A stretch of 64,000 bases of DNA from positions 744,001 to 808,000 of the forward strand of contig QPGO01000004.1 of assembly GCA_008632985.1 (NCBI GenBank), read 5' to 3'. The position numbers were made by a program, and so were the translations under genes. The DNA comes from Psammoneis japonica (taxonomy: Eukaryota). A model generated the notes under the pieces. It had not been told where the DNA came from. It saw nothing but the letters and a program-made list of their open reading frames with translations, and ran no database searches. This document shows, piece after piece, positions 1 to 64,000 of the stretch (position 1 is its first letter; every line of letters begins with the position of its first letter).

Positions 1-442
1 GGGGGTTGAGAGTGGGGGCAAAGCAGCGGCAGAAGACAGCACATGATGGGCAGAGTTGAGAGCGGCGGCAGAGGGTTGTTCCAGGATGAAAGAGAAAGCT
101 TGAAGCACTGGGGGAGAGAAAGTGAGTCACCGGAAGGAAGGGGGTAACTCCATGGGTGGCAAAATGGAAGGAGTGAAGAAGGGAAACAAGGAAGGAGGGG
201 GTGCAGTGGCGGAAGGATCAAAGACGAATCCATCCAATCAAAATCGATGACACGATCCAGATGTAGAATCCTACGGCCCATCCAAGTATGAATAAGGCAA
301 GCGTGAAGCGCTCGAACAGAAAATACCGGCACCAGCATCATCACCATCACACACCACCCACCCACTCCTGCAAAGAGGGTGTCGAAGCCATACGGTAAGG
401 GCCTTGGTAACGTTTGATTTTTCGGTAGGAGAAGGTGGTCGC

Positions 443-2757
443 ATGCATAGCGTAGGTTCTTCTCTGAAAATGAGCCAAACGAAGAATAATTCATTTGATT
501 ACGATGAATCGCTAGTTTCGATATGCGCGTCCTCCAGCTTGGCTTCGTTTGTCGCGGATACATCGAACTCGGACACGAGCGATACGGGAAACTATGCATG
601 CCAAAAGCTGTTGCAACAGCATGCGTCGCACTATGGAAGGCCCCTTGAAAAGAGTGATTTGCTTATAGAATACGATGGAAATGGATACCGAATTAGCTCA
701 AGGATGCAACGCTTTGTCGCCAGCGTGGTTCTTGTTGACCGACACAATCGGAATCCCCATCAGCACAGGATTTGCCTGAATCAGTTTTCCGACCTTGAAC
801 AAGACGACCTTCCTGTTTCCAATGGCGAAAATATTGCCGCATTTGAATCTTTGTGGAGTGATAATTTCGGCGAGGCTGAACGAAGACTTTTTGACAACCC
901 GACAACATCTTTTGTTCGTCTGCAGGACAAGAAATCTATCGTGAATGCTGCAGCAGCAATGAAATTGCTATCGAGTGACGACATTTCAATGGATCCCGGC
1001 AATGATCTGAGTGGGGTGACAGCTAAAAATTCCGGCAAATACCCTACGCTGAGGAACGCGGACTTGGATGTAAGCGACTATTCCAAGTACACCCAAGACG
1101 TAAAGTACGATGAAGATACCGACGTGACTCCCATCAAGGATACTTTTGACAGATACCTGAACTGGGCAACTTCTGATAACCCCGACGGAGTGTCCATTGT
1201 GCACCCCGTTATGGATCAGGTAAGTCTAGATTTTATGGTGCCCCCAATTTGGGAAAATCAAATCACTCACCCTCCATGTGTGCATTCGAACGAAAGGGTA
1301 AATGCGGGAGTTGCTGGGCTTTTGCTGCTACAGGTACGCTAGAAGCGAGCGCCGCTCGCCGGGCTGCGTTCCAAGCCTTTACAGATGTAACGAAGGAACA
1401 ATCAACGCAGGACGGTGCCCAAGGTGTGAACAAGAGTGCGCTAGTTTTGGCGCAAAAGTCAGAGAAAGAAACATTGGCGGTGGCGAACTTATCCGTGCAG
1501 GAGCTTGTCGACTGTGATACCGCTGTGGACCAGGGCTGTACTGGTGGAAATCCGCTGCTAGCATTTTATTTTATTCATCGTTTTGGACTGGTAAGTATTC
1601 AGTATCATGTCTGTCATGTATTTTTCGGATCTATCATTCATTCTGCTCTTCTTTCGTTGGTAGACATCGTGGGCGAACTACCCATACATGGGGGTTCAAG
1701 GAAAGTGTCTGATACATCGAGTTGCGGAGCCAATTGCTACGGTACAATCATGGGGTATCTTAACCCCGAACCATGAAGGTGAGTTACTGTTCGGTAGCAT
1801 AATAGACCTTGCGGTTCACGACTGGGCTTAGATTACGTTCGGCTCAATGAATTGCAATTCACATTGTGATTTACGTATCTTTACAGCGAATATGGAATTG
1901 GTACTTCGATATATTGGACCGATTGCAGTGGGAATAAATGGTGCTGATCCTACCTTCCTTGCTTATGAAGGTGGTGTCTTTGACAGCGAAGACTGCAGCC
2001 AAGCTGCCAATCACGCGCTCCTGATTGTTGGGATTGGCGAAGAAACAAATGAAGTGGATGGATCTGTGGTGAGCTTTCTTCATCTGGCAATGTTCAGATT
2101 GAATTCGTAAGAGAGGTTGGCTTTAACAGTTTCGTTGTGACTTTGAACAGGTGAAATACTGGATAGCTAGGAACACATGGGGCGTTGGATGGGGAGAGGA
2201 TGGATATATACGAATGAAGAGAGGAACCGGAGAGAAAGGGCAAGCCGGAGTCTGTGGCTTGGCGAAGAATCCAAGTGTTGCCTTAGGTGGGACATTGCTG
2301 GAAAGCACGGATTTTGAAACAAACACGCGAGTGGAGAAGTATGTGGAGAGAAGTCGTTCGCAGCAAATGCCGAACAGCGAGCTTAGGTCCCCTTGTAATG
2401 ACATTGACTTGGGCAAATTCCGGAATTTCCGCATAGAATGGTAAGATATCGACTAACATGTTGTACTATCTTCTTCTTGCCAGAAAGCTCACATGTGCTT
2501 TCCGCGTGCTCAGCATGATACAGTATCACAGGGCGACGATGATGGCCATCGCCAGCATTGTCACGGTGGTGCTTTTTGTGATTTGGCCATTGTCGACTGA
2601 ATGTCGTGCTCAACGGCGACGCATGCGCCGGATGAACCAGCGATTGCAAGAACCCATGTCACAGAGCCCGGAGGAGGCGTCACTGCTGGTTGCGGCAGAT
2701 GTTGAGACGGTATCTTATGGAGCCGACGTGCAAGCTTCCGAATCGATGTCGCAATGA
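443..2757 (+). CDS. Papain-family (C1A) cysteine protease with I29-like propeptide and C-terminal transmembrane helix; 6 exons
   Basis: Spliced motifs: [11 protein letters not shown] (catalytic Cys), [22 protein letters not shown] (His), [15 protein letters not shown] (Asn); LNQFSDL propeptide motif. GT-AG introns at 1220-1296, 1591-1663, 1779-1886, 2069-2150, 2441-2513. Start codon uncertain (443 or 470). Confidence 0.9.
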
Positions 2758-2972
2758 AGGCTAGCGCCGCCCGTACCTCGAAAGCCGTGTCCAGTAGCGG
2801 AAAATCTTTGGAAAAAGATCAATACATTGAGCTTTCCCGTGCTGAAGGAGGACGTCATTGTCGGTATTCGAGGCTAACAACCGACAGAAGGCGGCATCAT
2901 TGGCACAGCCAAATCGTTTCTTTCTAAAAAAGAGGGTTAGCTTATGTTAGCAGCATTAAAGTAGTAAGCAGT

Positions 2973-4199
2973 TCACACTTCGCTAGTCCGTTTAACTTTT
3001 TCTGCATCGTCCTCATGTTCTTCAGCATTTTCCATCACGGTCGTAGTCCAGCTCTTTCTACTATCCATAGCTTCATTAGCTAACCCTACAGCAAACACCA
3101 AACGTAAGATTCAGATTCTCTGTGAATGTATCTCGAAACTCAGAAAACAACTTACCGTCAGCGATTTTATTATCTTCACGGTAAACGTGTTGAAAGGATA
3201 CGACGGCATTCGCGGTTTTCTGCAAATCCCCGACTAACGACATTGCCTGTTCATACAACGGAATGAGTTTTTTATTCTTGCACTTGTATATCCCGTTGAG
3301 TTGCTTAATCAATAAATCTGAGTCGCCATACACTTTCACATGCACCGATTGCCTTCTCGCTGCGGGATCAGTTTGTGAAGCACTTGTTTGGAAGTACTCT
3401 CGTACAATGGACTGGGCGTGATTCAAACCACATAGTAATCCTTCATACTCAGCAACATTATTCGTCGCTCTAGTCCCTAGGTACTTTCGAATATGTATCT
3501 TTCGTTCTTTGTCATTCCCTCTTTCATCTTCTTGGCCTCTTTCTTTCACCGCCACCTCTGCTCCCGACCCAGCCAAGCCTAACGGACAAAAGTTGCAGCA
3601 ATTCACTATGTTTAGATCAAAAGCATAATCTTTACAGCTCTCTTCAAAGCACGTACCGGGATTTCCTCGAGAACCGCCGTCAAAGTGGATGACAATGGAT
3701 AACCCGCAATTCTCGTCTGTCGAGTGTGTCTTGGGAACTGTGTGCCTATTAGCTGTGGGGTTCTTTGTTTTCAATTGCGGTGGGCGCGCCCTTTGCCATT
3801 CAGCCCCGGTTGCTGTTCCTCCACCGATAAATTGCTGCGCCTCCGACAGCGTTTTGAACCCCTTGAATCTAGCATTCGTGAATCCTTTTACCTGCAATGC
3901 CGAAGCAGAAATTGATGTGTCAGGGTGTCCCAGAATAAGACCGTTTCGTTGTTGTTGGTTGATGCAGAGATCGTTTCATCCAGAATAAAGCTACAAGGAA
4001 ATCCTAGTAACTTATCTACGGCAAGATCCGCGACCAACAGCCCAGCAAAGCGTACTGAACCTCCCGTCTTGCGCCCCCGGGCAATAGTCGCATCGAAATC
4101 CTGAAAACATACCTGAGCTTCACACTCTTTCCAAGACGTGAAAATGCCGGTTCTTCTACCGCGTGACACAGCATAGAACTTCTTTGTAGTCTTGGGCAT
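2973..4199 (-). CDS. Ribonuclease H1: N-terminal hybrid-binding (viroplasmin-like) domain plus archaeal/plant-type RNase HI domain; 4 exons
   Basis: KFYAVSRGRRTGIFTSWKECEAQ|VKGFTNARFKGF; FDGGSRGNPG, TNNVAEYEGL, GDSDLLIKQLNG, HVYREDNKIAD|GLANEAMD. Introns 3892-4112, 3579-3656, 3086-3155. An upstream in-frame ATG near 4280 is possible. Confidence 0.9.
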
Positions 4200-4591
4200 T
4201 GCAGTGAGTACGAGCGGATATCTTTTGATGGGTTGTAGCGGACACCAGGCGCCCCATATGAGCAAACCCTTTAGCATCATGGCATGGTCTGCGATCTGCT
4301 CGTCTGCTCGTGATTCGTGATGCCCTCCGGCTCTTGATGATTTGAAAGAATGACGGAGGACAGACGCACGCATCTGCGTGATGAACGTACCGCCCGGTAT
4401 GTACTGTAGGGCCCTACCGTATGGTACGCGCGCGGGAGAAAGGTGGCGGGAAAATAGAAGATCGTATCCAGAATCAATCCGTATCCAGACTTGCATGCAT
4501 CGCATCAGCGCTCACTCACCTGCGGGTCTTGTGACCTGTGACTTCACCCCCCGGGTCTCTACTGGACTTACAATTAACTGTATTGACAACC

Positions 4592-6333
4592 ATGAGTGAA
4601 AAAAAGAGTGTAGATGAGGCTCCCTCTTCCGAGGAAGGCGAGCAAGGAAGTAGCAGCGAAGTTCTGGGGGTGTCGAAACACATACCAACGAGCCAAGCGA
4701 AAGAAAGTGGATGCGTACAAGAGGATGTCGGGAAGGAGGCCGTCCGCCGCTGCGAGAATGTCGTTCGTGGGATGAGAGCAGGATCGCCACGTGATATTTA
4801 CACTAGTCCCAATAAGGATGTCATGGGTTTGTTTCAATTTGAGGAACTGGATTTGGGAAGGTTACTCGGTAAGTGGGCGAAAGTGACAAGAATTGATAAG
4901 ATGTTGGGCTATAACAGCTGTATTGCATGGCTGAACAATCCGATTTTTGTTTCCATACTAAAAGGAAGCGGGGAATTTTCGAGTGTGTACGAGGTCAAAT
5001 CGTTTCAACTATCCGAAGGAATTGAATATACCGGCAAAGAGGAAAAAGCTAGAAAGTTCTTGGCGGAACATGCAGTACGAGAAGAAACCGATGATGCAAG
5101 GTATGCAATTAAGCACTTGAGGAAGGCTCTACTATCGGATCCGGACACCTTTTTAATTGGAGCCCAAGACCTTGCTCTCGAGGCACAGCTTCTTCAGTGT
5201 CTGCAACACCCTCATATCATTAAGATCCGTGGACTTGCTTCCGCCGGTTGGAACGGATATGCCTCTGGCCGGAATGTCGGGTACTTCCTTATTCTGGATC
5301 GTTTGAATGGAACGCTGGAAGATAGGTTAAAGTTGTGGTCAAGAAAGCAACGAAAATACCAGCGTTTTGTGAGGGTGCTTGACGTGCACCGAAAGAAAAG
5401 GGAAAGCTTGCTGGAAACTCGACTCAAGGTCTCTTTTGACATTGCGGGTGCTCTCGATCATTTGCATACAAGGTCAATCGTCTTCCGGGACCTTAAACCT
5501 CAGGTACTCACTTATGTGTCTTTTGCAATGTTGTACTGTGTGGGAGATCCTTATTTGCTCACATCTTGCAAATCCTCTTTAAATGTAACAGAACCTGGGT
5601 TTCGATGTACGGTAAGTTGATTGCCCAAGATAGCTGTCGTCCATGTCTATGCAATACTGACCAAGTGTGCTCTATCGACGAATACTCTCTAGAGGGGACA
5701 TCAAAGTATTTGATCTGGGACTTGCAAAAGAGTTGCCAATTTATGATGAGGGCAAAGACGAACGTTTTGAACTTTCCGGAGCAGGTAATGCTACGATCTT
5801 TCATGCTGTTGTTGTTTCAATGATGCAGCTCACGCTCGCATTCGCCACCACCCAGGTTCGAGGCGTTATATGGCTCCCGAAATGGTCTTACAAAAACCGT
5901 ACAACCTCAAGAGCGACGTTTACTCATTTTCCATTTTGGTAAGCATGCACAAATGTTGTAAACATGCGCTCTACACTCTCCATTCACAAACCGGCTCTCC
6001 ATTCTCTAGCTATGGCAAATTCTCGCTCTGAAGGTCCCGTTCGAAAACTATTCTTCTAAACTACATATGGATGGTGTAATCATCGATGGAGAACGCCCCG
6101 AAATTGACAGTAAGTGGCCGAGAACTATTCAGAATATGCTGAGCATAGGGTGGTCCCCGGATCCTGCAGTGCGGCCTACGATGAGCAAGTTTTACGGTGC
6201 TCTTCGAAGAGAAGTGGCTGCTGTAAATGGCGGCAGTGACGACGATCTAGAACGTGAACATCGCCGTCGACGTTCGACGTACGTCATGCCTCGCTTCAAC
6301 TCATCATCTTCGGTATCTAAAGTTGGCTCCTGA
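4592..6333 (+). CDS. Ser/Thr (TKL-like) protein kinase; 6 exons
   Basis: LG|SGEFSSV, YAIK, FRDLKPQ|NLGFDV|RGDIKVFDLGLAKEL, G|SRRYMAPE, SDVYSF. Introns 4869-4964, 5504-5591, 5612-5692, 5785-5855, 5939-6009. Confidence 0.9.
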
Positions 6334-6842
6334 GTTTTCGCAGCTTTGATGATGTTAAATTGCGCCACCTCGTGCGAGCCCAAAACGTCAATGCTATCGC
6401 TTCAGCTGTGCAGTGTGCAGGTTTCCACAATAGGAGTAAACGATGTTAACCATCTCTAGCTAGAGACCTGCTGCTACCAACTTTTTGACCGTTTCTTTTT
6501 TGAAAAAGCTAACCTCGTCCGTCATGATTGTATGTAGGGGCGCACACTGATCCAACTCCATTGCTGCTGAGTTTCATCTATTGGATGAACCTAAACACCT
6601 TTAGAACAAGAGACGCTAGCTTTAGAGCCTATAAATATGTAAGAATCTTAAGTATTTTCATTGGTTTTCTTTTAAAAGTTCCTCTTGAACATTATGCAAT
6701 GCGCATGTTGGATCAATCGTACTTTCAATTTACTAAATCATGTAGCTCCTCGTTGTCAGATTCCTAACGTCTTGTTTTGTTTTCTGTCCAATGACGCAAG
6801 CACTATGTTTCAAATAGCGAATAGCAGCACCTCTCCCTATCT

Positions 6843-9392
6843 CTAGGCCTTGTTGAAAAAACATACCGGGCGTGTTCCCGGCACATATGGCTTCCTCCGC
6901 GGCCAAGCCCATTCTGGAAAATAGAGAAAGCCAGTTTCTTCACTGGTGTCAATCGTGACCAAAAACGGTCCCTCATCACCATCCCTATAAACATCGTGAA
7001 CAATAACTCCATAGAGATCTCCATCTGGACCAATCTCGATGCTAGAAAGGATATCACTAGGCACGACCTCGTGTTTCCAATTATAACGAAAGATGTAATT
7101 CCATTTCGTCGCCGTGCCCGTCTTAAGATCGATTTTGACCAGCTCATCAGCGTAAAAAAGATCAGGGTCGTCTTTCGCCAACCCCCAAGTGATTAAAGTA
7201 CGAGGGTCGTGGGCGAGAGCGAATACCCCCTTAATGCCGGTAAAGCCAATCTTTGTCAATTCACCAGTTGTGGTGTTTATGGTCGCGAGCTGGCTTCCAC
7301 TGTTATCCGAGAACACCGTGTACATCGCACCGCCGATGCTCTCCAAGCCACGGAAAGTGACATCCTTGGATTTTGTTATCTCTATCTCCTCTTTCGTGTT
7401 GGCATTGGATGGATCCATTCTCACTAATCCGTAAAAATCCAGTTTCCCGTTGGAAGTGTCTATCCGTCTGATGAGACTCCAGAGTACACCGTTCACAGCA
7501 TCATAGTGGATCGCATTTACGTCAATTTTGTAGGAAAGCAGCGGAAAGCGATGTCGGCTGTCGATCCATCCGGCTAAAGCAGAAGAAAATGTAGCAGGAT
7601 CAAAGTGGTACAACCGGTTGTGGCTGGCAAACAGAAAACTGTCACCACACGCCAATTGAAGAGCATCCAAGTTAGTCTTTCGAACACAACTCATGATTTC
7701 TGCCAGGTAATCTTTCCTCACAAATCTTGAGAGTTCTTTCCACACACATCGCCTGAACGTCATCTTTCTATCGGGGCCAACTCCTGGGTCACAATTTCGA
7801 AGCAGTGAAAACATGATGTCATTGACGGAACATCCATTACTCTTTGCCATCACGTTCGGAACACCACTATCACACGACAGTACGGTAATATTCGCATCCA
7901 TGTTGCTGGTCGGGCATTTATCCTTTGTGTTCGGAACACCGTCAAGGTCGCTATCCGGCTCGTACACCACGACTTTGTATTCTCCGTCGCGTTGAGCATC
8001 ACCATGTTGCCAAACTATCAAGGAGTACCATCCAGTATGGGGTAGAGAGGTATAGGTGCTCACACGCGGCTCCACAAGCTGCAAGTCGGGATTCGAGAAA
8101 CCGGCCCTAGTGTTGCTGGGGCTAGGGCGGTGGTTCTTGGTGATCCCATAGTAAAAGTCCATGTCAGCTTCTACTTCGGCCTCTGAATAATTCAAGTCAA
8201 TCCTCACATTGAGCCCTTCTTTCAGCCATATCTTCCAGTAATCAGGCGTTCCAGAAAGAGTGGAATTCTTTTGAAGTAGTCCTTCACCGGAAATACTCAA
8301 TTTCAACTTTCCTTTGTATTCGAGAGGCTTTGGTACAATCTTGAGGGTTGTGGATGTCACATTGATGAAGTCAATTCATTGTTAAGGCGAAAAGCATGAA
8401 AGAAGACAGGCTCAATCACAATTCTGTCACAAGCAATTGTTATCGAGTGTGCACGCAAATCCTCCTGACGGCTCGGCTTACCTTGTTTACTGAGATTGTG
8501 TACTTGCCGCTACTATTACAACTTCGCTCAGGGAGCCAGGTTATGCATGTGTACCACCCACTTTGGGGGACCGAGACAATCGTTTGGCGTCGAGTCTTGC
8601 TCGTTTCCGATTCTGGATAATCTCGCACCTCAGGCTCTACAAGTAGCAGGTCGGGATTCGGCAGGAGCTCCTCACCATATTTTACATATGCCGCTCCAGT
8701 GTGCGTTTCTGTGACTCCGTAGTAGAAGGCCATCCGAACTATGCTTAATTCTGCTTTCTTCGCTTCGACGTCAATCGTAATGTAGAGTCCTTTCTTCAAC
8801 CATATCTTCCAATAGTCAGGAGTTCCAGAAAGGATGGAACTCTTATTGAGTACTCCTTCTGCTGGTGTGTTCAAGGTTAGTTTGTCTTTGTATTCTAGAG
8901 GCGTTGGGTCACTCTAGAGGAGAAGTTATCGAAATAGCCATGGTGCAGACAAACGCGTGAAGAAACAAAAACACAATTTAGTTACACTTGCAGATGAATG
9001 GTGCAACACGGGGTTTCGCACATCATGCCACTTTTTCAGGCTGCTCTCACCTCTGGCGGGGCATATGCAGGAATTTCAACTAGAGAATCTTTTCCTACAA
9101 TATCATCCTGCTGTTGGTATATAGCAAAGAAAAGGTTTATTGGACGAGGACGAGTTAAGATTTGGCGGAATCTTGAAGTCGAACTTACATTGGCTTCAAG
9201 GACACGTTCGCGTTCTTCGTCAAGCCTGCTCCAGGCACCTAAGGGAATGCGTTTGCAATCAAGAAGACCTGTTGAGAACCTAAAACGAAGCAACCCAGTC
9301 TTATCCGCACCACAAAATGCGACAACAAACAACAACGTGCGTCTCCTACCTTGCAGATACAGGAGCACAAGAGACAAGTATTTCAGTTTCAT
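6843..9392 (-). CDS. Secreted multidomain protein: signal peptide, two tandem ~130-aa beta-rich repeats, TSP3-like Ca-binding motif plus Cys module, probable C-terminal beta-propeller; 4 exons
   Basis: MKLKYLSLVLLYLQ|GLLDC signal-like start. Introns 9269-9349, 8914-9050, 8340-8481 join the ORFs in frame. Repeat motif PLEYK.KL.L....EG.L.K.S.LSGTPDYWKIWLK.GL occurs twice; DSDLDGVPNTKDKCP. Confidence 0.7.
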
Positions 9393-9706
9393 AATTGTGT
9401 TCAAATCGGGAGGAGGTTGTTTGTCCTATTAGCAGTGCCTTGCGTTTCTGTAGTTGTCTTGTGGTCGATGATCTTTTTTTTTTTGAAACATGGAGAGCAT
9501 CCGGGAGCTGGGGGTTCGCATTTTGCTGATTCGCCCCAATAAATGTTAGAGAACATTTAGAGAATTCCCAGAACTGCAAAATACATTGGCGGCATTTGGT
9601 CAGCTACTCCTAACATTATAAATTTGCACTCAAACAACAACAACAACAGCATGCTTAAAGTCCTGTTACCACTCTATCTGCGGTAGAAGCGTAAAACAGA
9701 AGTTAG

Positions 9707-11813
<2,107 letters not shown>

Positions 11814-12289
11814 CAGCGAGACTCTCAACAAAACATGGGTTCTTCGTTATTCCTACTAAGAGCTTTTTTGTTAACGCTTGTTACATGGAACCTGCAAAAG
11901 CTCTGCACAACTGCTACTCTCTACTCTTACTTTAATAAAGTGAAATACTGTTAGCTAGCTTGCTGTCAACGAACTGCCGAACTAACTCTGAGCTCTCTAC
12001 TGCTGCGAGAGATAAGAAGCAAGCACGATAATCTTAGAGATAGCTAAAGCCTACCAGGTAGAGTAGAGTACTTCGTAAGTTTGAGTGAGAGATCGAAAAT
12101 TACGTCATCGGACTCACTTCAATGCATGACCGAGCTAGCCCGATAATCGGCTGTAGAAAGTGTACTGACGCCTTCGTAGAAAAAGAATTCTACGTTCATC
12201 TTCCTCCCGCTCATTTTTTCACAAACTTCCCCTCCGCAAAAAAGAACTTCTGAGATCAGCGCAAACGTAACGAAGTGAACAAAGGCATC

Positions 12290-13598
12290 ATGAAAGTCCT
12301 TTCTTCAGCAACAAATCTCTTGAGGCGTCATCACTCCACTGTAGCAAAAGATGGCAATGTCCGGTGGGGCATTTTGAGTGCTGGCAAAATATCATCCGAT
12401 TTCGTGAAAGCAATACAAATCACCAGCGGCGCTCAGGTTAGTGCCAACGCATGCCGCTCGTTCTGATCAAAAACTGTTCATAATTGCATCTCATGTTATC
12501 GCTGCTGTGCTTATCCTTTTGCGTACTGTAGGCTGAAGCTGTTGCGGCGAGATGCGGCAGCAAAGCACAAGACTTTGCGAACAAACACGAAATTCCAAAG
12601 TCGTATGGATCCTATTCGGATCTGCTCTCTGACCCCGACATTGATGTCGTTTATGTAGGAAGCGTTGCCGACCAGCATGCAAAGCTAGCCACTCAATCTC
12701 TCATGGCTGGAAAGCCAACCGTCGTGGAGAAGCCTTTCACTCTGAGCTACGATGAAACAAAGGAGCTTGTGACTTTTGCGAAGCGCCAAAATACATTTCT
12801 AATGTGAGTAGCCACTGTACTTGATGGGCAATGTCGTCATCAGTTATTTTTTGAAAGTCAAGCTGTACCTTACACGTTGTCTGCGACAATAGGGAGGGAA
12901 TGTGGACACGATGTTTTCCTGCTATGCGCACAGTACGAGACATGGTTGAGACCGGCCAGATTGGAAAGGTTGTAGTCGTCCAGGGCGACTTTGGTTGGTC
13001 AACAAAGGATTGTGGATCCGACGACCGTATCTGGTTCCCTGATTCTGGTGGTATGACGCTCGACATTGGTATGTACATGGCGCAGCTTGGTCAGGTGGCT
13101 TTTCCAAACGCCGATGTTGAAGCAGTTCAGGCCCTTGGCAACAAGAAAAACGGAGTCGACCACACGGTATTAGCGAATATTCAGTACTACAACAAACACG
13201 AAGAATCTAATGGAATGCTACAATTTTTTGTTACTGGAGAAGCCAATACTGAAGAGAGGGTTGTAATTCAAGGAACGAGCGGGAGAATTGTGCTTGATCC
13301 TCCTGCCCACGTTCCAACCAGGGTTCGGCTAGTAAAGGACCAAGGTCGAGGAGTTTCGACGGAGGAAGTGTTTGACTATCCACTTCCTGACGACTCTCAC
13401 ACAACGTGGAACTATCCGGGATCCATTGGATTCACCCATCAAGTAACAGCTGTGGGTGAGGCTCTTTGCAATGGTGACAAGGAATGTCACCACTTCACAC
13501 ACAATGACAGCCTGCAGGTTGCATCAATTTTGGATTCCATCAGGGATCAAGTTATTCAAGAGAATGCCTCTGAGCCGCAGCTGGCTTCGTTAGCTTAA
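12290..13598 (+). CDS. Gfo/Idh/MocA oxidoreductase (dihydrodiol / D-xylose dehydrogenase-like); 3 exons
   Basis: VRWGILSAGKISSDF, DPDIDVVYVG, VEKP, FLM|EGMWTRCFP, GGMTLDIGMY. Introns 12437-12531 and ~12804-12892. Confidence 0.88.
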
Positions 13599-14106
13599 CT
13601 GAACCCTTTAAGAGTAATACTGTACATTTGCTGAGTCCCTCGCGCTTTCGCTCTCACAGAACGTTTTGCCCGCCGAATCTGCTTCTGGCTGCTGAAACAA
13701 CTTTCAAAGAGCACCGAACGCGAAGACGCAGAAGAGAAACAACCACGATCAGGAGAAGCTTGATAAGAGGAAGCATCCCTTTCTACTTTTGTAGGTAATG
13801 TCGGATAATCATCATTGTTCCACAACACCGCTCATCTTGCATTCGAGCAAGGTGGCACATCGAGATTCGAGCAATAAGGTTCGATCCAGAGCGCGCGCGC
13901 CGATCGAATCTTTGCAAAAATGGACAGCACAGCACCGCACCGCCGAGCCAATTAAAAGCTCAAAAGTGCCAAGGAGAAGAGCCGACAACTTCATCTCTCG
14001 CCGCTCTACAGTAGAGGTTCGATTATCCTGTATCCTGTTTCTTCCTGTCCCATGGGCGTACCGGTGTTGATCTAGATTTTGACTGGGGTTATTGCCAAAA
14101 TTGAAA

Positions 14107-15864
14107 ATGCGGGCGAAGTTTGATGTTTCTGCGGCATGTTTTGCCATGATGATTCTTATTGCTCGCTGTGGTGGGTTCACCTCTTGCTCGTTGTCATCTG
14201 CATCAAGAAATCGCGTATTTCTGCTACACGAGGAGTCTTCAATAGTTAGAAACACTATTTCCCTTACTCGCCCAAATCACAAGATATCAAAGCGATGGGC
14301 TGAAGCTGCTGACTCCCAAAGTAGTATGAACATTGAGGAAGAAGGGAGTGGTCAAAGCGTAACGTCGGCCATTTTCAACCTCATAAAAGCCTGCGTTGGC
14401 ACGGGAGCCCTGACTCTACCGTGGGGTGTTGCTGTAGCTAGTGATGTTCCTAAAGCGTAAGTGTACAAAGGGTTGCTACTGCCACTTACTGAATCGCCAC
14501 ACTGACATACCGTCATTGATGTCGACAAACACAGACTGATTCCTGCGTCAGACAAGTGATGACTTTAGCTGCGTTAAGCGCCTACACTTTCTTCATGATT
14601 GGGAGAATCTGTAATTTTAATGGTGCAACTAGCCTAGGGGATGCCTGGGAGAAGGAGGTAGGAGCCAGGTCTGCTTGGATCGTTTCCGCTGCCTGCTTTC
14701 TATGCGCTTTTGGCTCGGCAATCACCTACTCTATCCTCTTGGGAGACTCGCTCTGCAGTTTAGCAACCGCTGCTGGCTTGAAGGTATGTGTTACATCCTC
14801 CTGCTGGTTGTCGCCTTCTCTGACCAAATCTCACCGCTTATGTCTTTGAAGGGGTTGTTGGCGGCTCGACAGACTTCAATTCTGGCGATAACAACGTCAG
14901 TTCTGTATCCGTTGTGTGGTCTTCAGTCCCTGAGTTCACTTGCACCAATTTCACTTGTTGGTACTGCTGGAGTATTCATAACGTGTATTTTTATGATGCT
15001 TCGATCCATCCCTGGAGGACCATATGCTCTACCAAACGGAGCTTTCCTCGCTTCGGTTCCTACGAATCTGCAGCCGTCGTTTGGAAAAATCGGTTCCGCT
15101 CACATCTTATCGCCCACTTCATTGATTCTCAGCTCAACGGCAGCGGTCTCATATTTGGCTCATTTCAACGCACCAGCCTTTTTCCATGCTCTTGGAAAAC
15201 GCAAGCCTCTTCCCAAATATGGTCTCATGACAACCATTGGTTTTGCAGTTGTCGGCCTTATCAATATATGGGTCATGGCCTCGGGCTTTCTCACATTCGG
15301 TGGGAACTGCTCTGACATCATCCTCAACAACTACTCCCACTCTGATGCAGGAGCGGCTATCTGCCGGTTGCTAATGGCTCTTAGTGTTATTGGCTCGTAC
15401 CCCTTCATGATGACCGCAATGAAGTCTGCATTTCTTCAAGTTTCCGGTAAAGGTAAGAATGTACTTCGCGTTCAATGCCACTCTCCAGGCGCCTATCTGC
15501 GTCTCACCAATTTTTTGGGTTATAAATAGAGAAAGAAGCATCTCCAGCGTTAGGAAGAAAGGTTTCACGCACTTTGTTGGCGATTATCACCAGTATTTCG
15601 TTGGTTGTACGCGATGCCGGCTTTCTCGTAAGTCTCGTCGGAGCCATTACAGGTTCTGCAATTATATATATTTTTCCGCCCGTACTGTATCGGAAAGTGA
15701 CTGCTAGACGCATTCGACAAGGCGTATTGGAGGAGAGTAAACGAATCAGGTTCGAACGAGCTTCGAGTTTGGCTCTGATAGCATTTGGTGTTTGCGCTGC
15801 ATTCGCGGGTACTGCCGTCACGGTTGTGAATTCCTACTTTCCTCATTACCTGCTTGTCTCGTAA
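14107..15864 (+). CDS. Amino acid/auxin permease (Aa_trans) family transporter, possible plastid presequence; 4 exons
   Basis: SAIFNLIKACVGTGALTLPWG, YLAHFNAP, GFLTFG, ILNNY, SYPF, GAITGSAIIYIFPP; multiple TM helices. The junction near 14535-14556 is ambiguous (alternative acceptor or 1-nt indel). Confidence 0.88.
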
Positions 15865-15971
15865 CAAAGAAATGTCAGCGCAAGGTTTCTTACTGCAGAT
15901 ACAAAAACAAAGCTAGAAATCGGTGCAAAGCAAATTGATCGCTACACTTCTATTCGTACGGTACGAACAGG

Positions 15972-16925
15972 TTACTTCTTGGCTTTTTTCTTGCTGTTCT
16001 TCTTGTTTTTGGCTAAGAGGCGAGCCTGGATTTTCTCAAAATCTTCGTCACCTAAGGGATCTGGTTCCTCAACCCCATATTTGCCTTTGATACTGGAAAG
16101 CATGTCCTCAAAACCTGCTTGACGCTGTGCGACTGCGTTCTTGTTTCGAATCTTTGACATGAGGGCTTCGGCTTCTGCTTCCTCCTTTTCGCGTCGCTTA
16201 GTTTTTGCCTTTGATGCCTTGGCCTTTTTGGGAGGATCCTTCTTCTTAGACTTTGCTTTGGATTTCTTCTTCTTTGCTTTTTCGTCTGATTCGGATTCTT
16301 CCGTTTCAGTCTCTTCCATATCCGCGGAAGCCGCTTCTGTTTCGGCATCATTCATGGTATTGGCTAACTTAGCAGAGTAGTCCTCGATGTCGCCTCTCTG
16401 AATAGCTGGCCTTATGAAATCTTCGACCCATCGCTTCTTGTCGCACTCGTTGCTCAACATGACGCAGTCAAGCATTTTGTTAAGGTCGCCCTGGAATTTC
16501 TGGTAGTATTTCAAGACGTCTTGCTCTTCTTCGTCCGAACATTTGTATTTTGCTTCAAAGTTATCAATGTCCGAGGTTGAGATCTTTCCAAAGATTCGAG
16601 AAAAGTAATTTCGCCACATATCGGTGCCTGCTTTGTTGGTTCCAAGGTCTTCGTCGTCGACGAGCTCTCCACTCTCGTCATACTCAGCTCGTTTCTCAGG
16701 ATCTTTCAAGATTTCATATGCAACAGATATGGCCTGAAATTTCGCTGTAGCTTCCTCTTCGGTGCTGCTCCCTTTCTGTTGCTTATCAGGGTGATACATC
16801 AAAGCTTTCTGGTAGTAGCTTCGTCGTATCTGAGCAGCAGTCGCATCCTTTGAAACGCCTAAAACATCTTTGTACAGGTCAGCACCTTCTCCAAATGCCT
16901 GAGCAATTACCGTTGCAGCACTCAT
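15972..16925 (-). CDS. DNAJC9: J-domain co-chaperone, DNAJC9-like
   Basis: LYKDVLGV..A...QIRRSY..ALMYHPDK; FQAISVAYEILKDPEKRAEYD; YKCSDEEEQDVLKYY typical of DNAJC9; Lys-rich tail. Confidence 0.85.
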   Translation of the reverse strand: MSAATVIAQAFGEGADLYKDVLGVSKDATAAQIRRSYYQKALMYHPDKQQKGSSTEEEATAKFQAISVAYEILKDPEKRAEYDESGELVDDEDLGTNKAGTDMWRNYFSRIFGKISTSDIDNFEAKYKCSDEEEQDVLKYYQKFQGDLNKMLDCVMLSNECDKKRWVEDFIRPAIQRGDIEDYSAKLANTMNDAETEAASADMEETETEESESDEKAKKKKSKAKSKKKDPPKKAKASKAKTKRREKEEAEAEALMSKIRNKNAVAQRQAGFEDMLSSIKGKYGVEEPDPLGDEDFEKIQARLLAKNKKNSKKKAKK

Positions 16926-17616
16926 CTTGAACGATTCCTCGGTCCCCTCAGGCACAGCCGGTGACGCTATGACACAGAATACAGAGCAAAGTGCGGTTCA
17001 GTTTCGTTTTGCGGCTTTGGCTGACAGCGTCAACGTTATATACCGGTATAAGGAGTTGAGTTGCTGAAGCGACGACGCGGAGGTCGGAGGTCGAAGTTCG
17101 AGGTCGGAGCGAAGTCGAAATCGAAAAATGGCGCGCAAAAATTCCAATGCTTATTATTTTTATTTCGAAAAAAAGGAAAAAAGGCGTAAGGCATCATTCT
17201 ATCTACCATCTTCTATCATAGCTCTAGAGAGGCTTACTGTGTATATGTAATGTACCTAGCTTGCAGGCAAGAGAAGATAGAAGATACCATAATAGAGAGT
17301 CGAGTGACACCGGGAAGATAGGTTTGCGTATTCATTTTTAGAGTTTATTGACGCTTGTGCATGCTTCACGAGACTGAACGAGAAAAAACCGCACAGTTCA
17401 CAGCAAGCACAAGTATCATAGCAGTCTGCAAACGACGACGGACAGTTGATCGAGGTTAAAATTTTTAATAATGATACTTTACTGTAGAAAGCACAATCAC
17501 TACAAAGACATAGACACCATCAGACGAGGTGTTTCGTTTTAAAGGATAACCGCATTCATCACGCACGGTGCCTTTCGTTGTCTCTTCAGAAACCCTCGCT
17601 CACTCACACTCATGTC

Positions 17617-17739
17617 TTAACCACAGCAGCAACCGTCGGTACACCACTTGTAAAAGCGAGCCATCTTGTACTTTATGAGAGCAGGGTAACCACCCTTTTG
17701 GTAAACCGCCTTGTCGGCCATGCTATCCTTGACACCCAT
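17617..17739 (-). CDS. Putative 40-aa microprotein MGVKDSMADKAVYQKGGYPALIKYKMARFYKWCTDGCCCG, with probable 5'UTR intron
   Basis: ATG in AAAATGG context. Polypyrimidine tract plus TTGCAG acceptor at 17754; GT donors at 17847/17851; TATAAA on the minus strand at ~17981-17986. Confidence 0.5.
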   Translation of the reverse strand: MGVKDSMADKAVYQKGGYPALIKYKMARFYKWCTDGCCCG

Positions 17740-18387
17740 TTTGACGTTGACACCTGCAACAAAAAGAAACAACACAAGGCAAACGGCAAGCGATGTGAGA
17801 CACAATTTTAATGATCATGAAAGATCAAGCAGCTTCAGTCGAATTACCCACCTTTGTTCACAGGTTGATGCTTTTGCTCTGTCAATGAGGAGTAAGTGTT
17901 GGCGGCATGTGTGTTTCTTGCGATTGCAGAGGGTCACGTTCGGCGATTTTGTGGCGAAATTTTGATGTCGTATGACTGCGTTTATAACTTTTTAAATATT
18001 CATTCTGAATATATGATAATCGACCTGGAGATCAAAAATATATTCAGTACTGTAGGGCCTATCTAGTCGCATATGTGCAGTACTGTACGGTATGTTGTGT
18101 ATGTTCAATCAATTTCTGTCATTTTCTATCTTTTTGGTTTTTCGAAAAACTTCGTGCTTCGTTCATTTTTTGATGTTTGTCTTCATTCTACGCATTGTGG
18201 CTACTCGTACTGTAGACTATTGACTATTGTCTATTACGGTACCATAGGTGTAGTGTTCATCGGCAATTACCAGGGTCTCGGTAATCACTTTTAAGAGGAT
18301 TTCATGTCGCGAACCCTTGGTCCGAGTCTGCCATAGACGCTCTGAACATGGTTCACAACCATCGAGGATCTTGTTGATACGTAGCTT

Positions 18388-19577
18388 ATGGGCGGCATGG
18401 GTGTGCGCCGGTCTCTCGTTTTCTTCGCGACCGCAATACTGACTAGAAGTAATGACGTCTGCCTTGGATTCTCTTTGAGCGGCAATGACGCGGCGGCTAT
18501 TGTCGACCATTGTACTTTGGAAAAGTTGAGGGAGCTTCTTGGTGCGGCGCGTATCGACATGTCGGAGGTAAATGTTGATGTCTTGTCTGGATCTGGTTTC
18601 TGCAATGCACTTTATAGGATCCAAACCAAGGACTCCAAAGCTTCAGGGACCCACTGCTCTACATTTGTTGCTAAGATCTTTTCACCTTTAGCATTGCAAC
18701 GACTTGATCCGAATGTTGACGTAGGCCACGTCGATAGTCTAGCTTCAGATCAATGTTTGGGCCCAAAACTGATTTCGGCCACGAGGGACGGGATTTTGAT
18801 GGAGTGCGTTGATGGCAGCGAATGTACTGAAGCAGATCTGCATGGAAAGGAAGCCACTGGATTATGCCAGTCTATCGCCAGATGCATTGCTCAATTTCAC
18901 GCAATGGAAGCAACATCCTCCGAACGGACAAACATGCTGTGGCACAGTATAGAAGTGATGCTTTCACTCTGCCAAAGTAGCAAACGCTTGCAAGTTGGTA
19001 ACTCAGAATGGTCGACTCTTGACCTCAAAGACGAGGTAGCCAGACTAAGAAAAGTATTGAAGAGCTGCGCTTGCCGTTAGTATTGGGACACGGTGACTTC
19101 AAGCCCTCGAATGTAATTGTGACGAATCCTTTCGGCGTGCTACTGATTGACTTTGAGCTTTCCGGAATGAACTATCGTGGTTTTGATATAGGCAAACTCT
19201 TTCGTACGAGTACCACCACAAGGAGTTCGGAGTCGAACTTTGAGTCATTTATTGAAGAATATGTAGCAGCGACAAACCGGCTGAAAGGCACTCAAGGTGT
19301 CGTACAAATGACGAATACTGTCGCTTTCGCTTGAAGCGAGAATCATGCAATCTCTCTCTGTGAGTGAATCCTCCATCCGACGGCACGCTTTCCTTCATGT
19401 TGTTTCATGCTAGTAATATGCATTCCTAACTATAGCCAACACTGTCTCGTAGTGGCTTGAAGCTGCCATATTCTTTCAATGCCTTAGGACCATGGATCGA
19501 AACAAAGAGCAAAATGGAAGTCGCTTGCATCGGCGAGGCTAGTTTGCTACGAATCTTCAAAGGCTGAGTGTGACCTG
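18388..19577 (+). CDS. Choline/ethanolamine kinase-like phosphotransferase, frameshifted in this sequence (assembly error or pseudogene)
   Basis: LSGSGFCNALYRI, LGPKL, GHGDFKPSN, LIDFELSGMNYRGFDIGK, WLEAAIFF after an intron at ~19360-19451. Frame breaks near 19050, 19295-19315 and 19498. Confidence 0.75.
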
Positions 19578-20284
19578 ATGATTGACAGATACAGGAAACT
19601 GAAGACGCAGTGAAATCCAGATGGAGGGTTAACACCACTGTCTCGTCATGACGACGTGGCTTGGCGGAATGTGGGTGTTTTTGACATGCAGAAAGTGCAT
19701 CGAATCCGGTCGTCAACTGGTCGGACCTGCAGTTGAGTCTCTGGCTCAAAACTTGACGACACGAGACGGCTAGTGCCTAGAGAATGAACGAAATGTTAAT
19801 GCCATGTTAAAAGTGCCTTTTCTTTATTGAAAAGTCCAAACCCTTGCATATATCCTGTTGCCCCAGACCATTAGACTTGTGGAAGTCATACGTCAAACAA
19901 CCCAACAGAATTATGATGCAAAAAGAAGAATGAGGTAAAATGAGGATGGCCACCTCTCTAACTTCGAACTCTTGATCGACCGCGAACTCGATAGAGATAG
20001 TACAGTAGACGGCTACTTCAGTTCGGTAGAGAAGTTTTAGTAGTATCTTCTTCAACTAAGTCACTATAGTAGCTTGCTCCTGTTAAAGGTACCTCTATAG
20101 ACACTCTAGAGAGTAGCTAGTTACTAGCTCTAGAGTAGAGAGAGCTCACCGCCACGCCACGGCACAGGAAACAGGGCCAACAAAAATCGTGTTCGTTTGT
20201 CCGAGCAAAGAACAAATGCCCGTTTGGGCCAAACCCGTCGTAGAAGCACAATGACAAAAACTCGAACAACGGCGACGACCTACC

Positions 20285-22859
20285 ATGGGCTGGCAATGCG
20301 GCGCTTGTACGTTTCTGCATGAAATGGATGGCGCTCTGGCGTGCGAAATGTGTAATACACCAAGGAGCAGCAGCAGTCCCATCTTGGCGGCGCTATGCAA
20401 AGAAAGCGGCTGTGACGACTTTGTGTTTGGCAACGCATCAAGCGAAAGCAAGCGGAGTCGCGACGAGCGCAAGCGCCGTAGAAAGAGCGAGCCATCTGTT
20501 GAAATATCCGACAATCGCAATGACGGTTTGAAGAGCGATGAAAGTGACGCTTATCTTCAGAGTATGGAGGAGAAGGGCGGCGGAGATCAAACCGTTTCGG
20601 TAATTATTGCCACTAGCAAACGCAAAGCAGCAACCAAGAAGCTGGCTCAGACGAATCTCTTTGGTACTGTGGGAGAGAAAGCTGATGCAAACTCTTGGAA
20701 ACGAACGAAAGTATCGGAAGAGTCAACTGCCAGTACCAACTCTAGCGCTTCGACTTCTGTCATTCGGAATCAGGCGCTCTTGGATATGGACGTACCCTTT
20801 CCACGTGTGTGGGAAAAGGCAATGACAAAATGAGGGAAATCTTCGGCATTGAGTCCTTGAGGAATCTTCAACCAATCGCAATCGAAAATGCACTGAAACG
20901 CAAAAGTCAAATCATTGTGATGGCTACTGGTGGGGGCAAAAGTCTTTGCTATCAGCTACCAGCGGTGTGTTTGCCGGGTCTCACTATTGTAGTTTCGCCC
21001 TTGATTGCTCTGATGAATGATCAAGTCAAGGCGCTAACTGATAAGGGGGTGGCGGCAGCGCTCGTTTCGTCCGCGAGTGGACAACGACACAATAGAGAGG
21101 TACTAGATCGATTGCTTGGACGCAGAACAAGCAAAAAGAGGAGCAAGTCAAAGTCGGCAGAGCCACCACTCAAACCTGTAACTTTGCTGTACTGCACTCC
21201 AGAGCTTGTGCAGACTGAGCGTTTCAGAGACATTCTAATTGAGCTCAATGAAAAGAAGCAGCTTGTTCTCTTTGCGATTGACGAAGCTCATTGTCTCTCT
21301 GCTTGGGGGCATGACTTCAGGCCGTCGTTTCTTAAGCTGTCTTGGTTGAGGTATTCCTTTCCTCACGTCCCATGCATAGCGTGCACAGCTACAGCTACAC
21401 AAAAGGTCATTTCCGACATTCGCGAGACGCTTCGTTTAGAAAAGGCCCCTTGTCACATGGGAACATTCAATCGTGAGAATATTCATTATCAAGTACGTTT
21501 CAAAGATACTCTTGATGGCATGAAGGTGGGTGGAGCCATGGGGGATCTCGTTGAGTTTGTAAAGGAGCAGCATGCACAAGCCAAAGACAGCCCATGTAGT
21601 GGTATTATTTACGTTCATAAACGCCAAGACACTGAGGATATTGCGAGAGAGATATCCCGCCATACTGGAATCAAAGCTTCTCCGTATCACGCTGGACTCA
21701 AAGATGCACAGCGCTCAGAGATACAACGGCAATGGACGAATGGGTCGACCAAAATTGCCGTGGCTACGGTTGCGTTCGGTATGGGGATCGATTTGCCTCA
21801 CGTGCGTTATGTTGCTCATTGGACTATTGCAAAATCTGTGGAGGGATTCTATCAAGAATCTGGCCGCGCTGGGAGAGACGGGCTTCCAGCTGTGTCTGTC
21901 GTGTACTACTCCAAAGATGATGCATCGCGGTTTTCGTATCTTCTGACGAATGCCAGGAAGCCATCGTCAAAATCGACGGGAAACAATGAAGCGAACGTTG
22001 CTGCGCTTGAGAGCATGGTAAATTATTGCACATCGCCATGCTGTCGTCGGCAGTTCCTACTTGCCCACTTTGGAGAAAAGGTGGACGCGGCGAAAGTGTG
22101 CAACAAAACTTGCGATTTTTGCCAGAGCCCGAGCAAAGTGGAAGAGGCCATTCGAGTCTCAGGTTTAGGAAGAGATTTCCTGCAGCCGCAACAGTTTATT
22201 CGTGCTCAAAAATCTTTCTCAGACTCGGAATGGGACGGTCAGTGGGGTGAACCTCACATGGAAGATTCTAATGAGTTGGAAGAAACGCTTGACGAGGGTT
22301 TGGACGACACTGGTTTGTCTCTGACTGGGGGCTACGTGGAGTTGGAGTCATCAATCCGAAATGATACCTGCATAAAATCTGGAAGCACCACGAAAGCTTC
22401 CTTCACAAGCGCAAAGAAAGTTCTTGAAAAGTACGAGGTATGTTCTAGCTAGGTAAATTGGTACGGTATCAGCAGGAAAAGTCGCTGAAGTTACTGAAAC
22501 TGATACATGTGGTTGCATCTTATTCCTGACTATAGGTGATGGAATGTCAGCAAGGCGAATCGAATGGTTTTGTAAACTTTAGACAGAAGCTTGACCAGAC
22601 CAAATCAAGCAGTAAAAGTGTTGTCATTCCACAACACCTTTCCCGCGGTCTACCGGATCCTCTTGCTCATTTCCAAGCGCCGAAAAAGCAACCTGATCCA
22701 AGTAGCACAAAGCTTTCTTCAGAGGCCGAACGCTTGAAAGAAGAGTTGAAGCAGCTGCGAGAACAAAAGGCAGCGCAACTCAAAGCTCTAAAGGCTAAAC
22801 CCGCTCGCGTTCCCAAGGCGGTTGCCCCAACTTTGGCGTTCACGACAAAGCGCAAGTAG
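20285..22859 (+). CDS. RecQ-family DNA helicase with N-terminal RanBP2-type zinc finger; one frameshift at ~20827 and one intron
   Basis: WQCGACTF..CEMC; MATGGGKSLCYQLP, DEAHC..WGHDFRP, TATAT, ATVAFGMGID, QESGRAGRDG, RQC Cys cluster CRR..L..FGE..C.KTCDFC. Intron 22438-22535. Confidence 0.92.
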
Positions 22860-23000
22860 AAGCACCAAGGTGCGCATGGATAGCATTACCCATAGGAATA
22901 CTGGCCATATTGTGTCATGCATCGGACGTTCGCGTGCCTTCTGCGGTATTGTTTGTGCCTCCCTTGGCACCTTTAGGAGGCGAAATAGATGATTCTTCTA

Positions 23001-24844
23001 CTAGCTCTCTTTGGCGTTCTTTCCCCCGTTTATGGGAGGGTTCCCGTTGTTTTTGATCTCCATGAGTTGCTTCAGCCGTTCAAGCTCTGCCTGGCTCGCC
23101 GCTAGGGCACTCGATTGCTTCTCGACCAACGCTTGGAGTTCTGACATGCCAAGCGTTCCGTCGGTAGACTCATTGCTTTGCACATCATCAGAAGACTGAC
23201 CACCTTGTGCAACTCCAGATCTCTCCCTCATGCCGGGACGTTGTCTTCTCCGTCGCGGCAGGTGTCGATCGGGATCGAAATACGCGTCAGGATGATACCC
23301 CGAATACATTGTAAACAGACTCTCGTTGAACATGGCTTGAAGTGTAACAACTGGGAGTTCGTTTGGAACATTGCGAAAGGGATTCTCCAGTTCTCTCGCC
23401 ACTTCGTGTAGGCCGGCTAGGCAACAAACAGTTAAGAAAGACAACAGCGCACCAAGCCAAACCTCATTCGTGTATTGGTCCATCATGAACGGGACAGCCG
23501 CGGTAACCAATATGATTGAAAATGCTGAAAGCTGTGCATGCGGGAAAGGGAAAGGAATGTACATGATTTTCCGAGCCTGATTGTACCCCATCATACCGTC
23601 ACCGAGGAACTGCAAGTAGGATCAAAAAACAAAAGGTTATGGTGTTCGTCTTTCTGAAGATGCAACGCTAGAGTGTGACGCTATTCCTACTATACCTGCA
23701 TAACACGACTGATAATGGGAGAACCCACTTCTCCCAAACTACCAGCTAGATGCTCGCGTGTAACAAACTCACTTAGCCACTGCCATGCCAACTGTGTTTT
23801 TGCTGACGGACCTCGAGCCATTTGAAGAAAGTAGATTTCACCGTCAGACACTCCACCTACGACTGGCAAAGGGTGGCAGGCATTGTACTTTGTACGAGCT
23901 TGCGGCGTCCTGTCAAAGCCCAGCCAGTGCCTGGCAAACCCACCAAAATCAAACTTTCTTGGTCTTTTCGAAAGCTTTCCCGGATTTACTGGTGGCCACG
24001 GAGAACCAGCGGTGTATGCAGTCAGGGGAGACTCCGCCCCTTCAATATCATTTCGCAAGGTGGAGAGCGCCACCGCACTCAGAAGGGATGTCAAATGAGC
24101 CAGTTCTTGAAGAAAGAGAGGCGGAGCTCTACCGCCAACCGTGCCTGCAAATCCCCGTTTGTCATGATGTGTGGCTTCGGACTTGCTGTAGAACGTGGTT
24201 TTGTCATCTGGATAGAAACCTTCCCACCCACCATCCAAGCGAGTGTTCCCGGCCAAAGGCTTTGGTTCGTCATCGGGAATAGATTCAATAGTTCTTCGGA
24301 GGTGGCCTTCGTCTCTCCGACCAATCGATTTGACAAACCGCGAATCAACGCGATTGATCGATTTGGGACGCTCAATCGAATTGCTACTTTGTACTTCTGA
24401 TTGAAATCTTTCAGAACTTTCAATAATGCGCTCTCTGTCTCTAGTCAAGAATGAATCCTTTAATTGAGGATAGTCGTAGTAACTGGGTGGTCGAATGAAA
24501 TCATAATGATCACATTGCATATGGTAGCATGCTGTATGCGTAGCGGCATCTGCCCATTTGCTCATCATCATAAAGATATCTGCACAAGCTTCCCAGTATC
24601 TGGCGTAAGCAAAATTCGCACGAAAGATAATTAGAAAGCTGACTGCTCCAACAAAGACACCAATAGCGTAGGGGTGGTTCAAGTCCTCGCGATCCAGTTC
24701 ATCCTGATTCTTTCGCCAACCCTGATTTATGGCAAGATAGATACCGACGCTAAACAAGCCGGGGAGAAGGGCTCTATAGACGGCTGATCCGTGAATTCTT
24801 AACAAAAGATTCAGACCAAACGCCCCCTTGTAATAGACAATCAT
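23001..24844 (-). CDS. Bestrophin-like (RFP-TM) anion channel, tandem copy A; 2 exons
   Basis: FLIIFRANFAYARYWEA, RKIMYIPFPFPHAQ, GLHEVARELENPF..PNELP. Intron 23610-23695. Confidence 0.88.
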
Positions 24845-25595
24845 GGTAGTGAAAGATCAACCTCGCGACAACAGCAGAGATAGCTGCGATTCGTGGGCTG
24901 TGAGAAGCCCAGCTTGGTGTGCTAACGCTAAACGTTTACGAGCACTCGACGCTATAGAAAATCGTGTTAAGCGTTCTCTCCTTCGACTCGAAAAAGGTTC
25001 ACGGTAGTCAGGGTTGAGGGATATCCGACTTGGGGTTGACAGCTAATGATAGGGTAGGAGACACACAACGCAAGCATGCGAACGGAATAACAACAAGGTT
25101 CAAGGCTTGACGCGACTCTTCTCTTCGCGTGAGATGTGCGTGCATGAGCTTGTGACCAACCTTCTTTCCGTTGCGTTAGTTAGCCAATACTGTACAGAAC
25201 TTTCGCTGTAGAAATGACAAGATTGACACGGTATCGACTCCAATTATGACTGAATGTTTCATCGATATTCATATCTGAATACGCCGTTTAGACGATTGAT
25301 AAAAAGTGGTCGCGTCACAGAAGCGCCTCTGCTCCGCTTCATTTTGTTGGTCCTCATCCTCAATCTTTTATCAACAGCTTCTCACATACCGGTACCATGC
25401 AATGCTAAAGCGTCCTGCATAATGTTAAAAAAAAATTGTCAATCATTTATCTATTGATGATTACACGCCATACCATATAACGATAGTCCTGCACATCTCG
25501 CTCTCCAGTCTAGAGTAGAAAGATCATGAAGTATGTTAAAAGTTGGCAATCGGTACATGCCCCCATCTATAAAACAAAACAGTGCTACTACATCA

Positions 25596-27444
25596 TCAGC
25601 TTTGTTTCCCTCCCTTGTCGTTTTCTTCCACCATTTTTCGTAACCGCTCAATTTCTTTCGCTTGCTCCTGAACCAGTTTCATCAATTGTGATAGATCCGA
25701 AACATTTTCCTTGTTTGTATCCACAGGGGCAGTAGAGTGCTCTGGGAGCTTCTTGCTAGCCACATTGTTTCGATCCAATTTGACATCACCACTAGAATCA
25801 GTATTCATCTCTCGCCTTGACGCTTCCACACCATCCTCTCGATCCATTTTAGTAGGAGGAGCCGGAGTAGGACTACTTTCCGGCGCCCAGTACGCATCGG
25901 GATGGTAACCGGAATAGGTGGTGGTAAGCAAGGCTTCGTTGAACATGGCTTGCAGTGTCACGACTGGTATTTCGTTTGGAACGTTGCGGAACGGATTCTC
26001 GAGCTCTCTTGCAACTTCATGGAGGCCGGCTAAACACGTGACAGTCAAGAAAGACAACACCGCACCCAACCATGATTCGGTTGTGTATTGATCCATCAAG
26101 AAGGGCACCGTCGGGACCACGGCCAATATGTAAAAGACGGAAATCTGCGCGTGTGGAAAAGGAAAGGGAATGTACATGATTTTTCGTGCGTGATTGTACA
26201 AGAGCATTCCGTCACCCATGAACTGTAGAGTAGGGAAAAAAACAACAGGTTATTGTCTTCGTCTTGCTGAAGATGCAACTGTAGCACGTAATGCTATTCC
26301 TACTATACCTGCATGACACGACTGATAATCGGTGGACCGACAATGCCGAGACTCCCCGCCAAGTGTTCCCGCGTGATGAATTCAGAAAGCCAGTGAAACG
26401 CCAACTGTGTCTTGGCGTAAGGACCTCGTGCCATTTGAAGGAATTTGATTTCACTGTCCGAGACTCCGCCGAGTACGTGAAGCGGTCGTGACGAGTTGTA
26501 CTTTGTTCGAGCTTCTGGGGTGCGGTCCGTGCTTAGCATGTACTTGGCAATAGACCAGAGAGTCCACTCTTTCTTTATATTGTCGACTTTGTCTGGATCC
26601 GCTTCTGGCCACGGAGAACCCGGTTCGTATACATCCAGAGGCGATTCTGCTCCCTCGACATCATTTCTTAGGGTCGACAAGGCAACGGCAGTCAAGAGAG
26701 ACGTCAGTGAGCGAGTTCTTGTAGGAATAAAGCTGGAGTCCTGCCGCCCTGTGTGCTTGCAAATCCCTGCTGCTGACTTTCACGCTGGTCCTGTTTGGGA
26801 GAAAAGTATGTGGCAGTATCGTCGTCAAACAATCCTTTCCATCCACCGTCTAATCGAGGTACTCCCATTAAAGGCGTCGGGTCTCCTTCACCAAAGGATC
26901 GTGAATCGCCACGCGATGAAATAACGTTGTTGCGTATTTTTGAATTCTCAATAAAATTGATGGATTTGTGAAGACGCATCCTACGCAAGTCGTCTGCTCC
27001 ATGATTGCTTCGTTCTACTTCATTTATCCCTCGTTCACGATCCCGAGTCAGTCCTAGCTTATTCAATTCAGGATAATCAAAGAAACTGGGCGGTTTGATA
27101 TGTTTGTAGTGATCACATTGCATATGATAAGCAGCCGTATGCGATGTTGCATCCATCCACTTGCTCATCATGTGAAAGGTAGCGCTGCAGGCTTCCCAAT
27201 ACCGTTGGTATCCAAAATTTGCTCGGAATACAATAAGAAACGACACACTCCCCACCAACACACCGATAGCATACGGATGAACCAGGTCTCGATCATCCAG
27301 ATCATTGTCGTTCCCGTATGCCTCGTGAATTATGAAATAAATCAAAACACTGAGGATTCCCGGAATCATGGCTCGATAAAGACCGGACCCATGGAGACGA
27401 AACAAAAGCTTGAGGCCAAAGGCGCCCTTATTGTAAATAATCAT
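25596..27444 (-). CDS. Bestrophin-like (RFP-TM) anion channel, tandem copy B; 2 exons, 1-nt frameshift at ~26706
   Basis: Collinear paralog of copy A (FLIVFRANFGYQRYWEA, ELENPF). Intron 26223-26308. ELAH[L]TSLL is broken by one missing base. Confidence 0.85.
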
Positions 27445-27995
27445 GATCAGTAAGGTGTTGTGGTAAGTGTAGTGGCGCTTTCTCCTCCTTCGTCTCGGCA
27501 GGCACTACTGCATGCTACCGTCGCTGTTATCGGAAGCTTTTGAGTTTTGAGATTTGGCACTCGACCAAAACTATTCGAAATGAACGGCCGGCCGGCGATT
27601 CGCGGAAAAAGAGACCCGGAGACGAGGATGTTTTATGAATTTTATTAATGTGCGTAGTTAAAGATTGAAAAAGACTTATTGGTCATTCTTTTATGAAGCT
27701 TCGTAAATGAAGGTTGTCAAATTTTTGTTCAACGGAATATACTCGTACGATTCTACATATTGTACAGTACGTGTTAGTTATGCGTAGCGCTGTGCGAAGA
27801 TTCCAGCACCTCTTTTTGTTCGTGCCAGACGCTTCACGGTACTCGATCGTCGTAGGATTCTACGCGTGTTCCGAAACGCGAAATGCTTCTCCCGGCGAGA
27901 GCAGCGCAGTGACTCCATCATCAAAACTGCACAACGAAGTGGAAGGACTGAACGCTGTTGTTGTCGTTGCTTTTTATTGTTTGTTTTAAAGCCTA

Positions 27996-29678
27996 ATGCT
28001 GTTTCGTCAATCACTCTGTGCTGCCCTCTTGGCAGGGTATGCCTATGGTAAAACGCCCGACAATGTTTCAAGTCGTTTGATGGTTCACGTAAGTATATCA
28101 AGTTCGTCCGTTGACAGGTGGCAAACGTGAAGCAGCAGCTTACTTGAAAGTCGCGCTATTGTGTATGTTGTATGCTCTGTTTAACACTCAAGCTGTACTT
28201 ATCGCTCCATCTTATAACAGATCCCACACAATCTGTTCAAGGAAGAAGGCTATGATCACCGCGAAGCTCTGTTTGGAGTACCTCCCTATGGCGGATCGAT
28301 TGCTCAGACTGTTTACTACGCTGACTCGGACTTGTGCGACCCCAACGTTGATACCACCAAGGGATATCCGGAGCGCGAAGACAGGTCTCCATGGGAGGCT
28401 CCCTACATTCTCATGGTGGACCGCGGCGCGTGTACCTTTGTTCAAAAGGTCCGCAACGCACAACGCTCGGGTGCTGCCGGAGTCATTATTGCAGACACCA
28501 CCTGTCTCTGCTCAGACGCCGAGTGCGTCAATGCGTCCGACACCAATGCTTGCGAAACGTCCGAACCCATCATGGCCGACGACGGTTCTGGATCTGACAT
28601 TTCCATTCCGTCCTTTCTCATGTTTAAGCGTGACGCCGATGCCGTCAAGAACGAACTCAAGGCGAATCGGCCCGTTCAGATTGAAATGGCCTGGGCCTTG
28701 CCCAGTCCCGACGATCGCGTCGAGTACGACTTGTGGTCTGTCCCGACCGACGTGGTGAGCCGCGAGTTTCTCAAGGGATTCAAGCAGGCAGCCATGTCCT
28801 TGGGAGACCGGGCGTACTTTACGCCGCACATGTATGTCTACGATGGACTGCGTTCGCACTGTCAAGGAAACGATGGAGAGAACATGTGCTACAACCTATG
28901 CACCAACAATGGACGCTACTGTGCGACCGACCCGGACAATGACTTGGAGCGAGGCATTTCGGGAGCCGATGTTGTCAAGGAGAGTCTACGCAGAATCTGT
29001 ATCTGGAAGCATTATGGTGAACAGGATGGCATTGGAGCCGAGTGGTGGGATTATGTCACTGAGTTTATGGAGAGGTGCAACAATCCAGACTACTTTATGA
29101 ATGAAGACTGTGTTAAGGATGCGTACAAGCATGCCAAAGTGGATGAATCCTTAATTACGCGATGCATCTCGGATAGCGGTGGACTCACGGCAGACGCTCC
29201 CAATGCCTTTTTGGATTTGGAGATTGGATCGCAGACGGAACGCGGTGTCGTTGTTTTGCCCACGGCCTTTGTCAACACGGCTGCTATTCGTGGCTCACTC
29301 ACCGTTTCCAATGTCTTCACCGCCATTTGCGCCGGATACGCCGAAGGGACTGTCCCGGAAATTTGTGACAAGTGCGCCATGTGCCCCGATCCGCAGTCTT
29401 GTCTCGCGAACAAGGGTGTTTGCAAGCAAGCTCCTGGAGGCGGTGGAAGCAGCGATGGAAGTGTGTCGACGCACACCTTTGCCATGTCGATGCTTTTCAT
29501 TATTGCACTCTTTTCAGGATTGGGTGTCTGGCACTGGAAAAAGACCCGTGAGGAAATGCGGGACCAAGTTAGAGGTATCTTGGCCGAGTACATGCCACTT
29601 GAAGACAATGGCGATGATGGTGCGCACCCCATGGACTTTGCCAAGCAAGGCGGAACCACGTCTCTTATATCCTCGTAG
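27996..29678 (+). CDS. VSR: Vacuolar sorting receptor (BP-80/VSR family); 2 exons
   Basis: Signal peptide MLFRQSLCAALLAGYAYG; FGVPPYGGS, PA domain MVDRGACTFVQKVRNAQ, CTNNGRYCATDP, TM helix, tail VRGILAEYMPL (YMPL sorting motif). Intron 28089-28220. Confidence 0.93.
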
Positions 29679-29869
29679 TTACAGTAGTAGTTCAGAGCAT
29701 GGATTGTGGGAGAGAACAATAATTGGATGACTCAAGGTTGTTTCTCCCCGTTAGTCTAGTTCTGTTAAAGTTTAAACCGATGCATGATTAAATCGACATT
29801 ATACTGCAATACATAATATGGACAGCAAAAAACAAATAGAACTAAAAATTATGGAAATGGATTTTTGAA

Positions 29870-30766
29870 TCAAACAAACTCGGGATTCGTTGGAGAGGAA
29901 TCGTCAGGTGCGGTCGCCTGTACTACAGCGTCTGTTTGGTCGGTAGACTGCTTCATGGACTGAAGTAGAGCATTGTTTTGACGGAGTTCATCACGAATCT
30001 CACGAAGAATGGTAGAAACGCCCTCATTGTCACCGTTCGAGCCGCGGTCCATCATTTCCATGGCTCGAGGAAGAGACGCGACTTCAGAAGTCGTGCTGGA
30101 GCGGCTGCGCTTCATGGCCCACACCAACTTCTTGAAGGAATGCGGGTCCTTGAGTCCCGAAATCTGAAGCTCCCGACAGCCCTGTCCACTTGATGCCGTG
30201 TCAATATTGACGGTGGAGAGGACATTCTGGATGCAGAGGCACGAGTTTCCAGCCGGCTCCTCAATATCACAGTCGGTAATCTTGTCAAACGGGACAGTCT
30301 TGCTACTCTTTCCCGCGTCAGTGCATGGCATACCCCAGCACGTGCGTCGCTTGTCGCGTACAAAGCGAATACCATCACGGGTAATGGCAACGTGTTGAGC
30401 CTTGACACTCCATGACACGTTCTTTCTCAGGTAGCAAGGGACTCCACAAAAGGTGGCAATCCAAAACAAGGGCTGATACAGAAATGTTGCCCCGTAGGAA
30501 ACCCAACCGATACTGGAGTAGAAGGCTTCCATGGTTTCGTAGTCAAAATCAAACACCGCGACCACGTCTTCGTCATCAAAAAAATCGTCTTGCCAAGTCA
30601 AATTCTGAGTTTCCGCAATGGAGCTGAACTCCTCTGGAACGGTGCGAATCGGTTGGTCGAGAACGAGAGACGAAGGCACGACGGTCGCGACAGGTGTATA
30701 ATTAACACCATCGCTCACGACGGTAGCCTTGGCTAGTTGCGCTTGTTGTGCTGTTTCCTTAGGCAT
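29870..30766 (-). CDS. Conserved-looking hypothetical membrane-associated protein (hydrophobic segment plus PH-like beta domain)
   Basis: 298-aa intronless ORF from MPKETAQQ; HVAITRDGIRFV, KTVPFDKITDCDIEEPAG, LQISGLKDP..FK..VWAMK. Confidence 0.7.
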   Translation of the reverse strand: MPKETAQQAQLAKATVVSDGVNYTPVATVVPSSLVLDQPIRTVPEEFSSIAETQNLTWQDDFFDDEDVVAVFDFDYETMEAFYSSIGWVSYGATFLYQPLFWIATFCGVPCYLRKNVSWSVKAQHVAITRDGIRFVRDKRRTCWGMPCTDAGKSSKTVPFDKITDCDIEEPAGNSCLCIQNVLSTVNIDTASSGQGCRELQISGLKDPHSFKKLVWAMKRSRSSTTSEVASLPRAMEMMDRGSNGDNEGVSTILREIRDELRQNNALLQSMKQSTDQTDAVVQATAPDDSSPTNPEFV

Positions 30767-31136
30767 TGTGTATCCTTTTCCTCTATTGTTTGTCAACGTT
30801 GTTTCTTTACGTATGTTGTTGCAAGGTTGTGGAAGTGGCACAGTTCCGCGATTTTGTGACGGCTGGAACACCGACGATGCAGGATTTTGAGTCGTGGAAA
30901 TTCTTACAGACAAAATGACACGACAAACAAACACAACGCAACACTCACATTATCGAAAATTCTGGAGGCGATCCGTTGAGATATTTTTTGACGATCCCAG
31001 GCAGGCCCATCAAAGACGCCGAGAAAAAGAGACGCCTTCTTTTTACACTTCAGCAAGCAGCAAGGACGTAGCACCTTTTTTGAGAAATCTTTAGTGGAAA
31101 CAGTAACTTTCGAAGCCCTGTAGTCACGGATGCGCC

Positions 31137-31595
31137 ATGAAACATTCATTGACCGCGGGGTCGTTGGCGACTGCTGCGGTAGTAGTTGAGGCAAAATCGG
31201 CGGTTGCTTTTGTCCCTCCTACTGAGTCTTCAAGGACTAAAGAACTGCCTCCGCACTCGGTACGAAAAATGAAGTTTCTAGACGATAGATCAAGCGGTGA
31301 CATTTTTGATCATGACGAGAGCATGAGCCGTCTTCAATTTCTTCGCAGGGGAGTGGTTTCGACGGCTGTCGCTGTCGTTGCCACACCCGAAGATTCTCAG
31401 GCTACGCCAGCAACGGCCTCGGGAATAACCAAAGCTTTTGCTGGGCGCTCGCTCTCTTCATTTTTTGACACCGGACAGAATGCCGATGCTAGTAGTGACA
31501 GCGAAAGCGACAGCTCCAGTGATGACGACTCTCAGAGCGACAGTAGCGAAGATTCGGGCAGTGACAACGTCGCTAATAATGTTATTGTAAATTGA
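31137..31595 (+). CDS. Small hypothetical protein with tripartite plastid/thylakoid-lumen-like presequence and Ser/Asp-rich mature part
   Basis: Signal peptide ending AVA-FVP; SRLQFLRR followed by a hydrophobic stretch ending SQA; acidic SD tail. Confidence 0.55.
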   Translation: MKHSLTAGSLATAAVVVEAKSAVAFVPPTESSRTKELPPHSVRKMKFLDDRSSGDIFDHDESMSRLQFLRRGVVSTAVAVVATPEDSQATPATASGITKAFAGRSLSSFFDTGQNADASSDSESDSSSDDDSQSDSSEDSGSDNVANNVIVN

Positions 31596-31938
31596 ATAGG
31601 CTGCTGCAATTTCTGACTGTGTGCTGTCTTGAGATGTTACTCATTACGGTAGTAACCAAATGGATTTTTAGCAAATTGAATGGGACTACACAGGGAGATG
31701 ACGCGACGGGACACAACTTTTTCCCGCTTGCCTTCTCGATAGACTTTTAAATCCTGCTTATAGCTATTCGCTTGTGCTAAACGATTATGCAGGTTGTCGT
31801 CGGTGGCTGACACCTGGTCCTAACCTTGCGCTACAAACACTAGTAGAGTAGACTAGAGAGTGGGATACAGTGAAAGCCTTTCAACAAAAGCAACTTTCAA
31901 TTAAAAAAAGGAAAACGTTAAAAGTTACAGTATTGTCG

Positions 31939-34900
31939 TTATCGCACTCCCCGGTAGTGTCGATTCATCTCCTGACGGCGACGATCATCCATCGCTTGTT
32001 GCTGCTTCTTCAGCTGCCGGAATCTCTGCCGAATCGCCATGCAGTTCGGCACTGGACACGTAGTGGCTTTGCATTGCCGAGCATGAAGCTGAAGGAGGGC
32101 CCAAATTCTCTTGCATACGTGACATCCACCAGTCGCTTTCACTTGGCATTGACTTCCGTGTTTCAGCAGTCCTTTCATTTTCGTACAATTAGCCGACGGA
32201 CACTTCGGATTAGCGCAGGTGGCAGCATGGAGGAGTAGGGTCATGTGGAGCTGGATCGATCTCTGGCGTTCTTTCCGCTGAGCTTCGGTCAGCTCGCTTT
32301 GCTGCCCGCTGGCGACTGGTATAGGCTTAAGAGGGTGGGGATGGCGTGGACTATTCGGGTTCGAGACACAATCGTGGCACTGATCGAAGTCTGCACAAGT
32401 TGGGCAATGGTAACGATAGCCCGTAAGGATCTCACGAGAGCAAGTAGCACACTGCTGCACGAACTTCGGGGCTTCCCTATTGTGCAAATGCCACACCACC
32501 ATCATTGATGAGTGCTTGGCTCGTCTGAGTTGGTCGAACTGGTAGTGATTACCCTGGCATAAGTTGAGGAAGGCTTGACGGTTGTTGAGGAATTCACAAT
32601 CCATTTCCTCCAAATCATCGTCAATGACTTTCACGAGACGTCCCTTGCTGTCTTTCACGGTCATTCTAGTGGAGGCTGGATCGACGTCTTTTTTGGCGTC
32701 TTTCTCGTTTGGAACAGGCTCCTTCGGCTTTCCCTCTAAATCACGCTTTCTCGCCGCCATTGCCGCAAACTTTCCGCTTCTCTCACTTGCGACATTCTCT
32801 TTACTGGGAGCCTTTGCCTGTGGCGCTTCGGCCCCTTTCTCCGTCACAACTGCTTTCTTGTCAGCGGTGACGGGGGCATCAGATGATTCAACAACCGCTT
32901 TTGGACTTGCTTTTGCTTCCCCGTCTATTTCCATAGGTTTCGGGCCTGCGTCTGGTATGGGCTCTTCCGGCTTAGCAGATTCCTCTTTCGTAGCTGAAGC
33001 TCCTGGCATACTCGCTTCGACAGTCTGGTCCGGCACGCCTGCAACTGGCTTAGTCGCATCTCCGCCGACAGGCGCCTTCGGCTGTTCCGTCTGAGGCTGA
33101 CTCGGCACAGCGTCCGATTCATTTGAGACAGATGCCACGGCTTGGGTGGAATCGCCGTTACTAGGCTGCGCCACTGCTATCTTATTCGAATCGATATCCG
33201 CACTCTGATCCGGCCCTGATACAGTGGTATTGTTCGACTCTACATTTGAGGATGAAGCGGCAGGTTGAGCTGGAGTTGATGAAGCAACGGCGACGGGTGC
33301 CGTAGATGAATCCTGACCGGCTGCCACAGGCGCTGGTTCGGTGCTGGAGCTTTCCTGCTTTACAGGAGTATCCTTAGACGGCTCTTGCGAGGCAGGCGTC
33401 TCATCGGACGCGCTTGGAACGATTTCGGTCTTGGTTGATGGTACCTCTCCATTCTTCACTTTCGCGTCGCTATTCGCCACTGCGCCAATGCCATTCTTTT
33501 CACGATATTCCTGGATCTCCTTTGGGACCACTAGATCCTCAGGCTTCGCACCTTCCCAGCTCAAGTACGCGACGATGAAACTTTCCTTCATGGGCTGGAT
33601 CGTATCGCCTAGTTTGGCCATCACGAAGTCCCTGCCACCTTCCTGTAGGCTTTTCGTTTCTACGCCCGGACGAAGAATACCGCTTGCTGCTAAAGCCTCT
33701 TCATCAATGCCCGTCGATCTCGTGCCACCCCTCCCTGATTTTTTCTTGTTCTTCGGTTTAGAATTACCTTTCTTCTTCTTGCCAGCAGCGCTTGATTTCT
33801 TTCCCGTCCTCCCTTCTTCGAGATCCTTAATAATGTTTTCGGCCTCGGCAGGGAAGTAGTCTCCGTCCATGTAGGGAACTATAGTGGCGTCGTTCTTCTC
33901 ATTAGCAAAGTAGAGATCGTACATATTAGTAAGCTTGCCCACGATTCCTCTCTTCTGGCACTCCACCAACATGTCAATATACCACTGACGAAGACGATCA
34001 TCTTTTGGAGTTTTCTGGTCTTCTGGTTTCGCGTAGAGGATATAGTCATCGCCTTTAAGCGGGGGGCACGCCCAGATGTGTGCGGTTGCGAAACCCTTCT
34101 TCCGTACGTAATCCAAGTATGCAATAAGAATTTCGTGGTAGATAAATGTTCGCATGCTCCTGGGTCTCATGTAATGAACGCTGTCAAGGTATGAGATATA
34201 CACCGTCCGCTTGTTCGGCTCTGGGTTTTTCTCGTCATGCTCGTACACGTATAGACCAAACAGAATAACATCGACTCCGTCCAAATTCTGGAACACAACA
34301 ACACACTTGCAACGGAATGTGAATTCATCGGGATAGTTCTTGAATGCGTAACGACGTTTCATTCTCTCGCGGACCTCCAACTTTCGATCCATGGACGTCA
34401 CTTGACGGATTGTGATAGGACCACCCATGGCGAGGCCTTTCTTCGCCTCCTCCAGCGGAATTTTCTTTCGATTTGTTCAAAAAGAAAAATCAATGAGTCA
34501 CAGCGACAAACAAAAGATTGGACAATCCTACAGTGTCCCGTCCTCCTTACCTCCGATTCTGCTTTTTCCTTCGCCGCCTTCTCGAAATAAGCGTCCACCT
34601 TTTCTCGCACATGGTTTTCCAACTTCTCGGAGAGCTTGGTTCTCGGCAAGTCTTCGGCCATCGGTGTGGTTGAAGTACCATCGACTACACCTTTCTTTTT
34701 CCTTTCATCAATAGTGCAGCGTGGGCAAGTGTATTCAGAACGCTGATCTTTGTTCTGTCTTGTGTTAAACAACGCACAAATCTGATGAATCCACCTCTCG
34801 CATTTATCACACTGTACCCAGCTCTCTTCATGAACCTCGTCGTTCTTTTTCTTCGTCAAAGTCGTCTTCTTGACGCTTCCCTCAGCTAAATCGATACTCC

Positions 34901-37689
34901 CGTCGGGCAGCTCACCGAAACAAAGGTGACACCAATGATACTGGTTGTTCGCGGTGACGTAATAGTAGCTATTCCTTCGTATTCTTTTGGACGGGCAATT
35001 AAGGCCATTGCAGTAAAAGACAGGGGGCTCAAAGAGAAGCTTCTCGCAGCCGCAAAGAAGGCAGGCTTCGCCATTCTTTCTCTTCGCATCTTCTTCCATG
35101 TTCAACTGTCGAATAAGCTGCTCATAGTCTGCCTGAAACTTGGCCTTCATTTCCTTCGCCATGTTGTGCACGACAGAGCCTTCTGGGTTGTACAACATGG
35201 CGTTATCGAATGTAAGAAGAACGTGCGCTTCGAAGTCGTCGATTGAATGATAACAACCATTCTCGAGTCGCTTCTTGATCGTCCCGAGATCCATTGGTTT
35301 CTTGATAACTTCGAAATAGTCGTGCAATCCAAGCTCGACAGGATCCACGGGACTATTGAACACCCATCCATGCTGGTGGGACTGAAGTACCTTCAACACT
35401 TCGAGACATTTAGTTTTGAGCTTTGCCGGTGCAAGTTGCAAACCTTTGTTTAAAGAAGCAATGTGCGTCTCGATCTGCTGAATAGTGAAGCAATTGATGA
35501 GAGTATGATCTTCTTGCGGTTTCGGTCCCGAATGCTTCGGCATAATTACTTGTCCATTCGAAAAAGCAAGTCCAGGCGCTCCCGGTCTTGCCACACCCGG
35601 CGCCGCGCCAGGTGCTGCGCTCTGCGGGTGACTGTATACGTAACCGGCTTTCACGTTTGGGTTCAACGTTGCGCCCTTAGGAGCAACCCCGTGCGATGAT
35701 GGCTGAGGAAGAGGCTGCTGATTCTGAACCACAGCTCCGCCTTGATAAGCTGGTACCTGTCCAGCTACTGCAACAGGAACAGAAGAATTCGTTTTCCTTC
35801 GTTTTGAAGCTGGTAGTTCGGCCCCGGCGGGTATAGCACCCGATTGAGTTGCACCTGGCTGAGTCAACGCCCCAGATGCAACTGCCCCGCGTTGCTTCGC
35901 TGCGTCGGTACTTGCCATTTGTGTCTGTTGGACAGCTTGTTGATGCCGCTGCTTAAGAGCTTGCATCTGCTTCTGTTTCTCGTGACTCCGATGGATCGCC
36001 TCTCTCACGGGGCCGCAAACAGGACATCTAACGTCCTTGCACCTATGGTAATGGCTCAGAACGTACCTAGAACTCACGCAATGCGGAACGAGGCATTTTT
36101 GGTCCTTGCATTCTGCGATGTGCTTCCACAGTCGTTTCATACCAGCACAGTGCGGCGTAACAGGGCATCTGCCGTCCTCGTGCTGACACTTCGCCGCATG
36201 TCGCAATAAGAGTAGACGTTGCTGCTGGTGTCGCAACACCTGCTGGCGATCAGAAACATGCCGAGCTGCGTTTCCGGCTTGAGCACCATTTGCCGTAGAC
36301 GGAGCTTGACCTGGAGCTGCTGATGGTGCAGCGGCAATGGCTGTCGCGGGCGCGGCAGCCGGCACGCCTGCCTGCTGAGGTGTGACTTGTTGCTGGTAAT
36401 TTACATTTTGTGCATTCTGCGTTGTGCTGCTGGATAAGGTGCTACTCGCCGGTGCCGAACTTGATCCCCCCATAATTGGATTTATATCTGACATCGTCAC
36501 AATCTGTCGCTGTGGTGGCTGCGTTGGCACTTGCGCTTGATTCTGTGGCTGCTGCAAGGTCACCTGCTGAGGTTGCTGAATAGGCTGCTGCATCGATACA
36601 GCAGGAGCAGCACTAACCTGCTGTGCTTGCAGCGCCTGAGCTTGTACCGTCTGAGCCTGAGGCTTCAGCGGCTGTTGTCGTTGCTGTTGCTGAGGTTGCT
36701 GTTGCGCCTGATACTGTTGTTGCTGCTGTTGCGTTGGTTGATACTGCGCTTGCTGCTGTTGAGCCTGGTACTGTTGCTGCTTTTGTTGCTGGGCAAGCTG
36801 TGCCTGCTGCTGCATCTTCTTCGTCTTCATACCGATATTCACCGCGAGCTGTTGAAGTCGCTGTTTCAAAGTAGATGCATCATTGTATTCATTAAACGAT
36901 TTTGCTGATCGGTAGAGAGACTCCTCTAATCGTTTCGCCATCTGTGGTAGCTTCTTCAACCATTCTTGCGGCGCGTTGGGTTTGCGCTGCTGCAAAAGGT
37001 GCACACTATGGGCGAAAAGGTCATAAGAGTTTCACTCCTATCGAAACAAGGGTAACGAGGCAAGTACAATCAGGTGCTTACATTTTCGCAATCATTTTCC
37101 GTCTTTCCTGCACGTCTTTGTCACTCTGCCACCCGCCGTTCAGTCCCTGATGCGGAAAGTGCTGCTGTTGTTGAGGTGCAGCTTGAGATGGAGCTTGCAT
37201 CGCTTGCTGTTGTATATTACCATTGGGTCGATGAAGCTGTTGTGGCTGCTGTGCCTGAGGTTGATGAGGATGCTGTGGCTGCGGCTGGATACCTTGCTGC
37301 TGCGGTTGCTGCATCTGCGGCTGTTGCTGCTGCAACTGCATCTGCTGCTGGTACTGTACATGCTGAGCCTGCTGTGCTTGCTGCGCCTGTTGAACCTGCT
37401 GTTGTTGTTGATGTTGTTGTTGCTGCTGCTGCTGCAAATTTACCGGCTGAGAAGTCGTAGCTGGGGTAGGAGCAGGAGTGGCTGCTGGCATTTGAGGTGC
37501 TGCAGGCAGTATCGACTGTTGTTGCTGTACACTCGCAGGAGCTGGTACATTTCCCGTAGTCACTGTCATTGGAATCCCTGCATTGTTCGTTGTAGGAGCC
37601 GGAGCGGGCACAATTGATGGACCTGCGGATATCTGGTTATTCGGAGCGCTTGCTGGAGGCAGTGGCGGCGGCGCACTTGGACTTTGCAT
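31939..37689 (-). CDS. CBP/p300-type (KAT3) histone acetyltransferase; 3 exons
   Basis: Gln-rich N-terminus, Med15/KIX-like domain, TAZ ([10 protein letters not shown]), bromodomain ([24 protein letters not shown]), PHD, HAT ([24 protein letters not shown]), ZZ, TAZ2. Introns 37006-37081 and 34465-34550. Confidence 0.96.
36670..37435 (-). repeat. Coding CAG/CAA (polyGln) low-complexity tracts within CBP/p300
   Basis: Runs of tgc/tgt triplets on the + strand at ~36670-36815 and ~37200-37435. Confidence 0.85.
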
Positions 37690-39074
37690 ACTTCCCAAAA
37701 TCAAATATATAATCAGTTCTTCGAAACTGCGGCGAGACGAGTTACAAGTCAATAATCGTTCCCACTTTCGTAAGAGGATCCCCTATCCCCTATTTGAGCG
37801 AGTAGACTGTGCAAGACGACACAGAGAAGCAGAAAAGGGTGATATTAGAGCTGATCGCAACAACATACCGTTGCATGCAACAAATCGGCAGCCGAAAGAC
37901 AATCGAATATTTTTCGAACAAATAATATGAAAATTGGACAGTTGAATATAAAAATATAAATAGGAAGTGCGACGAGTCCAGCATACCAAAACATTTCATT
38001 TCCACCAACTATCCCGAGCCATGGCAGATTTCTTGCAACCAATAATAATCAGGGAGACGTAGCAATCTCTATTTCGCAATAATTAGGCGCAAACAAAGAG
38101 AAAAAACTCGATTTTTGCACGAACAAAGGTACAGAAATAAATTCCGTGCGCCATTCAACCGTGTCAGCGAAGAACAAGTCGAAGTACGAGCCATCACGTA
38201 GAAATGTACGTGATGATGCTCGATCGATGAGAATCGGATTTTCAACCCCATTGCGGCGAGCATCATGACTTCCACAGCTGTAACGTGATGAATGCCATCG
38301 AGAACGCACCTTGAATCGTCGACGCAATGGTACACTGTCCGGAAATAATGTCGGCGGCGATGAACGCGTGTCGTGCGGAGGCTTCGCCGTAGCGTTAGTA
38401 CTGGCTTCTACAGCGCGTCTCTCTCGGCTCCGAGCCACACACGACACGACAAAAAAAAGAGGTGAATGGAATGCATGGTGCATGCTACTGGAGAGATACG
38501 TATATTTTTACATACGTAATATTCGACCGTAAGTCGCTAGTATGTCAGATTTGAGCGAGATACAGTGCTAAACTGCTGCCGCCGAGGACCGAGGACCAAA
38601 AGAAAGAGGGTGATGCATTCATCTGGAAGAAGTGAGTGTACATGTAAGTGTGCTATGTAAGAACCAACGCAGATGAATCGCAACCAGTGAAGATGAGCAA
38701 TACCCTTCGTCTTGTAACGGACAAGCTGCGGCGAAACTACAAAATGACAAAGATGAACGACAGCAAAGAAGACAAGGATATTACTATTTGAAAATGCAGT
38801 ATCTCACCCTGAACTGTGGTCTTGCGTCTTATAACTTACAGGACGCGGAATCGCTCACGTTTTCCCCTCTTACGCTCAGTGCGGTAGACCCACTTCAGGC
38901 TGTTGCCAGGATGTCTGTGAATCCAGAATTCAACATGGTCTGCGGTCTGCGGTCGATACAGTACATGCATGGATTTTCACAAGATAGCGCGCCCAAATCA
39001 TTGAATTTGGAATTTTCTGGCAACTTGAACATTGACGCATTCGTAAGATGCACATAGGAAGCGAGAGAGATTTT

Positions 39075-39563
39075 TCATTTGGCTTCGTCGTCCATCAAGA
39101 TGCTTTCAATCTCGTGACAAAACAGTCTTAGACCCCTGCATTCCATATATTTTGAAATGCGGTCATGATCTTTCATTCCTGGATTTTTTCTTTCACTTGT
39201 GTCTGCACGATCCGCTTCGGTTGGGGCGTGTCGTTGACCTTCGTCCTCGGCACGATTTCGTTTCGATGATGGACCGGTCATGTCTTTGATTTCAATCGAT
39301 CGGCCGTGCGACTTCTGGCGAACAACAAATTTGGCTTGGTAGCCCTTGCCTACTTCGGTGTTTCGAAATTGCCTCAAGTTCACCGCAGCATCACTTGACG
39401 AAGCACCGCCGTCGCTGGATCGACGAAGCTGCTCTCGCCGGTGTTCGATTTCTAGCTCATCGCCAGCCCAGCCTCTTTTGCGTGATACCGTGGCAATCTT
39501 TGGGAGTGATCCTTCCCCATCCGATGAGTTTCTCTCGTCGGGGTTTCCTTCTTGGGACGCCAT
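39075..39563 (-). CDS. Hypothetical charged protein (162 aa)
   Basis: ATG-initiated intronless ORF with an ordered-looking core VNLRQFRNTEVGKGYQAKFVVRQ; no family recognised. Confidence 0.6.
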   Translation of the reverse strand: MASQEGNPDERNSSDGEGSLPKIATVSRKRGWAGDELEIEHRREQLRRSSDGGASSSDAAVNLRQFRNTEVGKGYQAKFVVRQKSHGRSIEIKDMTGPSSKRNRAEDEGQRHAPTEADRADTSERKNPGMKDHDRISKYMECRGLRLFCHEIESILMDDEAK

Positions 39564-40184
39564 TGCCTTCAGTAGGGATTTGGGATCGTTTCCAATTTTG
39601 ACGAGTGCAAGCGGAAGCGGGCGGCGGGCGCGGGCGGTGCGATTTGTCGGGGTGATCTGTCCGTCTATCAGGTGTGGGTTGTGTTCGAGCTCTACGGTAG
39701 AGAAGTATCTTTCTTTTTAGTCCTCACCACTTCATCCAAGACTTCATCTACATATTTTGCTTTTCGGTCAAACTTGCGCCCATGTAGTGGATTAGAAGTC
39801 CATAACACTCGTTATGGATATGGACTATAGAGAGGTGTGGATCATCGTAGCTCACTAACATTCAAATGGGACATCTCCATAGATGCTCGAAACCCACCTC
39901 TCGACCGGTAGAAAGTTTGTGTTTCTAAAGTCCTTCTTTCTGTTTCAGCAGGGCTTGAACATGAGATAGACTCTGATTCTAAAGAAACTGATGATTGCAT
40001 ATGCACACTACGACAATGAGCAAGTTTCTATTTCGGAGTACACAAGTCCTTGAGTGGTGAGAACGAGAGTTACTTTCATATTGCTGGTTAGCAACCTTCA
40101 ATGTCATTCTATAAAGTACGACAGCACAAACCGATAGCATGGATGTATTTCGCAAGTGATCATCAAAAAGACAACTGGTGAACC

Positions 40185-41699
40185 TTACTTCAATTCGACT
40201 ACGCCAGCTCTCTTCTTGCCAGCGCGTAAGGTGACTTCGGTCTTGTCGTCAAAACCTGAGGCAGTTAAGGACGCGTTCTCGTCAGTAATCTTTTCGCCCT
40301 CAAAGCGAGCTCCACCCCCTTGGATCAAGCGGCGAGCATCTTTCTTACTTGAAGCTAATCCGAGGTTCAAGAAGAGGTCAATGAAGCGGACGCCGTCTCC
40401 ATCGACCTCTTCGGGAGTCACAAAAATTCGTGGTAAGGAGTCCGTTGAGGCGCCAGAGCCACTAAACATATTCTTTACAGTGTCATGGATTTTCGGTAAG
40501 CAGTCTGTTCCATGCAACATGCCGGTTGCCTCGTCTGCGAGGATAATTTTGGCTTTGTTGATATCGGCTCCTTCGAGCTTTTCAAGATCTGCAATTTCCT
40601 CAAGGGGCAACTCCGTGAAAAGCTTTAGAAATCGAATAACATCCGCATCGGCAGTGTTACGCCAAAACTGCCAATAGTCGTACTCTGACAACTTGTCCGC
40701 GTTCAGCCAAATGGCTCCTCCCGCTGTTTTTCCCATTTTTGTCCCATCAGAGGTGGTGATAAGAGGAGCTGTCAATGCAAAGAGTTGTGCGCCATCGCAT
40801 TTTCGCCCGAGTTCTGTTCCACTAACCATGTTACCCCACTGGTCGCTTCCACCCAGCTGCAAAGTGGCACCATACCGACGGTACAATTCCAAAAAGTCGT
40901 ACGCCTGTAGGATCATGTAGTTGAACTCCAAGAAGGAGAAGGGCGCCTCCCGGTTGAGTCGCTGCTTGACAGACTCAAAGTTCATCATGCGATTGATCGT
41001 AAACTGTGTCCCATACTCGCGGAGGAAATCTAGGTAATTAAGAGAAGAGAGCCAGTCGTCGTTGTTAACCATCAATGCATCGTTTGGCTCTCCTGTTGCA
41101 CCTTCTGTGCCCTCAAGTGTCAGGAACTTTTGAAATACTTTCGAAATCCCTTTGGTATTTTTCTCAATAATCGTATCATCAAGAAGCACACGACTCTCGT
41201 CCTTGCCAGTTGGATCTCCCACCTTGCTGGTTCCACCTCCAATCAAGACAATTGGTCTGTGTCCAGACTTTTGGAAATGCCGAAGAATCATAATTTGAAG
41301 GAGGGACCCGACATGAAGTGAATCAGCGGTTGCATCAAACCCCAAGTAAGCCGAAACGCATGATTCTTCCGTTAATTTTTTATCAAGATCGACAAGACCT
41401 GAACATTGGTGCAAGAACCCCCGATCTCGGAGAGTCTGAAGAAAAGGTGACTTAACTTTTGCCAGAGCATCGGCTTCCTGGGTGTAAATGGATGAGTCCT
41501 CGTCTACCGCTTTCACTGCAGCCTCCTCAGTGGCGGTGGACACCATGGATAGGGAACGAAGCGCGCCTCTTGGGGAAAAAGCTGTTCTAGCGGTCAAGGC
41601 GCTCCTCGTAGACGAGAACGCCAGTGTCAAAACCTGTTTGGAGGACGCAGCCATCATCATCAAGGTTGCGATCGACATTGCCGACATGACGTTTTTCAT
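40185..41699 (-). CDS. tyrS: Organellar (bacterial-type) tyrosyl-tRNA synthetase
   Basis: YLGFDATADSLHVGS, GDPTGK, ILQAYDF, QLGGSDQWGN, KMGKT, C-terminal S4 domain. Presequence with LTLA-F. Confidence 0.96.
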   Translation of the reverse strand: MKNVMSAMSIATLMMMAASSKQVLTLAFSSTRSALTARTAFSPRGALRSLSMVSTATEEAAVKAVDEDSSIYTQEADALAKVKSPFLQTLRDRGFLHQCSGLVDLDKKLTEESCVSAYLGFDATADSLHVGSLLQIMILRHFQKSGHRPIVLIGGGTSKVGDPTGKDESRVLLDDTIIEKNTKGISKVFQKFLTLEGTEGATGEPNDALMVNNDDWLSSLNYLDFLREYGTQFTINRMMNFESVKQRLNREAPFSFLEFNYMILQAYDFLELYRRYGATLQLGGSDQWGNMVSGTELGRKCDGAQLFALTAPLITTSDGTKMGKTAGGAIWLNADKLSEYDYWQFWRNTADADVIRFLKLFTELPLEEIADLEKLEGADINKAKIILADEATGMLHGTDCLPKIHDTVKNMFSGSGASTDSLPRIFVTPEEVDGDGVRFIDLFLNLGLASSKKDARRLIQGGGARFEGEKITDENASLTASGFDDKTEVTLRAGKKRAGVVELK

Positions 41700-42203
41700 T
41701 GTAATACTGTAGGTTTCTTTCGTCAAGCTTGAGTCCGATAACAGAGGAAACAGCTAGCAGAACGGGATGGCGGTACTATATAGACCTAGCTGTTGATGCA
41801 ACAACCTTTGAAACCGCGGCCACACATCGACCCAAGAAAAAAAGTGATGGCATGGACGGATAGTCAGCCGATTGGAAACGTCAGAGTTCCCTCCGAGCGC
41901 GCGCAAAAACTGTCACCTGTCACGCTAAAAAAGTTTCCCGCGCAAAAACCCGAACTCCGTGCTATATATTTAATTAACGCATGTGATGCTGTACTTATGG
42001 CGCGTTGAATTATGCATATTCGGCGTGAACATAATTAATCTTGATACGACTGAAGCTTCTCAGATGTTGACGTCGCACGTCGCTTCTCGAACCAACACGT
42101 TCCCCACAACAGTGTCTGAGTTGTTGCAGTGTTTGTTGTCTTTGATGAGAGTTTATTGAAGCTCGCCAAATCCCCATCAGCACAAACACATTGGATTCCC
42201 ACC

Positions 42204-43944
42204 ATGTTTGGTACGATCAAGCGTGTTATATCGAATCCAGACGAGCTCGACCAGAAGGAAGGAAAGATATCAAAGACAGAAGCGATGGCCGCGACGATGA
42301 ACGAATCTGTGTTGGTCGACAGTGAAGTACCGAACACACAAGAAGAATTGAATGCAAGGTCTCCACCAACAATTGTCGAATTAGATGATCGATTGGAGAA
42401 CGACTCAGATGGAGCTGTCGAGGTTGATGACTCTGCGGCATCTACGGCGAGCTCTGTTTCTGATCATACCGGCGGAGGGGGCAAGCTGAGCGATTCGGAT
42501 GGTGATGTTGCTGGAGACACACTTCCCACTGATCTCATCCGCCGCGAGAAGCCGCTAATTCGACCCAATTCGCAGGTTTCGGCTGGCGGTTCCTCCATCT
42601 CCTCTGCTAGGACGGGAGGAGCGGCGTCTTCCAGAGACGCGTCTGGAAATTGGGGCTGGTTCGAAGATGTTCATACTGCCGATGCTGCCTCTGCCGGTGC
42701 AGCAAAGGACGGAGAAGACAGCAAAAAGTCTACTACAAAAACAAAGAAGGAAGGGCTACTTCATCTTATGGAGCCACTTAACGATGGTGCGTTTTCAGTG
42801 ATTTGTTGGTGTTGAGAAAGAGCTGGTCGGTCCTTGCTCTTTGTTTCTAACCTGTTAATTTGATTCGTGCGAGTACAGCTGCTGCAGTGGGCGCTCCAAA
42901 TTATGTGTTGGAGGAGAGTCGCTCTAGTCAGAAACTATGGAAGAACACAGCAGGGAATCGTCCGCCACAGCCAATGGAGGAACGGGCGTTTTATGAAAAG
43001 ATGTGGGCACAGAATTTTGAGCGATCTCAGGTCAAGTATGAGATGCCACTCGAGGTGTTGATTGCGTCGTCCCCGATTTCACTCTCGGCCTTTGCAGATG
43101 GGACCTTTGATGAGACTGCGGATAATCGTCGATCAGAATTATCCAACTACAACTTGCCCGCTGGCCAGGATGGCGGCTCAACAGGCGCAGGTGCGCATTT
43201 GGCAGCAGCAACCCTAATTCACCGAATGCACGATCCGTCGCGAACTGTCAACACGACGAAAGAAACAGGAGGCAAAATCAAGACCGCAGATGGGGAGTTG
43301 ACAGTTCTCATCAGGGGGGACAATGTATTTGGCACAACCGTCAGCAAGAGTTTTGCGCGATCAGACGAAACGGGAGCAATCAATGGAGTAGATACTGTGA
43401 ACATTTCTATTGCAAGTTACCGGGTTGTAGAGGTAGGTTTTCGTCTTCCTGAACCTTGCACTGTTCAGACAAGAGATGTAAGGGATCGTAAATGGAAATT
43501 CGTTCGTTTTCTCATTCTTTTTCTCCCTGCTGATCTAACCAGTCTAAGAAGGATGGAAAGTATGCACAGTTTCTCGTAATTTACCGTGAAGGGAGCATTC
43601 GTGACACTTTGGGAGTGTGGAAACGTTTCTCTGATTTTCTGGATCTGAGTCGCTTAGTAACAGCTTCTCACGAGGGATGTTCTTCCGTCCTGGCCAACAT
43701 GTCTCCCCTTGCTGTCACTGAAGAGCACGAGGTGGAGCACCTGCCGAACGCCATTACCAGCTGGAAACTTCTTAAGAAACGCCAGCGTTGGTATCGATGC
43801 TTGGACGCTGGGTACTTGTCACTCAAAGTTTTCTTGCTCGAGCGATTCTTGCATGACATTCTCTTCGAGAGTTCGAGCCCGAAGCTTTTGCGTGACTTTG
43901 CACTTGGAACATCATCCGAGGCGACGGAAAGCGCCGAACAATAG
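42204..43944 (+). CDS. Protein with C-terminal PX-like domain; 3 exons
   Basis: Introns 42787-42878 and 43433-43542 give ISIASYRVVE|SKKDGKYAQFLVIY..VWKRFSDF...LERFLHDIL. Confidence 0.72.
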
Positions 43945-44225
43945 GGATCAGTTACTTGTCAATCGCAGAAAAACCGTTTTGATTTTTAGAGTGCATGTTG
44001 TGTAGTTAGCCGTTCGCGTTTCATTTTGTTTGAAGTCTAGTTTTGTGTGTCATCTTTCTCCAAACATAGTGCGGCCTCCGAAAGCGTGTCCGCTTCCTTG
44101 GGGCCTGCGTTCCCGTGGTGAGTGGATCTCTTTTCAGCGCTTACGTACTCGTTTGGTGACTGTCGAGACGGCAAGAAGGAGAACGAGATAGTTACGCTGC
44201 AATGTTAACAAAGTAGATCTCCAAA

Positions 44226-46510
44226 CTATCCATAGCTACTTGGAAAGATTTCATTTCTCATCATATAATCGACAACCTGGTTCTGAACGTTTTCTAGAGC
44301 AATGCGACCGATTGAAGCGGGTTCCAAACTGTGCTCCCGATATTGCATGAAGGTAGCATTCCTTCTCGAGCCGGAAGGCATTTCATTTAAAGACTGAAGC
44401 TCTTTGAAGTCGAAGTCGCCAACGCCGACAACTACGACACTCAAAGGCATTTCACTATAGGCAATAAGTTTTCCTGTTGTGGAAAAAGGCAGTGTGAAAC
44501 AGCTGAGCACAAATTTCTGAGGTGGGACCAAAGTCGCACTAAAGATTTACTTACGTTTAACCTCGTCGATTCGTTGCAAAGCTCCAGTGGCGACGATTAA
44601 CAAGATGCAGTAGCGATTCCTCGTTTCGTCATTTTTCTGCAGAAAGCCATTAGAGAAGCAGTGAGTCTGTAACTCGATAATCAGAGGGTAACGCCATAGG
44701 GTCGAGCGCCGCAAATAAATCATACCTTCAACTCCCGGGCCTTCATCGCTGCAGCTTGTATAACTTTAGCCGCGTTCGATGGACTGCTCATTATCAGATC
44801 GCTGTGAAAAACACTTCGGTAAGCGTTTAACATCCCGTCAACACCAGTGACAACTGAAGACGCTCCACATTGAAATATATGCCTAACTGTGCCACCAAAT
44901 TTTGCACCGAAACCCCAGACCGTAAAATCTCTTGACGAGCTAACAGCTTCGATGGCGTTTCCAACAGCTTGAATAGTGGCCTCGTACTCGTTACTACTAC
45001 TTAAGCCCTCGGATCGGTGATGAAGCGTCCCCGGCACACGTGGATCTCCTTTGATGTGTCCAAAGTATGAATGTAAGTGTCTTGTTTGACAGCCATCAAT
45101 CCCACCCACGAGACAATTCTTTAAACTAACTCACCGTTCGCGCTCGTAAAATCTATCGCTGTGAAAAGGTCCAGCACGCAGTTGTCGTTTGCATAGTCAG
45201 AAAACGTTGGAAGCGACGCTGCTGATTTCTCACTATGCCAAGACCTCGCACTTTCTGGAGGAGAGGAAATGGGAGAGGGAGGAGGGGGCGGTATTGAAAA
45301 GTCTAATGAAATGTCGTTTTCTCCGACAGTCACAAAATCGGGCGTGCAGTTTGCATCTGACGTAGAGAGAATTTGGGCGAGTTTCACGCCAAGCTGTCCA
45401 GATTCCTTTTCATCGCAAACGTCTCTAATGGTTCGTGATGGAGGCTTTCTAAGAAACAACGTCTTGTCTTCTGGAAAGGATTCACTGCTAATGTTTTCCT
45501 GTGTGCAGGCATACATCATGCTGCTGACAGTAGTTTCACACATGCCAAGTAGAGTTTCGTGTGCCCCTTGCTTGTGAAGCCACACCGACAACCGCAACGG
45601 ATTGTACTTCAAATTATTTTAAGACAATCGAGAGTAAGCATTAAAAGAAGTCAACATGCAATATACCAGTGGTTCGATTCACTTACCAGATCCCCGTTGC
45701 AGCACGTCTCTAAATCAAGCTCTCCGACATCCCAAACCGGGCGTTCGTTATTCAGAACGGGCTTCGAACGATACACCGTGATCCTAAACGAGAAAAAATG
45801 CGGTGAGACGAACGACTCGCTGACGAATTGTTGCCATACTTATTCCTGCGCACATACCAAGTGTGACCACCAGGACTGGCCTGCCGCTTGGAAATTTCAA
45901 TCAATGTGTCGGGAGCGCTGTGGAAAATGTCTTTCAAATGCTTCGTTCTAACTTCCAAGAGTCTTGCATAGACTTGAAACCTAAACAACTTTTCAATATT
46001 ACAAGGATCTGAGACTGGATGTAGATGCGCATATACACAACCTCCCTCTCTGAAAGTTCTCGCTTTTGTTCGCTTTGATTTGAGAACGTCGCTAACTTCA
46101 AACTCAACCCTCCCGTAGCAAGCCTTTTCTCTTTCATCCGAGTGATGTCGCATCACGTACACATTAAAATATTTAGTTGTTCCAGGTTCATAATCCAGCG
46201 TAAAAACGGTTGTCCAGTGAGGATGGCACGACTTGCGAATTCTGTCAACAAAACAGCTTTGTGAGTCAACACGAGAAAGCAAGCACGAAGCCCCTCCGAT
46301 TAGAATTCTCACTCACATTTCAGTGCTTTCAACCGGACCTTTTATTGACGAAGACTCCTGAGGCTCGTTTGCGAATGATATCAGGGCAGACGTGTCCGGT
46401 GGACTCTTCAAAATACCGACTCTTGGAAGCTTTGACGCATACAAATGAAGTTGAAGGCGGATGCGACTCCCGCTTTCCTCTTCTCTTTCCATTTTTTCCG
46501 ACCGCCGCAT
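44226..46510 (-). CDS. Copine-like protein (two C2 domains plus vWA); multi-exon
   Basis: HPHWTTVF.LDY, PDTLIEISK, AIDFTSANG|DPR.PGTLH, WGFGAKF, PLSVVVVGVGDFDF, QVVDYM. Start could be a few codons downstream. Confidence 0.88.
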
Positions 46511-46899
46511 GTAGCAGAAAAAAAGCAAATCGCTCAGCGAAGACAAAGATTAGCGCTCTCACAACTAACTCCAAACAACTACTGACTTTCGACTCTCTGT
46601 ACTCTGTGCTAGCGCTAACATGTATTCGACACAACGAAGGTTTCCAGCTTGAGGAGGAGAGTCCATTCTTGATCGAGTCGTCGTCGTCTCGAGCAGTCTC
46701 CAAGTCTTCTGGAAGCATTCGAGAAGGTCGGAGGGAGTTCGCAGGTTGCGAACTGCTGACTCATCAACTAATCGCACCGCTTTTTCCCGCGCTTTTTCGC
46801 GTCACGGAGAGAGAAGCGCTGACACCATGACGACTACTCAACGTCGCGGCAGGAGATCCCACTGCTGCTTTGGAACCAAACTCACTATACGTTGATGAG

Positions 46900-47793
46900 A
46901 TGGTGAAGGAATATACCTTGTCTATCGTGACTGTAATATTTGCTACGTTTCAACTAGCCGCGTCATTGTCTGTTCAACCGACACGAAGAGATGCGGTCTC
47001 TGTTGCACTTGGAACAGCGATCGCCGGGTCGCTTCCTATCGAGGTTACTGCAGAAGAGCAAAATGGACTCGCCGCCAAGCTTGCAAAGCGAGATCCATCG
47101 TTGCTACGAAATTCAGTTTTCAACATTCCGCCGGCAGCGCAAGTCTACCCAGACTTTCTAAGAGGAACATGGGATGTCACAAGTCGATTCAACGGATACA
47201 TCTTTCCTTCGGACAAGATATCCAAAACCGATCTTACCAATGATTTTGAAGTTCCGGGGTTTCAAAAGTGCTCTATTGTTGCAATCAGTGATGTTGGAAA
47301 ACAAGAAGCCAAATACAAAATGAAAATAGATAAAGAGACAGGGTTGGAAGATCGGGCTTTCAATCTGGAGCAAGAGATCAATGCCTATCTGGGTTATAAC
47401 GCTGTGGCTGAAGTCTTGTACGACCCACGTAGCAATGCCAATCGATTATCGATTGTGTTTGTCGAGTACAAGACGCGGAACGCTGAACGTATTGAACTAT
47501 TCTGCAATGCACGCGAATCGGAAGCGTACGTGAAGGATGGAACGGATATCTTTGTCTCCAGCGAATACATTCGGCAGGTGACCTTTGGTACAGGCTCTAG
47601 CGTTGGCGTGGCACGACAGGTTATTGGAAACTATGCACATTTCTGGACTTGGAAAAAGCAAGATGAAGACCATCTCACTGGAAATGTATTGACTGCTGCT
47701 TATTTGGATCCTCAGGATGCTCTCTTCTTCAAGTAGCCATCAAAGCCAGTTGCAATTTACAGCCATGTACTTTCTGCTACTCGAGCAGCGTGA
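46900..47793 (+). CDS. Probable thylakoid-lumen protein resembling the cyanobacterial/plant DUF6816 type; in-frame TAG at 47734-47736
   Basis: Signal peptide plus twin-Arg (TRRDAV..VTA-EE); YPDFLRGTW, DRAFN, SEYIRQ, AYLDPQD.LFFK*PSKPVAIY. Family assignment is from memory. Confidence 0.65.
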
Positions 47794-48144
47794 CGACACA
47801 ACTTGGGCAGCTATCGCAGTATCTCAGTATGAAGTTCATCGAAAGAATCTAGAGGCCTACGTTCGAAAGGAAGTGACAAACATCTAGAGACTATTGGTAT
47901 GGATTTTCGTATATCTCTAGCTACTAGAGAGAGGCTGCACTGCTTTTGTCTCGGTCTCAACATCCATTCTGTAATTCAGCATACAAGACTTGTCGGTATA
48001 CCATACTGGAGTTCGTTTGCGTACGGAGCTGAACAGAACCGTTAGTGGGACTGATTTTTGGATAGTTTGAATTTCGGGTTTTGGGAGAAGCGGAAGCATC
48101 TCGTTTTGGGTCTCAGATTTTGAGGCAATACAAAAGCAACGGCC

Positions 48145-49233
48145 ATGAGCGAAGTGGCAGCGGAGCCCCAGCCGGACGCGGCGACGAGGCAACGAATTGA
48201 CGACACCGATACGAAGCTAAATCATCTAAGGGAGTTGATTGAAGAGAGTGCGCTCGCTGAACGCGGGAACGAGCTCCCGTGCATGCATGGCAGAAGCAAT
48301 ATGTACGTTCGTCAGCTCACAGAAGAATATCTCAAGTTTCTTATTCTCAAAGCGACCGCCAAGGACACGACCGCAACTCATCTCTCTCCGTCGGGAGAAG
48401 TTGACCAGATTTGGCATTTGCACTTGCTGGACACCCGCAACTACGCTGCGTGCTGCAAATATTTGGGCATAGGTTTCATTCACCACAATCCTCACGGTGT
48501 TCATGATGGGCAGGAAAAGGCTTTACGCCTCAGCAATACAAATAGGCTTTATCAACGAGTGTTTGGTTATCCGCCCCATTCTCACTTCTGGGGATCTCCC
48601 GACGAATACCGAATCAACGATTATTACCAAGATCAGTATGTTGTGCTCGAAGAAGGAAGCCGTCTCTTGTTTGAATGTGGTCATCTAGACTGCAAATGTC
48701 AGCCTTCTCTTCTGTGTCATTCTTTCAGCTACGACATTTCGGATGAAGAGTTTAATAGCCTTTATTCCACGGAAATGGACAAGGGCGACCGAGAGAAAGC
48801 CCAGGCTGCCTCGGAGACGCTCGCCTTTAACATCGCGCAAGAAGTTTTCGAAGAAGAAAACCCCGTGTCCGACTTCTTCAAGGAACACACTACAAACCAG
48901 CGCCGCCCGTTTTTCCTGCGTGAAAACCTTCCCAAGTGTTTGGAATCTACCTGCTACATGGTTGAAGAATGTCCCAACCATCAAGTGACCAATGATGATG
49001 GAATCAACGTCATTATCAAGACTATGACGGGTAAGGAAATTAAGTTACAGGTGTTGCCCACCTTCAGTGTATTGCACGTCAAATTCCTTATTTTGGAAAA
49101 GGACGGCAGCCCTATTGCAGCACAGAGACTCATTTTTGAAAGCACGATGCTAACTGAGGAGGACACGTTGGCCGATCACAATGTTGGAGAGAACGATGTA
49201 CTGCAGCTGCTCCTTTCATTAAGTGGTTGCTAG
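48145..49233 (+). CDS. Glycine-rich-domain (GRDP)-like N-terminal domain fused to a C-terminal ubiquitin-like domain
   Basis: EYLKFL.LK..LSPS.EVDQIWHLHLLDT.NY...FIHHNP; IKTMTGKEI.L.V......VK..I..KDG.P...QRLIF....L....TLAD.NV.....L.LLL.LSGC. Confidence 0.8.
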   Translation: MSEVAAEPQPDAATRQRIDDTDTKLNHLRELIEESALAERGNELPCMHGRSNMYVRQLTEEYLKFLILKATAKDTTATHLSPSGEVDQIWHLHLLDTRNYAACCKYLGIGFIHHNPHGVHDGQEKALRLSNTNRLYQRVFGYPPHSHFWGSPDEYRINDYYQDQYVVLEEGSRLLFECGHLDCKCQPSLLCHSFSYDISDEEFNSLYSTEMDKGDREKAQAASETLAFNIAQEVFEEENPVSDFFKEHTTNQRRPFFLRENLPKCLESTCYMVEECPNHQVTNDDGINVIIKTMTGKEIKLQVLPTFSVLHVKFLILEKDGSPIAAQRLIFESTMLTEEDTLADHNVGENDVLQLLLSLSGC

Positions 49234-49632
49234 CTCCCTGAATGAAGTCGCATGCAATGAGAGATTCTTGGATGACGGAAACGGCTCCTGAAATCCCAGG
49301 GCTTCAGCGGGGAAGTTATTCAGAAATTATTTTAGAGACCCTAGTACTACTCCTACTTCTTTTTACCGGTATGCTTTGCTCACACAGCAGGCTTCTCAAG
49401 CTTTAACGCTCTCTAGAGAAAGTAGCCATGAGCTCATCGCATGGAGTTACCTGATTCTTTTATGGTGGGGACAAATTGAAGCAGTCAAAGCTACAGCGGA
49501 CACAAGAGCATGCAAATACTTTCACTATTTTCTGATGATTCCAAGAAGGACTATCCCATTCTATCTACTAGAGGAGTCTTCCAAAGCTTCCCGAGTTGGA
49601 ATGGACCAGCGAAGTCGGAATCAACAGAAACT

Positions 49633-51984
49633 TCATTTCCCCGAGAAACCCATCTGGCGTTTGTACGCCAACTTTTCCGCGGCCGTTGCTTGATCTTTCG
49701 TCCAGTTCCCCGAACTCGTTCGCTTCGAGTATTTCGATTTCTTTTGATCAAAAATCGCCTCCAAGTTGCAGGTATGAACTTCGCCAAATATTTCATCCGG
49801 ATCCAGTCTGGGTTTGCCAAAGTACTGATTTTCCAAGGCTTTGACAAGGTTCGATCTTTGAGCCCACATTGGAACCTTCAATAGAGTTGAAATGAAAAGA
49901 ACAAGGATGAGATGAAGCCAAGTAACAGAGACAAACGTAGGATTCTATGGCTCAGTAGTTAAACCGTATCTTCTGTTTCGTACCTTCTTCTTTTGCTTAG
50001 CTTCATCGTAGCTGTCTTCGTCGCTCTCACTGTCGCTTTCCTCACGATCAGATATTTCATACGTGTCCATTGGAGACCTTATTTCGTCTTTATCTGTCTC
50101 TTGTGTAACCTTCGTTGATTTTACTACATCGATTTTGCTCTCTATCACTCTCTTGGGCTGACTACCACTTGTTGTTGGTGCATGAGATTTGATCGCGGCC
50201 GCTTGTGCGTTCTTATGCGACGTACTGGTTTGGATTTGAGCGATGCTAGACGGAAATTCCGTCTTTTTGTTTTCAATTTCGGTGTTCTTCTGCTGCGACA
50301 TCGCCGCAGTCTTCTCTCGCATCTGTGCCGCAAGCTGTTTCTTTCGCTTATCCGCTTCTGTTTCGACAGATGATATCGTAGCTTTGAGAACTAGTTTTGA
50401 GACGGACGGTATGTTCTTTGCGCTACCGTTCACATCTTTCGTTGCCATAGCCTTACTCTACAAAAGACAAAAGGACACGTTAAGACCTATCATATATGAC
50501 GATACATCTGGGTTAATACAATCAAGCGTCACTCACCTTGCCTCTCATCTCAGCTAATCTGGCTTTCCAAATTTCGCTGTATTCCTTCGCCTTCTTTGTT
50601 GTTGTTTCCCCGGATGATTTGTTTGCACCATTAGCCAACGATACTGCGGGATTTGATAGCATCCTTACTCCTTTTTCGTCGCTACTTCTTTCATCGTTTG
50701 TCTCGGCGCTTTCCCTATTAAGTCGAAGAATAGCAATCACAAATCATTTAGCTTGCTCGGTTTTTCCACGCAGACCGGAGACAACGAGAAGCACGTTGCT
50801 GACTTACCTCGAATTCACTGCATTCTCGGTGCCTCCACCGGAAGAACGATCCTTTTTGCTTGTTTCGTCCAGGCCCTTGACGTTTGTCTCATTTGGCCTT
50901 CCGACGGATTTGAGGGAGGAACCAACAGCCGTAGAGCTGGACGACACCTGTACCTTGTTGAGAGCGCTTTTCTCATGCAACAGAGCTTCGGACTTCCCTT
51001 CCTTTGCAATGCTATTCGAGTGCTCAGTCTTGTTTTCGTGGGCACGACCTTTTTGATTGTCACCGTCACGACATGCAGAGGCAGCACTGCACGATGACTC
51101 GACTTTGGAGGTGGAGATAGCACAGGAAGCGCTTTCATTCGATGTGACGCCCATATCCTCTTGCTTCGACTCTGAATCTACCTCCATTTCTGAGACAGCA
51201 CCCCGGGATGCGTCGCTTTCACTAGTGTCTTTCATTTCGACGTCAACGGCATTATCACTTGCCGGAGGACCGCTTCTCGACTTGGACTGTAACAATCCAC
51301 TGGAAATAGGCGATATCTTTCCGGTATCTTTCTTCGGCTTCGAGACAATAGCTTGAGGAGACATTGATCTTTTTCGTTTGTTTTCTCGGATGGTACTCTC
51401 TTTGTCTGCGATGGGTTCATCCCGGGTAGATCGTTCCTTCTCGAGAGCTTCCAACAAACGATTTCGTAAGATTCTCTTTATACCCGTCGTACTTAGACCT
51501 CGCGACTTCAATTCCCGTTTCAATTCCTCAACTTTCATAGCCATTACTACCAGCTCTTTTTCGGTAGAGACCTTTGGTACTTCATTGTGGACTGCCAGAG
51601 TAGCGCTTACCTTGTTGGTGGCACGGCACGACTTGTCGGATATAATCAAGTTGGGGTTGGTGTTTTCATTCTGCGTACTACCCGTCTTCACCGCATTTTT
51701 TGGGATGCTCTCCTCTTTTGTCACATCTCCGAACTTCATTTTACATAGCTTTGAAAATCAGAACACGCAAGAAAATACAGAAGTTAGTCAGAAGAGGGTC
51801 GGGAGTCGAGAAACGAGATATGCTGCAAAAACATTCTTACCTGAAACGTATCGCTCAACCATTTGCTAGTCACATCATAGTGAGCCTCTAAGGAAATGGT
51901 TGTGTCGTCTCGCTTCTCCTCGACACCCTCCAGTACGCCCTTGATACACTCCACCGTAGCTATCATCGCCCTCTGCTTCGTCAT
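49633..51984 (-). CDS. INCENP: INCENP-like chromosomal passenger protein with SAP domain and C-terminal IN-box; multi-exon
   Basis: YEISDREESDSE..KK|VPMWAQ..L..AL..Q....DPDEIFG...CNLEAIF....Y.KRTSSGNW (Aurora-B-binding IN-box); SAP motif MKVEELKRELKSRGLSTTGIK..L..RL. Confidence 0.82.
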
Positions 51985-54900
51985 GGCTTCGGATCTGTAT
52001 CAATGAGTCGTCAACGTATGCAAAACCGGCTTGTAAACACCAACGTTGCCGTCTCTTCTAAAAGTTTGCCTACAGTACAGTCGGTATCCCTACTACGGTA
52101 ATCGTCGTGGTGTTGCTGCAATGTGGTCGCTACTCCGCACGGTCACATCACTGCTGGTTGTTCACGAAAAACCGTTCCACATCAAAATAATGTGGCCGTT
52201 GCGTTTTATCCAAACAATGAAGTTATACCCCGCTTAATAAATATATATGTCGTGTTTGTATTAAAATCCCAACGAATATTTTGCTTATAATATCCTCGTA
52301 ACATTAGAAATGTTCAATTTATTGGATATACATTCTTAATGTAAGAATATATGATTTATAATCGTCTGTATGACGTACGTGAAGAAGACGCGCAGCCACA
52401 GGCTCAGCCTGTGGCGCAGCAGCGCGTACCGGCACTGCCACCAGCAGCAGCAGGTGCTAGTTTCCCCAACCAACAAAGCCGCATGGAAGATGTGGCAGCT
52501 CTCTCCTCTCCCAAGGGATCATCCCTTGCCTCTCCTCTCAACTCTAGCAAGAGAGAGCAAATGACAAGATCCATTGTCACAGCACCTCAAAGAATGATGA
52601 CATCCAGCACTCAAGGAGAAGAACAAACACGCGCCAATGCTCAACAGCCAGCACCCACCAGTGTGAAGCCCCCTCTGTCTCCTTGCCCCACACAGCTCTC
52701 CTGGGACACACCCAAAGCAACTCAAATTCCCAACCAGGAGGTGTGTGCACACAGAAGAGCCATGGTCTTCCAAGTGTCTTGACACTCTGGATTCTCCCAA
52801 CAAAGCTGCTGCTTTCTTTCTTGGGCTGCCCCTCCTTTTCTTCTTCTTCTTGATGGTGGCCTCCCTGACCCACTTCACAAATCCTCTCAAATTTGCTTCT
52901 TCTTGTTGCACATTTCTCTCATGCCATCACCTCAAGCAATGACAACTCCAGCCACAGCCAAACCTTCTTTTTTTTGGTCATCAAGTTGCCACATCCCTCT
53001 CAATTCTGCTCAGCATGCTCAAAGCTTTGCCTTGTGCACAATCTTTTGTGCACTTGCTTTTAGCTGCTGCTTCTGAGTCAAGAGTGTGCAAGCAAAGTGT
53101 GGTGGGGTGATGGCACTCACTGAGTGCACACTCTTGCTGTTTGGTGAAATCATGCTGGGGTCAAGTGGTGTTGGCCATCAATGTCCAATTGTTGGGTCGT
53201 CACATGGAAGCTCAAGCAAAACAACCCAACAAAAACACAATCATTCTTGGAAGCTTTAAAGTCAAAAACAACACTCTCTCAAGCACAGCAAGAGAAGCAG
53301 GTGGAGAAGCAGACAAACCAAAATGTTGTGCAAAGAGTGGAGTGGTGCCCCAGCACCACATTTGGGCCATGCTGTCACAATCTGTGAGAGCTTGTTCATG
53401 TGACAGTGAGTGTCATCAAACTTCATGTCCATCATGGATCTCCATTGCTTTGTGCCAGTGCCAAGGAAGCATGCGCAGCCCTGAGATTCTTGCAGCTTTG
53501 ACTCAGAGGCATTTCCAGAGGAGAGTGCTGGAGTGTTGCAAATTTGCATCATCCAGAGGGTCAGAAAAATGCAGAGTGATTTTTAAATCACCCATGATTC
53601 AAGAAGCAAATGGGTGAGCTTGCTTGACTTTAAAACTGGTCTCATGACATTGGCAGCAGTGCTTTTGCAACATGCACATGCTCATTGTCTGTCAGTGTGC
53701 AGGGCACACAAAACACATCCAAGGCACATCATTCATGAGTGAGTGTGCCATTGCCCCACAAGCCTCTCCATGAAAACCTCCTTCTTGTGATCATTTGGGT
53801 TTTGACATTTTTTACTTCTTTCACCTCTCCTCTTTTTCATGGCTGCACCTGTGTGTCATTTGGAGCATTTTACATTGCAGCCACAGCTGATTTGACATCT
53901 GTGCTCCTTCTCTTGGAAGCTGCAGCATGCAATGAAATGAGTCACCCACTCAGGAGTCTAGAAAGCAAGTGAGATGATCATGTGTGTTCTGCTTTTTTTA
54001 AAGCCAATGACTCCCATCTTCTGAGGCAAACACAGTGACTGACACAAAGCAGACCATGACTCAACTTTTTCTGGAAAACGTTGTGGCTCTTGTTCAGAAT
54101 TCTTGCTCTCTTGTTCAGAATTGTGTGTTCTCAACAAGCCCCAAACAATTGTCAACAAAGAGGGAGTTTCATTGTCATTTCAACCTTCCAAGTGGGATTT
54201 AACAGCCAATGTAAATCAGTCGCATGATGCACACATTCTTGTCAATTTTTCATGTCCAATCGTTTTAACATCATTTTTGCATCTGTCCACCATGAAACTG
54301 ACCTTCTAAGTGGGAAATGACAGTCAATGAAACTTGTCACTTGCATTTGTTTCTGTCTTGACAACCGTGTGTTCACAACAACTTTCTGACATTGTTCATT
54401 TCTGACAACAATGATTTTCAATTGTCTTGTTGACCCAATTGCACATTGGCTGTGTGCTGCTTGTCATCTGATTTGCAAATGTTCTGTTTTGTCATTTCTG
54501 CACTGCACACCAAATGATGCCCCCTTTTTCCTGTTCTTGTTTTTCTCCTGCATTCCACCAGCTCCTGTTGCCCTTCTCAGTTCCCACACAATGGGTGTGA
54601 TGTTTTGGTCCTTGTGTCCTCCCTTGCAACCACTCTTGCTCTCTTTGCCATTGTTGTCTACACCAGGCAACAACATCATCCTGCAATGATCTGTCTCAGG
54701 TTCCTTCTGTTTGGCAGGCCAAAGCATTGCCTGCAACAAGAGAAAACTTTGTGCCAATGATCAGGTTTTGTGCATGTCTTGTGTTTCTTACAATCTTGTC
54801 TCATGCGCTGGTGCTTCTGCTCACCTTTGTGCCCTTCCCCATTTCTGTGTGCAAAGATGTGCGCAAGTGACAGTCATTTGCATTGTGCACCCAATCTCCA

Positions 54901-55321
54901 TGCATTCGCCACTTGTTTTTCCACCTTGTGCTGTCCTGCATTTTGTTCAGTCCTGTCCGCAATGCTGCTGCCTGTCCCCACTGCTCTCATTGTCAGACAT
55001 TGGATGCAACTTGAGTTTGCATTTTTTTGTCTTGTGAGGGAGTGACAATTTGTGTTTTTGACCAAAATGTGAGCCTGACCGTCAGTTGATTCCTGTTGGC
55101 ATCTCTTTTCAGCAACAATTTGTTTTAAAAATCAACACAATGGTTTGAATGATTTGAAACCACCTTGATGAATCATTCAGTCATCAATGTCACACATGCA
55201 TTCAACAAGTTTGATTTTGTCACATTGGTGTGTTCTTGCTGAGATTGAAATTTTCACACTCATGCTGCACACTCCCAGCTCCGGGACCTCAATCAACACC
55301 TTTTTGCCATTTGGTGTGCTC

Positions 55322-56780
55322 AAAAATTGCTGCTGCCAACAAGACAATCGCCTCTGTTGAGAAAGCTCAGAAACAGACCCTTCATTCCAGTGAAATGACA
55401 ACTTTAGAGACCCACCTTGTAAAAGAAGTGGACAACTTGAAGGTGGGTCTTGCTCTTCCATTCTCTCTTGGTTTTCTGTCCAAACAAGAGACACAGGGAA
55501 CACCATGAATTTCCATTCAGTGACTCCCTGTCCTGGTTGTCGTTGGCTCCCCTGGGACACAATGGAGGCACCCAAGGCCATCCAAAGACAACTGGGCACT
55601 TGCACTGTCACATGGCACAGAAAGCTCCCTTGTCTCATCTGCGCGACAGCTTGGTGCACTGCTGGGCCAAACCCAGCCATGATGTCAGAGAGACAAGGTG
55701 CTGCATTGACACAAGACAAGGCCTTTCCTCCTTTGCTTCCCAACCATTGTTGTTCAATCAACACCTCTTTGCCATTTGGCCTTTTTGCCATTGGGTGTGT
55801 TCACTGACCATGCCGCCAAAAAAAGGAAGAAGCAGAACCCACAAGGTGCTGGCCACAACAGTGCCAGTCACACCAGCACCATCGGCGGCCATGGTGGAGG
55901 TGGTTGCCATGATGGAGGTGGTGCTTGTGGTGTTCAAGTGCAAGGTCAAGGTCCTCCCAGGCAGCCCAGGCAAGGCTCCAGGACAAGCCCTTGGTGACCT
56001 CAAGGCTCTTTGTCTGGGTGCTGGAGCTGCTGTTCCACCGGCCAGCGACCCAGGTTCTGCTGCCACTGCTGCAGCCTCTGCCAATGAAAAAAGCCAACGC
56101 CTTTGACAATGTGTCTGCTGACAGCTGCTCCTCTGCAGTTCAACAAGAAGATCTCGTGGTGTGATGAAGTCCCTTCCTGCAAAACTCCCTTGCTGCTCAG
56201 AGCCTCCAAGCACCATGCTGCCTGCAGCATCAACCCAAAAGAAATGTCTGGCAATGAATGCAGAATGTGGCTGTTGTTTTGCTGGCAGATGCACGGCCTT
56301 TTTGCAAAAACCAAAACAAAAAGATGTGCAAGCAGCTGCAGCAAAAGTGCAAAGCCTGCAATGCAAAAATTGCCACTTTGCTAAAAACAAAATCGCCTCT
56401 CTCCAGAAAGCTCAGAAACAGACCCTTCATGCCAGTGAAATGACAACTTTGGAGACCAACCTTGCAAAGAAAGTGAGCAACTTGAATTTGGGTCATGCTC
56501 TTCTGTTCTCTCTCTTGGTTTTCTGTCCAAGCAAGAGACAGGGAACACAATGAATTTCCATTCACTGACTCCCTGCCCTGGTTTTTGTTGGCTCCCCTGG
56601 GACACAATGGAGGCACCCAAGGCCATCCAAAGACAACTGAGCACTTGCACTGTCACACAGCAAAGAAAGCTCTCTTGTCTCTGCAGGTGAGGTGGCTGGG
56701 CCAAAGCAAGCCAATTGCATCTTTGGATAGACAAGGGGCTGCCTTGGCCCAAGACCAGGCTTTTCCTTCTCAACCATTGT
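55322..56780 (+). repeat. Dispersed direct repeat of ~430 bp (55322-55750 and 56365-56780)
   Basis: Shared AGAAAGCTCAGAAACAGACCCTTCAT.CCAGTGAAATGACAACTTT and GGCTCCCCTGGGACACAATGGAGGCACCCAAGGCCATCCAAAGACAACTG. Confidence 0.88.
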
Positions 56781-58190
56781 TGTTCTTGCCTCCTCAGGGA
56801 CCCAATGAAGTCCTTGTGCCCATCCCAAGACAACTGAGTGGTTGTGCTGTCACACAGATGGCTCCCTTGTCTTTCAAGCAAGTTGGTGGTTCTTGGCTGG
56901 GCCAAAGCCAGTCATGTCAGAGAGACAAGGTGCTGCATTGACACAAGACAAGGCCTTTTCTTCCCACCCATTGTTGTTGGCTGTTTGCTCCTCTGGGATC
57001 CAACAGAGTCACCAAAAGCCATCCCAAGACAACTGAGCACCTGCACTGTTGCACAGATGGTTTTCTTGTCTCTGTGGGTGGGTTGGCTGTGCCAAACCCC
57101 AGTCATGTCAGAGAGACAAGGTCCTGCATTGACACAAGACAAGGCCTTTGCTTCCCAACAAATGTTGTTGTTGGCTCCTCTGGGATCCAATGGAGTTGCC
57201 AAAAGCCATCCCAAGACAACTGAGCACTTGCACTGTTTCGCAGATGGTTTTCTTGTCTCTGCGGGTGGGCGGGTGGCTGGGCCAAGCCCAGCCATGTCAG
57301 AGAGACAAGGTGCTGCATTGACACAATACAAGGCCTTTGCTTCCCAGCCATGGTTGTTGTTGGCTCCTCTGGGATCCAACAGAGGCAACAAAAGCCACAC
57401 CAAGACAACTGAGCACTTGCACTGTTGCACAGATGGTTCCCTTTTGTTTCCTTTCATGCAAATTGGCGGTTCTTGGCTGGGCCAAAGCCAGTCATGTTAG
57501 AGAGACAAGGTGCTACATTGACACAAGAAAAGGCATTTGCTTCCAAGCCATTGTTGTTGTTGGCTTCTCTGGGATCCAATGGAGTCACCAAAAGCCACGC
57601 CAAGACAACTGAGCACTTGCACTGTTGCACAGATGGTTCCCTTGTCTTTCGTGCAAATTGGTGGTTCTTGGCTGGGCCAAAGCCAGTCATGTCAGAGAGA
57701 CAAGGTGCTGCATTCACACAAGACAAGGCCTTTTCTTCCCAACTGTTGTTGTTGTTGGCTCCTCTGGGATCCAATGGAGTCACCAAAAGCCATCCCCCAA
57801 GACAACTGAGCACTTGCACTGTCACACAGATGGTTTTCTTGTCTCTGTGGGTGGGGTGGCTGGGCCAAACCCAGTTGTGTCAGAGAGACAAAGGGCTGCA
57901 TTGACACAAGACAAGGCCTTTGGCTGCTTCCCAACCATTGTTGTCATTGCATCCTCTGTGACCCAATGGAGTCATCCAATGCCATCCCAAGACAATGGAG
58001 CACTTGCGCTGTCACACAGATGGTTTTCTTGTTTCTGCAGGTTGGCTGGCTGGGCCAAAGCCAGTCATGTCAGAGAGACAAGGTGCCACATTGACACAAG
58101 ACAAGGCATTTGCTCCCCAACCATGGTTGTCAGCATGTCCCTGGCACTCCACTGGAGTCCTCCAATGCCATCCCAAGACAACTGCACACA
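56590..58190 (+). repeat. Tandem array of about 8 diverged ~190-bp units
   Basis: Anchor AGAGAGACAAGGTGCTGCATTGACACAAGACAAGGC at ~56728 (diverged), 56919, 57110, 57299, 57499, 57695, 57882 and 58072; a solo copy at ~55687. Confidence 0.93.
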
Positions 58191-60810
58191 CCTCCTTTGC
58201 CACATCTGCGGGCCTCATGCTTCCACACCTTGTGCAGCTGGGTGTCTTCTTGTTTGTGGAGGAATCATGCAATGGGGCTTCTGTTGCTGCTGCCCAAGAC
58301 AAGGCTTGCAGCTTCCCAAATCAAGAGTGCAAAGATGCCACAATTGGGCCAACCCACTCAACAAACACAGACTGAGTGCATTTGGGGTGCGTGTCATGCA
58401 GGCAGCAACTCCTCAAACCAATGTGCATTTTTGGCAATGATGATGATCTGGCTTGGCATTTGGCAAATGTTTGCTGGGACATGGGGACACCACCACATGC
58501 TCCATTTTGGCTTCTCAAGTGCCGTTGGCCTGTGCATCATGCACCATCCACCCAGCAAGCCTGTTGGATGTGCCAAACTTGTCCAAGCCCAGCCATGTGA
58601 AAGAAAAAGTTGACTAAAAAAAGCACACAAACCCAGCACACAATGTGTGGTGCCAGTGCAAAGAAAGCCAGCATTTCAGCACCAGGAGCAAGTCACAAAA
58701 TGTCAATGTTCTTTGTCATGTTGCATCAACATCTCTTGTCTCACAAACATTTGTTTGGTCATTGCAGCTGTCCTGTTGTCAATCCTTTCCTGCAAATCAT
58801 TTGTTTTGATGTTGTGGGTGAGGTTTGATCAAAAGGATCAACAGCAGAAGGATTTTTGTCATGACAAGAATTGTGTGTTTCAAATGTTGCCATTGCCAAG
58901 CAGTGACACAACACAACTCAAACGCCTCCGCCAAGGACACCCAAATGACAAAAGACATGGAGGAAGAGGTGCAAGCAGGAGACATGGAATGCTCTCAGCT
59001 GTCCCTTTGCCAACAGAGAAGTGTTGAATCAAACAAATGCCACACATGCATTGTCAGAGGTGATGGAAACCAAAGAAGAATCTTTTTGGGATGTTCGCAA
59101 TGCCTGCCCACCGGAGAACAGCAAGGGCAAGGAGCAGTGTAAAAATGGTCAGAGCTGTGACAACTGTGCTGTGACTGGAAGCACTGCCATTTTTTGTCAG
59201 TGTAACAGAGCATTCACCACAGCTCTAGAAAAACCCAGGTTTTCATTTTACAACTCTTGATTCTGAGTTCTTTCTAAAAAAATGCTCTGTGAAGCATTGC
59301 ACCAACATCTTGAAAGGTCATTGCTGCTTGAGCAACTCCTGTGCAGCAAAACAACACCCAACATGCCTGTTGCATTGCATTTTCTTGGATTGGCTGTTTC
59401 TGATCATCATTGAATGGAAATGCTCCAGAAATCATTGCATCCTCAAAAGCAAACACTTTGGACTCCTGTGCTTCACAGCAGCTGTGCTTTTTTCTTCACC
59501 CAACCAAGCAACAGCATGGCAGCACTTCCCACATCCCTTGCAGCAGTGTTCTGCACATGGGGCTAAAACCAAATTTTTCCAATTTGAGGTGCCTCAGAGG
59601 CCAGATGAGATTCTGGACTTGTGAAGTCCCAGAAAAAAGCCACCATGCTGCAGTGCCTCACATGCACAAGGTGAGGATCCATCCACACACCTTGCAAGCT
59701 AGCTGGAAATGCAGTGATGAGAAGCATTGCAGCCTCCACAATCTTGATGTTTGGTTTGATGTTTTTGTGATGAGAAACACATCACTCGAGTGCCTTTCAG
59801 AAACATGTCGCCAAGCTCACTGCCCTTCGCCACAACAGATTGAACTGGCAAACTGCAGCACACAGAGAAAACACTCATGTGAGCCACACAGGCAACTCAA
59901 GCAAAGGCAGAGATCTGACAAATCAAAGGATGAAAACAAATGAAACTGTTCTTAACAAGTGTGTAAAATGTGAACAGAATGAGCCACACAGGTGGCTTAA
60001 AATGAGCAAAAACGATTTGTCTGTTTGTGACTTGATGACTGCTGAGAAACAAAATTGACAATTGTGTGTGTTGAAGATCTGTGGATGCAATCAGCATGCA
60101 TGTGAAAAATTTTAATCATTGACAAGTTGCGCTCTTGTTAAGCATGGAAACATGTTGCAGACGTTGACCACAGACACAGCAACTGAGTGTGCTGTTGTAC
60201 AAGACTCACAGCGACATTTCCAAACTCTGTTTGAGCTCACTTTTCTGATTGAGCTGCAACTGAAATCTCAGCAATGATCACAATTTTCAGAAGACCTCAG
60301 TTGTTGACAGTGTTGGTCATGCTCTTTCAGCACTGCTGTTGCCATTTTTTCTAACCTCGTTCCACACGCCAAGGTGCAGACTCCCTCGCCCAATCACCGC
60401 GCCACTAACGCGCCCATGATTCTACCGTAGATTCGCCAGATGGTTCCTTGACGACTCCTCACTCTCTAGCTAGAGTGTAAACCTACATAATGGTAGATAG
60501 ATGCAGAATGAAGCAAAGGGCAAAATCGTGCCGTTCCAAATGACCTTGTTTTCTGCGGAGAGATCCAAGCAAAAAGAAAGTTCTGGGTATGCTTCAAGGT
60601 GACGGGAGAGCTGCAAATTCAATTCGCATGACGCCATTTCTAGTATTACATTCGACAGCACAGACTTGAGTGCTTGGACCTTAGGTATAGTGTATGAGAT
60701 TACATACTGCTGAAATGAGTTTAGAGCTTATAGCGCACCACGGCAATCACAAAACTAAACTCAACATCCACAACTTCTTTACACTTTCAAAATATACAGG
60801 AAGTCAATGA

Positions 60811-61967
60811 TTAAGCAGCCATTTTGCGGTACGTTGTACGTTCAATGGCGGCTACAACATCCTCAACCTGCGGGAGTGAAGCATTCTCAAGTTCCGTGGC
60901 ATAAGGCATTGGAATATCAGCACCAGTGACGCGCTCCATGGGTGCATCCAAGTAGTTGAATGCGTCCGACTCCATGAGAATTGCAGCAATCTCCGAGCCA
61001 ATCCCGCATTGAGGCCAACCTGTTTCAAGCGACACAACACGTCCGGTTTTCTTGGCGGAGTTGATAATGGTATCACGGTCTATGGGACGGATGGTTCGAA
61101 GATTGATGACCTCGACCGAAACACCTGAGTCGCCATAACCTCCGCTGTCTCCAATGCCAGTCCAACCATCTTTGAAAAAGTAACAACAGTCACATCAGAC
61201 CCTTCCCTCTCAATCTTGGCCTCACCGATCGGAATGACGAAATCACTACTTTGAGCTTCTTCCGACATGGGAAAGCTTACTCCGTACATCAACTCGTGTT
61301 CCAGAATCGCCACGGGATTAGGATCGCGAATAGCGGCCTTCATGAGTCCCTTGGCATCCTCAGACGAGTAAGGAGACAAAACCTTGAGTCCGGGAACAGA
61401 AGAGTACCATGCAGCAAAACACTGAGAGTGCTGTGCACCGGTTCCGGCAGCGTTTCCATTGGGTCCTCGAAAGACAATGGGACAAGCCAAGTCACCAGCA
61501 GACATGTAGTACTGCTTTGCAGCCGAGTTGACAATCTGATCAATGGCCTGCATGGAGAAATTCCAAGTCATGAATTCAACAATGGGCTTCAAATCCTTGA
61601 GAGCAGACCCAATGGCCAAACCGGTAAAACCCATTTCTGTAATGGGTGTGTCAATAACGCGTTTATCACCATATTTCTGGTAGAGGCCCTTTGTGACCTT
61701 GTATGCACCTTGATACTGCGCAACTTCTTCTCCCAGAATGTATACTCCTTCATCTCGCTCCATTTCCTCGTCGATTCCCTGATTAATAGCTTCGCGCACA
61801 GTCAACTCGACTGTGGCCATGCCACGTGAGAAAGTCCTCGATGCCGCTGCGGCCTGCGCAAAGGTTATGTATGCAAATTACAGACACATGAGAAGGGCAC
61901 ACACACAGACACAACATACACGGATTCCCACCATAGAAATACTTCGAAAACTTGCTGGAAGAAACAT
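60811..61967 (-). CDS. PDHB: Mitochondrial pyruvate dehydrogenase E1 beta subunit; 1-nt frameshift at ~61124
   Basis: TVREAIN...[59 protein letters not shown]. Presequence exon [16 protein letters not shown]; a tiny upstream exon from 62052 is possible. Confidence 0.94.
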
Positions 61968-62554
61968 TCTCGCCGCTACTACCGGTACATAACGAGTAAC
62001 GAGAATCCGAGCAGCGGCGACGATCGATTGGGGCTCATATAACTTACCGCATTGCGCTGACCGACCGACGATCGAATGACTGAAAGCATAGCTTATGATA
62101 TCTCTTGTGGATAGCTTGTGGCTTTACTCTTCCTTTCGTCCCTCCAATAAGCTGGTTACGGGAAAGTGCAACGGTGCTCGAATGCCGATCTCGAGAAAAG
62201 CTGTTCGTTGTGCGGTGGTGGCCTGTTGGCGCTGTTGGCCGAGAAAGATCTTCGCGAAGTTCCGCGCTAAAGAAGGGAGGGAATGCGTGCGACGAACAGA
62301 CACACTCGGTTCCTACTTCTACTTCTAGCTCGCTCGCTATCTCATCTTGGATCTACTCGTATTTATCATCTCTACGTACCGGTACTCTAGTACCGTAGTA
62401 GAGAGGGCCTATCTAATAACTCTTGTGGGATTTCAATCGAAAAGCTATCCCATCCGGATATTTTTACAACGGCAATCTGAAACGAGCCGACTGTAAAAGC
62501 GAGAGTGTAGCATGCTGACAGGATAATCTTTAAAAAGAAGAAAGCTCACGAAAA

Positions 62555-63718
62555 CTAAAGGGACGACTTGGGCTCGACCTCCAAGACAGCGGCAGCGCCC
62601 ATTCCGGTTCCAATGCACATTGATACAACACCAAATCTCTTCTTGCTTCTTTGTAGCTCATAAACAAGTGTAGCAATCTGTCTTGCACCCGTACACCCGA
62701 GTGGATGTCCTAGTGCAATTGCACCGCCGTTGGGATTCACCTTGGCGGCATCAATCTTGAGGTGATCTACACACCACGTGGCTTGCGATGCAAACGCTTC
62801 GTTGATTTCATAGACATCAATATCTTCGACACTCAAGGAGGTTTGTTCCAAAACCGCAGGAATAGCCACAGCTGGTCCAATTCCCATGATACGTGGAGGA
62901 ACACCCTTTACGGCAAAACCACGCCACACCGCCAACACTGGGAGGTTTCGTTTTACAGCCTCTTCTCTAGTCATTAACAACACTGCAGCTGCACCGTCAG
63001 TTGTTTGACTCGAGTTTCCAGCAGTCGTAACGCCATTTTCGTCAAACACAGGTTTCAACCTAGACAAGATGTCAAGCGACGTGTTGGGTCGAATCCCATC
63101 GTCTCTCGTCACGTTTCCAACAGGAACAATTTCCGCATCAAACTTGCCTGCTGCTTGTGCACTCGCTGCCTTTTGATGAGACTTTGCTGCAAATGCATCT
63201 AGATCGGTTCGATTCAGTCCATACTCTTTTACAACGTTTTCACTCGTAACTCCCATGGGAGTCAGACAATCCATGGCTGGCGGACATTTTTTCATTTCGT
63301 CCCAATCCACGTCCGGCATGGGTATGCTCTTCATGGGATGGGTTGACATGCTTTCCACTCCAGCTCCAATACCGATCGTTATTTGACCGGTCGCAATGGC
63401 ATTGGCAATGTTGGCTACTGCTTGTAGTCCAGAAGAACACTGACGATTCACAGTGTGTAGCGAGCAAGTGTCTGGGTATCCAGCAGCAAGCTGTGCCATG
63501 CGCATTGCTGCGGCTCCCGATGCAGGTGACAGCACATTTCCAACACACACGTCCTCCACATCGTGAGGCTGAATCGATGACCCACATCGATCCAAACATC
63601 CCTTGAGAGCCACCGACAACAAGGTCGACGGAGGTACCTTGGCCAATCCACCCTTTCTTGCTCGACACAGCGGAGTTCGAACAGCACTCACAATCACGAC
63701 GTCAGACGATCGACCCAT
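62555..63718 (-). CDS. Peroxisomal 3-ketoacyl-CoA thiolase
   Basis: NRQCSSG, INEAFA, GHPLG.TG, CIGTGMG; C-terminal SSL (PTS1-like); no N-terminal PTS2 extension. Confidence 0.93.
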   Translation of the reverse strand: MGRSSDVVIVSAVRTPLCRARKGGLAKVPPSTLLSVALKGCLDRCGSSIQPHDVEDVCVGNVLSPASGAAAMRMAQLAAGYPDTCSLHTVNRQCSSGLQAVANIANAIATGQITIGIGAGVESMSTHPMKSIPMPDVDWDEMKKCPPAMDCLTPMGVTSENVVKEYGLNRTDLDAFAAKSHQKAASAQAAGKFDAEIVPVGNVTRDDGIRPNTSLDILSRLKPVFDENGVTTAGNSSQTTDGAAAVLLMTREEAVKRNLPVLAVWRGFAVKGVPPRIMGIGPAVAIPAVLEQTSLSVEDIDVYEINEAFASQATWCVDHLKIDAAKVNPNGGAIALGHPLGCTGARQIATLVYELQRSKKRFGVVSMCIGTGMGAAAVLEVEPKSSL

Positions 63719-64000
63719 GTTCTATCTTTATCTTGTTTAAGAAGAGAATAGCTTTTTGGCTTATGTGCTTGGCACGACCTCGATCAACGATGAGTGCGTC
63801 GTTTTTGTTCTGTGAAAAAAAGATGAGACCATTGTCGACACGCGGAGGCAAGTTCAAAGTGCAAGATCGAGTGCACTATTTTGGAGAGCTCGAGAGCTTG
63901 AAACTCTACGTTGTCGTAGGCCACGTCACCGAGTAGGAACCTACGTGGTCCATACTGAACAGCCCTTTTAACCTTTGACGTCACGTTCGACGTGGGCCAG

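Follow-up and report, generated by a model that had tools for sequence, protein, structure and literature searches.

A single block of 7,911 bp in the genome of the diatom Psammoneis japonica (positions 52433..60343 of the window, the whole 64-kb stretch analyzed here) has lost close to nine-tenths of both its TA and its CG dinucleotides and is rich in TG and CA. Judged from its sequence, the reading we prefer, with a probability of about 0.75, is that 5-methylcytosine (5mC)-type decay of CpG was joined by a TpA-specific A:T-to-G:C mutator on a putatively silent domain. A targeted process that mutates TpA has been reported once before, in the unrelated alga Bigelowiella natans, which is the closest precedent, and the context rule for TpA loss described below is new here.

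Composition and borders of the converted domain

The block contains 38 TA and 49 CG, compared with 329.7 and 441.5 expected from their shares among pyrimidine-purine (YR) steps outside it, so that 88.5% of TA (binomial P 3e-104) and 88.9% of CG (P 3e-147) are missing, and both TG (856-857) and CA (914-918) are nearly doubled. Observed/expected ratios (o/e) for the whole block are 0.07 for TA, 0.11 for CG, and 1.8 for CpA. By kilobase over 53001-60000, CG ranges from 0.04 to 0.17, TA from 0.02 to 0.13, TG from 1.71 to 1.96, and CA from 1.45 to 2.03, whereas the remaining kilobases of the 64 kb, two edge bins excluded, have o/e of 0.72-1.29 for CG and 0.41-0.84 for TA. These exact counts bear out an earlier note on this DNA, which had described a near-absence of CG and TA with an excess of TG and CA, down to its two examples (no CG and no TA at 58621-58860; no TA and three CG at 57001-57300). 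The block also stands apart from intergenic background, as the 17.4 kb of non-ORF DNA outside it in the window have o/e of 0.73 for TA and 1.04 for CG.

The fraction of positions that are YR steps is 0.235 in the block and 0.240 outside, and since this total is conserved, transitions at YR steps suffice to account for the block. GC content is unchanged (0.474, compared with 0.448-0.49 outside), and AA/TT is not depleted (o/e 1.26, compared with 1.13 in outside non-ORF DNA). The balance of TG and CA counts indicates that both strands were about equally affected, and no strand-coordinated runs of TG or CA were found in the block (z -2.0, weaker than for other complementary pairs).

Maximum-likelihood change-points place the left border at 52433 (2-lnL support 52433-52484) and the right border at 60343 (60334-60343), close to the limits of 52400 and 60400 first proposed. 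The left edge is resolved to about 50 bp and the right edge to about 10 bp, the losses of TA and CG have common borders, and past the right edge the first TA follows at 60352 and the first CG at 60358; the transition at either border spans no more than a few tens of bases. Scanned in 300-bp windows, no other segment of the 64 kb has a (CG+TA)/YR of less than 0.12. Exactly on the left border, at 52428..52445, a sequencing-run contig and the window disagree at three sites over TA versus TG/CA (TA>TG at 52428, CA>TA at 52442 and 52445); for 51500-52700 as a whole, five differences from this contig are listed, these three included. Genes 470-700 bp from the domain edges have normal composition: an unconverted SAP-domain gene on the minus strand (50804..51739) has its start some 700 bp outside the left border, and the frame of an unconverted pyruvate-dehydrogenase E1-beta-like gene (Transket_pyr and Transketolase_C; 60811..61877, minus strand) ends at 60811, about 470 bp off the right border.

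Repeat core and single-copy flanks

The core of the domain, at 54071..60090, belongs to an unclassified family of multi-copy, non-coding repeats (TA o/e 0.06, CG o/e 0.12, computed on 54071-60100). It is matched by 1,557 contig records at a likeness of at least 80%, and its summed contig depth of 400-3,500, compared with about 60 in the flanks, is a rough guide rather than a copy number. These data come from the contigs of one sample, put together out of 31-letter words from a public run, which is possibly the source of the assembly and so not independent of it. The core includes a tandem array at 56581..58184, with 8.3 copies of a unit of about 190-200 bp and 80% matches, and, at 55321..55636, an internal duplicate that is 87.8% identical to 56364-56681 over 320 columns and precedes an incomplete additional array unit. 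Neither TIR nor LTR was found for the core, and reverse transcriptase is likewise absent; a Pfam search of 53 ORFs and six read-through frames gave no viral or transposon protein domain in the block, and neither the core nor the left part at 52433-54070 matches a Pfam family.

On the left, 52433..54070 is single-copy and equally converted (TA o/e 0.09, CG 0.06), with a summed contig depth of 60-70 (bins 52493-53816), compared with 56-64 in the flanks; contigs diverge at 54070, a loose end with eight records. On the right, a single-copy contig of 9,510 bp (depth 55.9) resumes at 60076 and spans 60076-61400, and the single-copy tail at 60091..60343 is still converted (TA o/e 0.15, CG 0.28 on 60101-60343). 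The earlier note had placed the second process specifically in silenced repeats. The core is multi-copy, but about 1.9 kb of single-copy DNA (some 1.6 kb at the left end, 0.25 kb at the right) is converted equally. What was targeted seems to be a bounded domain, not repeats in themselves.

Evidence for conversion in place

Comparison of paralogues favors conversion of TA and CG to TG and CA in place at this locus. In an alignment of eight array units, double differences are most often TG/CA, a type seen in 18 column pairs when no other type exceeds six, and one that accounts for 95 of 475 pairwise double differences. Sites with TG in six units, TA in one, and CA in one, or with TG, CG, and CA, are present, and a TA or CG left in one unit aligns with TG or CA in the others. 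In the 320-bp internal duplicate, interchanges among TA, CG, TG, and CA make up 7 of 26 difference events, and the unique flanks within the domain are converted as much as the repeat. The direction of change is read from overall composition and paralogue comparison rather than from single sites. As had been argued before, CpG loss alone is insufficient, since the TA deficit requires a second change, from TA to TG/CA. Its occurrence in place is favored by YR conservation, by TG/CA alternation, and by the alignment of residual TA and CG with TG/CA, and its direction is opposite to that of RIP, with TpA falling and CpA rising.

Sequence context of TpA loss

Of the 38 surviving TA (52480-60380), 29 lie within TTA or TAA and a further four within CTAG, the contexts that had been named beforehand. 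TTAA accounts for 11 of the 38, compared with 117 of 2,355 outside (Fisher P 2e-6), while ATAT, ATAA, and TTAT together account for none, compared with 466 of 2,355 (P 6e-4). A strand-specific +1-base model gave a negative lnL of 1578, compared with 1623 for a -2-base model and 1629 for a flat model; its fitted +1-base rates, obtained from the 38 surviving TA with the ancestral composition approximated by DNA that is mostly coding or by just 17 kb of non-ORF DNA, were 3.8 for T, 1.5-1.6 for C, 1.0 for G, and 0-0.03 for A. The result was stable with the non-ORF baseline and with the tandem array removed. In this fit, A-to-G change occurs at 5'-TAT > TAC > TAG >> TAA on either strand, and TTAA survives because both its adenines precede A. 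Gains of the product trinucleotides (per kb, TGT +15.4, TGC +12.2, TGG +10.1, and TGA +4.3) agree with the rule. CG in the block survives least after T, TCG being lost faster, and best within GCGC.

Proposed mechanism and alternatives

In the preferred reading, a 6-kb copy of the multi-copy non-coding repeat, together with unique DNA on its two sides (1.6 kb and 0.25 kb), would have formed a putatively silent intergenic island, already in place when about 680 transitions (8.6% of bases) rewrote it. One change would be CG to TG/CA by 5-methylcytosine deamination in a putatively CG-methylated domain, and the other TA to TG/CA, an A:T-to-G:C change at TpA only, on both strands and site by site. 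The TpA-changing enzyme would be recruited to the putative silent, methylated chromatin domain, which would account for unique flanks being changed and genes 470-700 bp off being spared. Tyr codons, TA-containing Ile, Leu, and Val codons, TA-rich signals, and CpG would be permanently lost, and the content of the domain thereby irreversibly inactivated. The leading, still tentative candidate for this enzyme, at somewhat less than even odds, is a deaminase that acts on adenine in DNA and is of the tRNA-adenosine-deaminase (ADAT2/TadA) type; the edited A follows a U in both the natural and the mRNA substrates of this type.

Since TpA is self-complementary, composition cannot separate A-to-G from T-to-C, and the counts are equally compatible with a thymine-side mutation in the same domain, in which a thymine-modifying enzyme, for example a TET/JBP-type oxidase generating 5-hydroxymethyl- or 5-formyl-uracil, would act on T in TpA, and mispairing of the modified base with G would give T-to-C. 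5-Formyluracil mispairs, and the context rule can equally be stated as immunity of T preceded by T (ATA > GTA > CTA >> TTA). This route is nevertheless considered unlikely, as the sole experimental precedent, the B. natans preprint, proposes adenine deamination, likewise without proof in its main text. Error-prone repair synthesis in heterochromatin, with low-fidelity polymerase fill-in during repeated excision repair, for example after 5mC deamination, causing A-to-G at TA, would link TA loss to the putative CG-methylated domain and to the common borders. Polymerase-eta-type errors fall at WA motifs, and such a signature should reach AA, but AA/TT is undepleted (1.26 versus 1.13), and saturation of about 89% with TAA almost wholly spared is hard to achieve via polymerase slips, leaving this explanation distinctly improbable.

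A native or inherited composition, with the repeat family already free of TA and CG as it evolved or arrived and no local change, would fit the lack of any unconverted copy and the converted appearance of the family's contigs among 40 of 1,002 matches, but it is very improbable, given that depletion begins 1.6 kb before the repeat and extends about 0.25 kb beyond it in single-copy DNA, that TG and CA alternate between array units, and that the YR total is that of normal DNA. A retroelement transcript hyperedited from A to I at the RNA level, then reverse-transcribed and inserted, would suit the preference of A-to-I enzymes for U ahead of the edited A, but ADAR/ADAT editing copied back is expected to leave a one-strand A-to-G bias that is not seen here. 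The strands are equally changed (TG 856-857, CA 914-918), strand runs are lacking, reverse transcriptase and LTR are absent, the borders are common with CG loss, and unique flanking DNA is converted too; strand balance and converted flanks bring this explanation close to refuted. An artefact of sequencing or assembly, for instance through modified bases being miscalled, is scarcely credible even though both changes exchange pyrimidines at sites able to bear base modifications, as contigs from the run, possibly the assembly's own data and thus of partial independence, carry the converted sequence (4 differences over the 1,465 bp of 52671-54135; in a second contig, 8 over the 578 bp of 58822-59399), contig records of up to 315 kb suggest accurate reads, and the clean, context-dependent choice of TG or CA and the differing states of array units are unlike miscalls.

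Comparison with known systems

RIP, as known from Neurospora and other ascomycetes, is triggered by sequence duplication and linked to the sexual cycle; it changes C to T mainly at CpA, raises TpA and AT content, kills repeats, and may spill into adjoining unique DNA. The domain described here resembles RIP as a dinucleotide-specific burst of transitions that is repeat-associated and regional, but TpA is destroyed (o/e 0.07), CpA is raised (1.8), and GC is unchanged; C-to-T at CpA with rising TpA and AT is not found in the block. In Phaeodactylum tricornutum, 5mC is described as restricted to TEs (PMC12344493, citing Hoguin et al. 2023), and in diatoms, among other groups, as co-localizing with H3K9me3/H3K27me3 heterochromatin (PMC12344493). 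Decay of CpG through 5mC explains the half of the pattern in which CG becomes TG/CA, with CG o/e far below 1 (0.11), but it leaves TpA untouched, and here TpA is lost.

The A-to-I change made by enzymes of the ADAT family reads as A-to-G, and fungal editing by such enzymes shares with the proposed mutator a preference for U or T directly before the changed A. Amphioxus BjADAT2 can deaminate DNA, with E. coli DNA motifs given as GAA for A and TCG for C (PMC10354150); its TCG preference parallels the faster loss of TCG in the block, but its reported adenine motif is GAA rather than TA. Fungal mRNA editing by Tad2-Tad3 (ADAT2/3) is described as having a strong preference for U at -1 and as often affecting UAA as well as UAG (PMC11087585, PMC11156358), whereas TAA is nearly immune here. 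As these sources describe them, known ADAT-type enzymes lack the context rule found here, which counts against the ADAT reading.

In B. natans, de novo TpA-to-TpG/CpA hypermutation was measured in bounded regions, and its targets were integrated giant-virus and virophage DNA, mostly silent; the genome contains clusters of TpA-poor, CpA- and TpG-rich 1-kb windows, TE-type domains are enriched among TpA-poor genes, the mutation rate rose about 1000-fold in some lines only, and an ADAT2-like adenine deaminase was proposed as the enzyme (bioRxiv 10.64898/2026.01.13.699255, Mettrop et al. 2026). Both cases involve A:T-to-G:C change at TpA only, giving TpG or CpA by strand (here from composition and paralogues), in a discrete region beside normally evolving DNA (here one block in 64 kb). 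On a raised rate in certain lines, the block gives a single hint, the three TA versus TG/CA differences at its left border. Unlike the rhizarian B. natans, the present host is a stramenopile diatom from a different supergroup branch, and the domain consists of a non-coding repeat with unique flanks and no trace of viral or TE proteins. TA loss is near saturation here (o/e 0.07), compared with a TpA Rho of 0.45 reported for the B. natans NCLDV region (bioRxiv 10.64898/2026.01.13.699255), and CpG is lost too, inside the same borders. The main text of the preprint is silent on wider sequence context, and the TAT > TAC > TAG >> TAA rule has no counterpart there.

Significance

It is conceivable, although doubtful, that diatoms and chlorarachniophytes have in common an old, chromatin-guided base-editing defence, in which a 5'-T-requiring DNA deaminase (TAT > TAC > TAG >> TAA) would act at 5mC-marked silent domains, irreversibly erasing TpA and maybe hastening the loss of TCG. 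If true, diatoms, like Bigelowiella, would possess a targeted A:T-to-G:C mutator of silent DNA. This would make it a widespread eukaryotic genome defence, working against the direction of both fungal RIP and the general mutation bias from GC to AT. The block is a clean, isolated case in which unique DNA within the domain changed along with the repeat, and its borders are sharp enough for comparison with methylation or chromatin maps. Its specificity, with TAA immune and TAT the best substrate, could help single out the enzyme and could be compared with de novo mutations in B. natans, and a natural TA-specific DNA adenine editor would matter to base-editing research. For annotation, the block contains 53 ORFs of at least 80 aa, none with a family; because TAA and TAG stops are missing from such blocks, long false ORFs arise in them.

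Depletion of TA and CG and its borders

Per kilobase of 53001-60000, observed/expected (o/e) ratios are 0.04-0.17 for CG and 0.02-0.13 for TA, with TG at 1.71-1.96 and CA at 1.45-2.03, versus 0.72-1.29 for CG and 0.41-0.84 for TA in the rest of the window, two edge bins excluded. Expected counts for the block as a whole (52433-60343) were taken from the shares of TA and CG among pyrimidine-purine (YR) steps outside it, and by that measure 38 TA steps stand against 329.7 expected (88.5% missing, P 3e-104) and 49 CG steps against 441.5 (88.9% missing, P 3e-147). The depletion is real and far beyond chance. The frequency of YR steps is 0.235 in the block and 0.240 outside, and since this total is unchanged, the pattern of purines and pyrimidines has been kept, and transitions at CG and TA, about 684 of them, or 8.6% of bases, are all that is required. 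The longest run of TG and CA steps uninterrupted by CG or TA numbers 110 in the block versus 27 outside.

These per-kilobase ratios and exact counts bear out the earlier note, made from the sequence alone, which had described a block nearly without CG and TA and with TG and CA in excess; its two spot counts (58621-58860 and 57001-57300) are exact, and the surviving TA steps lie mostly where it placed them, with 33 of 38 in TTA or TAA (29) or CTAG (4). A TpA content matching intergenic background, which the note had named as speaking against its proposal, is not found, as o/e ratios are 0.73 for TA and 1.04 for CG in the 17.4 kb of non-ORF DNA outside the block.

No other segment of the 64 kb has a (CG+TA)/YR ratio below 0.12 in 300-bp windows. 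A likelihood fit with two change-points places the left border at 52433 (2-lnL support interval 52433-52484) and the right border at 60343 (60334-60343), and on the right TA first returns at 60352 and CG at 60358; the two depletions therefore have common borders to within tens of bases. Normal DNA extends for ~700 bp to the left, upstream of the start of a minus-strand SAP-domain gene (50804-51739), and for ~470 bp to the right, downstream of the frame end (60811) of a minus-strand E1-beta-like gene. The domain so delimited extends beyond the repeat inside it; two types of transition have gone almost to saturation within its borders, and genes only a few hundred bases off are unaffected.

A 143-aa ORF at 52351-52782 has its ATG in normal DNA and spans the left border into the converted domain; searched as 52351-52779, it has no match among 1.84 billion representative proteins, and it may have arisen by chance or be what is left of a dead gene. 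The 566 bp adjoining the left border (51867-52432) are unusually rich in CG (o/e 1.35) and TA (o/e 1.08), the opposite of the block, and may act as a shared promoter region serving the SAP-domain gene.

A multi-copy core with single-copy flanks

Copy number was judged from the contigs of three runs on one sample, possibly the source of the assembly itself and the only runs that contain this DNA. No RNA data set was listed among the sequencing runs, and run X2 covers just 60705-61400 plus scraps. Contig depth, which when summed indicates copy number only roughly, is ~60 at 51500-53816 and 60437-61400 and 400-3,500 at 53817-60436, and 1,557 contig records align to the region at a likeness of at least 80%. 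Divergence among the contigs sets in at 54070, and from 60076 on a single-copy contig is again present. The segment ~54070-60090 belongs to a multi-copy family, whereas 52433-54070 and ~60090-60343 are single-copy and yet converted as fully as this core, with TA and CG o/e of 0.09 and 0.06 in the left flank and 0.15 and 0.28 in the right.

Within the core lies a tandem array at 56581-58184, made of 8.3 copies of a 190-200 bp unit with 80% matches; upstream of it are one further, partial unit and a duplicated stretch of 320 bp. The unit is near the nucleosome repeat length, and the units fall into two alternating subtypes differing by an insert of ~12 bases. Neither LTRs nor long terminal inverted repeats were found by BLAST of 52300-60600 against the whole window or by a repeat search of 51500-61500, which gave only three pairs of 20-23 nt arms, and the same BLAST found no further copy of the block elsewhere in the window. 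Degenerate patterns of the array unit, with YR at every TG or CA, had no match in metagenome contigs or in viral contigs.

The block contains many ORFs because TAA and TAG are almost absent (29 plus-strand triplets together, versus 165 of TGA). Among 53 stop-to-stop ORFs of at least 80 aa, none reached the Pfam cut-off, eight weak matches (E 0.006-0.09) falling below curated scores, and six full-length frames with stops written as X matched no family. For the 275-aa ORF at 57613-58437, no homologues were found among 2,232 candidates.

Direction of change

No unconverted copy was found, and the direction of change is therefore read from indirect evidence, to which the unchanged YR total also belongs. 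Among eight aligned array units, TG versus CA is the commonest adjacent double difference, found in 18 column pairs where every other type occurs in at most six, and it makes up 95 of 475 pairwise double differences. As TG and CA differ in both letters, their alternation is what would be expected from independent resolution of an ancestral TA or CG; the excess is supportive rather than decisive, being partly expected of the two commonest dinucleotides. Intermediate states are preserved at aligned array sites, with six units carrying TG, one TA, and one CA at one site and TG, CG, and CA all present at another. Of the 26 difference events in the 320-bp duplicate, 7 exchange one of TA, CG, TG, and CA for another. 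Comparison of copies in the run gives 1,001 variable places, 723 of them transitions, and the variable places listed (40 of 1,002) include CA-to-TG doubles at 58949/58950 and 59303/59304.

Five differences separate the window from a run contig over 51500-52700, and three of them, at 52428, 52442, and 52445, set TA against TG or CA exactly at the left border. They may be allelic or strain differences, and they hint at recent activity at this edge. Twelve differences between window and contigs are listed for single-copy DNA, five being TA versus TG or CA and two CG versus TG or CA. Outside the block, TA>TG differences occur at 61248 and 61320, both third codon positions of the E1-beta-like gene, and a TG>CG difference at 60449; these too may be alleles or differences between strains.

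Sequence context of the losses

Surviving TA steps are unevenly distributed among contexts. TTAA accounts for 11 of 38 in the block versus 117 of 2,355 outside (Fisher P 2e-6), and ATAT, ATAA, and TTAT together for none of 38 versus 466 of 2,355 (P 6e-4). Relative to YR steps of the same context, the survival of TTAA is ~0.9 with the whole outside as baseline, and lower when the baseline is non-ORF DNA (17.2 kb), in which TTAA occurs more often (59 times).

A model in which, on each strand, the rate of adenine change depends on the following base gave a negative lnL of 1578 with three extra parameters, versus 1629 for a flat rate and 1623 for a model using the base two before. The fitted rates are 3.8 before T, 1.5-1.6 before C, 1.0 before G, and 0-0.03 before A. 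This rank order is kept with the non-ORF baseline (1581 versus 1630, with a rate of 0.13-0.22 before A) and when the tandem array and the second duplicate copy are left out (1245 versus 1292, with TTAA at 11 of 33, P 5e-7). The products follow the same order, as gains per kb are 15.4 for TGT, 12.2 for TGC, and 10.1 for TGG, and only 4.3 for TGA; ATA has mostly become ACA and less often ATG. The data fit a rule in which the adenine is changed most easily in 5'-TAT and is nearly spared in 5'-TAA, as judged from 38 survivors and a stand-in for the ancestral composition. Near immunity of the adenine in 5'-TAA implies that TTAA is protected on both strands. CG loss follows a weaker rule, TCG > ACG > CCG > GCG (lnL gain ~9-17).

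The products are balanced between the strands (TG 856, CA 914), and no strand-coordinated runs of TG or CA occur along the block (z -2.0, where other complementary pairs reach -5 to -15), which indicates that both strands were hit, site by site. The clusters of a processive single-strand deaminase were accordingly not found, although in a saturated block this z value is weak evidence either way.

Precedents and candidate mechanisms

RIP is defined by C-to-T changes that raise TpA. Its logic is similar to that of the block and its chemistry is opposite, as C-to-T change with a rise in TpA is not seen here.

The closest precedent is a preprint on Bigelowiella natans (Mettrop et al. 2026, bioRxiv 10.64898/2026.01.13.699255). 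Mutation-accumulation lines yielded 302 nuclear point mutations, and two integrated viral regions received 231 of these, nearly all of the 231 being A-to-G or T-to-C and all such changes at TpA, at a rate ~1000 times background and in some lines only; the genome also holds 124 clusters of windows poor in TpA and rich in CpA and TpG (10.64898/2026.01.13.699255). The block carries the same TpA signature in a diatom, but it is converted much further, consists of a non-viral repeat with unique flanks, and has lost CpG as well. The main text of the preprint contains nothing on wider sequence context. No description of TpA loss in diatom repeats was found in the literature searched, most subscription journals lying outside its coverage. 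The block is judged to be a further case of this recently described kind of process, and it supplies well-defined borders, unique DNA that has been converted, and a sequence rule open to test. The earlier note had proposed a second process turning TpA into TpG or CpA in silenced repeats: a TpA-directed process is supported in direction but, given the preprint, is not new in kind, and its restriction to repeats agrees with the multi-copy core but not with the equally converted unique flanks, so the process is not strictly repeat-limited.

The CG half of the signature would be the usual decay of 5-methylcytosine within a domain that is methylated. 5mC is confined to transposable elements in the model diatom Phaeodactylum tricornutum, and diatoms are among the groups in which 5mC is reported to co-localise with H3K9me3/H3K27me3 heterochromatin (PMC12344493). 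The TA half would call for a mutator that makes A:T-to-G:C changes specifically at TpA and is brought to the chromatin domain in which the CG change occurs; such recruitment would account for the coincidence of the borders and for the conversion of the unique flanks.

The leading candidate for this mutator, at a probability of roughly 40%, is an ADAT2/TadA-type DNA adenine deaminase. By analogy, fungal mRNA editing by Tad2-Tad3 strongly prefers a U before the edited A (PMC11087585, PMC11156358), and an ADAT2 of amphioxus acts on DNA, deaminating A as well as C (PMC10354150). Counting against this candidate, the adenine motif of the amphioxus enzyme is GAA (PMC10354150), and UAA is readily edited in fungi (PMC11087585, PMC11156358), whereas TAA is near immune in the block. 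Modification on the thymine side, for which the context rule would instead read ATA > GTA > CTA >> TTA, is an unlikely alternative source of the same losses. Error-prone repair synthesis is disfavoured because AA/TT is not depleted in the block. Also disfavoured are native composition, against which the extension of the depletion past the repeat's own ends argues, RNA editing followed by reverse transcription, and artefact, each being opposed by one or another of three observations, namely conversion of the unique flanks, the balance between strands, and concordant contigs from presumably accurate reads.

A single enzyme for both TA and CG was also considered and set aside. GA/TC is slightly low (0.95 versus 1.09) and AA/TT slightly high (1.26 versus 1.13), which could hint at TC-to-TT change, but the effect is too small to be separated from native composition.

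Other features of the window

The window is gene-dense eukaryotic DNA, with genes for a CBP/p300-type acetyltransferase, a RecQ helicase, a tyrosyl-tRNA synthetase, a thiolase, and other ordinary functions. Among the best 120 matches of the thiolase, those listed with an organism name are all from diatoms (Seminavis, Pseudo-nitzschia, Nitzschia, Cylindrotheca, Eucampia, Chaetoceros, and Epithemia) at 67-72% identity, and the top match lacking such a name is 89% identical; on this basis the source is taken to be a diatom. No deaminase, methyltransferase, or TET/JBP domain was found among 45 further ORFs scanned in the window, and no RNA family scored at gathering thresholds across it. Within the CBP/p300-like gene, 36001-38000 has raised TG (1.5), CA (1.2-1.4), and GC (1.5-1.6) with CG and TA near normal; our guess is that a CAG/GCA-rich coding repeat lies behind this composition, which is not the signature of the block. 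At 3079-4511, where TA and CG are normal, two adjacent minus-strand ORFs with RNase H1 N-terminal and RNase H-like (RVT_3) domains are probably a single host RNase H1 gene split by an intron.
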